Shown here piece by piece: positions 1-64,000 of a stretch of 64,000 bases of DNA. This stretch comes from Zancudomyces culisetae HAW-14-8. Taxonomy: Eukaryota > Fungi > Kickxellomycota. The position numbers and the translations under genes are program-made. Where the stretch lies: NCBI GenBank assembly GCA_052426225.1, contig JBNJNM010000006.1:2604001-2668000 (forward strand), written 5' to 3'. Positions within the stretch are counted from its first letter, which is position 1. Every line of letters starts with the position of its first letter. The notes under the pieces are model-generated. The model was not told the DNA's origin. It made no database searches and worked only from the letters and a program-made list of their open reading frames with translations.

Positions 1-162
1 GCTTAAGATTGCCATTTTATGGAAATGGACGAGTACTAAATGTCGAATTTAGACATGTTTAAACCTTGGGGTCTTGTTCTAAAGCCTGTTTTGAGGGACA
101 GTGAGTTTTTTGACTTTCAATATAACAAAGTAGTAAATTTATACGCTTTATATGTATGCTAG

Positions 163-1087
163 GAGACAACCAGCTGAAAAGACCTGGCAAGATCAGCTTG
201 GAATATGGATACAACTTATACTGGACTATTTCAAGTTCCACAACAAGTATGTGTTGAACATCAGTGAATGTCAAGAAATGGACATATTTAACAACACTAA
301 AATCAACCGTAAGTGTTTACCTAATAAAAAAATGTATTTATAAAAAAACATGTATACCAACAGGTCTACTTTGCATATAGGCTCTGCAAAGCTTGAACTT
401 GTCGTAGAGATAATAGATAATATGTGCAAAAAAGGTAATTAGTAGATATTCATACTTATAAATATCGCAGAGATAACTCTGTAGTTTTAGGGGCAGTCTA
501 CTATCAATGATACAACAAAACCAGAGAAATTGACTCTTATATCTAAAATACATCCTTCTAGGGAAAGCAGAGTGGAATCCGAACTTTAGTAGCAAAAGCC
601 AGTGCTACATATACTGGCGAACTCCTGAAGAGTGGTCACGAGTTATCATCGAATGGGTATGGGTTTCCTTTCTTTTTTATTTACAAAAAAAGTTCTCTGT
701 TGTTTAATTCCAAACCCATGGAACTGGATAATTGTCATTTCCGGAATATTAAAAAACATCACATTTTGCGAGAATAGGTCGACGAAAAGGGATTAGGCGA
801 CTCTATAGTTACCATGTATGAACTAACTAGAGGCGAAGATTTTGTAGGCTCATGTAAGACCATCTTTTTTACATTGATACATATTGTTGGTGTGTGAATT
901 TCGACATAACGGCACACACATATGCTTATAGACTAAAGAATAATACTCGGGTTTACTTTGTGTAGCTTTTGAAAATCTGGATCCGTACATTTTGAAAAAG
1001 GCACTAAACGTGCTGAAAGCTAAAGGAAAGATCAAACTATTTACTGGTAGCGATCCTGATGAGCTTGGTATAAAGTTTTGTTTGTAG
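163..1087 (+). CDS. VPS25: ESCRT-II subunit Vps25; first exon lies upstream of the window. Exons 163-308, 381-434, 562-656, 778-853, 966-1087
   Basis: GT-AG splicing gives an open frame RQPAEKTWQDQLGIWIQLILDYFK...IFNNTKINR-SAKLELVVEIIDNMCKK-GKAEW...CYIYWRTPEEWSRVIIEW-VDEKGLGDSIVTMYELTRGED-FENLDPYILKKALNVL...GIKFCL*, matching Vps25 motifs (WRTPEEW, TxYEL, GxKF end). Confidence 0.92.
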
Positions 1088-2145
1088 CTGTGGCATAGTC
1101 GGTTGTAAAAAAATGCATTTTTTCAATGCTTAAATAAAGAAAAGAAAATTATAGAGCGGTCGAATTGACTATTTTTTAGTATCCAATATACACCTGGTGG
1201 AGACACGATGATGGCCAATGGCTAATGGCTATGATCGTTGTTATTTCTACCGATACTATGCATTTAGGCCGACAACGCGTAATTGTAGCTGCAGCACCTA
1301 GTTCAGCTAGTAAAACACAAGTTCACATGAAGTTTACTCCACTACTATGTTAAAAGAAAGTACTAAACTAAAGCGCATCACCATCTTGTTCAACTTGCTT
1401 TGTAGCCTATGCGAGATAAAAAGAAAAATTTCATTGAATAAAAAATGTTATGTGCACTGATATTAAGATAGATGAGATAGATTTTTTATCTACTCACTAT
1501 TATCCTGCGTACCAGATCATAGTGTGAAAACGTTTATATAAATTCACATTTAAATAGCAGAGCAGTAACTTTAGGGGGGAGGGGGAGGGAAGGTCGATAT
1601 AATATAGATACCAGTGATGATAAAATAGAAAAAAGTATATCTTGACACTTTTAAAAAGATGAAATTTATTCACTCCCTGTTTCTTCATTTGTGGATGTTT
1701 TAAAGTTTGTGCTGAAACATACCTCAATTTTCAGTCACCGTCTTTTGATTTATAAACCCAAATATAACAACTTTTTGTTGCATTTTGGCCGTATAAAAAC
1801 TATTTGTCGGTCTTTGGATTTTGGACTACCCAATAGAGAATGACACACACACACCAATAACATTCACACATCAGTGTAATATAAATAGAATTATTCAAAA
1901 CTGATTTTAAACGATTCATTCCAAATTTAGAAAAATCATATTTGCTTTCCCCTACTTAAGTTCTGAGGCAGGTCAACTCACAAGTGTTTAAATACATTTG
2001 GCCAACTTACCTTTATTCAATCACAAATACTGATTATATCTTACAGAAATTAAATTAACATATCTTCAAAAGTCCCACTTTTGGATCTCCGAGAAAAGCA
2101 GGTGTTCAAAGAAATCGCTGATATAAATCAGAAAAAAAGTAGAGA

Positions 2146-5100
2146 ATGAGGTTCAATCCAAAGAACGCAAAAGTGAAATTGTTAGTGCTAACTTTTTTGT
2201 CACTATCAGCCACTATTTCTGCTGACCAAGAGGGTATGTTTGACAGAAATGTGCACGAGGAAAAGCTTAAAGCCAAATTACAAAAGCTGGATGCAACTGT
2301 GAAAAAAAAGTACGAATGGGGCACATATAGGCCAAATTTATACTTTGGAGTTCGATCGTTACAGGAACACTCATTATCGATGGGGTCTGCATGGTTTGGA
2401 TATAATACTATGGATGCATTTCAGAGTAAGTCGAGAAAATTGCAGTGTTTGTAGCATTGTAGTTGATAACACGATATTGTTTTATTGACATAGCCGTTAG
2501 ACATTCGTGTGAAATGGATGATAAACTTGAGTATTACGGATACAGCAGACACGATGGGAAAAGCTTTGCGGAACAAACCATTAAGGACTCAAAGTTTTTG
2601 ATGGACTTTAATACAACATTTATTAAACCTGAAGGTTGGTGTTTCCACTTTTTCTTTTTTTTATTTAGCTATTTTGTTTTGGCATTTGTATAATATGTAA
2701 AAGCGCACAAGATGTCTTTGGAGACTTAGTAAATGCGGACTGATACATTACATGCTTTATATGCAATAGACGATCACTGGATAGCACGAATCAAGGGAAC
2801 TAATAAAATAAGTAAAGTTGATACAGCTATATTTGATATATACTCAGTTCATTTTTAACTATGGGATTTTATTACATCTTTTTCCAATTACAGTTAAAGT
2901 AAAACTAAAAAAATGTAGCTGATTTGGAAAATATCACAAAATAGTTTCAGAAAATAATACTCCGAGTAGAGGTGTAGCATTCGTATTGTATTTCAGTATT
3001 GGTGGTAAAGGAACTATAGGTGTTTCTGAAGGGATCGAAAAGGCAAGTTTTTTTTTTATGTGAAAAAAAGAATAGTAGAAATAAAAAAAAGTGTTCGGTT
3101 GTAGAAGCTTGGTATAAAAAAGTAACAATGCTGGTAAAATTAAAATAGAAACTGAAAGCGACGGGTATAGCTGAGCTTGTTGTGAAGGATGAACAGGATG
3201 ACAATTACAAGATCAAATTTACAAGTGATCCAAAGCAGGGAATAATAAAACTGGGGAGGGATAAGGAGGCTGTAAAGTATGAGGTAATGGCCAGAAATAT
3301 AAAGCAGCCCGAGGATAGGTGGAATGCAAAAGACATATTTATGCGGGAATTGGTTGGAAATGCACAAAGGAGATTTGCAGGGATGAGCGAAGAACAAGTT
3401 AATAGGATTATGACCGAAGAGCACCCAAGTTCATTACTTAAATTCCGAAAGTTCTCGCTTAAAAACAGTGATGATTACATCAACAACAGCAAAAGGAACA
3501 GAAACGGGAATAGCGACAGCGACGACGACGAAAGTGATTCCGATGATGATACTGACAATGATGATAACAGTAGCAGTGGTGACGAAGGGGGGAAAATGTG
3601 GAGATACAACTGGGTAGCTATAAAGATTAGTTTTGAAGGTGAATTTGAGTTCAAAATAGAGTACAGTAATGCATCGAAGGAGGCAGCAAGTGTTACACAT
3701 GAATACAAACTAGATGAGGAAATAGTGGCAAAACGCAGGGAATTTGACGAGAAATTTGAAAGGGTGTTCAAGCTTCAGGAAAGGGGTTATGGTGAGAAAG
3801 AAATAGGAGTAGCAAAGACAGCGTTTAGTAATGTGATGGGGGGAATAGGTGTATTTGAAGGGGAGGAAATAGTGGAGGAAGAAAAGAGCATTATGGCGAA
3901 GGCCAGAGATAAAAAGAGTCGAGAAAAGCAAAGAGAAGAGGCGGTTGGTGATGAGATGAAGAGAAGAGCTGAGAGATCTGTAGAGGAGGATGCGCTGGAT
4001 AGAGAACTGGAACTGGATTTAGAAATGGAGATCGAAAAAGCACAGCAGAATTCCAAAGAGAAAAATAGCAGTGATGCAGCACCAACGAGCGACATAAAAG
4101 ATGAAAAACCAAGAATCATATTTACGGGAACACCGAGCAGAACGTTTTTCCCAAGAGGATTCTTGTGGGATGAAGGATTCCACCAGCTGATAGTGAGTGA
4201 GTTTGATACGGATCTAAGTTTGTTGATACTGAATAGCTGGTTTGATAGCATGGATAAAACTAGTGGATGGATTTCTCGAGAAAAAATATATGGCGAGGAA
4301 GCTAGAAGCAAGGTTCCTAAAAAATTCCAGGTGCAGAATAAACACATAGCCAATCCACCAACACTTTTGATGCCTGTACTAAAGTATCTAAACATTTTAA
4401 AACAGCAAACAATGCGTGGTAGTGGTGGTAAAGCGCGTGGTATGGATGGTGCAGAGGCGGTAAGTCAAGGAAGTAGTGGTAGTGGTAGTGGTGGAGTTGA
4501 GAATGAAGATGGAAATGATGATATCATGATGGACCCTATGGAAAAGGCTGCCATTAATATGAGAAAACATCGACAAGTCCATCTTAGCAGAGAACAAGAT
4601 GACAACCAAGGCCAAGAACAGGAAGAAGGATTCTATCTAAATAACAAGGAAATCAAATCCATTGGTAAAATAAAACTATACGAACTGTACACCAAACTAA
4701 AAAAGAATTACGAGTGGTATCTAAACACCCAATCTGAAAAGATTGATAGTGTTCTAGGGTATAGTAACATTGAATTATATAAATGGAATCAAGGCCTAAA
4801 AAAAGGTGCTGCAGCAAACAGACATCATTTACTGCCTAGTGGTTTGGATGACTACCCAAGATGCGATTACTACTATACTACAGAACAAGAGGTAGAGTCA
4901 AAAGAGAAAGGAAATAACGGTGGTGGCAAGACTTCAAAACCTGTGAAAAGATTCCATGAGATTTGCGATGGTGATAAAAGCGAAATCGATGATGAAGAAA
5001 GGCTATTTCTACATGTAGATTTGATCAGTTGGATTGGATTTATGGCCAAATCGCTTTATGAAATCTCGGATTTCTTGGGTCTCTCAGCAGACCAAATGCT

Positions 5101-5719
5101 ATATCTTGAAAAATACAACAACATCAAAAAGTATCTAAACGAAATTTACTATAACAAGCAAAAAAATATGTATTGTGATATAATGCTAACAACTAAAACA
5201 AAGACCGCGGCTGGTACCGGTAGTGATACCAAGAAGAGTAGCAAGAGCAAGATCAAACACGTTTGTCACAAGGGATACATCTCGCTAATTCCCCGGCTTT
5301 TATTATCACCTTCTTCTGTCTCTACTGCCGAACTACTTGGGAATGATATAGATATGCTTACTGATCCAAATGAACTGTGGTCCGAATTCGGAATCCGTTC
5401 GTTGTCCAAGTCCAACCCTTACTACCAACAAGGCGAAAACTACTGGAAGGGTCCAATCTGGGTCAACATAAACTACTTGGTTCTCAAGTCTTTACATTCC
5501 GGCCACCACCAAAACCCCCATAATAACCAGGAAGAGAAGAGCGATTTGGCGACCTACAACAGATTGAAAGCAAATCTGGTTTCCACCATCGTCGGGTCGT
5601 ACAATAAAACTGGAAACTTTTGGGAGCAATACAACCAGGACACCGGTAATGGCCAGCGATCCCACCCATTCAACGGCTGGACATCATTGCTTGTTTTGAT
5701 TATGGCTGACAAATATTAA
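2146..5719 (+). CDS. CWH41: ER mannosyl-oligosaccharide glucosidase I (GH63). Exons ~2146-2425, 2494-2634, 2770-2811, 2919-3042, 3149-5719
   Basis: WGTYRPNLYFG, RHSCE, PSRTFFPRGFLWDEGFHQL, SGLDDYPR, YWKGPIWVNINYL, FWEQY and RSHPFNGWTSL motifs; N-terminal hydrophobic anchor; exon phases consistent. Confidence 0.95.
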
Positions 5720-5840
5720 TTTCTTTGAACGTTGCGGAAACTCACTTTTACTAATTAATTTACTAATTAATTTATTTTATCTTTTACCTTTTATCTTTGT
5801 TTTTTATTCGATATTGTTCTCATCAGTACCTTGCCCGCTA

Positions 5841-8276
5841 TTATTGCTTTTGTTTTTGTCTTTGTTTCTGTTTTTGATTTTGATTTTGTTTAATATGCAA
5901 AGAATAATAGTCAACATTCGAGTTTATCATATACAAGCCTCTTTTTATTTGCAGTTTGACCCTCATAATATTATTGCTGTTCCCATTAAAACCTGTACCT
6001 TCACCACCAATAAATATATCCTTCCAACTTTCATACCACTTATATATCTCTGTAATTCCACTTTTGTATCCCTCCTTGTTATCCAGATTTTGCTCAATCA
6101 ATCTGCTCAGCCATTCATACATGTACTTGAGCCATTTTTCAACACCCATTCCAACTAATTCCATCCAGTAACGATCACTACCGCTGCTGCTGCTATCCAC
6201 TATCAGTTCATACGACTCTTTTAATCGTACTAGTATTATCAAGCTTGCTCGATCTTGCTGACGTGCATTGATTTCCACTATCTTCTCAATAAGCTCACGA
6301 TACATCCTCACCATAACCTTCTCCAATCGCAACATCATTTCTTGGTTGTACTTTATTACACTGTTCCATTTTTTGATGTAGTTTTTTAGCTTGTCCATCT
6401 CCTGGATCCCAGCTTCTTTATCTTGGCTTTGCATTTTCAATACTATGCTTCGTGTAAGCGTATCTATTTTATCTACTACTACATTGTACAGCTCGTACAT
6501 TACATCTTCGTGTCTCATCAATATAGGCAACCAACAAAACACCCACTCGTCACTCTCCTTTTCTTTTTGCTTTTTCACCTCCCCCTCTCTTCCGTCGCTC
6601 TCCTTTCCATCTCCCAGCATTCTGGTTATAATCTCCCTAATCACTGTCTCTTTAATCAGCCTGTATTTTAGTATTTCCGGAACATTTTCATCCTTCTCCC
6701 ATCTCTCAAGTTCTCTGATTGCTTCTTCACTATCAATTTTGCCCATGCCGCTCGCACCTCGTTTACCTATATTTTCACTATCTCTTTCCTCTCTAAACAC
6801 AACCACCATCTTTTTTTGCATTGGCTCTAGCCATTTATTTTCCATCAGCTTTATGTACCCCTTCCTGCTTTTCATTTCCTCCTTGCTCATCTCTCTCATA
6901 GTTTTGTATATCTTGATCGTCGTTTTTTCAGTTACTTTTACGTCACTGTAATTCTTCACCTCTTTGTTTACTACAGAAAATAACCATTTATCCATCCCAA
7001 TTTGATTAAACGTCAACTTTTCTCCAGCCTCGATATCCTCTTGCTCCATCGCCTGTCTTGTCTTTTTGAGAATTTCCCTGTATACATATTCATCCATTTT
7101 ACTATCTACCCCACGTTCACCATTATCCTCGTCTAAACTTGTTGTTATCATCATGCTATCCTTGTACGCCTTGTATCCGCTTATTATCTCTTTATATTTT
7201 TCGATAATCTCCTTTTTCTGAGTCTCTTTTTCTATTTTTTCCTCCAATTCAACTATCTTTCTAACTTTTATTTCCTTAGCCTCCTCCTGTTTACTCAGTT
7301 GCTTCATCATTGCCTTTATCCACGCTTTACTCAACTCCACACCTAATTCTACTTTTTCCTCTCTAACTTCGTCTTCTGCGTTATCCATCTCTTCAGTAAT
7401 ATCCATTCCATCCTCCCTCATCCGCTCATCTTGCTCATCCCTCCTATCTCTGTCATCTTCAAGGCTTTGCATGAGCTGTGCTATACTGTCTTCATTAACC
7501 AAATGTGGCCGTATCACCACCTTCTTCTTTTTCTTTACCGTCTTGTTTCGCTGCTTATTTTCTTTTATCTCTCTGATTTGTGCTTGCCTGGTCTTTTCTG
7601 AAAACCCTTTGTATGCTATACCCATGTTCTTTCCGGGCCGCAATTTTGTTTCAACTGGATTCACTATCCCCTCTCCCTCCTTTCCCAACCCCTCGCCTGG
7701 CCTGTATCCCATTTTAAGCATCATTTTCCATACAGTTCCTTTCCCTTTAATTGCAAAGGCGCCGAAATCCTCGGAAGCTTCTTCCTCCACCACATTTTCA
7801 TCAATTTCTTGCTTTTGTTTGGTAGCGAAGTTTCCTACTTTTTTCCCCTTATTATCACTTTGGTACCCCTTTTGTTTAGACCTTGGATTGCCCAATCCAA
7901 GGTTTTGCATACTCACCACTTCCTCTCCCTCCTCCTCCTGTTCCTGTTCCTCGCCATCCTTCTTTTTTAAAAATGTCACCTGCCTTCTACTCCCCTTACT
8001 CCTGGAGCGCTGCGCATATCCATCATTGTCGTCTTCATCATCGCTGGCAAATATTCCAAGCATACTTTGCTCTTTCGTTTGTTTCCGCCGTTTATGCCCC
8101 CCTCCCAATCCCGAAAACAATCGACGTTCCTCTCTTAAATCATCCTCGTAACCCTCATATTTGTATTCTAGATCATCCTCGTCTCCATCCTCTAAATTGC
8201 CATTAAATCCCCTTTTTTTATTATAATAGCCCTCATCGCTGCTACTGCTTTCCTCTTCGAGTCTCATTCTATTCAT
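5841..8276 (-). CDS. TFIP11: G-patch spliceosome disassembly factor (TFIP11/Spp382/Ntr1-like)
   Basis: 811-aa ORF with TIP_N-like QTKEQSMLGIFA, G-patch KMMLKMGYRPGEGLGKEGEGIVNPV...GIAY and a C-terminal WL..MYEWL...YKWYESWK segment. Confidence 0.85.
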   Translation of the reverse strand: MNRMRLEEESSSSDEGYYNKKRGFNGNLEDGDEDDLEYKYEGYEDDLREERRLFSGLGGGHKRRKQTKEQSMLGIFASDDEDDNDGYAQRSRSKGSRRQVTFLKKKDGEEQEQEEEGEEVVSMQNLGLGNPRSKQKGYQSDNKGKKVGNFATKQKQEIDENVVEEEASEDFGAFAIKGKGTVWKMMLKMGYRPGEGLGKEGEGIVNPVETKLRPGKNMGIAYKGFSEKTRQAQIREIKENKQRNKTVKKKKKVVIRPHLVNEDSIAQLMQSLEDDRDRRDEQDERMREDGMDITEEMDNAEDEVREEKVELGVELSKAWIKAMMKQLSKQEEAKEIKVRKIVELEEKIEKETQKKEIIEKYKEIISGYKAYKDSMMITTSLDEDNGERGVDSKMDEYVYREILKKTRQAMEQEDIEAGEKLTFNQIGMDKWLFSVVNKEVKNYSDVKVTEKTTIKIYKTMREMSKEEMKSRKGYIKLMENKWLEPMQKKMVVVFREERDSENIGKRGASGMGKIDSEEAIRELERWEKDENVPEILKYRLIKETVIREIITRMLGDGKESDGREGEVKKQKEKESDEWVFCWLPILMRHEDVMYELYNVVVDKIDTLTRSIVLKMQSQDKEAGIQEMDKLKNYIKKWNSVIKYNQEMMLRLEKVMVRMYRELIEKIVEINARQQDRASLIILVRLKESYELIVDSSSSGSDRYWMELVGMGVEKWLKYMYEWLSRLIEQNLDNKEGYKSGITEIYKWYESWKDIFIGGEGTGFNGNSNNIMRVKLQIKRGLYMINSNVDYYSLHIKQNQNQKQKQRQKQKQ

Positions 8277-9684
8277 TTTTTTTAACTATTATCACTTTTA
8301 TTTACATTTCTGTTTTTTAACTTTTTTTTTACTCTTTTTTTTACTCTTTTTTATTTTTCATTCATTTTTTGGAAAGTGATTTTCCTAGTTTGAATAATTG
8401 GAAATCAGTTGTCAAGTTGAGTTCACTATTAAATCAATCAACCAATTTATTACAAGAAAACAGTACTAAATACGAAAATAACCAATTTTTTCATCGAAAC
8501 ATTAAATTCAATAAAGAGTTTATCACTTTGTATCATGTTCCCAACTTGTATACCAAGTACGTCGTTCTTTATCCCTATATATCTATATTTGTCATTATCT
8601 CTTTGGAAAGTAGCTAAAATCTTTATCATTAAAAGTTATGATGTACCTGGCCATTTTATCCAATTTTGAGTAGGGTTGATGTGCGACTGTCTAAAGTTTA
8701 TTTAGAATTTGTGTAGAAATAAAAATATAAAAAAGACACTAAATTGGTGTAAATTTTGATCTCCTACTAGAAAAACCATACGTTAGAGTTCACAGCTGTA
8801 TGCAACAGTCAACTTAAATCTCTAACTTACTTTGCTTCACCCTTCTCGTTTGCGGATAAATATGCCTGCAAACTCATGAAAATACGTCATCTTGGCTTTC
8901 CTTTTTTCTCCAACCTTTTTATCAAGCTCCTTGGAGAGTACACTGTGAATTATTAATAGAGAAAAGTGATGATGTGACCGTCATACATGACATCTGAAGC
9001 ACATCTTGTTGTTTTATAACTTTACCCATTCGTGTCCTATATAAATACCTACGTTTGTTTTTCTGTGTTGCTTTTCTTCTCTCATTGCTTTTGCCTTCCA
9101 CTAATATTGCACACTTGTTTCTGTACATCCATTACACCTTTAGTTTTCTTTTCAGCCCCAACAAATTTTTATAAGCCTCAATACATAAACTTTTTTTTTA
9201 TTGTGCTAATTAACAAAGTTTATCCACAAAATATCCATAAACTTTCGAGGATTATAGAGTTTTGCTTAAACCTTATTATTTTTAAACTTTCTCAATGGAT
9301 TACCAATAAAAACTTCAAAATCGCTAAATTCCGGCAATTGCATTAAATAAACTAATTATTTTTACCCACTAATGGGATAGATGGAACACATCACATTTGA
9401 TTTATCAACCTCAGGCCAATCTTTAGATTCAAAAGCTCGTTCCCACATACCACCACTCTCCCCCCCCCCCCAAAAAATAGCTATTGCTTTACTGTAGATA
9501 CTTTACGTTGATGCCTTTTTCTTATTTTTACAGCTCTAACAATATAACTCTAGAAAACACGATATAGTAAAATACAAACTTCATACAACAAAAACAAAAA
9601 AAAAGTGCGGGTAATCTTACAATTATTATTGATTGTAATATTTATGAACTATTACGCCTGGAATCAGAAAACTCAAATCAAGAA

Positions 9685-12453
9685 ATGAGCTTACCACAAA
9701 GACCAAATTTGAAGCTTAAGAAAAAACCAAGACCCGATCTACCAAAAGTCTCTATTCCTGTACGAACAGCAGACACGAGACCGACACCGCCCTCGCTACT
9801 AATACAGACTCAACAACAAGCCCAACAACAATCCAGCACACAATTACAAATTGAAAGCAATGTTGAGGGGAATAAGAATAGACCTCATGCACATGGCGAT
9901 TACTCGCTTGGCAAATTGGAATCCATAGAGGATTTAATTAATGTGATTCAAAAGGACTACAGCGGCAGCTCTAAAAGTAAGCCCAACATCTTGGATGGTT
10001 TGATTCACTTTTTCTATCTACGTATCTATTTTTTTAGTAACCTGCATATGATATTAAGATAACTTTTTATAAGATCTAGGGTAGCAGAGGGGGAATTAGA
10101 AAACCATTTTAAAAAAGCGGTGGCGTACTAGCATATACTCAAACAAACTGTTGATAATACATTCAGCGGCTTGAAACTAATATCATACAATATAAACGTC
10201 ATAGGTGGGTATTCTATTGATAACCTAACACAAGAGACACAAAACCTAAGACTAAACACTGGTATGCAAAATGTTCCAGGCAACTATGGTAATATGACAA
10301 TGGCAGAGTACCAAAGTATTCAGAACTTTAAGGAAAAAAACAAAAAAATACTTTCAAGCGGAAGATCACTCTCAGTGATTGGTGCACCTAGTAATTTGCG
10401 AAAAGCTCGGAGTAGAAAGCTGGTCATTGGTGGTGAAAGGCAAGAAGAAATAGACGATGATCTCCGAAGGGATGCTACTGGTGAGAACAGTCAGTTTGCA
10501 GGTCAAAATGAAAGTAATGATAAAGACGATAACGGCGGTAGTGGTGAAGGTACAGGTACAGGTTCAGGTGTTCGAAAACTCAACAAAAAGGCGTTTTCGT
10601 TGCAACCACCACCACAGCCCCAAGATCCAGCTTCGTTTTCATCACAGCAACCCTTGACATCTGTAATTGAGGAGTTTGATTTTAAAGAGGAGAACATTGA
10701 GGTACTAGACAAGCTCGGTGAAGGATCTGTCGGAACAGTTCACAAAATACGGTACATACCTACGGGGAAAATAATGGCAAGAAAGGTATGTTGGCGTTTT
10801 ATTTATAGTGTTTTATTTTATTGATTGATGTGGTATTAGTCTTTTGTTACTTTGTATATGTGTATAATTATATATTTGTATGTATGTGTATAGTTGGTGG
10901 GAGTATATCCAGATGAAGCAACGATAAAGCAGCTAGTCAGAGAGTTAAGCTTTTTAAAAAAATGTGATTCACCATGGATTATCAAGTTTTATGGAACATA
11001 TTATCTTGAGGAAGGGCAATGTATTTGTATGTGTATGGAGTTTTGCAATGGAGGAAGCCTTGATAGCATATATAAAAAAGTTGCATCGATGAATGGGAGA
11101 ATCGGAGAAGGAGTACTAGGGAAAATCTCAGAAGCTGTAATGTTTTTATTGGCTTTTATATCATATTGTTGCATAGTCTTGCCAGATTATAAGCATGAAT
11201 ATCAACGTTTGCACATCTATATGATAACATTTTATCTGAAAACAAATAGGTATTGAACGGGTTGGTGTACTTACACGCTAAACAAATAATTCACAGAGGT
11301 AACTATTTATAAAGTAGTACGAACCATCTTGCATGTCCAGATCGGTTTTTTTTTTACTTTTTTATGATTATAAGCCCCACACATACATCCGAAATTGAAT
11401 TGGTTTCTAACCTCTTAAACATTGATAGATATAAAACCGTCCAATATTCTAGTCACTGGCACAGGACAGATCAAGTTGTGTGATTTTGGAGTTAGTGGAG
11501 AGTTAGTTAATTCAATTGCACAGACATTTGTAGGAACCAGCTATTATATGGCGGTAAGTTAAAGATTGAGTTTATTTTATACATAATACTGCTAAACTGC
11601 CAAAGAAAGATGGAAACTCTAGTAATTAGTTAATTGCAAAGCTGAAAAACAAAAACAAGTTCTGAACCTTCTTGAACCTTTGTTGCTCAACTTGCGGCAC
11701 AATAACTACTGTCCATTTTTTATATTTTTACGTGCTCTTGGGATACTCCACGTACTCTAACACCATTACTATAACAATGGGCATCCATTTATCTCACCTA
11801 TATCACTTTTTTTTTTAATTACAACAAAATTTAGCCTGAGCGGATACAGGGATTCGGGTATGCTGTGCAATCGGATGTTTGGTCACTAGGTTTAACAATT
11901 CTAGAGGTGGCATTGGGAAGATTCCCGTTTCCGCCTGCTGGCTCACCACCACTTACCGTCATCGAGCTGTTGGATTACATTATTAGAGCACCAGCACCAT
12001 CTCTAGATCCCAGATATTGGTCAAAGGAGATTGTAGATTTTACAACTAAATGGTAAGTTTTTCTATTTTTTAGAAGCGTAAACCTCAAATGTTCTTATTT
12101 CTCTGGCAAAAAAAAAAAATCATACCTTGGACGAATATACGATCCAAGCTTTTGAGTTGACCACTGGTCAATTGGAGCTGTTAATTTTTTGGTTGAGAAC
12201 TTTTTTTTTTGGATGAGAAGAAGGAGAGAAGGAGGAGGGGGAGGAGGATTTAATTTATTGGTATGAATAGGACATAATGGAAAGGATACTAACACTCTGG
12301 GTTTACCAACTATTTATTACCATTAGTTTAATCAAATCACCAAAAGAGAGACCCACTCCTATCAAGTTGTTGGAAGAAGACGAGTTTGTTCAAAAGTCTA
12401 GCAAGCTTAGGCTGGATCTGAAAAAGTGGATCAAACAGGTTTGGTCGACGTAA
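9685..12453 (+). CDS. MKK1: MAP kinase kinase, Mkk1/Pek1 (cell-wall integrity) type. Exons 9685-9976, 10205-10785, 10894-11136, 11250-11298, 11429-11553, 11835-12052, 12327-12453
   Basis: [59 protein letters not shown]-terminal WIKQVW; basic N-terminal docking-like motif; all introns GT-AG and in phase. Confidence 0.9.
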
Positions 12454-12659
12454 TTAAAAAACAAGAGATTGGGACTCGAGATATTATTTTATTTCTTTAT
12501 TCTTTGTTTTATTTGGAATAGAATATTACATACCAATTTTTCTATGTGCTAAGATTGGTAAATAAAGCATTTTATAAATAAGTAAATATAAGTAAAGATA
12601 GTCTATATAATGGGGGGAGACAATGAGAGTGCTAGTAATGGCAATAACAACAGAAATAT

Positions 12660-15026
12660 TTAACACTCATCATCAGCATGGCTATTTTCGTCCTCCTCAT
12701 TTTCGTTTACATTTAGGTTTTCAATAGCAGAAAAATTCATCTGTTTCTGGCGTTGTCGCAGATTCCAGCTTAGGGAAGTTTCCAAGCTCTCAAACCAGCT
12801 AGTCATTGGGTCTTCAAAGCTTGCAAGGATTGGAACGGAGTGTCTAGATGCAGTAACAGAGATATGATCACCTCTGCTTAGCTCAATACGGTTTCGCCCA
12901 TCGAAACTGACCCAAGCAGTGTTACGGCTGTCAGGAGGTACTTCTACCTGTAGCTCTATGGTGTCAGGAACCAACATAGGCCGGAAAGACAGAGTGTGTG
13001 GGCATATTGGTGTTACTAAGATCGCAGGAATCTCGGGATGTACAAGTGAGCCTCCGGCGGCCAGGGAATATGCTGTTGACCCAGTAGGAGTCGAAAGAGA
13101 CAATCCATCAGCTTGCACAGTCGTCAAGTGACGCCCACTAGCATACAGCTCCAGTACAGTGAGGAATGGGTTGAACCCTCGGTCTATTACCACCTCGTTC
13201 AGCACGTGGTATGTCTTATCTTTAACCCATAAATCTCCTCTACCATACATTTCCTTGCTGATAGATGTCCTGGCTTGTTTAGGCGTTTCATAGTGATCAT
13301 CTGTTGATTCAGAATCAAAAGAGCCTAGTGCTCTCCGCTCCCTTCTGCTTCCAGCTCTAGTTGTACCCTTTTTCGTAGACAGTGCAGACAATGGCGAACT
13401 GATGCTTACAAAGCTTCCCTGGTGGCTTTGGCCATAGTCACTAAGAGTGTGATTAGCGAAATTGTTATCGGTGTGAATACCCAACCCTCTGCCGCTAATA
13501 TGCGAAAAGGTTCTTGGTTCACACGACTCGGATCTGTCCTCATTTCCTCTTTGACGCCCACTTAATCCGACTCGGTCTCTTCCTAGCATGGCCTGCAGAT
13601 GACCGTGTTGATCAGCACTATTCATATTCCGCCTTCCCGTACGCCTTTCAGCTCCCCTCATTGATTTTGTTGATCTCGTTCTCAAAACTCCAACTGGATC
13701 ATGCGAAAACGTTCCATTTTCTTCCGGTGCCTCTGGCTTTTCCCCAAAGTTTTCGTCGGTATGTAAATGGCCCTCCTGTGAATCCGATGTATCTCGTCTA
13801 TGCAACTGGTTTCTTCGAGTGCTACCAGACCTACTTACTACCGACCTTGTACTGGGTGAACGACTTAGCCCCCTCTTTGACCGCAAAAAGCTCTGCGCTC
13901 CAATAGCCCCAGAAGCATTGCCCAGCGCCTGTTGATTTTTTTTCTCTACTCGATTCATATGAGCATTTTTTGCCTTTGAAAATTCCTCCCGTCTTAAAAA
14001 CTCTTTGTCTGCTATTCTATGAACTGTAACCTCAAACCTCATTCTCAAATCTACATATACACCTGTGTTGATTGCCTTTTTTAATACTTGTCTCGCCTGC
14101 TTCACGTCAAAAATAGTTAAAAATCCCAAAGACCCCAAAGCGAACGGTATTATTACAGGAACTGATCCTTGGAATAACCAGGATGTGTATAGCAGTGTAC
14201 CATCACCGCCCAATGTCACTGCAAAATCAAACCGGTCCGGTTGCTCTGCGCACAGTTCAGCTGTCCAGGGTTTTAGTCTCTCGGCTGCCTCTGGGTTTTT
14301 TTGAATCACACGAGCCAGATTAAACTTTCTGTCTTCATAGACTACTTTGTCAATGTACACTGTTAGTCCACTTGGGCACCCTGAAAAATGCGTAGTTATC
14401 AACCACACTGCTAGATCTCTCGTCAAACTAATAAGCGTTTCATCACCAGGCTTTGTCACTATCATACATTCAGATTTATTTATCAGCTTGACCTTGGAGT
14501 TTGTCAGTTTTTTGGTCATTGATCGCACAGATTCTGTGGTTTTTAGTAGTTTCTCTGTTTTCCACTCGCTAAAGCACTTGAGTTTTCCCCCATCTTCAAG
14601 CAGATCTTCAATAACTATCTTGCAGGCTTCCGTTTCTACCTTCTTTTTCTCGGCCTCTATAAAGGTACTTTTGTCATCGTCGCTGAATACTTTTCTCTGT
14701 TTAACCCTTTCTAAGGACTCCAATTTGGTATCCCTATTTTCACCTGATAGTTCCACCTCCTCCACCCCCCTCAGATCCATCATTTCCATCAGCCTGTGGA
14801 TCCCTGTCCCAGGATTTTGTTTTTCAGCTTCTACGGAACTCCCTTCCATTGTTGTAGGCTCCTCCTCAAAACTGCCCAATGTGCCACTCTGCTTTTGCCC
14901 CGGTTTTTTGATGTTTATTGGTTTTATCTCCTTGCAAGCAGCAATTTGTTCATCATTTAGGGATACTGAGCTTGAACCCCTGTGTTTTCTGTTTATTTTT
15001 TGGTGTACCACTACGCCTGATCTCAT
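12660..15026 (-). CDS. NAD(+)/NADH kinase (Utr1/Yef1-like)
   Basis: TLGGDGTLL, GSLGFLT, LNEVVIDRG, QADGL..STPTGSTAYSLAAGG and TPICPHTLSFRP motifs. Confidence 0.95.
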   Translation of the reverse strand: MRSGVVVHQKINRKHRGSSSVSLNDEQIAACKEIKPINIKKPGQKQSGTLGSFEEEPTTMEGSSVEAEKQNPGTGIHRLMEMMDLRGVEEVELSGENRDTKLESLERVKQRKVFSDDDKSTFIEAEKKKVETEACKIVIEDLLEDGGKLKCFSEWKTEKLLKTTESVRSMTKKLTNSKVKLINKSECMIVTKPGDETLISLTRDLAVWLITTHFSGCPSGLTVYIDKVVYEDRKFNLARVIQKNPEAAERLKPWTAELCAEQPDRFDFAVTLGGDGTLLYTSWLFQGSVPVIIPFALGSLGFLTIFDVKQARQVLKKAINTGVYVDLRMRFEVTVHRIADKEFLRREEFSKAKNAHMNRVEKKNQQALGNASGAIGAQSFLRSKRGLSRSPSTRSVVSRSGSTRRNQLHRRDTSDSQEGHLHTDENFGEKPEAPEENGTFSHDPVGVLRTRSTKSMRGAERRTGRRNMNSADQHGHLQAMLGRDRVGLSGRQRGNEDRSESCEPRTFSHISGRGLGIHTDNNFANHTLSDYGQSHQGSFVSISSPLSALSTKKGTTRAGSRRERRALGSFDSESTDDHYETPKQARTSISKEMYGRGDLWVKDKTYHVLNEVVIDRGFNPFLTVLELYASGRHLTTVQADGLSLSTPTGSTAYSLAAGGSLVHPEIPAILVTPICPHTLSFRPMLVPDTIELQVEVPPDSRNTAWVSFDGRNRIELSRGDHISVTASRHSVPILASFEDPMTSWFESLETSLSWNLRQRQKQMNFSAIENLNVNENEEDENSHADDEC

Positions 15027-16538
15027 CTTATATCCAATTTGTCTTTACTGCCTATTGATTGTTATACAGCCAGCTATTCTTACGCTCTTTCCAACTATTG
15101 TACTTTTGATTCTTTAAGTAAAAAATACCACAGTAGTTCTACCTATTGCTGTCTATTGATATATATTCGACTATATTGATAATAAAAATACTCCTAAAAT
15201 ACAAAGCTTAACGAGTATATAATCTAAAACGCATTCAAGGCTTTTTCTCTTCATTCAATATCTGTAGCTGTTAATAAAATTTTTAGGCTTTTTATCTACT
15301 TTTATATTACAAAAATTCTTCGTTTTTTAACTTGATATTGCTAGCTAAATTTGCTAAAAAAAATCTCATTATTTCCCGAACTAATTACTCCAGTCTTCTC
15401 CTTAGTTTAGCATTGGTAATTTTCAGTATGCAAAAGCCCTCGAAAGACTTTTTTTTTTTAGTGCCAATAAATACCCATAGATTGATTCGATTTAGCATGC
15501 TTGAAAACATAGGCAAATCAAATTACACTTTTTTTAATTGAATTGAATGGTAACAGGCTTGGAGGTAATAAATGCTTTTTATTACGCCAATAGAAAGCAT
15601 GCTCTAGGTATGAATATTCTTTTTATTACCAATAATGGTTAGCTTCTGTATTGCTGACCAAATACAATTGAAGACAATCTTAGAAACGTGATTATTATTA
15701 ATGTTGTTTGAAATGCCTCGAAAAAAACCAACTCTCCAATGGATTTTAAGCGATAAAGATCTCCCATCAAATCTCCGCTGTTTTCTCACTCCATTATTTT
15801 CTTTTTTTTGGACTGATAGCACCTGGAGACCTGTTTATTTTTGCTTTGCTGTGAAATTCAAATAAATGCCAATTGTAAACTACCCTCCGCCCGCTAATTC
15901 CCTATTTAAATCTACCACAAAAATCACTACACAATATTCAAGCAATAAAAACCATGATTTGGCCAGCTAATGTTAGATCAGAAGCAATAGAGCAAATTGG
16001 ATGTTAAAAAACACTTAGTTTTGCAAGCAATTTTAAATCAATAAAAAATATATCCAAATTATATACTGGTGTTATATTGATAAATATACTATACTACTAA
16101 TAAAAAAAATCCTTTCCACTCAACTAGACATACCCCTTCAACTCAAGTATGTAACATTCAAAGAAAACCACCAAGCTGAATATTATGACCAGATGAAACT
16201 ATGCGCACAAACCTTGCTTCAGATTGATTTTAGTCTCCGTGCTCACTCATCGCCACATTCCCACTTGTTTATTTCCATATTCTCGTTCTATATCAATACT
16301 ACTATAGTACACATTTTAGACCAAAGATATCAATCTCAGTGTTCCAAATTATGTCACACAATGAAAAAAAAATTTTTTTTTTGCAACAATGTGTCCATTC
16401 AGATTGTCTAAAATATCTATGTGGTTTTTCCCTTTTCTTTTAGCATAGCATTTATTAAAATACTTCCATAAGCTGTACCACTAGCAAATATTGCTACAAC
16501 ATATATCTAATGTAAGCTATGGGTCTTTCATTTAGAAA

Positions 16539-16572
16539 CATTTGTCAGGTTGGTTGCCCAGCCTGACAAATG
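16539..16572. repeat. Isolated 15-bp-stem hairpin
   Basis: CATTTGTCAGGTTGG-ttgc-CCAGCCTGACAAATG; one G-T pair, otherwise perfect. Confidence 0.8.
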
Positions 16573-17678
16573 ATAAAAAATACGCACAGCAATTATGAAC
16601 AATCTGATAAAAAGACAGAATATACAGAAATATAGCAGCTCACAATTCTTTTATACGTATTTTCGTCGAGACCATTATTAAGTTTAGGAGGGATCATTGA
16701 CAACATATATCCGTATTGGGCAATTAGGTTTTATTGTCCGAAAAATACATAAATATAAAAAACTGCCAAAATTAGACATCCTGATAATACTCAAGTACCC
16801 ATAAAGCATTTTTGGTCATATTTTAATAACACAAGAAACTTGTCCTTTGTTTTATAAGCATCGATAAGGGGGAAAAGCAGGGGCAAGTGGAGGTGAACAA
16901 AAAAAGTCACAATACAAAGAATTACTGATGACAAGGCTGGTACAGAATTTCACATTTTATTTCGAAACATTGACACACTACGTTATCGATGAAGTGATCT
17001 TGTGGGTCACCTGTCAGGTCTGAGAATCACAACTATCCAGCCAATTAAAGTATCGACGTATATATTCATCTTTATCCATGGTATACATTTATGCATTTGT
17101 ATTGGCTTAAATCTGGTTTATAATTTAGGTTTGTGCTGAAAAGCGTTACTTGGATCTATATATTTTCCACAACGTGAAATTATAGACAGTGCGACTAGTT
17201 GTTTTGTCAAAGGCACCAAGTGCGAATACAAAAAAAAAACTGGAACAAATAATAAAAGGCTCTAGATACATGTATCTATTTTTATAAATGCAATAGACTA
17301 GCACCATGTACACTTCCAGTTGCACTGGCCACCATATATACTTTAGAGGGGACGTTACACCTCTTCTTTTATTCATAATACAACTTGGTTAAAACTTGTT
17401 TGTTTTCGAAATAATTGTGAATTACATTATTTGCTATAACAAAAACTGTAGTTAATATTTTATGCAAACCAAAAGACATGTTTATTAGAACAAAGATAAA
17501 AAGTCATGAAAATCAGCGCTTGACTTTTAGATGTTTCTAATAAAAATAAAAAAATCATAAAAGAAACAAAATACCATGTCAAAATACGCTAGTATGTGGA
17601 GAAAAAGTGAATCCAGCGGTCAGGATAGCGAATTTAGACTCGCTGAAATATAACCCTGTTTCTCGTGTGGCTGTGATC

Positions 17679-18104
17679 CTAATTGAATGAGCTTGGAGAA
17701 TCCTCATCAAAGGAGATTGTACCATTGAATGTACCTGTGAAGTCACATTCGTTTATTGGCTTACCAGAGCAGTCATCATCAGTGATGCTTGCAAAGTCGT
17801 ATATCTCTGTTGTGGAACCAGCAATGTACAAGAAGAACTGCTTGTTGTCAAAAGAGATGTGTGCGTTAGTAACTCCTGAGTCGAATACACAGTCTTCTGA
17901 AGTACAGTCGGGATCTGACTTGTAAAGTTTTATTGAGTCCTTGTATATACGTCTTCCATCAATAGCCAAGTAGAAATCCATGTAGTCTGGGTCTGAGGCG
18001 CTGGTTGTTACTGATCCTTTGAAGGATTTTCCATCATAAGGTCTACTACGTGCACCAGCGACGGAAAGAACTTGCAAGATTGTGGTAAATACAAACAGCT
18101 TCAT
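17679..18104 (-). CDS. Small secreted Cys-containing protein, unknown family (paralog A)
   Basis: 141-aa intronless ORF; signal peptide MKLFVFTTILQVLSVAG; 4 Cys; homologous to 20582-21040. Confidence 0.85.
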   Translation of the reverse strand: MKLFVFTTILQVLSVAGARSRPYDGKSFKGSVTTSASDPDYMDFYLAIDGRRIYKDSIKLYKSDPDCTSEDCVFDSGVTNAHISFDNKQFFLYIAGSTTEIYDFASITDDDCSGKPINECDFTGTFNGTISFDEDSPSSFN

Positions 18105-18879
18105 TTTTCTAGGTTTTTGTGTGGTGTTTTTCTTTGGTGTTGTTGTTTACTTTAAACTATGATTTAGTTTATGCCTGTACTTTTAGATTGTACTTGTGGT
18201 TGTTCTTGTCCCTAAGACTTTGTTGCTTTTTTGCTTTGTGTTTGCTATGCAAATTGCTATGTGAATGAGTTGATGATATTTTTGAGAATGTGCGAACTTT
18301 GTTCCATATTTATATCTAAAATCGTCATATTACCCGGGTATAGTACTTTAAAATATTTTTAAACTATTGTTATAACATGAGGTTATGAAACCATTATAGC
18401 AAAGTTTATATTTAGACACTTTTACAGTTTACGCTTTATGGTTATAAAGAAAACGTCTAGTTTTGTAAGACTACAGTAATGATTACAAGAGAACAAACTT
18501 GGTATGCTAATGGAGTTCATTTAGTTGTGCAGCCGAGCTGTACTGATTTATGCTGTACTAAATATAGATGCACCAGCTACTAATATATTTGTAATCGCAA
18601 AAAATCTATTTTTGTAAATGGGCGTTCTAAAGCAGCAATTGAGATTACCCAAGATTATAACAAAAAAAAATGTCTAAAATTAACCGATGCTTGTACTTTT
18701 ATGTAAATGCTAGTAAGTCGGCAAGTGTCTAAATAAAGACATTACATAACAAAATAAAGCATGGAAATTACATACAACCACAGTAGAATAGAAGCAAAAG
18801 CTAAAAATGGAAACATGGGGATATGGGGGATGGAACTCCGTGATATATTTGAAGACAGTGTAGTGAAAATGGTGTGTGA
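18047..18879 (-). repeat. Left arm of 833-bp inverted repeat (promoter + 5' UTR + signal-peptide exon part)
   Basis: Reverse complement of 19807-20639 with no net indel (coordinates sum to 38686 at both ends); I noticed about 3 substitutions. Confidence 0.97.
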
Positions 18880-19806
18880 GAGCATATGCAGTGTCAAGTT
18901 TGTTTATTTGTCTAGTTTTCGTTGTCCAAATTCACGAGCCTGGATCAAAATATAATATCCATTTCTATAGTACTTGAAACACTTCTAAAATATGCTACCT
19001 ACTCAACATGTAGCTTGATGTGATTTAACATGGGCTTATTAGCATACAATCTTGACCTCCAAGGCAAGAATTACTTTAAAATTACCGTACATAATGTTCA
19101 CGTTGTATGCAACCAAGATTGAACGAATGTAGGTTAAGTACGGGATGCCTCGGAAGTTTGCTTTTTTTACCTAACTGTCCGTACAGTCTATTCTATTTGA
19201 TTGGATTTTTTTTTGATATGGGGCGCGGTCTTAATGAAGTAAATTCAAAAATGCCATCCGGTTAATATCATTGACTTTTTTTTCGAGTTTGCTAAATTTT
19301 TTGCAATATTAAGCCGACCAGTACCTTATAATATACCCAATTTGATATAACTTTATCAATGTTCATAGCATATGGATTAGGTTGTGTACTCTAGACAACG
19401 TATAATGTGATATAATTTGTTAATCTGTATGTACTACATATACTCTGTTAGTCTGCATTACCAAGTTATATTTTGGTAAAAGCAGAATGCGATGGCACGC
19501 AGAAGATTCTATTACGTGAAAGAGATCATCTTTTTAGTATTTGTAGATTTCTTATGGCTAACAATTTTAAACTAGTTTGCAGGGTTTTTTCGAAGCATGT
19601 TAGATAAATGAGCATTTTAAAGGGGAAAATTCCAATCCTATAATTTGTCTAGGGGTCTAGAGCTTATTTGTTTTTATTAGCAAACTACATTGATAGGATG
19701 GTATCTTCTAATAAATCTTTATCTTTTTTGGATTTGTATAGCTGTCCAGTAGCAATCATTTAAAAAGTATTTTCTTAGACTTCTAGTTTATACCTTTGCA
19801 AGTATG

Positions 19807-20639
19807 TCACACACCATTTTCACTACACTGTCTCCAAATATATCACGGAGTTCCATCCCCCATATCCCCATGTTTCCATTTTTAGCTTTTGCTGCTATTC
19901 TACTGTGGTTGTATGTAATTTCCATGCTTTATTTTGTTATGTAATGTCTTTATTTAGACACTTGCCGACTTACTAGCATTTACATAAAAGTACAAGCATC
20001 GGTTAATTTTAGACATTTTTTTTTGTTATAATCTTGGGTAATCTCAATTGCTGCTTTAGAACGCCCATTTACAAAAATAGATTTTTTGCGATTACAAATA
20101 TATTAGTAGCTGGTGCATCTATATTTAGTACAGCATAAATCAGTACAGCTCGGCTGCACAACTAAATGAACTCCATTAGCATACCAAGTTTGTTCTCTTG
20201 TAATCATTACTGTAGTCTTACAAAACTAGACGTTTTCTTTATAACCATAAAGCGTAAACTGTAAAAGTGTCTAAATATAAACTTTGCTATAATGGTTTCA
20301 TAACCTCATGTTATAACAATAGTTTAAAAATATTTTAAAGTACTATACCCGGGTAATATGACGATTTTAGATATAAATATGGAACAAAGTTCGCACATTC
20401 TCAAAAATATCATCAACTCATTCACATAGCAATTTGCATAGCAAACACAAAGCAAAAAAGCAACAAAGTCTTAGGGACAAGAACAACCACAAGTACAATC
20501 TAAAAGTACAGGCATAAACTAAATCATAGTTTAAAGTAAACAACAACACCAAAGAAAAACACCACACAAAAACCTAGAAAAATGAAGCTGTTTGTATTTA
20601 CCACAATCTTGCAAGTTCTTTCCGTCGCCGGTGCACGTA
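19807..20639 (+). repeat. Right arm of 833-bp inverted repeat
   Basis: Mirror of 18047-18879; a unique 927-bp spacer lies at 18880-19806. Confidence 0.97.
20372..20377 (+). promoter_or_regulatory. Putative TATA box of the duplicated promoter (mirror copy at 18309-18314 on the - strand)
   Basis: TATAAA ~210 bp upstream of the ATG, followed by an A/C-rich leader. Confidence 0.55.
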
Positions 20640-21040
20640 CCAGCTCGAAGAAAAAGACCTGCAACTTCGATGGCAATGATTTTGAAATCTACATTGGTGC
20701 TGATTCAAACGATATGGGAAGCGTCTACTTCCGCTACTCTTTCGATGGAACATGGAAAAACAGCAAGTGGGCCTTCAAGTCAGGCAATGGCTGCTGGAAA
20801 AGGGACTGTAAAATCAGTGCTTATAGTTGTGGTGAGGTTGGTAACTGCGCTAGTTCTGATACCACAGACCTTCCTATCATTACATTTAATGAGGATGAGT
20901 TCTATCTCACGATAAATGGATGCAAAACCGAAACCTACACCTTCGAAAGCTTTGAAACTGAGGACTGTGATGACGACCGTCGCTCAATCTACAGCTGCGG
21001 CTTCTCTGGATCATACAAAGGAAAAATTTCATACAAATAG
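20582..21040 (+). CDS. Small secreted Cys-rich protein, unknown family (paralog B)
   Basis: 152-aa intronless ORF; the same first 19 aa as paralog A; 8 Cys; shared motifs F/YDG..F, F...DG, KS...C...DC, I.F....F.L.I.G..TE.Y.F, DC...I..C.F.G...G.IS. Confidence 0.85.
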   Translation: MKLFVFTTILQVLSVAGARTSSKKKTCNFDGNDFEIYIGADSNDMGSVYFRYSFDGTWKNSKWAFKSGNGCWKRDCKISAYSCGEVGNCASSDTTDLPIITFNEDEFYLTINGCKTETYTFESFETEDCDDDRRSIYSCGFSGSYKGKISYK

Positions 21041-22713
21041 GTTTTTAGAACCCTTAATTATGATCTTTTCTGAAGATTTTGGTATTTCTGCACTCCTAGT
21101 CTTTGCTTACTTACTTAGCTCTGTGGGAGCCTTGAATAAACTTATCATCCCCTTTTGATGTTCGCGACTTTTCTTTTTTTTTCTCTCCTGTTCTTTTTAA
21201 AAAAATTACAGGATATACAATTTGGATGTAGAGTTTTGACTTATAGTTAAATTGAACAGGCATTTTTTTTGCATGTAAAGGGTTTCGTTTACTTTGAATG
21301 TATCTTATCACGCTGAAGGCTTAGTGATATGATCTGATTGTAATATTAGCTGTTTTGATGAACTCAAACCATTTTGTGGTATACAAGTGTTCCTATTTCA
21401 CTTTTTTCGTTAAAATACAATAACGCTTTTCAATAGCACTTCCATTAACATGGAGTAAATCATTAGAAACAAATGCACTTTACTACTCTGCTTCTACCCC
21501 GATAGCTACTCAAGTGCTTGTGTTTATTATGGAAATTTGTAGTTACTTAAGAGGGGAGGACGATTGTCAGCATAGGTATTTCCTCTGATTATTTACTTTT
21601 ATTGGTAGCGTAAACAAAAATTGTATACTCGAAAAGAAAAGATAATGATACAACTTGTTCGGTTCTAGTTTATTGTAATATTGTACAATAATTGTGCTAT
21701 TCATGTTTACCCCTACTAATGGGTTTACGATTTCCCTTTTGTTCCATTTATTTAATTGCTCAACTGGATAGAAATACATATAGACAATATTTTTTTAGGA
21801 GGGTAGGGGGGGGGGGGGGTGTGATGATTAAAGAGATGATATCTGGCCGACTTTTTCAATTCCAAGTTTATTGTTTTTCCAAAATTTGTTAAACAATTAA
21901 ATTTTAAAATGCAAATTTAAAGAAAAAAGATTACACAGATTTAATGGGTAAAATAGAACAAAAAAAAGTTTTAATTGTTTAGCTGTACTTTAACAATATA
22001 ATTTTGCGATTTGAATGAACAAGGAGGATACTAAAAAAAGAAAAAGAAAACAATACAACAAATCCAGATTGTAGAATGAATAGGAGTGACGGATAAAATT
22101 AAAGATTTCAAGATTATATTATTTTAAAACTTAGAATTCAAAACAATAGTGATATTGTTCAAAATGAATAATGAATGAAATGTAGGAGTTAGCCAGAAAA
22201 ACAGTATACATTTCTATTGCTTTAACTCGTATTGATATCGGCTTTTAAATATACTTAATAACACCTTCAAGTGTTGGCGCGGTTTCATGGAAACGTATAT
22301 AAGTCACGGAAAGTTTATTATGCAAAAAAACTAAATTCCATTCTGATAATAACTCTCAAGGCAATCTGAAGCATAATTTCAACATTTTTTTAATAGATCT
22401 CTACCTTTTATTCATAATAGCATAGAAATAGCTATTAGGAAGTCGTCGTATTTAAAACATTCACTAATCAAAACGGAAAATTAAATCATAAACCGACTCG
22501 AGAAATTAAATATATAGCTAGAAAAAAAAAGAACTATCTCTAGTAACCAGCAGTATATTTAACTACCCCTCCAAAAGAAGCAACTAAAAGCACCTCGAGA
22601 CTTAAGTTGTAAATCAGAACCTAAAGAAATCCACCCTTATCCCCCAAACTTCACTAACTGTATTTATCCTTTTCATATTATCAGTTTTAGTGTATAAACC
22701 TTAGATATCTAAT

Positions 22714-24516
22714 ATGGATCAGTTTCATATTAAGGGGAACCAAGAGCGTTTAAACCGGTTGCATTTAGAAGGTAGAAATACCAAGGGTTATTTTGAAAAC
22801 GATCATAACAACGTGGGAACTTCAGCAAACGCTCCTTTCATTAATTATCAAAACGTATTTGATAAAAATCCCTATCGTATAAACGAAATTGATGCTATCA
22901 ATGCAATAGAAAACATAAATACAATATCCGCGATAAATAATGATATACTTGCACTGCAAGTAGGGAGTGTAAACGCAGATAGTCAACAAGATTCACAAAT
23001 TTACAATTTTAAGACGAGTGATTTGCCCTTATTTAGTGATGAGTCGGTGTGTAGCAGTACTAACTTTGATAATACCACGATATTCACAGAGAATGTAAAT
23101 AAACTCGCTGGATTAACGCTGGATACAAACAAAAAACTTTCGGATAAAACAAATTACAATCTTGTCAACTATAATGAAGAGCTTTTCAGCAAAATTTTTG
23201 ATAAAAATCCAAATCCATTTCTGAATGTTGGTTTTTATGGAGATGCTAATCAAGTTTTAGAAAAAAATCAAAAGCCAAGCTACGGATTTGGTGATAAAGT
23301 GGAAGGAGGCATAATTTTTACACCACAGCCTGACATGCAGATTAATCATGATACAATATTTACTACAAAGAATAAGGATGTTGGGATATTATCAGCCACT
23401 CTTGGAAGTGACATAAATGATGCGATGCATAACAATGAGGTTGATACCTTTATCAAAAACTATGAGATGCTCGATGCCCAGACACTCACACTTGGGTCCT
23501 CTGGTATTACTGGTATTAGTTCTGAGCGTGTAGATCAAACACATACATTACAAACAGTTATTCCAGCTGGTTTCAATTTTAATCATGAAGGGATAAATAG
23601 ACAGAACCACTTCAAAAATGATGCTGAGCATGTGCTGTGGAAGTATGAGCCACAGTATTCAAGGAGTTTAAACTCAACACCCAATTCTCTTCTTTTTTCA
23701 AAAAAACCTCCCAGAGGAAGAAGGGTGGGATCAAAGAGCACAAAGAGTAAGGATATGATCAACGCGATACTGCAAAACAAATTTAACCCACAACTAATAA
23801 ATGCAGCAATGCGTAAAACTAACTTTTGTAATGCCAAAACTACAGCAAGCGATAGTGGTCTTCAGTACAAAAATAACATCTACATACCTAGATACCCTCC
23901 AACAAGCACTGAACCTAATGCTTCTGATAATCCAATACCGAAGTTTAACGGTTTAGTACAGGTTGGGATGGATCATTTAAACGTATGTGACGTTGCAGTA
24001 ACCAAGAAGCAGGTAGATAATTATACTGAAATAAAGTCACTTGTATCAAGCAAAAAAAATCTGGGATATGAAATAAAAATCCTTGACGATAAAGCAGCAC
24101 CTTTTGCTGGACAGCTTCTAAGAGAGAATCTTTTATCTGGAAACGATCTACTGTCATATATAAACCTGATGAACCCACCAAATTTCAAGCTAAAAAAAAT
24201 AAAGGGTCGGAATCCCAATTCTGATTTTGAATGTCCTGTTGAAAATTGTACCTCAAAGTTCAAGAAGTTGTACAGTTTGAAGTCTCATATATTATCCCAT
24301 TCAAGCCTGAGACCGTTTGAGTGCAAATATTGCGGTGTTGCCTTTACTCGAAACCACGACTTGAAACGGCATATAAAAATCCACACAGGCGACAAGCCGT
24401 ATACATGTGAGTTTTGCTTTCGAGGGTTTGCTAGAACTGATGCACTCAATAGGCATTACTCAAGCGGCTCCTGTTGTGCCAGAAAAGTTACTAAGGTTTC
24501 AGAAACACATCTTTAG
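22714..24516 (+). CDS. C2H2 zinc-finger transcription factor with three C-terminal fingers; Crz1-like recognition helices
   Basis: FECPVENC...HILSH, FECKYC...RNHDLKRHIKIH-TGDKPY, TCEFCFRGFARTDALNRH; Asn-rich N-terminus. Confidence 0.9.
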   Translation: MDQFHIKGNQERLNRLHLEGRNTKGYFENDHNNVGTSANAPFINYQNVFDKNPYRINEIDAINAIENINTISAINNDILALQVGSVNADSQQDSQIYNFKTSDLPLFSDESVCSSTNFDNTTIFTENVNKLAGLTLDTNKKLSDKTNYNLVNYNEELFSKIFDKNPNPFLNVGFYGDANQVLEKNQKPSYGFGDKVEGGIIFTPQPDMQINHDTIFTTKNKDVGILSATLGSDINDAMHNNEVDTFIKNYEMLDAQTLTLGSSGITGISSERVDQTHTLQTVIPAGFNFNHEGINRQNHFKNDAEHVLWKYEPQYSRSLNSTPNSLLFSKKPPRGRRVGSKSTKSKDMINAILQNKFNPQLINAAMRKTNFCNAKTTASDSGLQYKNNIYIPRYPPTSTEPNASDNPIPKFNGLVQVGMDHLNVCDVAVTKKQVDNYTEIKSLVSSKKNLGYEIKILDDKAAPFAGQLLRENLLSGNDLLSYINLMNPPNFKLKKIKGRNPNSDFECPVENCTSKFKKLYSLKSHILSHSSLRPFECKYCGVAFTRNHDLKRHIKIHTGDKPYTCEFCFRGFARTDALNRHYSSGSCCARKVTKVSETHL

Positions 24517-25153
24517 TCAATATAGCACTTTTTTTATTTTTTTTATTTATAAACTCTTTTTGCGTTTGAGGTAATTATGTACTTTCAATATTACAAGATT
24601 AAGTTAAACTCAGCACTGTAAAATAAAGAAACAAAACAGAGTATACGTCATTAACGCAATTCATTTCTTCATTGTTACTATCGACTAAGAATGGTATACG
24701 TATTTTGTAGTACGAAGTATAAAATAATAAATTTAATACAGTAAAGCTAATTTCCTTGTATTGACGCATGCATTCGTAAAAGTGTAACCGTGAATATTTT
24801 CAAGCAATGTGATTGCTTGAGAAAAATCAATCAGTTTGCTATCTGTATGCTGAGGTAAGATACGTTTATATTTACTATGCTCCAACTACTGTTAAAGTGG
24901 TTGCGACTGAACAGGAAAAAATCTCGATGTGAAATCGTTAAGTGTTGTTTTTATCATCCATTAGATCATTAGGTAATAGCTCAGTTTGGTTGGTTAGCTG
25001 TTTCGGCGTTGTATTCAAAATTAATTCAAAACGCTTGGTGGTTTGGATCATTTTGATTTTGATTTTGGAAAATATTTTTTTTTGGTGAAATAGGAAATAG
25101 CTCTAAAAACAAAGTACAGAAATTACACAATTAAGAAAAACAATATATTAGTA

Positions 25154-26173
25154 ATGAAGGAAAAGGTAAATAAAATCGAGGTTGCCTCATCCTCTAAAAG
25201 CATTGAAAAAGCAAAAAAGCGCAAGAGAGTAGAGGAAATTCAAGAGAATGCCGATACTCCTAAAGTCAGCGCCAAGAAAGAGAAGGAAGAGAAGGAAGAT
25301 CACGCTAAATCAAAAAAGATAAAAACGGGATCCGGAAAGGAAAGAAAGAAATCACACAAAGATGATGAAAAGAAGAATGAAAAGATAGTAAAAACGGCCA
25401 ATGAGGAGAATGCGAAGGCGGAATCTGAAATCTCTATAACAGAAGATCCAAGCAAGAAATCCAAAAAAACTAAGAAATCCAAAGATTCAAAGCGTTCTCA
25501 GGAGGAAGATACTAAAAGCCTATCAAAAGGAGATAAAAAGAAAAAGAAAAGCAAAGATGAAACTCATGAGCAGTCGGGAAATGCTAGGAAGGTAACAGAG
25601 GAGGATCTATCCTTGGATGATGCATCCGGATCACACAAGGCATCACTTAGATATCTATTACAGTGGAAAAATTCCAAAGAGCAATGGAAATTTCAAAAGG
25701 CTAGGCAAAACTGGCTGCTTCGACATTTATATGATTCAGAAAAGGTAATTGTGCTGCTTTTTATTATAGTTTACAGCTTGCTGACCTTGCGCACCTATAT
25801 TTACAAATCAACATATCAAAAGATTGCTGGTGCCAAGATATAACATTATTATGGTAGAAGTGATGCATTAGTTTAACATAATTTAATACAACAACTATAG
25901 GTTCCAGTTGTGGTTTTCGACATTTTAGTCGAATATCTTGGCTCCATCAAAGGAAATCAGCGGGTAGTGATACTGGAGCAGGCTAATAAACTTTGTACTG
26001 TCGAGGAAAGTCCTAAAAATGATGGGGAGGACAAAGGTGGCGATGAACCAGAGGCATCAGAACAGGGAGGTGATTTGGATGACAAGAAAACCCCAGAGCA
26101 GTCAAGTGGAGGTGGGTCTGATGGCACCACGGCGAAGAGAGCAAAAGCCATTGTTGACGCACTACAAGCGTAA
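25154..26173 (+). CDS. WKF-domain (DUF2373-type) lysine-rich nucleolar-like protein. Exons 25154-25744, 25901-26173
   Basis: LRYLLQWK...WKFQKARQNWLLRHLYDSEK-VP..FDILVEYLGSIKG, after a K/E/S-rich N-terminus. Confidence 0.85.
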
Positions 26174-27188
26174 AAATCGTGAACAGCCAACATCATTCTA
26201 CAATTTCACTAGACTTAGTTTTAGATAGTCTTTTTTGTTTAAACATGTAAATATTCCTAAAGAAGAATTTTTCTAGAGCAGATGACAAAGATCAGTTGGT
26301 GTACATATTATAAAGCTACTTATTAAGCTACTATAGGCAGATGTCGTTCTACTTGTTTTGTCTGTTCTAGGGTGTTGATTTCTAGATCAGCCCAACACAA
26401 CGGGATGTATCCCCTTAAAATAAAACATAGCAAAACAAAGCTGGGCAGAGCAGGTCAGGGCAAAGAAAAAAAAGGCAAGTATTAAACAAGAATGTTTACA
26501 AAATGCCAGGTTTTTGGGTGCGGGGCATCATGTGACTAGGCGAGTACTGATAGTTACCGTTACTGCAGTTATATTTAAGCAGGATAATAAACATGATAAC
26601 CCTTTTCAAAAAAAAATATATAAGCCTAGAGGGTTTTACATATATGATAACTCCGGAAAAAACATCACCTTTGAACAGACGAGTAGAAAATATAAGAGAC
26701 TAGTCGTTTTTATTGGAATATTTAATCTTACGGGTATGCAATGTTATTAAGCATCAAATTTCAGCAAATGACAGAACAAGGGGATGCTCAGCCAAGGGTT
26801 TGGGTAAAAAAATAATAGCCCATATTACAAAATAAAGGCTACAAACCATTATGTCATGTTTTACCCTTTTTTATGGTTACTATATTTTTTTGTCTCCTTT
26901 TTATTTCAAAAACTACATCAAAGTTACAAGCGAGTAAGAGAAGGATATTTTTGCACCAATTATGTTGTGCAAACTGAGCGAGTTTACATTATTCTAAAAC
27001 TAAAAAAGCTTGTGTAACTCAAACCTGTTTTTATTACTAGGAATTTTAGAAAGGTTGAAAAAGAAGAGGGTGTAAAAAGTTGGAATATAGCTTGTATGCC
27101 ATATTTACCTTTATATAAAAGATAAACTGATAAACACATATCCTCTTGTCTAAAACACAGCAAGAGGGTGTTCTACATTCCAATAAAA

Positions 27189-29817
27189 ATGACCAAGGAA
27201 ATTTCAAATCAAATCGAAAAGCGAGTGGATGCTTTGAGGACAGATGAGGTATCTAAAAAACTATCAGAATTGAAACTATCGAAAAGAAATGATTCCAGTT
27301 TAAAAGCCTTTTCTGGTAAGGATGGGCCAATTTCTTCATCCACGGGGCATACTTTAAGGTACTATCAGCAGGAATGCATCGATAAGTCACTGGAGGCTAT
27401 TAAAGAGGGCTACAGAGATATCGCAGTATCTCTTCCAGTCGGTAATTCTATTTTCTTTTTTTTTAATTAAGGTGTGAAATATACCTAAAAAATATTACAT
27501 TGTAAGGCCAAACTAACAACTTCTTGAATGGCTTGATTGTACTTAACAGGGAGCGGTAAAACGGTATTGCTTTTTATACATTATATATCCTCATGGGCTA
27601 CTCTTGCACCTTTAAGCAATTTATAAACGGTCTGGTTTTTTTTTGTACTATTGTTTCCTTCGCTTAGAATCCATACTGAATACCTATTTGGGTTTAGTGA
27701 AGGGAGAGGGGGCAAGTCAATACTAACAAATGATACTGAAAACGTAAATATAGATAATATTTTCCAACATGATAAAACAACTCAAGGGTGATACTCCACA
27801 GGCAACAAAGACTTTAGTATTGGCACACAGAAAGGAGTTACTTCATCAAGCTTGTGATCATATTCGTAAGGCAGCACCTGACTTGCGAGTGGAATTAGAA
27901 CAAGGATCGAACAGGGCGAGTGCTGCAGCAGACGTGGTAGTTGCTAGTGTACAGACGCTGGCAAGGTGCGATGGAGAGAGACTAAGGCTTTACAATCCGG
28001 CATTTTACAAGTGTATTATAATAGATGAAGCCCACCACGCAACTGCGAACTCATACCTCAAGATTATTGAGTACTTCATGCCAAAACGGCAGGAAAGTGA
28101 GAGTAGTAAAAGTACTGGAAATGATGAATCTGGAGCTATTACAACAGGAAGAAAAAGAAAAACGGGTCCAGTAGTCTGGGGTTGTTCGGCAACTCTGAAA
28201 CGTAGTGACGATATTTCTCTGGGTATGGTTTTTAGCAAAATCGTTTACCACAAGGCCTTTACCGATTTGATTATAGAAGGTTGGCTTTCCTCCATAACAG
28301 TAACTGTAGTTAAAACAGTTGTGGATTTGTCAGCAGTAAAAAAGTTTGGGGGAGATTTTAATCTCAAGTCACTCGAAGAAGCTGTGGATACTGATGAGAG
28401 AAATAATTTGGTAGTAGATAAATATCTTCAATTTGCACAAGCCTCTAAAGGTAAAAAGCGAGATTCCACACTGGTATTTGCCGTAAACGTTGAACACGCA
28501 AGAAGTTTGACAAATACGTTTCGGAAGAGAGGGGTTGATGCGAGAGACGTATTTGGAAAAACACCACAAAAGGATAGATCTGTTCTACTTGGAGAATTTA
28601 GGGGGAAAAAGTTTCCGGTTCTGGTAAATTGTGAAATTTTAACTGAGGGAACAGATATACCCAATATAGATTGCATTATAATGGCAAGACCCACGCGCAG
28701 CTCAGTCCTGTTCCAACAAATGATAGGCCGTGGCATGCGTCTACATGAGGGTAAAAAAGACTGTATGATAATAGACTTTGTGGATGTCTTTAATTCAAAA
28801 GCGAGTATGATCAACTTTCCTACGCTCCTGGGTCTTGACCCTAAAAGTAAAATTGAAAATTTTAATATTACTAACCAACTTAAAAAAAAGAAAGACAATG
28901 CTATGCCAGAGCTCCATACTGTTCCTGTTTCCGACAAACAAACACACCCGGCACTCTCAAACATCAAGCATATATGTACTCGTTTGCTTGACCCATACTT
29001 TATCTTTGATTTAAATGAAGATGATTTACGTGAATTCAGCTCGCATTTCGGAAATCGGTTTTCGCCACATGACATTGATATTTTGACTACTGGAGATCCC
29101 CGTATAGCAATGTGGTCACAGCTGTCCTGGGTTGCTTTACCCGATGGAAAATATACATTTTCACACCCAAGTCTCCAAATCACTCTTGAAGACAACTATG
29201 TTTCCAGTAATCTGCAGAAAATTTCTGAGAAGAGCGGAGCCCAGTCCACCAAGGAGGCTGGCGAAAATTCGCAGAACACCAAAGGGTCGAGATACACCGC
29301 TGTGTGTTCGCACGATCCTGCAAACACTATTCGAAAAAAGCGTTTTTCTAGTCAGTCCAATACTCGTCTTGAGAAAATAAATTTCGAAGCGAATAATTTG
29401 TCCGATGCCTTTGCCGCCTGCGACGCCTTCCTTCGTTCGAAAATCTCTTCAAATGACTATGAATATTACAAACGAAGCAACCCATGGAGGGCCTTGCCTC
29501 CCACCAAGGGACAGACGATGTTTTTGGAAGAGTTGGGTGCGCCTCTATCTAGCTTTGGCGGTCCCAAACATGTTAGGATAAAACCAGCAAGAAAGTCTGA
29601 TGCAAACATTGGGCCTATCGATTCAAATATGAACAATCATTTCGGCGGAGCAATTGGAAAGTATAGTTCTATAAATTTAACTCGTGGTGCGGTTTCCAAT
29701 CTGATTGCTCGACTAATATCTGGCGCTGCAGATTCAAACAAGAATCAAGTCAAGTCAAGAATCGCTTACGACCTTGAGCTCGCTAAAGCCCGCAAAAATG
29801 ACATTTTCATAGGCTAG
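27189..29817 (+). CDS. IRC3: Irc3-like SF2 DEAH DNA helicase; N-terminus uncertain. Exons ~27189-27441, 27550-27563, 27754-29817
   Basis: LRYYQQECI, spliced SLPV-GSGKT, LAHRKELLHQ, ASVQTL, IIDEAHH, SAT, LTEGTDIPNIDCIIMARPTRS and QMIGRGMRL motifs. Confidence 0.9.
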
Positions 29818-29826
29818 TATCACTCT

Positions 29827-29880
29827 AGTAGTAGTAATAGTAGTAGTAGTAGTAGTAGTAGTAGGAGGAGGAGGAGGAGA
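29827..29880. repeat. (AGT)n-(AGG)n microsatellite
   Basis: tagtagtagtaatagtagtagtagtagtagtagtaggaggaggaggagga just downstream of the IRC3 stop. Confidence 0.9.
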
Positions 29881-30594
29881 GGGTTCGTATATTCACATAG
29901 TTGGACATATTTTACAACCACATGGTGGGTCAGATTATATGCTTTAATTATTTACTAAAATTATATATGCAGCGTTTTATTCGCATTTATTCATCTGTTT
30001 TTATAATCCAATATTTAAGTGAATGCAGTGATCTTTACACCATTGTGGTTTAACTGTTGCTTCAGCTTATTTAATAAATAAAAAGTTCAAACCGAGGGTA
30101 AGCTTGTCTTAAAATATAAATATTTAAAGATGGAAGTGGCTCTAATATTGCAACATACAACCCCATCAAACGCCTGGACTGCAGGCACATGTTGGTATGG
30201 GAATCATTTTCTATTCTTTCAATTGTTACACAACCACAGCTAGTTATGTTGCAATTCCTGAGTAGCTACAGTACAACCAGCTAATATCTTTTATACGTTG
30301 ATTAGCACCTCCTTTAAAGTAAACAGAAGTAGCCAATAGGTTGTATTTTTTTAGACTTGATGCAAATTGGTGCAACCATATTGATCAATTTTTGGAAAAC
30401 CCATTGTAATATTATTTTTGGATGCTGTTGCTGGTAACAACCGATTTTCTTATAATCTTAAAGCCTAAATATACCTCAAAGTAGCCAATACATCATACAC
30501 TTGTTCGAAACAAAAGAATAATCATTCACGAAGGCTATCCGATTCAAAACATTTGTTGAGTTTTATATTTTAAGAAAAATCAGATCAAACTGAG

Positions 30595-33500
30595 ATGGTA
30601 CTAAAAGTAAATGGAAAATCAATTCCAGGATTTAGAATTAAGCATGGTAGTGCAGGGAGCGATTTAGAAAGTGTAGTTTTCAATGGGAGACTTTGGTCAT
30701 TAACAGAAAGATTGAAAGGCGAAGATTTTCCTGGAAAGGACAGTGGAATCAAAATCGTACTGAATCCTGTGTACGAATTAATAGCAGTGTTAATAAACCA
30801 CAGACACGTCAAGGTTATTAGATCAAAAGATAACAGAGTAATGTGGACGCACACTTGTTTTTCCCAAAAGCGTGGTCTCAGTAAGATAGATGATAGGTCG
30901 CACGAAAACAAAATAATTGGAATCTGCTGGAGACCAAACGGGCGAGAGCTGGCAATAATCAATAACCAATTATACTGCGAAATACTTGAATTCCAGCAAG
31001 GAAATGTAAAAGGACAGCTTGATCTATGTGTAGAAAAGAATGAGGAGCAATCCGGTCGTACTAAGGCACCTTGCGTGGAGTTAGTCGCAGATTTTAGTAT
31101 GAAATGGGTAAACCTGTGTGGTAAACCAAAGGAGTTAATGAAGGGTGGTATGGTGACAAAGGATATCGAAAAGGGTAATGAAACCGATGCGTTAATATTT
31201 CTAACTACAAAGGGAAATATACACGTATATATTGATGGGTGTTACAAGTTGAAAGTTGCAAAAATAAAACTGGGGAGTGAAATGGTAGGCAGAGCTGAAA
31301 GTGTCAGAATTTTGGATGTTAAGCCAGGGTCTTGCCTCAGAACGTTGTATATCAAAGCGTTAGTACAGAATCATGCACAAGATCAAGATCTGCTTGAATT
31401 TGAAAAAAAGCTGCAAGTTGGATCAATGACTTATAGGGAAGAACATAAAAAGGTTGGTTCAAAAAATAGCATGGTGTGTCTTTATAAATGTGAGACAGAG
31501 ATAGCTAAAGCGGTTGGGAAGCTCCATTTAAAAACAGCTAAAAGTTCAAGGATTCTTGAGCGCTTTTATCGATTGAAGCTTGGAATACAAAAATGTCATG
31601 AACTGTATAAACAGTTTGAAGACGAAACTCTGAAACTGAGGAGGGTTAATGAGTTGTTTTTGCATGTTATGATTGATAATGGATTAGAAAACACGCTTAG
31701 CATGTATTCCGAGTTGATTAGGATGGTGGTGACTGGGAAATCAAGTGAGGCTACCATTTCGTTTTTTTTGTCAAAGTTTCAGGAAAACGTAAGCACCAAA
31801 TGTTACTCACTTTTAGGTTTATGAACTCTACACAATTTTTTTTCTTGCACAAGAAGAAATGCAAGATAAGTTGATGGGGTATTATGTACTTGAGCATATT
31901 AACACGTATCGATGTTTTTGATATCAAATATAGGAAATTAAAACAAGTATGGGGGAAATGAGCTTTATTAGTGAGACACTTGTAAAGACAGTAATTACTG
32001 ATATCCAACATACATTGGAAGAGTTGCTTGTGGATGTAACCGGATCTTTAAATGATCGTACCGAGTGAGTGTTATAAAGTTGTTTAATAGAAACTAGAGT
32101 GTTTTAAACGTGCTATGGATAGGAGGCGATGTTTATATAGGAAATATGTAAGCGTACATATTGGCTGTGCTACACAAGAACTTATAGCTGCAAGTACTGA
32201 TGTCATTTACCATTTTGTTGTAGAAATCACCAAGAAGACTGTAAAACAATTCAAAGCACACTGATTTGGCTGTACGAACGGTACGAGTGGTTAATAGAAA
32301 ATTTGAACACCAGGTACAGAGAGTATAAAACTATGTATGAGTACTTGATATATGTCAAAAAGGAGCTTGAGTGGCAAAATTCGTACGAACCAGGCAACGA
32401 TGGTACGTTTCTAAGGGATAGACCCGAACTTCCGACAATAAATCGATCCGTATTAGGAAAAATCATTAAAAAATTACTGTACACACCAAAATACACGGAT
32501 GTAGACAAAACTAAAAGCAAAAAAAGGCAATCTGACCGAAATATGAGCGTTTTTGATGAGCTTATAGCAGGATTTTATGATGCGGCTAATGAATCTGACA
32601 CAAACCTTCTCATCAAACACTTTTTTACAATTGCGGACGAAACTGAGCAAAATTTTGACATGCAAATGAGCTCAACGGATGATCGACAGCGGTTTCGAGT
32701 AGAATTTGTAAAGTTGTACTTTCAACAGTTAGCTCAACAGGGTGATATGCATGAGTCTATTCAAGCTGCCAGAAACGCAGGCTTACATACTCGTATCGGA
32801 AATAGTGCACTTATTCTAGAGGAAGTACTCCCAAAAGCTCAATTTCATAGTAAGGCTGTTCTAGTATCGGCATTAAATTCACTGGTGAGATCAAATCCAG
32901 GTATAACCGAGGATAGCGAACCTGATGACATTAAAAAAATATTGATGGTACCATCACAGGACGAATCACTGGACTATCTAGGTAACAGGCTCAATGAATT
33001 TTTATTTACGTCTGTCCCAGAGCTCAAAGAGATTGTACTTTGTGGAAACCTTTTACAAAGCCATCATCCCTGTACAAATCTCGATTCCAAAACAAACCTA
33101 TCTGCTTTTCATATTGGAGCGGTATCTGATGATCTAGGTTGTGATTTCGTTATTTCGCGAAAAATACAGGATAAAAATGAAGTTGCAGCTTCGTTAGAGT
33201 CTTTAGCTGACTCAGTTTACATGGTATGCTGCGAGACGTACAAAAATATCGACCAATGTAATGATACTTTAGCAAGTACAAACAATGCATCTCGCAACTT
33301 CAACTTGTTATCAATAACACCGCTACAGAGTAATAACACCGGGGTAAAAGGCGGGCCGTATAACCCAGTGGTATTGTTGTTGAATGGTGAAAACTGTGGA
33401 GGAAAAAAAAGGGCTGACACTTTGCCGGCTATCAGTTCGCAACTGTTTTTGCCTCTTGAAAACTTAGGGCTGAAGGCATTTACCCTAATTGAGAGGGCAG

Positions 33501-34100
33501 GCGCAGTTTACCTATTGGGGTTGTTGAAGATACAAGGTAAACATTTAAAGAGTCTACAAAGATGGAAATGGAAAAATAAATAGGCTTAGTGTACAATGCA
33601 AATAGCCCAAATCATATAAAACCCTGAACACTCGTTTTACTTGCTAGAATGAGTGTCATATTTATTTATTCTTTTATTTCTTTGTACTGTGCTTTATAGG
33701 TGATGATTGCTGCTGGTTGGTTTCGATTGATATCTTGGATCTTGCTAAAACATCGGAACATTGTATCTCGAATGGTGGTACTGTCGATTCTGATGTGCAT
33801 AATCTATCATCAACATTATCAAAACTAAAGGTATGTTGTGGTGGGTTACTATATCATTTTTTAACGGGCGATGTATAATAATCAACAAATTTATTTTATT
33901 AGGACTTTGAGGCCCTCAATGTTAGGTTGGCAAGTAGACTGGATCTATTCAAGACCGACTCAGATATTAGAATATGTACAAGCAGCGATATCCATGGCGG
34001 TACCTCCTGTTGTAGCGTACACGAAAAGACCATTAGAGTTTGTGTTGTGGATTTTTCAAGCGGAAATTATGTTTTGTTTGCTTTGTTAGATGAAGTATAA
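30595..34100 (+). CDS. APC4: Anaphase-promoting complex subunit 4-like, divergent. Exons 30595-31788, 31934-32064, 32224-33536, 33700-33830, 33903-34100
   Basis: NPVYELIAV...ICWRPNGRELAI resembles the Apc4 WD40 start; ELIRMVVTGKSSEA resembles the Apc4 helical domain; exons splice in phase. Confidence 0.7.
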
Positions 34101-34466
34101 GTTGTTGGCGCTTGGGTGTATTAAACCTATCAATAACTGAGAATGTGTATTTTTGTCAATAACTGTATAGCTAACAACAATACCACAATAGGTGGTCATG
34201 GTTCTGAAAATATATTTCAACTGCTTTTTTCCTTTAATTTCAGTCATTTGAAATTGGCATTGCACCAATAACCAGCATAATTGCTGCTCTTTTTGGGTTG
34301 CGATTCGTTTTTCTAAATTTCCAGTTTGGGAAAGTCCAATAAATTTTGGCGTAGCGTATTTATTCTGACTTGACATTTGAATATAAAGCCATGTTTATTT
34401 TATTACGCAAACACCTATTTCAATTCCAAAGAATACAAAGAGAACGCAAAATAAATAGTTAAAAGG

Positions 34467-36237
34467 ATGGAGGAAATTAAAGGTAATAAAGGATTGAATC
34501 CACAACATTTTCTATACTGATAACAGCAATAGCATGTACTAAACAATGTAAATATAAACAACTTGTAAATAGTTATAGTAAAATGGCAAGGAAAAAAGTA
34601 CGAGGTAGATGTAGATACAACACAAAAGGGAGAAGTTCTCAAAGCAATGTTGTACTCACTTACAGGGGTCGAGCCGGAACGCCAGAAAATCTTAGTCAAG
34701 GGTAAACAGATAAAAGACGAGGACCCTTTGGCCATTTTTAAGCTAACGCCAAATCAGATCTTGATGGTAAATCTAACAGCACAATATTTTTTACTCTCTT
34801 TTTATAAATTATTGCTGTTTTTTCTCCGAAAGCAGTAGATATTTGGTTCAAAGCACTAATATTTGAATATACCTATAGATGATGGGCTCAACCACTAAAA
34901 TCCCATCGCCGCCGCCAGTTCCTACGAAATTCTATGAAGACATGTCAACTGAAGAAATCAACAAGGCGCTAAATATTCCTGTGGGTTTGGTAAATCTGGG
35001 AAATACATGCTACTTTAACGCTACGCTTCAGTGTATGAAAGCATCAAAGGAACTGAAAGAGGCGATAAGCAAGCCACAAACAGCACAAATTTCAACAGCA
35101 ACAACAAATCCCTCAGACAAATTGCAAAAGAACCTTTTGGAGTCAGTAAAACAAGTCTTTAGTAGCATGGATACGACGGACCAGGAAGCTATAAGTCCAG
35201 TGAAGTTACTGTCGAGTTTGCAAGCATTGTATCCACAGTTCGCAGAGAGGGAACAGTCTGGGATGGCTTATAAACAACAGGACGCGGAGGAATGTTGGAA
35301 CGTAATAATGAATACGTTAGCAGCACAGCTTAAAGTTGAAGGAGGTAGTAAGAATTTGATTGACAGTTATTTTGGCGGAGAGATGGTCACAACCTACAAG
35401 TGTAAAGAAGCACCGGACGAAATGGAAACAACAAAGGTCGATGCTTTTAGAAAGTTGGACTGTAGGATAGACAAATCCGTCCTGTATTTACAACAAGGAC
35501 TGAAGCTTAGCTTAAACCAAACAATCGAAAAGCATTCAGAGACCTTAAACAAGGATGTAGAGTATATTGCAAGTTCACAGATCTCCAGATTACCCAAGTA
35601 TTTAACAGTAAATTATCTCAGATTTTTCTGGAAGACCAAGGAGTCAGTAGAAGCAAAAGTTGTCAAGCGAGTTGTATTCCCAACTGAGCTCGATCTTGGT
35701 GAATTTGTAACATCCGATCTGATGGAGAAAATGGCTCCATTGCGTTCCTATTTTAAAAACGCTGCTGTAGAAGAGGAGACCCAGAAAAAACGTGCAAGAC
35801 TCGAGATTCAAAAGGAGAACGATCGACAGCTTAACATCCAACGAGAGCGTGTAGACACTCCGCCATCTCGATCAGGATCTCCTGGCCTCACATCTGCATC
35901 CACAACTGACTGTAATGCATTAATCCACCCATCACTGAAATCCGACATCGGCTGCAATCCCTCTGGATTCTATGAGCTTGTTGCTGTATTGACCCACATA
36001 GGAAGAAACGCAAACTCCGGACACTACATTGCATGGGTCCGACATGAGAACGATCCCGTAACTGGATCGAACCAAATTCAAGGCGCCAGCCCTCCTAGTG
36101 GCACTTCTCACTGGTGGTACAAATTTGATGACAACAATGTATCCATTGTTTCTGAGAATGATATTAAGAAGCTAGAAGGTGGCGGAGACTGGCATACTGC
36201 ATACATTACTTTGTATAAAGCCAAAGACCTTGCCTGA
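34467..36237 (+). CDS. UBP6: Proteasome-associated deubiquitinase Ubp6/USP14. Exons 34467-34482, 34573-34766, 34879-36237
   Basis: UBL domain VKWQGKKY...LYSLTGVEPERQKILVKG; GLVNLGNTCYFNA, QQDAEEC, LTHIGRNANSGHY, GGGDWHTAY. Confidence 0.95.
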
Positions 36238-37048
36238 TTGCTTTTTTTTCTATATAATATTTTTTTTGGTATCTTGACATTCGCATCACCCCCTTTTTTT
36301 TCTGTTGGTTCCTGATAATTCTGCAATAATAATTGACAACAAAAAAACTTAGACAAACGCAAGGATTGGTTTTCTTTTTTTCTTTCTTTTCCTTTCTTTT
36401 TCTTTCGTTTTGTTTGGATTTCATTTTTTTTACTTTTATTCTTTGTAGAATCATAGTTTGAGAAAATGAATCATAGTAGCAGGTGCATATCAGGGCTAAT
36501 GTATAACTCTTGTACCTAATAAATATAGACTTCAACCTACATATGAATACTTTCGAGAATAACAAGTTTTACTCAGTGCATATCAATATAAAAATACTCA
36601 ACATTCATCATAGAATTGCTCAAGCCCCTAGTATTCAAAAATCATATGTATGTCTACATCAACATAATGACTAGAAACTTGTATAGATGGTACAATATTT
36701 TCATGTACATTGAAAATTCTCCACAACAGACTGAAGGAGAGAAATCTAAGGGTCATATTTTTATTTCCACCAATTCCTCATAATAATTTGCGCTTGTTAT
36801 TTATGTAATTTCACGCTAAATCGTAGAGTTGGAATCTGTATAAAAAATTTCACTGTTTAAAGGGCATTTCGTAAATGCTCGTGTTTTGTTTGCGAGATAT
36901 TGTAGGTATATAGGCAAAGAAAATTATTTATATCTCTTTCTTCATTACACTTCCGATTAGGGTCAGGGATGCAAAATAATGTTGATTCTTATAAATCATT
37001 TATAACAAAAGTATAAAAATAATCACGACGGGAATAACACTCACCAAA

Positions 37049-39601
37049 ATGAGCGAAAAAAGGGTGGCCTTCATCGATCGGGTAGGTAGTCCAAAAACTG
37101 ATATCTCGAACGCATATTGACTTGTTATATAACCTCGAATTCCACTAAAAATTTGAAATTTTTAAACAGATTCGAGTGATTGAGTCTTACATTTGTTTTG
37201 CAACATAAAATAAAACATGATAAAATAAACTAGATCGAATTAGAACATTTCAAAATTGGCGAGTTAAAATCGATTATGAAATTTCTCGTTAAGGAAAAGA
37301 TTATCCAACATGGGTGCACGGGGCAAGACAGGAGGGAAAACATAATTGTGGACTTGTACAATATAATCAAATACATTTATAACCTTCGAACTTTCGAAGA
37401 TTACTCTCGTTTGCTTTCATTTATGTTTTCGCTGCGTGCTTTGGTAATTACCAAAAACAATCCTTATACCCACTTTATGTGGCGGGATAACAATGAATAT
37501 CTCGTAAATTACATTCCTTTGCAGCAAGGAACTGGTAATTTCTATTTTTGTGCGAGCGATATACAAAGAGGCAACGATGGTTACAATAGTATTACCAATA
37601 CCAGCCGCAACTATCCCCAGCCCAACTCCTACAGAAACACGCCCAATAGTAATAATGTAAATAATCAAAGTATTAGCTCCACGAATGAAATTTACAAGCA
37701 GCAGCAACTAATGTATCAGAATTTTGGCGGCGGTGCTGGTGATACCAGCATGCGAAATCCAAGTAGTAGTACTGGTATTGTGGGAGGTAGAGAAACGGGA
37801 GTGTTTGAAAGGTTTAAAAATATAAAGTTTGCTGAAATCCCATTTTTTACGATCGAGAAACACATCGGAATCTACCAAGCATTATACAGTAAATCTCTGA
37901 ATTTTTTTTTGTATTCTTTTTTATTTGGATTTAACATTTACAAATGGGCGAAATGCTTGTAATATTATATATGTATATAACTTTTAAATCCCAATTATAC
38001 CGATTCATCTTGTTTAAAAATATGTAGTGACGAGAGACCAGCCAAAAACTGTTTCCTGGTTTGTTAATATTGCCGAGATTGCAGAAAAACTGAGGGATAC
38101 ACAGCACGAATACAAAATCAAGATATTTACATCAAACCTTAGTTGTGTGAACAGGTCATATTTGCCTGGTGACGAGGGGGCCAAAATATCATACCCCGAG
38201 GAGTTTGAAATAAGAATAAACGGAGAAGTTTTAAAGCTATCAGTTAAAAAATATAAGCATGCACAGTTGCTACCCATAGACATTACACAATTTATAGATG
38301 CAAATAGGAGCATTATCAAACTAGATATGTTTTACAGGGATAAGGTTAAGGATACAGTAGCAGGAGTGAATTTGGTACGAACGGTTCCCATTACAGATTT
38401 ACTGGAGAAACTGAAGCAGACACGGGTGATGACAAAGGAATTTGTTCTTGCGCGCCTGAAAGATAAAGCAAATGAAGATGAGCTTATCCCGCTGAACGTA
38501 AAACTGTCGTTAAGATGTCCTATTGGAATGATTAGAATTAAGGATCCAGTCAGGTTTAAACAATGTAGCCATTTGCAGTGTTTTGATGCTCTTTCATTTT
38601 TAGATTCGAATCAAGCATACATGACATGGCAATGTCCTGTTTGTAATGTATACTACAAAGACTGGAGCGACTTGTACATTGACTCTTACTTTGAGGATTT
38701 ACTGAATCAGTCGCCAACTGATGTTGATTTTGTATATACTTGTCCAAATGGCAACATAATTAACAAACCTGGTACAGACCTTCACAGTCCCACTATGGAT
38801 AAAATAGAAAGTGGCGGTATAAACAGTACCAGTAGTGGCACAAATCTCAAGGCTGAAGCTTCGTGTATGTCTGATACTGTATCTTGTACAGTTTCAGGGG
38901 ATTCACTGACTTCACCTTCATCCCGTCCTCCTGTTTCCAATGTCTACTCGCCAAATCCCACTAGTACCACTACAGCCACTACTAGCAACGGTGGTGCAGT
39001 GCCACAAACATCACCTCATGAAACCACTGCCAATAGCATTACTAAAACGCCCTCCAAAAAAAGCATCGATGTTGTAGACTTGACGCTATCAGATGACGAT
39101 GATGGTGTTGATGCCGGTGTTGATGCTGGTGTTGATGCTGGTGCTGGTGCTGATACTGGTACTGGTATTTTTATTGATGCTGGTGCTGGCAGCACTACAT
39201 CATTATTAGAGGACACCCAGGCAGAGACCCTAAAAAATGCTGCCAGTGCCTTAAATACAAATGATATTAATGAAACAAGTAATGTTTCTATTGACACCAT
39301 AAATGAAAGTACTAATCAGAGCAATAGCTATATCGCGCCCACCAACACAGAAGACAGTATGAACCTTAGAATTAATATTAACGAAGATGCCATTACTGAG
39401 GCTAATACCGGCGGATCCCATACGACTAAGAACACCAGTAATAGTACCATCAACATCAGTAGTACTCTCTCTACTATCAATAATACAATATCTTCAAAAA
39501 CACAGCCTGCTTCATTTAACGAATTTTTCGACGTCTTAGAGAGTGATTTTGCTGCTATTCTTTCAAAATCACAGATGGATATTCGTAACTTTACACTCTA
39601 G
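37049..39601 (+). CDS. SIZ1: Siz/PIAS SP-RING SUMO E3 ligase. Exons 37049-37081, 37234-37888, 38028-39601
   Basis: PINIT-like region (PIDIT); SP-RING LSLRCPIGMIRIKDPVRFKQCSHLQCFDA...WQCPVC; SUMO-interacting motif IDVVDLTLSDDD. Confidence 0.9.
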
Positions 39602-39791
39602 ATTAATAGTGTTTTTTGATTTTTTTTTAATTCTTATTTTTGGCTATTAGTTAGGTATTTAAACATAATAGTCATCGAATCCCCACAAAAAAAGTTGTAA
39701 TGATACAAATAGCTACTGCCATCCACAACCTATATTAATGGCAATAATTTTTTGACAAGAGTTTCTCCTTTAGAGTGCGAATATCTTCACA

Positions 39792-40080
39792 TTTTTATGT
39801 ATGAAAGAATTGTATTTGGAACCACAAGGTAGCACCACTCTCTTAGTCGTAATAAGAGTGCTTATGAATCATACAATCACTATCAAGTAGAGCTTCTGCT
39901 GTGTATGACACAAAGGTTAGGAGGGATTGAAAAGTTCAAACTGAGCGTATGGATCGAGATCATAGCCATGATCAGGTGTTGGGATGAGACTGTAATATGA
40001 ATACATGATGGAAATCAGGGCTAAAGCGAGCACCCGGAATGTGATAGATGTGTATTTGTGTATTTGTGTATTTGTAATTT
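39792..40080 (+). repeat. ~290-bp repeat R, copy 1 (inverted partner at 54968-55248)
   Basis: For example gaattgtatttggaaccacaaggtagcaccactctcttagtcg...cacccggaatgtgatagatgtgtatttg is found as reverse complement at 54968-55248, with a handful of substitutions and one 8-bp unit indel. Confidence 0.95.
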
Positions 40081-40314
40081 CAACTTTGCTTCTTATTGGT
40101 TGCTAACCAGATCGCAATCATTTTGAATTTCCTGTGAAAAGAATTTTTCTGTTTTGAGCTGATGTGGTAAAGCAATAAAACCAACTGCGTTCACAAGCAA
40201 AAAAAAAATAATCTCAGTGCTAGCTGGCTTATCTGTGTGCTTTCTAATTATTTGAAGGATACATCCAAATATTATATGAACAAAGATACCTCAACAGGAT
40301 CAACATGGTACATA

Positions 40315-40315
<1 letters not shown>

Positions 40316-40348
<33 letters not shown>
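40316..40348. repeat. (TA)n microsatellite
   Basis: About 16 TA units. Confidence 0.95.
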
Positions 40349-40353
<5 letters not shown>

Positions 40354-40981
40354 TTGGCCTTATTTTGCGTTAAGGCAGTTGCTAGGGTTATAGGAGGGTT
40401 GTTCTTTCTACTTATCAAATGCTGTAATGAGTTATCGATGGACATTGAAACGTTTTTATTATTTGGCCTTTGATGCGTGGATTTACGCAAATTAGCTTCC
40501 GATACAGCTACTTGAAGAATTTTACTTTCATGCTATTTGCTATAAAAAAAAATGATTGTGATATTTGGCGCGGAATAATTAATTTCGTTTTTCGGAATAT
40601 CCAAGCCCATGTCGTAAATGGGGTACCAATGTGAATTTTTCAAAGGCTAGGCAAAACAATGAAAGCTCTGAAATTGTGTTCGTATATTTCCAAATGTGTT
40701 TGTAATCTAATTAAAAATTTTTCTCGTTTTTTTTCCGAAACCTAAATATCAAGCCCCAATCAACAGTTTAAATTAATTACAGATTGTAAAAGCCAAATTA
40801 ACATTTAAGGCGCAAAAAGTAAGCATTGTAGCTTTTTATAAAACTTCTAGCAACTAGAGTACAAAACACCAGTTGGGATATTATAACTACTAAAGTTGGC
40901 CTTGAAAAACAACCTAATAACAAGGTCATTTCAAAAAGTCCGTAGCAATAACGAGAAAAAAAATAAACGAGAAAAGGAATA

Positions 40982-41797
40982 ATGGTGGTGTGGCCTCCAG
41001 CAGGAATAACAGTAGTACCTGAGGATATGATCCTTGGGTCTCTATCCAAGTACGTAATGCAACCTCAGTACGTACTGACCATCATCTTTACTTATGTCAT
41101 TCTTGTTCATGTGTTGCAACCACCAAAGGAAAAATCAACAGTGTCAAGAATCGAAGCCAAGAAAAGCACCAAGGATATTGGAAAAGTCGCTAAGCAGAAT
41201 AGTGCTCTTACTGCCTTTATCTTCTTGCACAACACATTCTTGTGCTTGTACTCTGCTTGGACATTTGTGAAGTCCGCACCATTGGTATATAAAGTATTTA
41301 CAACAGAGGGTGTGTGTGATCCAAACAACGTATCGTGGAACAGTGGGATGCTTGAGATAACATACTTGTTCTACTTGTCAAAATACTACGAATTTGTAGA
41401 TACTGCAATTATCTTGATGAAGGGACGTCGCGTGATAACCCTCCAAACATACCACCACGCGGGGGCAGTACTGGGCATGTATTTGGGATGCCTGTTCATT
41501 CCCACACAGATATTTGTTTTTGTCGTATTCAACTCATTTGTGCACACAATCATGTATGCATATTATGCGCTCACAAGTATTGGGTTTTCTCCGTCCGGAA
41601 AAGAATACATTACAAGACTGCAACTTGTTCAATTTTTTACAGGAGTCCCTGCTGGTATTATCATGAACTGTATGGAGCATTGCAACGACTTTTATAAGGT
41701 CATGGCCACGTCTGTGAATCTAGCATATGTGGTTTATTTAGCAGTTATGTTTTTAGATTTTTCCAAAAAAACGTATCGTAAGAAAAAAGCGGTGTAG
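40982..41797 (+). CDS. GNS1/SUR4 (ELO) family fatty-acid elongase, copy A
   Basis: LSKYYEFVDT, LQTYHHAG, FNSFVHTIMYAYY, ITRLQLVQF, C-terminal KKxx; intronless. Confidence 0.95.
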   Translation: MVVWPPAGITVVPEDMILGSLSKYVMQPQYVLTIIFTYVILVHVLQPPKEKSTVSRIEAKKSTKDIGKVAKQNSALTAFIFLHNTFLCLYSAWTFVKSAPLVYKVFTTEGVCDPNNVSWNSGMLEITYLFYLSKYYEFVDTAIILMKGRRVITLQTYHHAGAVLGMYLGCLFIPTQIFVFVVFNSFVHTIMYAYYALTSIGFSPSGKEYITRLQLVQFFTGVPAGIIMNCMEHCNDFYKVMATSVNLAYVVYLAVMFLDFSKKTYRKKKAV

Positions 41798-42249
41798 TTT
41801 TTTTTTTTTAGCTTTTTTTTTGGAGTTTGCAGATAATAAAAATCTAAGCGGTTCATGCCAAAAATAAACTATACTTCAGGCTTTAGTTCTTTTCATATAG
41901 CGTTACTATCCCTCACAACTTGAAGCAGATATATTCTCATGTCCACCTTTTTATTAAGCAAATACGACAGCTGTATCATAATAAGGGGAAGGTTTATAAA
42001 GCTTGGCCATGAAACACATGATCGTCAATACCAAATACCATTTCCCTTTGGATACCGGATTTTCTTCAAATGAAATTTTTTTATTATGTTTATTCAGATA
42101 ATTTTTGCGGAATTGAAATTTTTCAGACTTTAAAAGTGTTCAAAGTTTAGGGGGTTTAAGAAATTTTGAAAATATCAAGCTATATTTACCTTGCCCTTTT
42201 CAAAATTCTTATTTCAAATACAGGTTGAGACAACGTCATAAACTGAAAA

Positions 42250-42871
42250 ATGGTGGATCTAAGCAGCTTTCTAAACGGTACTAAATGATTATATTTTTCG
42301 AATAATGCTAAAGAGATTCTAAAATTTTGATTTTATGATTTAGACAAAGTTGGTGTCGTCACAAACGATGGAAGAGTTATAGTAGTAAGTTCAAGATGAT
42401 ATTCTAGTTTTAAAATGAAAGCAATTATTTCTATTTTTTTCGATTGTAATGTTTTATGGGATATTTACAGCTCGACTGACACAAGCTACGTACTTTTGCA
42501 AAATAATATAGGGGACTTTGGTGGGGTTTGATAGTTCAACCAATTTAATACTTAACAATACACATGAACGGGTATTCAGTGAAGATACAGGCTGTGAGTT
42601 TATCGAATTAGGAGCATACATTATCAGAGGCGATGAAGTGTAAAGCATTTATACTTGAAGTATTTTTCAGGCTCAATTTGCCATGTTTATATCGATAGTT
42701 GTTGAAAACCATTTTAAAGCTAACGGTATTCGATAAATCAAACACATTCGCAATTTATTAAATGATAATGAAATATATAGCGCAATAGTAGGAAAAGTAG
42801 AAAAGGAGCTAGATGAAAAAATAGACTGGACACAGATCAAAGCAGAGGCTTTAGCGCCTGTACAGCACTAA
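42250..42871 (+). CDS. LSM8: U6 snRNA-associated Lsm8. Exons 42250-42277, 42344-42384, 42512-42639, 42781-42871
   Basis: Spliced product MVDLSSFLNDKVGVVTNDGRVIVGTLVGFDSSTNLILNNTHERVFS...LGAYIIRGDEVAIVG...LDEKIDWTQIKAEALAPVQH*. Confidence 0.93.
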
Positions 42872-42952
42872 ACTTTGCATATATGGAATACTGTTGATAT
42901 TTGGAGACGGACTTCATTAGGGCTGGCGTATAGTGCAGAGGGAAACCCCGGC

Positions 42953-44065
42953 TTAGAGCTTGCTGGTAAAAACAAGTGCTGCCTTCTTTGGGGAGTATAT
43001 GGCGTCAAGCAGGCGGGACTGAAATGAGGACTTGCTTTCAAGGTCAAACATGTTGAATGGCTCTGCGAGCTGCGCGACGATGCGATCTTCTCTCAACAAA
43101 TCAAACAGATGGTTCCATACCTTTAGCCAGTCTTCTAGGGAGTTTTCTCTGTACCAATGTGTCAACCAGAAACCACAAACCTTAATATCTTTGAATATAA
43201 GCAGTGGGACATCAACTGCAATAGAGTTTACGCCGGACATCATCCCATAATTTACAAAAACGCATCTATTTGGGAGGATTCTTGCAAGCGAAGCAGCAGC
43301 AGGCCCGCTTACACAATCAAATGCCAGGCGTAGGGGCCCAGGCAAATTTTTGATTATCTTTTTAGTTTCTGCAGATTCCAACTCATGCTCCTTTATGATG
43401 ATGTCAGCACCAAGTTTCTTTAAATAAACTTCAGTTTCATTGCTACCGTTTTTATGTTCTCTAATGATATTTATGGTTCGGAATCCCCATAGTTTGGCCA
43501 GCTGGATCACAAGCTGACCAACACCACTGTTTGCACCATTTTGGATGATGTAGTCTCCTGGGTTGAGCTTTACTATTGAATCAAGCATGAGGTATGCCGT
43601 CGCCCCGTTCACCACAACTGAACCTACTTTTGCTGGTGTCAGACCCTTCTTGTTTTTTATTACAATAACGTCTGAAGGCGAGAGCTCGATGTGAGTTGCC
43701 CATGTACCTACTGTGCCCATACTTCTGGGCAAAATCCAGTCGCCAACCTCAATTTTTTCCCCGAGTTTGTCTTTTGCATTTGCCTCGCTTCCTATCTCCA
43801 CTATTCTACCAACACCTTCATGCCCTGCCACGTGTCCTTCAACGCTTTTGGCAGAAGTTGTAGTCAGTTGGGCCCGTTTTTTAAAATTTGGGTACTCTCC
43901 TTTGATTTGGAGCAGGTCTGAAGGATTTATAGGCGCATACATTATTTCTACCATTACCTTTTTCGGAGACACGGGTTTTATCTCTACGTCATGCGTTTCA
44001 AGAACTTGTTTTGGTTCACCTCTTTTTGAAAAAACAATGTACTTTCCTACTCTTTTGCTTTCCAT
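42953..44065 (-). CDS. ETR1: MDR-family trans-2-enoyl thioester reductase (Etr1/MECR-like) with C-terminal SKL
   Basis: APINPSD..QIKGEYP, GHEGVG, GTW, IIQNGANSGVGQLVIQLA, LIFKDI...GFW motifs. Confidence 0.88.
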   Translation of the reverse strand: MESKRVGKYIVFSKRGEPKQVLETHDVEIKPVSPKKVMVEIMYAPINPSDLLQIKGEYPNFKKRAQLTTTSAKSVEGHVAGHEGVGRIVEIGSEANAKDKLGEKIEVGDWILPRSMGTVGTWATHIELSPSDVIVIKNKKGLTPAKVGSVVVNGATAYLMLDSIVKLNPGDYIIQNGANSGVGQLVIQLAKLWGFRTINIIREHKNGSNETEVYLKKLGADIIIKEHELESAETKKIIKNLPGPLRLAFDCVSGPAAASLARILPNRCVFVNYGMMSGVNSIAVDVPLLIFKDIKVCGFWLTHWYRENSLEDWLKVWNHLFDLLREDRIVAQLAEPFNMFDLESKSSFQSRLLDAIYSPKKAALVFTSKL

Positions 44066-44695
44066 TTTGTCCTTACTCTGGGTTGTTTAGAATTATTGAT
44101 TTTTTATTGAGTGAGTTTACTCTTAGTGTATATAGCTTCTGTTCAAAAACGAATAGATAGAAAAAAGTTTATAGCGACCTTCGTCTATTTAACTGAAAAG
44201 TTGATTCTCTGCACAGTTGAAAAATACTGAGCTAAATTAGATTTTCGATAGCATAAAATAAGCACACAGAACCTTGTGTGTAAAGAGCTATCAGTATTTT
44301 CTGCCCAGAAACACATGCAAAACTATTAGTAATCAGTTACAGAATTTCAGAATCACATTAAGTCATAGCGTAAATCCAGCAATTACCAAACAGCGTCCCT
44401 AAACAAATTGTCAACCACAAACCATCAAGGAGAATGTAACTGAAACCAAACCTACATTTCCAACTATCCTCAAGCTTTTCTCGCCTTCCAAATCTTTTTC
44501 TCCCTCTCTCACTGATAATTATTAGCTCAAATTATTTGAGACGAAATTGAATTTAGCCAATTAGCCAATAAGCCAATTGGTCCAATAGACATTTGTTTGA
44601 GGTATGATTTCATTTATTTGCAGTTTGAATACCAGAGTTATTTAAAAACAAATATTAGATATAAATAATAGAACTGGAAACAAAAATATACAGAT

Positions 44696-45820
44696 CTAGG
44701 CACGCTTCTTTGAATTTAGCTGGGAGGCAGAATCACCAAGATCGTGGTTTTTCTTTCCATACATCTTTAAAACCCTATTCTCAACGTCTTCAAGATCCCA
44801 TTGGTAGTGTACCAATTCCAAATTCTCTTTGATCCCCAAAAATAGTTTATGATAATCTTGCGGACCAGGCTGTTGTTGTTGTTGTTGCTGTGGCATTCCC
44901 ATACTGCTCATCGCTTGCATATCCTGTAATCCACTACCTGTACTATTTGCACCAAGAATCAAAGTAAAAATACCTCCCAACCCAAAGAGATTAAGAAAAT
45001 ACCATGATAGAGAGCTAACCCAAGTTGCATCCATATATGGTGTGTTAATTCCCGATTGAAGCATCGATTTAAAGCTCATTCCTAGCGGAAATGGAATCTT
45101 GATTAGTATGAATCCAGAAAAAAAATATTGGATCCATCCCATAATTATTGTCTGTGGAACAATCGTCATCATTTGACCCTTGACTCCATCAAGCATCGAT
45201 TCCATAGCTTTGGGATCTGACATGGGATTTGGTGCCCCTTTGTCTTTATTTTCTTTGTTCTCTAAATATTCACCATCTTCGAAGGCCTTACAAAATGCAA
45301 CTCTACGTTCCTCGAATGAATTTTGAGGAACATGGCCGGCATGTTCTATCAAGGTTCCCGCTCTAAGCATCATGTTCCTATAAAACATCAATATATACAT
45401 TTGAATCCCTTTGTTCTAAAAAAGCGTTATACAAAGATATACTCTCTTACCCTTGTCGCATGGCTTTTGTTGGGCTTTGCTTGGGTTTTTTAGTGAATAA
45501 CACGGTCAGTTGATGTCGTAATACGCCGACCAAGATCATCACCACCATAATCGGGAATAATACCCATTCTCTAATCTCTATTTTTTTATATACAGTCATT
45601 ATAGCAAGTAGAATAAATATATCTAGAGGCGTAAGTACTCGTGGTTCACTGGATCCCAACTTTTAATTCAGAATACCCATACCTGGATCTAGATTCAAGG
45701 TTTGGCTTAACCTATTTTTTTTCGATTTATAAAATTTAAGAAAATGAAATATGAGGGGAGTGATTGTAGTCAAAAGAGTATGGACTGTATAGACACTTAC
45801 TTTACTGATGGCCCCACCAT
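44696..45820 (-). CDS. EMC3: ER membrane complex subunit 3. Exons 45820-45801, 45711-45683, 45577-45451, 45377-44696
   Basis: LDPEIREWVLFPI, PQTIIMGWI..FFSGF, FKSMLQSGI, WVSSLSWYFLNLFGL. Confidence 0.95.
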
Positions 45821-46230
45821 TTTAACTATACGTTGTTGATAGAGAATTTGTTTGCTTTGTTTTATTAATGTTGTTTAATTTTTGGGGGTAGTATAATAAA
45901 TATTTAATTATTTAGCACTGAATTTTATCTGCCATTGAAAGGTTTCTGAGCTACCAGATATTGGAAAAATGAATTAAACAGACGCAAAATAATTAGAAAA
46001 ATATAATTTTTGTGTTTGAAGAACCCTTATTGGCTACAGTTTTTAATTGCGTTTACGACTTTGGTTTGTGTAAACCTTAGAAGAAAATCAGCAAATGTCA
46101 TTAAACATTTACAACTAGAATAATATATTAAAATCTATAAAACCACTCTATATTGAATGAAAAAGACTGTATAAAAATAAAAGAACAGCCACTCTTATAA
46201 GGAAAATAAAGGAGATACCTGAAATTCAAG

Positions 46231-47161
46231 ATGCAAGACATAAATGAAGATACAGAATGGAACGATGCTCTGCGTAAAATGGGGATTATTCCAGAAAAGC
46301 CCAAAGTTGATCCAAACGAGCTACTCGATTTGGCAGTTGAAGCGCGTGATGCATATGAAGCGGAAAAACTATCAAAATTGGATTTGGATGAACTCGATGA
46401 ACTTGAAGATCTTGAAGACGATGATGTGTTGGAGTCATATAGACGCCAACGACTAAGTGAGCTCGCTGCCAAAGAAAAGACTGAAAAATATGGAGAGGGA
46501 GTGGTTGCAATATCTAAGCCTGACTATAAACGGCAAGTCACTGACGCTAGTGAAACATGCTGGGTGGTTGTTCATTTATATAGAGACAGGTAAATATGTG
46601 CACATTGTCGAGTTGTATTTATAAATATTATGTATCCAGCGATTGAAAGTACTCTGGAAATAAATGCGTATACATTATAATGAATAGTATTCTTGAGTGC
46701 AAGCTAGTAAACAAGTTGCTAAATGAAGTATCTGCCGAAAATAAGTCCACAAAGTTTGTAAAGATTGTAGGATCAGAGTGCATTCCCAACTATCCAGACT
46801 CTAATCTTCCCACCTTGCTAATTTACAAAGACGGTGATGTTAGGGCTCAACTGGTGGGTCTAAGCTCTTTGGGTGGATTGAACACAAAAAAAAAAGGTTT
46901 GTAAATACAAATATATGTTTTAATTATGTTGATACCTTATACGTAGCGATTTAAGTTTGTATTCAAGTTTGAACCTCAGTAATCAAAACTGTTCTTCATT
47001 TAATGTTAGGTCTGGAGGGATATCTAAGAAGCATTGGTGCTATTGAATCTAAGCCATCAAAAACCAATGAAAGCGATGACACTGGGGATGATGATGATGA
47101 TGATGATGATGATGAAGAGGACTCCAGTTACAGGAAACCAACGTATATATCTCTAGCATAA
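46231..47161 (+). CDS. PLP2: Phosducin-like protein (Plp2/PDCL3). Exons 46231-46589, 46688-46896, 47010-47161
   Basis: MQDINEDTEWNDALRKMGIIP, YRRQRLSEL, WVVVHLY, TKFVKI, CIPNYPDSNLPTLLIY; acidic tail. Confidence 0.93.
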
Positions 47162-47928
47162 TGACATCGATCCAGATGTACACCTTTTTTTGTTGTTTTT
47201 ACCTTTTTGTTTGTGTTTCCGTGACTACGAAAGCGTTTAGTACCGGATTCTTGTAAAGACCAACTTTGATAAATACTTGTGTTTATATTTTGACTTGCGT
47301 TTATGGGTATCACTTTGAAGAGCGTAATTACAACTGTACACAAAACTTTATGTTTATTTTGGCTGATTGATAGCACATAATTGATATTACTTATACTATA
47401 GAAATATCATGAGGTTGTAAATTGATAAGCATTGTGTTTACAACTCTAGCCTCCGAATCTCAGACATATTAAAGAAGTATGATGTTTTTTATGGTATCAT
47501 TTCACATTGATACTCGATACACCCTTTGATTAGGAATATATAGTCCCTTGCATCTAAATAAAGGGCTAAGTGAACACCACTCTTCAGCAGACATTAAACA
47601 GTTTCTAAAGTATTTCTGATTTAATAACAAACTTTTCGTTTGGCGTTTTTGTTTTTTGAAATTCTTGACAGTCATATAACAGATTTCAAATCTTTATTTT
47701 TACTTTGATTTTTGACGCAAAAAAAATTACGGTAAAATATAAATTAATAATAATAATCCAAAAACAAAAACAAAAACAAAAACAAAACAACGATTTGCGA
47801 ACCGCAAAAATAGAACAATCTTGGTTCAGGCCAATGGTATGTAAGTATCAGTTTTTTATCACTTGACGCCAATAGGATCGGCTTTAATGATTTTCGATCT
47901 CCACTGATTATTCATTGTTTAGGTATCC

Positions 47929-47935
47929 TGAGTCA
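47929..47935 (+). promoter_or_regulatory. Gcn4/CpcA-type AP-1 site upstream of ARG4
   Basis: TGAGTCA ~185 bp upstream of the ATG of an amino-acid biosynthetic gene; CCAAT boxes nearby at ~47831 and ~47869. Confidence 0.6.
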
Positions 47936-48118
47936 CTAAGAAACAACAAAGAAGTGGAGAAACCCCCAACAGGAAATTTTTTTTTTGATACCGAGTAGAA
48001 TTGTATAAAAAAGCCCATAAAAACATTCTTTTAGCTTTAAAGTATTGATGTTGTAGCTAGTTTATTAAATACCAAAAAGGGTAGTCAAACGAAAAAAAAA
48101 GAGAAAATACAAGGCAGA

Positions 48119-49504
48119 ATGAGCTCAAATCTCAAAAAACTATGGGGTGGTCGTTTCTCGGAAACCACAGATCCATTGATGGAAGCCTTTAATGAATCGC
48201 TGAGCTTTGATAAGGCCTTCTACAAGGCCGATATAATTGGTTCAAAGGCATATGTTAAAGGTATAGAGAAAGTTGGAATATTGACCAGCGATGAAGCTAA
48301 AGTGTTGTCAGATGGTTTGGATAAGGTGTTGGAGGAATGGGAGACAGGTAAATTTGAAATCAAAATGGGTGATGAGGATATTCATACAGCAAATGAGAGA
48401 AGGTTAGGCGAACTTGTAGGAAAAGTTGCAGGGAAATTGCACACAGGAAGAAGCAGAAATGACCAGACCGTGACTGATTTTAGAATATGGATGAGAGAAA
48501 AACTTAAAGAGCTCTCAACAATTCTCAAGGAACTCATCGAGGTGATATTGGTCCGTGCTGAAACTGAAATAGATGTGTTATTGCCAGGATATACGCATTT
48601 GCAACGAGCACAACCAATCCGGTTTTCTCATCTGCTGCTGAGCTATGGGTTTTTGTTTCAAGCAGACTACGATAGGTTACAAGAACTTTACAAAAGAGTA
48701 AACTTGTGTCCTTTAGGGTCCGGTGCCCTTGCGGGGAATCCATTCAAGGTTGACAGAGAATATCTAGCTTCGCTACTCGAATTTGATGGTGTCGTTCAGA
48801 ACTCCATCACAGGGGTATCCGATCGTGATTTTGTTGCAGAGTTCTTGTTTTGGTGCTCGCTGGTGATGACCCATATCAGTCGTCTTTCTGAAGATTTTAT
48901 AATATACTCTAGTGCAGAATTTGGTTTTGTTACTCTTTCAGATGCCTATTCTACCGGTTCAAGCATTATGCCTCAGAAAAAGAACCCAGACAGTCTTGAG
49001 CTGTTACGTGGAAAAGCTGGTAGAGTGTTTGGAAACATGAGTGGTTTTATGATGACCTACAAGGGCACGCCTTCTTCGTATAACAAAGACTTGCAGGAAG
49101 ACAAGGAACCAGTATTTGATTCACATACCACTATTTATTCATCCCTAAAGATCGTTGCAGCTGTAATTGCAACAATGAAAATTAACTCCAAGAATACCCA
49201 TGCCGCCTTAACAGATGACCTTTTGGCAACAGACCTTGCTGACTACCTTGTGAGAAAGGGTCTTCCATTCAGAGATGCACACCATGTATCTGGTTCCGCC
49301 GTCAACCTTTGTGAAGCCAAGAACGTCCAGCTTTCTCAGCTTTCCCTTTCTGATTTGCAGTCGCTACACCCTCTGTTCACTGACGATGTATCAAACATTT
49401 GGAACTTTACTCAATGTGTTGAAAATAGATCGTCCACTGGTGGAACTAGCAAATCTAGTGTGCTAACTCAAATTGACACGTTGAGAGCATGGCTAAAAAA
49501 ATAA
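48119..49504 (+). CDS. ARG4: Argininosuccinate lyase
   Basis: KLWGGRF, EDIHTANERRL, LHTGRSRNDQ, PGYTHLQRAQP, STGSSIMPQKKNPDSLEL. Confidence 0.98.
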   Translation: MSSNLKKLWGGRFSETTDPLMEAFNESLSFDKAFYKADIIGSKAYVKGIEKVGILTSDEAKVLSDGLDKVLEEWETGKFEIKMGDEDIHTANERRLGELVGKVAGKLHTGRSRNDQTVTDFRIWMREKLKELSTILKELIEVILVRAETEIDVLLPGYTHLQRAQPIRFSHLLLSYGFLFQADYDRLQELYKRVNLCPLGSGALAGNPFKVDREYLASLLEFDGVVQNSITGVSDRDFVAEFLFWCSLVMTHISRLSEDFIIYSSAEFGFVTLSDAYSTGSSIMPQKKNPDSLELLRGKAGRVFGNMSGFMMTYKGTPSSYNKDLQEDKEPVFDSHTTIYSSLKIVAAVIATMKINSKNTHAALTDDLLATDLADYLVRKGLPFRDAHHVSGSAVNLCEAKNVQLSQLSLSDLQSLHPLFTDDVSNIWNFTQCVENRSSTGGTSKSSVLTQIDTLRAWLKK

Positions 49505-50108
49505 TTCTTTTCAGCATACATTAAACATACCACTTGGTCATCTATACGATGATTTTTTCTGTTTTTTCTTGCGTTTTTCTTTTCATCTCTTTGTAAATTT
49601 TTTCATAACTAAATCATGGAACAGCGATTTAAACCAAGAATTGGCAAACCTTGATATAACAATAAACCAGTATACTTAATTTTTATATCCGAGTGACATT
49701 AAAATGTGGTATATTTAGTTGAGGAATTATCACAGACATTAGAATGGTAAAGTTTGAGAAGCGAGAATTAGTATAACTGGATAAACCACTAACAGAAAAA
49801 TATATCACCTTCCCTCCCCCCAATCTACCTATTCAAGTCTAATTTTTAGTTTAAGATCGAGCCATTTAAGAATATTTATTGGAAGTTGATAGTTCCCTAA
49901 CAGTAACAATGTGAAACAAATGTGCACTTATCAAGCGGGTGAATAAATGGCAGTAAACCCTCTATCTATCCTAAACCTATCTATATTTTTAACAACGACG
50001 CTTGCATTCTTCACTATTAAAACAAGCATATATATACCTTAACCCAACTAAACATTTTGCGAACTTGTACAAGCTGGCAAGCATGATGCAATCTAATAAA
50101 ACATCAAG

Positions 50109-52291
50109 TTACCGCATGACTGCTTCCCACCAATAACAGTCATCCTCTGCTGATTCTTTATCAAAATCCAAACTTAGTTTTTCGCATAGCGTTTCGCCGT
50201 AAAACCCGACTTTAGAGATCTCGGAGGCAGCACCACTAATACTGGAAACCGATCTGGTATCTGGTTGAGTGTTGCGTCTTTTGATTTTTCTAGAACTGTT
50301 ATCTACAACACTATCTTTTCTTATCTCAGCCTTTTTAGACGACTTGCTGATAATTGACTCAATTTTGTAATAATTTGTTAGTGCTTGGTTCAAAGTGGAG
50401 GCCTTTTCCTTCTTATGTTCGAAGTACATTGAAACATTTACTGCTCCATTTCTAGGATACGTATTTAAATCGGCTCCTATGGATCGGTATCCCAGATTCT
50501 TTTTCGAGTAATTCTTGTGGAAGACCTGACTCTCGCCCGATAATGGCTTTTTAAGAGTTTTTTTGCTTAGATTACGAGGTAAGCTCGACAGAGCAAGTTT
50601 TGAAGACGTGGTATGACTTGTGCTATACTCTCGTGCAAAATTATCAGATGAAGGTGATTTTTTCATATTTGAATCTTCTTTGTGAACGTTATCGGTCCGT
50701 ACGTGTATATCTTTGTTTACAAAAGATCCTGCAATCGGTGCCACTGTAACTTTTGAAGTACTCTGGCTGTTTTGTGATCCAAAAGCACTGAACTTCTTTA
50801 AATATATATACATCTCACAGTACTTATAGTTCTAAACATATATAACATAATAAACTTAATGTGATACTAAAATACTTTGTGTTCGAGCTAGTACAATTAG
50901 TAGGATAATAAAGATCTAGTTACTTGTACAATCTGAATAAGTAGGACTGGCATTAAATACAAAAGACTTTTTCCACTGAACATCATGATCATTGCTAACT
51001 GGACAGGAGAACACCATCTATAGTTGGAGTTTTTGCTTTTTTTAAAAGGAAATTCTTACAATGAAGTATATGATTGAACTTTAAAGTGTTCTTTTCTTGT
51101 ATTTTAATTAAGAGTTAAATAGGTTGTCGAACAGGAATAGCTTATAAGGTACGCCGTTTTTTCGAGTGCTTTTATTTACCATATAAAAGGTAAACAAGCT
51201 CGCTTAAATTGTGGTACCAAACAGCTAATTTGGATCGGCAAACACTTACATGAAAAACGTTAATTCCTTCTTGCTAATATCTCCATATTCTCTCAAAGGC
51301 GCTTTATAATCTGATATTGATGTATTTACTATTGTATCCCTGGTATCAAACACTCTGTATAGCCTATCGCTATTCACAATTTTAAACAACAATTATTTTA
51401 TCATAAAAATAAAGTGTAATTGTATGAGAAAACTCGACTTACAGTACCGCAGATAGTGGTGCCTTTTGTCTTTCAAACGTATTTTTTCTTTTGTAGAACT
51501 TTACCAATTCCATTTCAAAGCTTAAATCCAAGTTCAAATCTAAGCCTGAGGCTGAGTTTGAGTCTAGGTTCTATTTATGAACAGAGTAAACACAAGCGCT
51601 TTTGTTACTAAACCCATAGCGCATCTTTTCGTTTTTTATAAGTTATGGTACGCTAGATAAAGTATGTACGTGGCCGCTTTCTATACCTCTTTTTTCAAAA
51701 CATTGTTTACTCTGTTTATCACTTTTAGGTAGTTTTTTATCGAAAAGTATAAAAAAAGACATTGAAGAATCATGAGCTATTTGGTAGCACATAGCTGTGG
51801 TATAAATACTTTTACATCATTTTTTTTTCAACATAAAATCCTGATGTATCCTTTTTGTATATGCATTGAGAATAAAGGTTACACATTTAAAATAAATAAA
51901 TACAACAATGCAATAAAGTATACCTAGGATGTAACCGCAAGGGCGCTTTATTAAAGTATGTCTAACTTATCTATAAAACTTACGACTTTGACCTTTCCAC
52001 CGATTACTACCAGAGTCGATAGGATAAAAATAGAAGTTATGGCTATTCCCAATACTGGATCAAGCTCATTCAGTTTGTCTCTAGCACGAATACAAAGGCG
52101 CGTTGGTTAGTACAGAAAAGTAAAATTATGCTATGTAGTCAGAGGATAGTAGGGTAATTGCTAAAATAATATAATTGGTACCTCAAATAATATACAACAA
52201 GCTCCTTTCTATCGATATCTGTTGCCTTTATCGGCAGTGTACGTAAACCAAGTACCTCCTCGTTAATAACATTCTTATTCAGTGATACCAT
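50109..52291 (-). CDS. Multi-exon membrane protein, Nur1/Mug154 (nuclear rim)-like. Exons ~52291-52182, 52080-51984, 51776-51711, 51652-51614 (uncertain), 51570-51443, 51363-51250, 51017-50924, 50831-50109
   Basis: Successive open exons with matching phases give MVSLNK...YYLR-DKLNELDPVLGIAITSIFILSTLVVIG-LMILQCLFLYFSIKNYLKVINR-...-FFIWCSPVQLAMIMMFSGKSLLYLMPVLLIQIVQ-...; the TM pattern and the FxxxSP motif recall Nur1/Mug154. Family assignment is from memory. Confidence 0.6.
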
Positions 52292-54967
52292 TTTAGCCCA
52301 GAGGCTGATTTATTCTGTATACTATATAACCGCTTATCTTTCTATTTTATCAATGACTAAAAATTATTTTTTGGCTGCTGTTGCTTATAACTCTGTTGTT
52401 ATAATTTGTTATTCATGGGTGTACCTATTAATAAATATTAGGTACCTAGTCTTAACCTGTATGACTTTATATGTAATGTTTACGCAGATATCGATTTTTT
52501 TAATCGTTATAAACGGTGGGTATTATATATTATTATCTAACTAGCCATTTATTTGTCTAACAGTTGAAAAGTTCTCTTGAATACTAAAATCCGGAGCCCT
52601 CATAATCCTTCATGTCGATTTTATACCATTACTTTGTGTTTTATTTGGAATTGTTTTGGTAAAATGTCAAAAAATCAATAACGGAGCTTCTAATTTTTAT
52701 TTGTCTAACCAACTCTAGAATGTTGATACTTATTTCTCTTTCGGCTTCCCAGATTTAATATTCATTGTTACAAAACGGTTACAAATTGGGTTCAAATAAA
52801 AGGTAACATTGCAACGCTGTAGCGCTCTGTCAAGCAATCTCAAGTGATCAGTATGCTGTAGGTATTTAGTAGAAAACCAATATAATTTAGCTCAAATCGC
52901 GTTCAGGAAATATACCCCACAATTTCGCGTATTAACTATATAAGCTCAACTTACTATTGTTGGTTTAATCCAAAAAATGTACATAAAAGCATGACCAACA
53001 ATACCAAGCACTTTTAACGCTTTTTTGGGGCAGGATGAAGCATTTCTATTAACAGCATATCTAGGCACCATTTATTTTGAAAAATAGGCTTCTTTTATAA
53101 CCACAGGTAAAAGACTCGGTCTCAAATTACAGTCAGGAAAAAAAGGAAAAGAAAAAAAAACTTTAAATCCTCATCTTTTAGTTTAAACTAAAGAGCGATT
53201 AGCATGCACATAATGAAGAAGGACCTTATGGCTACAAGGCGAACATACCTCTAATTTGTCTTTAAATCTGACCAACCTTCAACCTTGTCGACATGACAAG
53301 AAAGGAAAATTCATAAATATTAGAAACTCCTATTTTGTCCATAATAATTGATACATACCTCCAATAAAACTATAGCAAATATAATACTATACAAAATGAA
53401 AAAAAATAATAATAAACTGTTTGCTCAGATGTATCTACGACTATCCAAATTCCCACTTTACAACAGCGAAGCTTTGGTCTAGGGTTGTAAGGGAATAAAT
53501 ACATCAGAGTTATAAACATCCTTTACATTTCAAAGTAACCTGACTTGAGACAAACCGCCAATCGTTTCTACTAAAAAGTTTGTTGCCACTTTGTCTGAAA
53601 AGCACAAACTTTTATATTATGCAAGTCACTTTTTGTATTCCATAAAAACACACCCCCATCATAAAACAATAGATGTAAAGGAATTTTTTCGTTTGAAATT
53701 ACAAATTGTGATTGGAGAATTTACGTTCGGTGTCCCACAACCAATGTAGGACGTGAAGCAAAACTCAATTATGAATTTGCAACAAAGATAATATGTACCT
53801 TTTTGTATAAAAAATCGAGCCATTAGCAACTTCGATGCGCAACAAACCAAGCTTGTGTGTTTATTATTCAATGTGCTAAAATGGGGATCAAATAATATAT
53901 TTCAAACGATTTGTGTATCAATGTAACCATCTTTATCGATAAAATAAAACCCCTGTCATTATATTCTTACCGCAATAAGAACACGATGTACGATTAATGC
54001 GAGATAATTATTACCAAGTTCTAGCACACGGTGAACATATGCTGACTGAAAGTTTTAGACAATGTAGATATAAAATGCTAGAGTAGATGTCTATCTGACA
54101 TAGACAACATGAAACTGTATAACCCTGTGTTTGATAGTATTCCCAGTTTTGACGTATTTTAGACAAGTTTGGGGAAAAAGAAAATGTTTCAAACCTGCAT
54201 TGTTGATGTACATGTGGCTGTGCTGGAAGAGCTGATTTCGTTAATTCTAGTGATTTACAGCTTTGTCTGTTTTATTAAATTTAATAGATTTAGTTGTAGA
54301 AAAAAATGCGCATCAAAAAGTTCTATTGGGAGACCACAAACTATCACAATAAATGTTAAAAGTCCCTAATAAAATGGCGCTACGAGTGGCACTTACCAAG
54401 TACGTGTGTAGAAAGCATACTTTGATTTCCTTCATATTATAAATATTTATGAAAACTTGTTTGCACCTCATTCCAATATGTAGTATAAGAAGTCTTTGTA
54501 AATTCACAAAGCACTCGACTCAAAAACCGGTTGGATTTTGCCGAAATTCCTAAAGTGTTGAGGAGAAAGGTGAAATAAGAATGCTTTTTTTCTAAGAAAA
54601 AAAACAGGTTAGACAAATGGAGTAACTGGTGAAACATTACAACACACAGAAATACATGACAACCTTCTCGAGTACGGGATCATATCAGAATAAAAACAGG
54701 GTTTTACGCAATATGATACTCACTACAAATTAATCCACACTAATTTGCTTTGTCTAGAAAGATACGAATTAGGTAAATGAAAATAACGTAATATATGTAT
54801 TTTGGATATTAGTTGTGATGGCAATATTGATGGTTAGGACAGTAATGAGTTCAAAAAAAACAGTATCATAAAAACTGACCGCAACTGTTACATGAGAATA
54901 GTCAAAAAAAAACCCCTTACACTTATATTAGTAAGGTTATTACGCACTATTTAGTGGAAAAGTTTCA

Positions 54968-55248
54968 AAATTACAAATACACAAATACACATCTATCACA
55001 TTCCGGGTGCTCGCTTTAGCCCTGATTTCCATCATGTATTCATATTACAGTCTCATCCCAACACCTGATCATGGCTATGATCTCGATCCATACGCTCAGT
55101 TTGAACTTTTCAATACCTCCTAACCTTTGTGTCATACACAGCAGAAACTCTATTTGATAGTGATTGTATGATTCATAAGCACTTTTATTACGACTAAGAG
55201 AGTGGTGCTACCTTGTGGTTCCAAATACAATTCCTTCATGTATAAAAA
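54968..55248 (-). repeat. ~280-bp repeat R, copy 2 (inverted)
   Basis: Reverse complement of 39792-40080. Confidence 0.95.
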
Positions 55249-55264
55249 GATTTGATGGTGCCGA

Positions 55265-55470
55265 TTTTTTAAAAAAGAGATAAGAATAGAAAAACCTATG
55301 CAATAATAATTTTTACTAGATTTTCTTCTCTTCAAATGTTTATCGTACGAAGCCCAAAAAGGATGTGATAAAAGTAGTACAAAAGATAAACTAGTGACCA
55401 ACACCTTAGGTAGAGATTTAAAGATTATATCCTTAGGCACCACTGTTATTCCTGTTGATAACTATACTGA
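55265..55470 (-). pseudogene. Degenerate 5' relic of a third elongase copy
   Basis: Translates V*LSTGITVVPKDIIFKSLPK-VLVTSLSFVLLLSH versus the elongase VAWPPAGITVVPEDMILGSLSK...VLTIIFTYVILVH; the Trp codon has become TAG, no start codon, internal deletion. Confidence 0.75.
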
Positions 55471-56159
55471 AATTGTTGAAATTTGAGTTTTTCTCCTGAA
55501 GGAATCTTTAAAAAGCTTTCTCTACTGTCATTAAAAAATATTTCGCAGTGGAAATGGAGGGGGTTGGGGGGTAAGAGCATGTAGCATCAGTTCCTAGTTT
55601 AATATTTCTGGTAGATGGGTCTTTATAAATAAAAGAGTTTAGTTTCATCCCTTTGAGCACTGCAAAAATAGTCTGCCTACGTATCTTAAACTGCGAAAAG
55701 CGTATTCCGGAGAGCGAGAGTGTGGTTGTTTGTTATTATCCTAGGCAGATAAGATTAGGTTCTAAACTTTGATTTACATTTTTGTTATTAGCCAATGAAA
55801 ATATACTTGCTCAATGCGCTGCTGTAGTTTACGCGTAAGTTATGTAATTTTGCGAAAATAGTGGTAGGATTTAGAGAAAAACGTATTTAGAAATTAAAGT
55901 GTTCGAGAGTGTGTGCATTCAATACACCCTTCGTCGATCAGTTAATTGCGCTAATATGATGAAACACGTGACATTATTTGTATCTTCATCTCAAAAGAAA
56001 TATTAGCCTCTACAAACCAATTAATCGTTAGAATACGTCGCACTTTATTGAAACTAAAAAAAAACACTAAATCTCAACAACTATGTTAAAAGGATCAAAC
56101 GTTTCAACTTTATTTCTAGACAACAAAATCTGCAAAAGGCGTCAGTATTCAAAGCATAT

Positions 56160-56972
56160 TTACTCTGCCTTTTTCTTGTATGTTTTCTTGGAAAAGTCCA
56201 AGAACAAGGAAACAAGAGGGATAACATAAAGCAAGTTCACAGACGTGGCCAAAACTTTGGTGAATTGGTTGCAGTGTTCGAAGAATGACATTACTGTAGC
56301 AACTCCAAAACCGAGGAAGAATTGTGTAAGTTGCATCTTGGTGATGTATTTCTTACCTGGTGGTGTGAATCCAATACTTGTGAGCGCATAGTATGCATAC
56401 ATGATTGTGTGCACAAATGAGTTGAATACGACAAAAGAGTAGATTTGTGTGGGAATGAACAGGCATCCCAAATACATGCCCAGTATAGCACCTGCATGAT
56501 GGTATGTTTGGAGGGTTATCACGCGACGTCCCTTCATCAAGATAATTGCAGTATCTACAAATTCGTAGTATTTTGACAAGTAGAACAAGTATGTTATCTC
56601 AAGCATCCCACTGTTCCACGATACGTTGTTTGGATCACACACACCCTCTGTTGTAAATACTTTATATACCAATGGTGCGGACTTCACAAATGTCCAAGCA
56701 GAGTACAAGCACAAGAATGTGTTGTGCAAGAAGATAAAGGCAGTAAGAGCACTATTCTGCTTAGCGACTTTTCCAATATCCTTGGTGCTTTTCTTGGCTT
56801 CGATTCTTGACACTGTTGATTTTTCCTTTGGTGGTTGCAACACATGAACAAGAATGACATAAGTAAAGATGATGGTCAGTACGTACTGAGGTTGCATTAC
56901 GTACTTGGATAGAGACCCAAGGATCATATCCTCAGGTACTACTGTTATTCCTGCTGGAGGCCACGCTACCAT
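56160..56972 (-). CDS. GNS1/SUR4 (ELO) family fatty-acid elongase, copy B
   Basis: Same motifs as copy A; 56500-56964 is identical to 40990-41454; the C-terminal third is diverged. Confidence 0.95.
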   Translation of the reverse strand: MVAWPPAGITVVPEDMILGSLSKYVMQPQYVLTIIFTYVILVHVLQPPKEKSTVSRIEAKKSTKDIGKVAKQNSALTAFIFLHNTFLCLYSAWTFVKSAPLVYKVFTTEGVCDPNNVSWNSGMLEITYLFYLSKYYEFVDTAIILMKGRRVITLQTYHHAGAILGMYLGCLFIPTQIYSFVVFNSFVHTIMYAYYALTSIGFTPPGKKYITKMQLTQFFLGFGVATVMSFFEHCNQFTKVLATSVNLLYVIPLVSLFLDFSKKTYKKKAE

Positions 56973-58354
56973 TGTCGTATCCTAATTTTTGCTATATTTC
57001 TTTTGGATCTTGAGCCCGGATAATTCTAAAGAACTCGAAAATATATTTTAATTTTGTAGTTTTCCTATTTTTGAAGTGCAGCTTTGTTCCTTTTTTTTAT
57101 AATGAAAATTTTCTGTTCAGTTGAGCAAAGTTGATATTGTTTTTAGATTCACTGTAGTTGTAGGTTTTATTTTACCAATTAAAGTAAAGTGATTAAAGAA
57201 AAAATATCGAGTATAATAGAGCAAAAGTGAGATGAAAGCAAAAATCAAAAAACTTTTCTATTCGCAATATTATGGCATTTTTGATAAGAAACTAGTAATA
57301 AATAAGCCTTTTTACAAATCGAATTCGCTTGATTTACGTTTTTTGGCTTGCCTTTTCAATTATTGTTTTCGATTATTCAAACCCCTGCCAACTTTGGATT
57401 TTATTTACAAACCAAAATCAATTTCATCAATTTAGTTCTGGCCTTTTGTTTTGTTTTAGTCTTATTTTATTACCCATTCTTCTTTTATACTCTTGTCTCA
57501 CTGTTATCGCTTAATTGTGTAACCAAATTTAAATAATTGGACAGGGATACCAAACCAAATAGGCAAGTATACTTGCTCAAAAATTTTTTTATTATTAAAA
57601 TATTGTTTTGGTTCTAACTAATTGAATTGTGGTTCAACAATATAACTCGTGGGTATTGTATACAATTAGAAGAATATGGGCTATTTTTTTGGTTAGCTGA
57701 CCTAATCGATGTAAATAGTCAGAAACTCAAAAAGTGGAAAATAGTCCAAGAATCGGAAAGAAGACAAGTGGTATATGTAAAACTTTACATTATTCAACAG
57801 ATGGTTCGACAGTAAGCACCATATTACTGGATTGTTTTTACCAAGATATGTTTTTGTTTTTGTATACTGCAAAAATAGTAACCATAGATCTTTGTTCAAA
57901 TACAGAGATCCCAGTTTAAGAAAAAAAGTCAACACCGTTTATGGTTTGTAAACTGATTTTTTTTTTCCATTGATCTGAATGCTTGGTTCAAAATTTGGCT
58001 CTGACTTGCGTTTTTTTTTATTAGCTTGAAGCATTTTTTTTTGTTCACAACTTAAAGGGTACGAACCATATTGAAAAGCTAAAGTTTCAATACGATAGCA
58101 TTGACCAGAGTAAAAATATCTCATTAATAGTAAATTACACTCATATTTGTATCTATTCATGAAATGAGAACGGAGAAGCTATATTTATTCAGATAAATGG
58201 TTATTGATGTATTTACTCTAGTGTAATGTGAAAAAGTAATATAAATTGGGCTTATAGATACAAAAATTACTTACCAAAAAAGAAGAAAAAAGAAAATGTA
58301 TTACTTACAAAAAATTGGAATGTCAACAAAAAAAAAAGAAAAAGATATACGTAA

Positions 58355-61300
58355 TTAAGGTTTTGACTCAGCTGTCTTTTCCAAACCACCATCCTTATTG
58401 TTCAACAGCGAAGATAAGGACAAGGTGTTCGGGGTGGGTTTTTCTTTGTGAATCAGTTTTACAGAATTGACTTTGAAATTCGATTCAGTGACTATCCTGT
58501 TTTTTTTTCCAAGGCCATTACTCGAGTATGCATCGGAGCTGGACTTTAGGATTGATTTCAAAATATGTGCGGCTATCGATGACTTGTTATCCTTCACTCT
58601 AACCAGTGTGCTGGCATTACCCAAAGAGCCTTGAGCCCCGTTTTCCCGGATTGTGGTAATTTTGGTAGATGTTGAAGAGGTTGAGCTAATCACCGAATTG
58701 GAAGTAAATTTTGATGGCATTTTAGGTTTTGCAGACGAAGATTTCCCCTTAGACCCGTTTGAAAGCGAAGTCTTTTCTGGGTGAAATTCTTCCGATGGCA
58801 ATGTTAGACCATCAGAAGTGGAAATAGAGCTTTTTTGGTTGGATATTGACCCACTCAAGGACTGGGAGATCAACTTGCCTATAGGAGTATTATCTGTTTT
58901 TACGCGTTTGGTGGGAATGGTGGAGTCATCAAACTCATCAGAAGAGTAATGCTTTAAGATCTGAGAGTTTCCGGGAGACGAATCGGCAGTATTTTCCGAT
59001 CGCTGGCTAGGGTTTTCGGATACCAAACTATGGGATGAGTGGGAAAGAGAAAACGATGGTCGGAACTCGGTGGTTTCAGAGGGCTTTGGAAGAATTGTGG
59101 GAATTTTGCTTTTCAGCGCAGTAACAAAGTTCATTTCAAGGTTGTTAGAACCTACAAGAGTCGAGGTTGCGGCAGGTGCTAGGTTATGGTTATTGATATC
59201 GGATAGGTGCGGCCGAGCTGAAGAAAAAATATTCTCGAGCTTTATTTTTTTGCTGTTTCGGTTTCGGCGCTTGATGACGTTTGTCTTGAGGGTGAGAGGA
59301 CGCATCACACCATGAAGCTTGAAGAATAGTCCGCAGGCATTACAAAGCGGATTTCCCTTTGGATCTCGGCGCCATAGTGGCGTTTTCCATGCTTTACAGT
59401 TAGTGCATGTTATTTTTACTTCACTGCTTGTATTTTCGTCACGTTTCTCATCAGTATTGTTAAAACCAATACTACTATTGCTGCTGGTATTAGTATTGCT
59501 GGTATTGCTATTTTTGATATTGACATGATTGGTATTAATACTGTTGGTATTGTTGACGATGTCGTTGTTGTTATTGGCATTGTTATGAGTTTCAAAGACC
59601 CCTTCCTTGGATTCTACCATACCATAAATAAAATCGACATTATTTTTATCAGTGCCAAAATCAAGCTGTCTACTGCTTGTATGTTCATGTGATTCTTTGG
59701 TGGAAATGTTTGAAGATTGGAATGTGCTACTACCTCCACCTAAAGAATGGTTGGCCGAGTCTCTAGTCGGAAGTGCTGTTGCAACTCCACTGATATTTTT
59801 GTTTATTGAATATTTGTCCGAACCAAACGCTATATCCGATAGTTGTTCGCTCATTTTATGCGTTTTCATGATTTCCAGGCATTTGATGAATGAATTTTGC
59901 TGTGAATTCGAAACCTGGCCAACACTGGACGAATGTCTCAAATTATCTTTGATGAACGAAAATGAAACATCAGTAGCAGCGAAGTTGGTAGGTGTGCCAG
60001 AGATTGTAGTACGGTTGGTAAACAAGGGGTCCGAAGCCTTATTCTCTTTGAAAGCATTCGTGGATTCTCCCTCTATTTCTGAATTCAGTTGTCTATTTCT
60101 AGTTGCAGAAGCGGTGGATGATGAAGAATCTAAATAATCTTTGGCTGTTGTAACGCCCAATGCAGAATAGAAGCTGCTTAATATAGGATCTGCGATTAAG
60201 AAAGGATCATTTGACCCTTTGGGCGAGATAAATGAATTTACGCTATTCCTGTTTTTGCTCTTTCCACCTTTAGAACTACTTCTAAAGGAGGGCATCTGAA
60301 TGCTTTCGGTTGCACCGGCTGTCTTTTCCTGCAGGTTTGTAGTTGTTGTAGTGGCAAAGGATGCTATGGTATTTTTAAGAGTGGCCTTGGGAGAGTCAAT
60401 GGACCCTGTTTCACTTGTTGTATTTTTTCTTGTGCTTTGATTTTCATTTACATGCATATTTAAATTATCTGGTTGCGGGTGATTCTGGATAGATTTATTT
60501 AATGGTGTTTGTGACTTTGAAGGCTCAATTTCTGTATTATTCCCCTGTAGTATCTCGAAGATTTCATTCCTCAAGCTGTCTCCTGGTCTATAATATGTTG
60601 TATTTGCAGATAAAAGTGAGGATTCACCTTCTTTTCCATGGTCTACGTGAAATTTGACTTGTGGTTTTTCTTTTACGCTTTCTTTTCCTTGAAAAACCGA
60701 GTTTGCATCCAAAAATGCGTTCTGCGACCATTTTATACCACCACTGTGAAGACTAAGCTCACCGTTGTTATCATTTACTACTAATGTTTCCTGGCTAGTA
60801 TTTCTACCATTTTGTATGTTGGCCATTGCATTCAGCTGGTCAGAACTACCAGAAAACTCCTTTTCATGCATTTCACGTAGACTTCCTCGCTCTGCCTGAA
60901 GCTGTGTGTCCAGAAATCGTGTGAAGGCTTCATCACTAAAATAGGTTTTGCCCAAAGCTGCTGCATTCGATGGATCTAGATAGAATATTCTACCAATTTC
61001 CTCATTAATAGGAAAATTGGTGTCGTGTGGCCCTGCGTCCGTGGAAGGATAGCCTTTTGTATCACCTTCAGATTCCAATATACCATTGTTTTCTCTGTCT
61101 TTCCTCTTTAAAGCACATTTTTTGTGTTCGTTGGGAGTAAAAACGTTTTGCCCTTTTTGTGGATCTAAAATCATTTTAATATGTCTGACATTTCCCGGCT
61201 CGGACAACATAAATGCGTTTTCTGGTGCATATATAGATCCATCTGAATATCCAAAGTCATCAAAATAAAACTCTGAATTGGCGGTTTTTCCTTTAACAGC

Positions 61301-62656
61301 ATCACTTTCTGATTTCAGCTTGCGAATGACATCTAACAAACTGGATATATCCAATAAACTATTATTTAGAGGATCTCCTATCCCCACGCCCACCCCCATC
61401 TCTTTACTTGCTCCCCCACTACTTGCACTCATATTCTGGTTTGAGGCAAATGTACTCGCATCTGAAGAATCATAGTCGATAGTTGACCTCCCATCTTGGT
61501 TTTTTCGGCTGCCATCATCTGTGTTACTGATTCTGCTACCAATGTTTATGACGGGTCCGTGACTATTCAGTCTATTGAAAACTTGTAGACTTATATCTGT
61601 ATCTCTGGTCAGGTTTGAAATATTAGTGTGATCTAGTGTATTCATTGAATATCCAATGCCGTTAGCGTTCTCGGCACCAGAATTTTTCATCCTTCTATGG
61701 ACATTCGCCAAGTCAATATAGTTGGCAGGATTAGTTATGATATTATCCATACCACTATCTACAATTCTATTCATCTTTGTCTCATTTAGATGTGCTTTTT
61801 GCTCAGTGTGATCAACTCTATCAATTTTATTTCTAGTATTACTGTTCCCGTTTTCTTTATCGTCACTGTTTGTAAATCGAGATATTGAGTCGCTATATAC
61901 GCTGTGAATCTCGCTATTATCATTATTAAAAAGGCTCATATTACTTGATATTGCATCCACTTCTTTTTCAAATACATTGCTATACATTTCATGTGAATAA
62001 CCACCAAATACTGGCGTAAATTTTGCTGGATTCTGCTTCATTCCGTAACCATCATATGTAACATCGGATAAGCCTCCATTTGTTTCTGAAGATCCGTCGT
62101 TTGAGTGCCGGGGCAATCCAGAAATGTTTGCAGTCTCCATCTCGACGGTCCTTGTACTCATTTCATATAACGACCCAAGCTCTTTAATGCTTTTCTTTTT
62201 TGAGATATACAGTTTATCCTTATACCCATTATTTGTTTCTAATGTATCTTTTACACACGGTAAGTTTGCACTTCTGCTATTTTCCCGAGCTTTTCTTTCT
62301 CCTTGAGTTGACTTGTTTCGGTTGGCTCGCCAAAGTAAATTTTTTATTCTTGTACCATTGGGCAGTAGGCACGAAGATGCAGTATATAGTTTGTACAGTT
62401 TTTCAAGATTTGAGTACTCGTTATACCTGTCGTTACTTCCACACCCTCCAAACCCCAGCTCATTGCTGTGTAGCCACATTCTCATTAATACCGAAGGCCA
62501 GTCCTCGGTTTTGCTCCTACTACATTTTATACTTTGCAATTGTGAATACAAAGTATTTGACGTTTGCTCAAAACGTGTTTTCACCAAATTGTACTTGTTG
62601 GTGGTTCTAGTTTCACCGCCGTGGCTATTGCCATTCATTGTGCTTACTTGAAACAT
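58355..62656 (-). CDS. areA: GATA nitrogen-regulatory transcription factor (AreA/Nit2/Gat1-like)
   Basis: [50 protein letters not shown] finger; N-terminal LYKLYT...[13 protein letters not shown] (DUF1752-like). Confidence 0.88.
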
Positions 62657-63548
62657 TATATTGCTACTGTGTTTAGTTCTGGTGTTTGATACTGCAATAT
62701 TTAAACCTTTATGCCTTGCGCCTTTCTTTGGTGTTTTATGTCTATTATGTCTCCAGTATTATTTTGTTTATGTGCCAAAATCTAATAACCTCTTTAATTA
62801 ATTTCAGTTGCTTTTTCGCATTGCTTTATTAACTTGTTGATTTCTAGAATCTAAATTCTGTATTCCTTTTGGCCTTGATATTATTTTTAGCGTAAAACAA
62901 GTAGATACAGCCAATTTCCCCGTTTTTTTAGTATATGCTTATGATTTATGCACTTTGCAAGTTGCTAATTTGTACCTATTTTTCTTTCAAGCTTTAATTT
63001 ATCACTTATGTTGAACGTACTGGATTAAATATCGTTCTTTATTATTGATATGATCGTTTTTAGAGTCTTGGTATGATTATCTATACTCCAAAACTCTTAT
63101 ATATAACATTTACAATTGCTCAAAGCAAAATTATTAAATATTAGCAAGCGAGAAATTAAAGAAAAGTAAATCGATGTTTTATAGCGAAAAGCTATTAACA
63201 CAATAATTATTATTCTACCACTTTTCAAGGGTGGTTTGACCAGCTAACAGAAATTTGTTGTTGCGTAATAAAACAATAGCACTATAAATTAATTTCCCTT
63301 GTAATTTATAATCAAAAGATTGGGAAAAACACGGACGACATTGCCAATTAACGGCATTTTCACCATTTAGAAAAAAGAAAAGAATTTTGTGCACATCAAA
63401 AGAGTTGAGCTTTATCAAGTATCTTTGTTCTTTTAGATAGTCATCGCATTTTACAAGTAAAAGATAATGGTTATCTTTTTCTGTTTTTTTCGTCCTTCAA
63501 GGCTGTAATTTCCTCATATGGAACTTGAACAAAGAAAAATATAAACAC

Positions 63549-63676
63549 AGTTACCAATTGTGGTGGCTTTAATTTGATGACTATTTTAGAATCGCAATTA
63601 TACTTCATAAAATGGGCTAATGATGAACTGGAGGAACTTGGTATTTCATAGTTCCAGCCCTTTTAGCCCAACATCC
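63549..63676 (+). ncRNA. Candidate box H/ACA snoRNA
   Basis: Hairpin (aattgtggt/atcgcaatt), then ANANNA box ATAAAA at 63607-63612, then a hairpin (tgggctaa/ttagccca, ggaact/agttcc, with an internal loop), then ACA at 63671-63673. Confidence 0.4.
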
Positions 63677-64000
63677 ACGCATACATGTTGCGCTCTTAAA
63701 AGACAAAGTAAGGATCGCGATATCACGCACCATGAGATTATAATTGGAAGAAAAAGAAATATATACCATATTTGCAGTACCAGCTAACCCAATCATTTTA
63801 TGATTTGCTTGTACTCAAACATGAATACAAGCAAGATTGTACTCTTGTTTACTTTACTTTTACCTTTACCTTTCACTAATGATATAGAAAAGGGGAGGAG
63901 CAGTGATGATGGACAGTGGAGGCGGAGAGCATTAAAGTTGGTTGTAAATCATGTGTCCATTTCAAATAACCTTGGCCGGTTACTCAATTATAAAAATAAA

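Follow-up and report, generated by a model that had tools for sequence, protein, structure and literature searches.

How do two genes for secreted proteins that have long since diverged come to be read from nearly the same promoter and to begin with nearly the same leader, and does the DNA between them act as a switch? The question is raised by a palindrome in Zancudomyces culisetae, a fungus of the mosquito gut, in which two head-to-head genes, here A and B, each begin inside one of two inverted copies of the same DNA. A repeat search of the window (the whole 64-kb stretch of DNA that was analyzed, on contig C6) placed these copies, the arms, on either side of a unique spacer, with a total length of ~2.6 kb for the palindrome. 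The features, in window coordinates, are as follows.

17679-18104, minus strand: gene A, single-exon ORF, 141 aa, predicted small secreted beta-barrel protein whose mature part has 4 Cys
18047-18879, no strand assigned: left arm, 833 nt, comprising 58 nt of A coding sequence (leader), the 5′ UTR, TATAAATA at 18307-18314 (minus strand) and upstream DNA to -775
18880-19806, no strand assigned: spacer, unique, 927 nt, AT-rich (32% GC), inverted relative to its flanks on contig C12
19807-20639, no strand assigned: right arm, 833 nt, the left arm mirrored, with TATAAATA at 20372-20379 (plus strand) and the leader of B
20582-21040, plus strand: gene B, single-exon ORF, 152 aa, paralog of A that has an insertion and additional cysteines

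The original prediction had described 833-bp inverted arms with about three mismatches around a unique 927-bp spacer, each arm holding upstream DNA, the TATA box, the 5′ UTR and the first 19 codons, with unrelated 3′ flanks outside. Base-by-base comparison agrees with this description, with exactly three mismatches between the arms (arm positions 11, 746 and 806, numbered from the outer end; 99.64% identity) and a match that breaks off immediately past the inner end and past the outer end. Each arm consists of 775 nt of upstream DNA and the opening 58 nt of a small secreted-protein gene (19 codons plus one base; for A, codons 1-19 and the first base of codon 20), and within this shared coding stretch A and B have one synonymous difference, at codon 16 (GCT in A, GCC in B). 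Both proteins start MKLFVFTTILQVLSVAGAR, and the distance from TATAAATA to the ATG is ~203 nt in both arms. The spacer itself is non-palindromic, and the repeat search of the window found no repeat joining the 3′ flanks of A and B. An environmental metatranscriptome contig is 100% identical to 17994-18253 and spans the arm boundary at A; this RNA-derived contig covers the 5′ end of A and starts 149 nt ahead of the ATG, at a point 54 nt past the TATA box. In tblastn, a candidate third relic of the leader appeared at 15742-15834 (E = 0.05) and was rejected, as it has in-frame stops and is without DNA similarity to the arm.

Outside the arms the two genes are far less alike. A and B are 37% identical over the whole protein and agree at 36 of 122 residues of the mature part; compared with A, B has an insertion of 18 nt, and the DNA that encodes the mature parts has reached saturation. 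Alignment scores of the mature parts (A versus B, 127; A versus a paralog on contig C15, 142; A versus a paralog on contig C10, 132) place A at an equal distance from B and from paralogs on other contigs, which argues for a recent homogenization of the leader shared by two old paralogs, much as had been predicted from mature proteins judged to be ~30% identical. The signal peptide and its cleavage site were read by eye, the hydrophobic N terminus being a low-confidence part of the AF2 models, and the genes used as queries were all single exons. A is annotated as AX774_g44 in an older Z. culisetae assembly, that of another strain, COL-18-3. Neither gene is disrupted in any of the three haplotypes compared (C6, C12 and this older strain), and B is identical across them.

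A and B belong to an orphan beta-barrel family restricted to Harpellales gut fungi, with six members in Z. culisetae, all predicted to be small secreted beta-barrel proteins. Five of the six have no Pfam family at E ≤ 10 and the sixth (B) has only a chance-level match to an IS91 zinc domain; a PDB profile sequence search with the family retrieved neither Alt a 1 nor PevD1, and ESM Atlas and Foldseek searches with the proteins gave no match. The AF2 model of A is all-beta (pLDDT 83), and that of B has a pLDDT of 76. Alt a 1 and PevD1 (AA1-like) and Tsp1 are, like the ~110-residue all-beta models of A and B, small secreted fungal beta-barrels, and they rank among the best whole-domain structural matches for both proteins, with Z scores that all lie below the trust level of ~8 (A: Alt a 1 [4aud] 5.9, PevD1 [5xmz] 5.8, Tsp1 [7cwj] 5.6; B: 4.9, 5.8 and 4.7, respectively). 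The alignments cover 94-107 residues at an rmsd of 3.6-4.8 Å and 5-11% sequence identity; those made with VIA-align to Alt a 1 and PevD1 (A, Z 5.8-5.9; B, Z 4.9-5.8; 101-103 residues, rmsd 4.6-4.8 Å) are under that tool's reliable level. The models thus suggest a weak resemblance of the family to Alt a 1 and PevD1, and A and B differ from the Alt a 1 family in having neither a Pfam AltA1 match nor a PDB sequence match.

The genome assembly matches a published PacBio HiFi/hifiasm assembly of 27.2 Mb in 26 contigs (PMC12611240), and in it the entire window has a ~99.5% identical twin on contig C12. Reversed, C12:201339-265380 aligns collinearly with the window at 0.31-0.33% mismatches; the sole exception is the spacer. 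The twin region extends over at least 64 kb and less than the whole contig, since C12 sequence taken at 20 kb, 1.2 Mb and 2.4 Mb had no twin on C6; the C12 copy may be an allelic haplotig or a segmental duplication. Divergence between the twins is ~1% in the palindrome versus 0.32% in the flanks. One reading of this excess, as the mark of an old inversion polymorphism, was dropped, as several other intergenic 2-kb bins reach similar values.

A genome search with the arm gave four matches, namely the two arms at each twin locus, and a search with the spacer gave two, at the C6 and C12 loci. The remaining four family members have different leaders, unrelated upstream DNA and no inverted repeats. 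Because the arm is absent everywhere else in the genome, it is not the portable promoter-leader module that had been proposed as one explanation, and the genome-wide search for arms fused to other payloads, suggested along with that proposal, yielded no further copies. A metagenome scan with an invariant 28-nt word of the arm found no match. The contigs carrying the NAD-kinase orthologue in Smittium culicis (13 kb) and S. mucronatum (9.7 kb), which are short, contain no family member and no comparable inverted repeat.

The spacer is the only structural difference between the 64-kb twins: it lies in opposite orientation on C12, with 12 differences in 927 nt. This flip is an assembly-level observation from one PacBio HiFi assembly, and mis-orientation is a classic fault at inverted repeats, so that the arms and their conversion could be real and the flipped spacer on one contig an error of assembly or finishing (hifiasm/FinisherSC). 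We regard such an error as unlikely. The palindrome measures 2.6 kb, and HiFi reads can be expected to exceed it several times over; the 12 copy-specific spacer differences imply that each contig was built from its own reads; and the other inverted-repeat pair of the window, 15 kb apart, keeps its orientation between C6 and C12. The arms themselves interrupt short-read assembly: that of strain COL-18-3 (GCA_001969505.1) is broken within both, at 497 nt upstream of A and 636 nt upstream of B, which is what a genuine near-identical repeat should cause.

If the flip is real, its orientation might have consequences for expression. The spacer could carry asymmetric distal control elements such that its orientation sets which of A and B is expressed more, and it speaks for this that one genome assembly holds both orientations and that A and B, as secreted proteins of a lineage-specific family, are the usual cargo of phase variation. 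However, the TATA box, 5′ UTR and ATG of both genes, together with 775 nt of upstream DNA, all lie inside the arms and are untouched by a flip. Searches of the spacer against Rfam and Pfam and for tRNAs were negative, and its ORFs are all short (51-64 aa), with no Pfam match. The called neighbors within 10 kb on each side are an NAD kinase, a protein kinase (Pkinase), a TIP_N/G-patch protein (TFIP11), a WKF protein, a helicase (ResIII/Helicase_C) and APC4 (ANAPC4), with no recombinase gene among them. Because both promoters are in the arms, the spacer holds no recognizable gene or RNA and no recombinase is nearby, the phase switch raised in the original prediction is unsupported, although the inversion that it was built on is seen in the opposite orientations of C6 and C12. 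A regulatory invertible element is accordingly very unlikely, and a stronger form of the idea, with a reversibly flipping element that biases A versus B output in the mosquito gut and conversion selected to keep the promoter-leader units interchangeable, we hold to be highly improbable; if true, an early-diverging fungus would possess an expression switch driven by homologous recombination. Most likely, the spacer flip would be a neutral by-product of recombination between the arms and not a switch.

The arms provide a record of such recombination. In an alignment of the four arms, columns 57, 239, 355, 442 and 523 and a 3-nt indel agree within each copy and differ between C6 and C12, and one site 10 nt from the outer edge keeps its gene-specific state in C6, C12 and the older strain. 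The five substitutions and the indel, which are common to both arms of a copy and different between copies, support gene conversion between the arms and give substance to the proposal of arm-to-arm conversion in the original prediction. Agreement of the arms in COL-18-3 is non-independent evidence, as a short-read assembler collapses such repeats. The boundaries of the palindrome are identical in both twin copies and in the second strain, and the palindrome therefore predates their split. GC content is the same in the arms (32.3%) and the spacer (32.4%), and the signature of GC-biased conversion that a long and intense history would leave is thus missing. A single recent inverted copy of 833 nt that replaced the promoter and leader of the other gene, with no continuing conversion, would fit the very sharp leader-end boundary without a gradient and the lack of GC enrichment in the arms, and is nonetheless the least probable reading of all, given that the palindrome is older than the split of the twins and the second strain and that six changes since that split are common to both arms of one copy only, which a conversion-free history could produce only by six exact parallel mutations. 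The sharpness of the outer boundary could also reflect another origin of the palindrome, in a single replication-based copy event followed by few conversions.

We thus consider it probable that the locus is a palindrome of ancient head-to-head paralogs in which general homologous recombination between the arms both converts the arms and inverts the spacer. Each inverted copy takes up the outer 833 nt at its end of the shared intergenic region and consists of upstream DNA, core promoter, 5′ UTR and signal-peptide codons. Non-crossover events (gene conversion) would carry new mutations from arm to arm, so that the arms evolve in concert, and crossover events between the arms would leave the 927-nt spacer inverted. 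The conversion domain would stop where homology stops. Its inner limit would be the unique spacer, and its outer limit, just past the leader, would be set by a heterology barrier that we infer from the insertion in B and the saturated mature-coding DNA. As a result, A and B would retain a common proximal promoter and secretion leader while their mature parts remain different, and they are probably co-regulated.

Closely spaced inverted repeats are known to behave in this way, and the label of an undescribed system, which the locus had initially been given, is too strong; the locus is a tidy instance of a known process, the usual behavior of close inverted repeats, and we do not claim a new system. 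[quoted passage not shown] Human Y palindromes P1-P8 and the primate and mouse X palindromes resemble the Zancudomyces locus in arms that are >99% identical, a unique spacer, conversion and inversion; their arms are 10 kb to >1 Mb long and contain whole genes in two identical copies, and their conversion is GC biased. In contrast, the palindrome in Zancudomyces, a zygomycete-grade fungus, has 0.8-kb arms without complete duplicated genes, which comprise only promoter and leader, stand before old paralogs that are unlike each other, and show no GC excess. Because each arm takes in no more than the first 58 nt of its gene's coding sequence, and because A and B differ so widely in their mature parts, the locus is a small, partial-gene example of a converted palindrome.

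Some paralogs, such as the two human gamma-globin genes, show partial concerted evolution in their 5′ regions, and secreted families such as the conotoxins and the frog skin peptides combine a conserved leader with a hypervariable mature part. These cases are similar to A and B in having promoter and leader alike, a different mature part and, on the reading of the A-B locus given here, a conversion tract bounded by heterology; unlike the palindromic A and B, they are mostly tandem or dispersed, and the conserved leader of toxin families is usually credited to selection and exon structure and not to a demonstrated conversion tract. Segments bounded by inverted repeats and present in both orientations, as the spacer is, are also found in fimS, Hin/Gin, the shufflons and the yeast 2-micron FLP system, where the recombinase acts at short sites and has a dedicated gene, and where the DNA that inverts contains a promoter or coding segment. 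None of these three features is found at the Zancudomyces locus, which sets it apart from site-specific invertible switches.

For genome work, the locus stands out in two respects: assemblies from short reads break at it, and calling orientation there requires long reads. Its two copies serve as an internal control for each other and display, at one locus of an early-diverging fungus, both outcomes of recombination, concerted arms and an inverted spacer. A conversion tract that ends where the signal peptide ends can hold regulation and secretion identical for two ancient paralogs, and the six-member, lineage-restricted family of secreted proteins to which these paralogs belong offers candidates for interaction with the insect gut.

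A repeat search of the window at 16-23 kb returned a single large inverted pair, the two 833-nt arms of a palindrome. Base-by-base comparison counted exactly 3 mismatches between them, and similarity dropped at once to chance past both the outer and the inner ends. The intervening spacer contains no palindrome within its own sequence. The features, with genes A and B predicted as open reading frames (ORFs), are:

17679-18104, minus strand: gene A, ORF of 141 aa
18047-18879: left arm, 833 nt, from the repeat search
between 18047-18879 and 19807-20639: spacer, 927 nt
19807-20639: right arm, 833 nt, from the repeat search
20582-21040, plus strand: gene B, ORF of 152 aa

A and B point outward from the arms, and the N-terminus of each is MKLFVFTTILQVLSVAGAR. 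Each arm holds 58 nt of coding sequence, in which the sole difference between A and B is synonymous (codon 16), and 775 nt of upstream DNA with TATAAATA ∼203 nt before each ATG. Immediately past the shared 58 nt, B has an 18-nt insertion relative to A; identity is 37% over the whole proteins, with 36 of 122 residues identical in the mature parts. The original prediction, which described inverted copies of one promoter and signal peptide in front of two very different secreted proteins, was accurate in every checkable detail of the locus; the cleavage site of the shared leader is a by-eye prediction.

The genome searched comprised 27.09 Mb in 25 contigs (the published HAW-14-8 assembly, from PacBio HiFi reads and hifiasm, has 27.2 Mb in 26 contigs at 35.6% GC, compared with 21.0 Mb for an Illumina-only assembly of the same strain [PMC12611240]). 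Four arm matches were found, two in the window on contig C6 and two on contig C12, likewise spaced by 927 nt. The whole 64-kb window was collinear with C12:201339-265380 in reverse orientation (0.31-0.33% mismatches). C6 had no counterpart to C12 at the sampled points (20 kb, 1.2 Mb, 2.4 Mb), and one paralog-bearing locus, on contig C10, was single-copy. The C12 twin is thus a haplotig kept from a heterozygous region or else a large segmental duplication of recent date. Under either origin, the two twins descend independently from one ancestral palindrome. Elsewhere on C12, an ∼870-nt repeat (L033:1128-2000; G000:C12:21128-22000) is present in at least 40 copies (93-96% identity) over most contigs, often with an ∼230-nt piece in opposite orientation ∼470 nt off, and probably represents a transposable element that has terminal inverted or LTR-like parts.

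In a four-arm alignment, substitutions at columns 57, 239, 355, 442 and 523 and a 3-nt indel were common to both arms within each copy and differed between C6 and C12, while six changes were private to single arms. Palindrome boundaries were identical in both copies, so the palindrome is older than the C6/C12 split; given that age, the six shared changes require post-split copying from one arm to the other. That six mutations arose in parallel, each an exact match, is not credible. The predicted gene conversion between arms is thereby upheld, as judged from the aligned copies. A gene-specific site 10 nt from the outer edge read T in the two A arms and C in the two B arms; its persistence so close to the edge suggests that conversion tracts seldom reach the extreme end of the arm.

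The older Illumina assembly of strain COL-18-3 (GCA_001969505.1) splits the pair between two contigs, one ending with A and the other beginning with B. Each breaks off within an arm, the behavior expected of a true near-identical repeat. Private differences in the flanks (30 and 51 in the ∼9 kb on either side) identify COL-18-3 as a third haplotype. Over the 555 nt present in both, its arms were identical except at the gene-specific site, an agreement that is not independent evidence because short-read assemblers collapse such repeats, and they mixed C6 and C12 states as a mosaic.

BLAST alignment of the C12 region to the window broke into three segments. The two flanks aligned in reverse together with their arms, up to precisely the inner arm ends, and the arm-spacer-arm block aligned forward. 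Taken alone, the spacers matched forward along their full 927 nt, with 12 differences. The spacer is therefore oppositely oriented relative to A and B on C6 and C12, the only structural difference between the twins over 64 kb at assembly level. Such a flip, which rests on the assembly, is the outcome expected of a crossover between the arms. HiFi reads should cross 2.6 kb easily, and since the spacers carry 12 copy-specific differences, each contig must have been assembled from its own reads. Two further inverted pairs in the window (40981-41626 and 56328-56973, 647 nt, 95.7% identical; 39792-40067 and 54973-55248, 276 nt, 97.5% identical) each bracket ∼15 kb; unlike the 927-nt spacer, the bracketed segment has the same orientation on C6 and C12.

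Of the proposal that spacer flipping acts as a phase switch, the flip was supported by the comparison of C6 with C12 and the switch was not. Both core promoters, with the 775 nt of upstream DNA, sit in the arms and are unaltered by a flip, searches of the spacer gave no tRNA, Rfam or Pfam match, and the neighboring genes are housekeeping genes with no recombinase among them; the palindrome thus does not look like a programmed switch. The NAD kinase adjoining gene A (12660-15026, minus strand) is one 788-codon exon of which BLAST aligns only 20-28% to orthologues, consistent with a long low-complexity insertion. A portable promoter-leader module, also proposed, was rejected, as the genome search found arms and spacer at the C6 and C12 twin loci and no further copies.

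Zancudomyces culisetae is a member of the Harpellales that inhabits the gut of mosquito larvae. The closest database protein to A, hypothetical protein AX774_g44, is from this species and differs by 1 residue. Searching the genome with A and B recovered four more genes, given here in local coordinates of stretches taken from the contigs:

L018:1483-1884, minus strand: paralog on C10
L019:1492-1893, minus strand: paralog on C15
L020:1435-1881, plus strand: paralog on C11
L021:1156-1878, minus strand: paralog on C21

These paralogs (134-241 aa) have a signal-peptide-like N-terminus and the same ∼110-residue domain as A and B. Two of the four cysteine columns in the family are invariant and the other two are absent only from the C11 paralog; the C21 paralog has a basic Ser/Lys-rich tail of ∼100 residues. 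Alignment scores of mature A were 127 with B, 142 with the C15 paralog and 132 with the C10 paralog. The A/B split is thus of the same age as the dispersal of the family, and the identical leader is no leftover of recent duplication. Leaders of the other four genes differ from it (QLLSVA of the C10 gene resembles QVLSVA), and no inverted repeats lie near them.

Of 13 matches in a profile search against 1.8 billion representative proteins, seven covered the whole domain. Five of these were Z. culisetae family members (of the six in the genome), and the remaining two were 140-aa proteins (P0007 and P0010) from two other fungal assemblies, taken to be Harpellales. P0007 and P0010 were the only relatives outside Z. 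culisetae in that search, and neither belongs to a head-to-head pair. The other six matches were short, multi-stretch alignments to proteins that are long or repetitive. In two Smittium species, the syntenic contigs with the NAD kinase, both short, contained no family member, so the A/B pair may be specific to the Zancudomyces lineage.

The family had no match in Pfam, PDB sequence search or ESM Atlas. AlphaFold models of A (confident, pLDDT 83) and B (fair, 76) were both all-beta, and Foldseek returned no structural match. Exhaustive structural search placed Alt a 1, PevD1 and Tsp1, which are small beta-barrel proteins secreted by fungi, among the top-ranking whole-domain matches to both models at Z of only 4.7-5.9, a weak resemblance that offers a lead and not a classification. 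Reading frames of A and B were intact in all three haplotypes; B was identical throughout, and A showed two replacement differences (T33K in C12, P65A in COL-18-3) and no synonymous change. A 260-nt outdoor metatranscriptome contig, 100% identical to 17994-18253, starts in mature-coding DNA of A, crosses the leader and the ATG, and continues upstream for another 149 nt, stopping 54 nt downstream of the TATA box. It fits the proposed promoter, bearing in mind that RNA libraries can contain DNA.

Homologous recombination between the arms would account for both outcomes, yielding conversion when resolved without crossover and spacer inversion when resolved with it. The outer tract limit coincides with the 18-nt insertion of B and with saturated divergence past it, heterology that would halt heteroduplex extension. 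The arms could be a never-diverged remnant of the original inverted duplication, or they could have been re-created by a later copy event. The arms end sharply and are not enriched in GC, which tips the balance slightly toward the younger origin; a minimum age follows from the occurrence of the palindrome in three haplotypes from two strains. Palindromes evolving through arm-to-arm conversion and spacer inversion are a known class (PMC3723533, PMC8327919, PMC8600007), and this locus is a small, partial-gene member of it. Its two-copy control and its boundary at the end of the signal peptide add to its instructive value.
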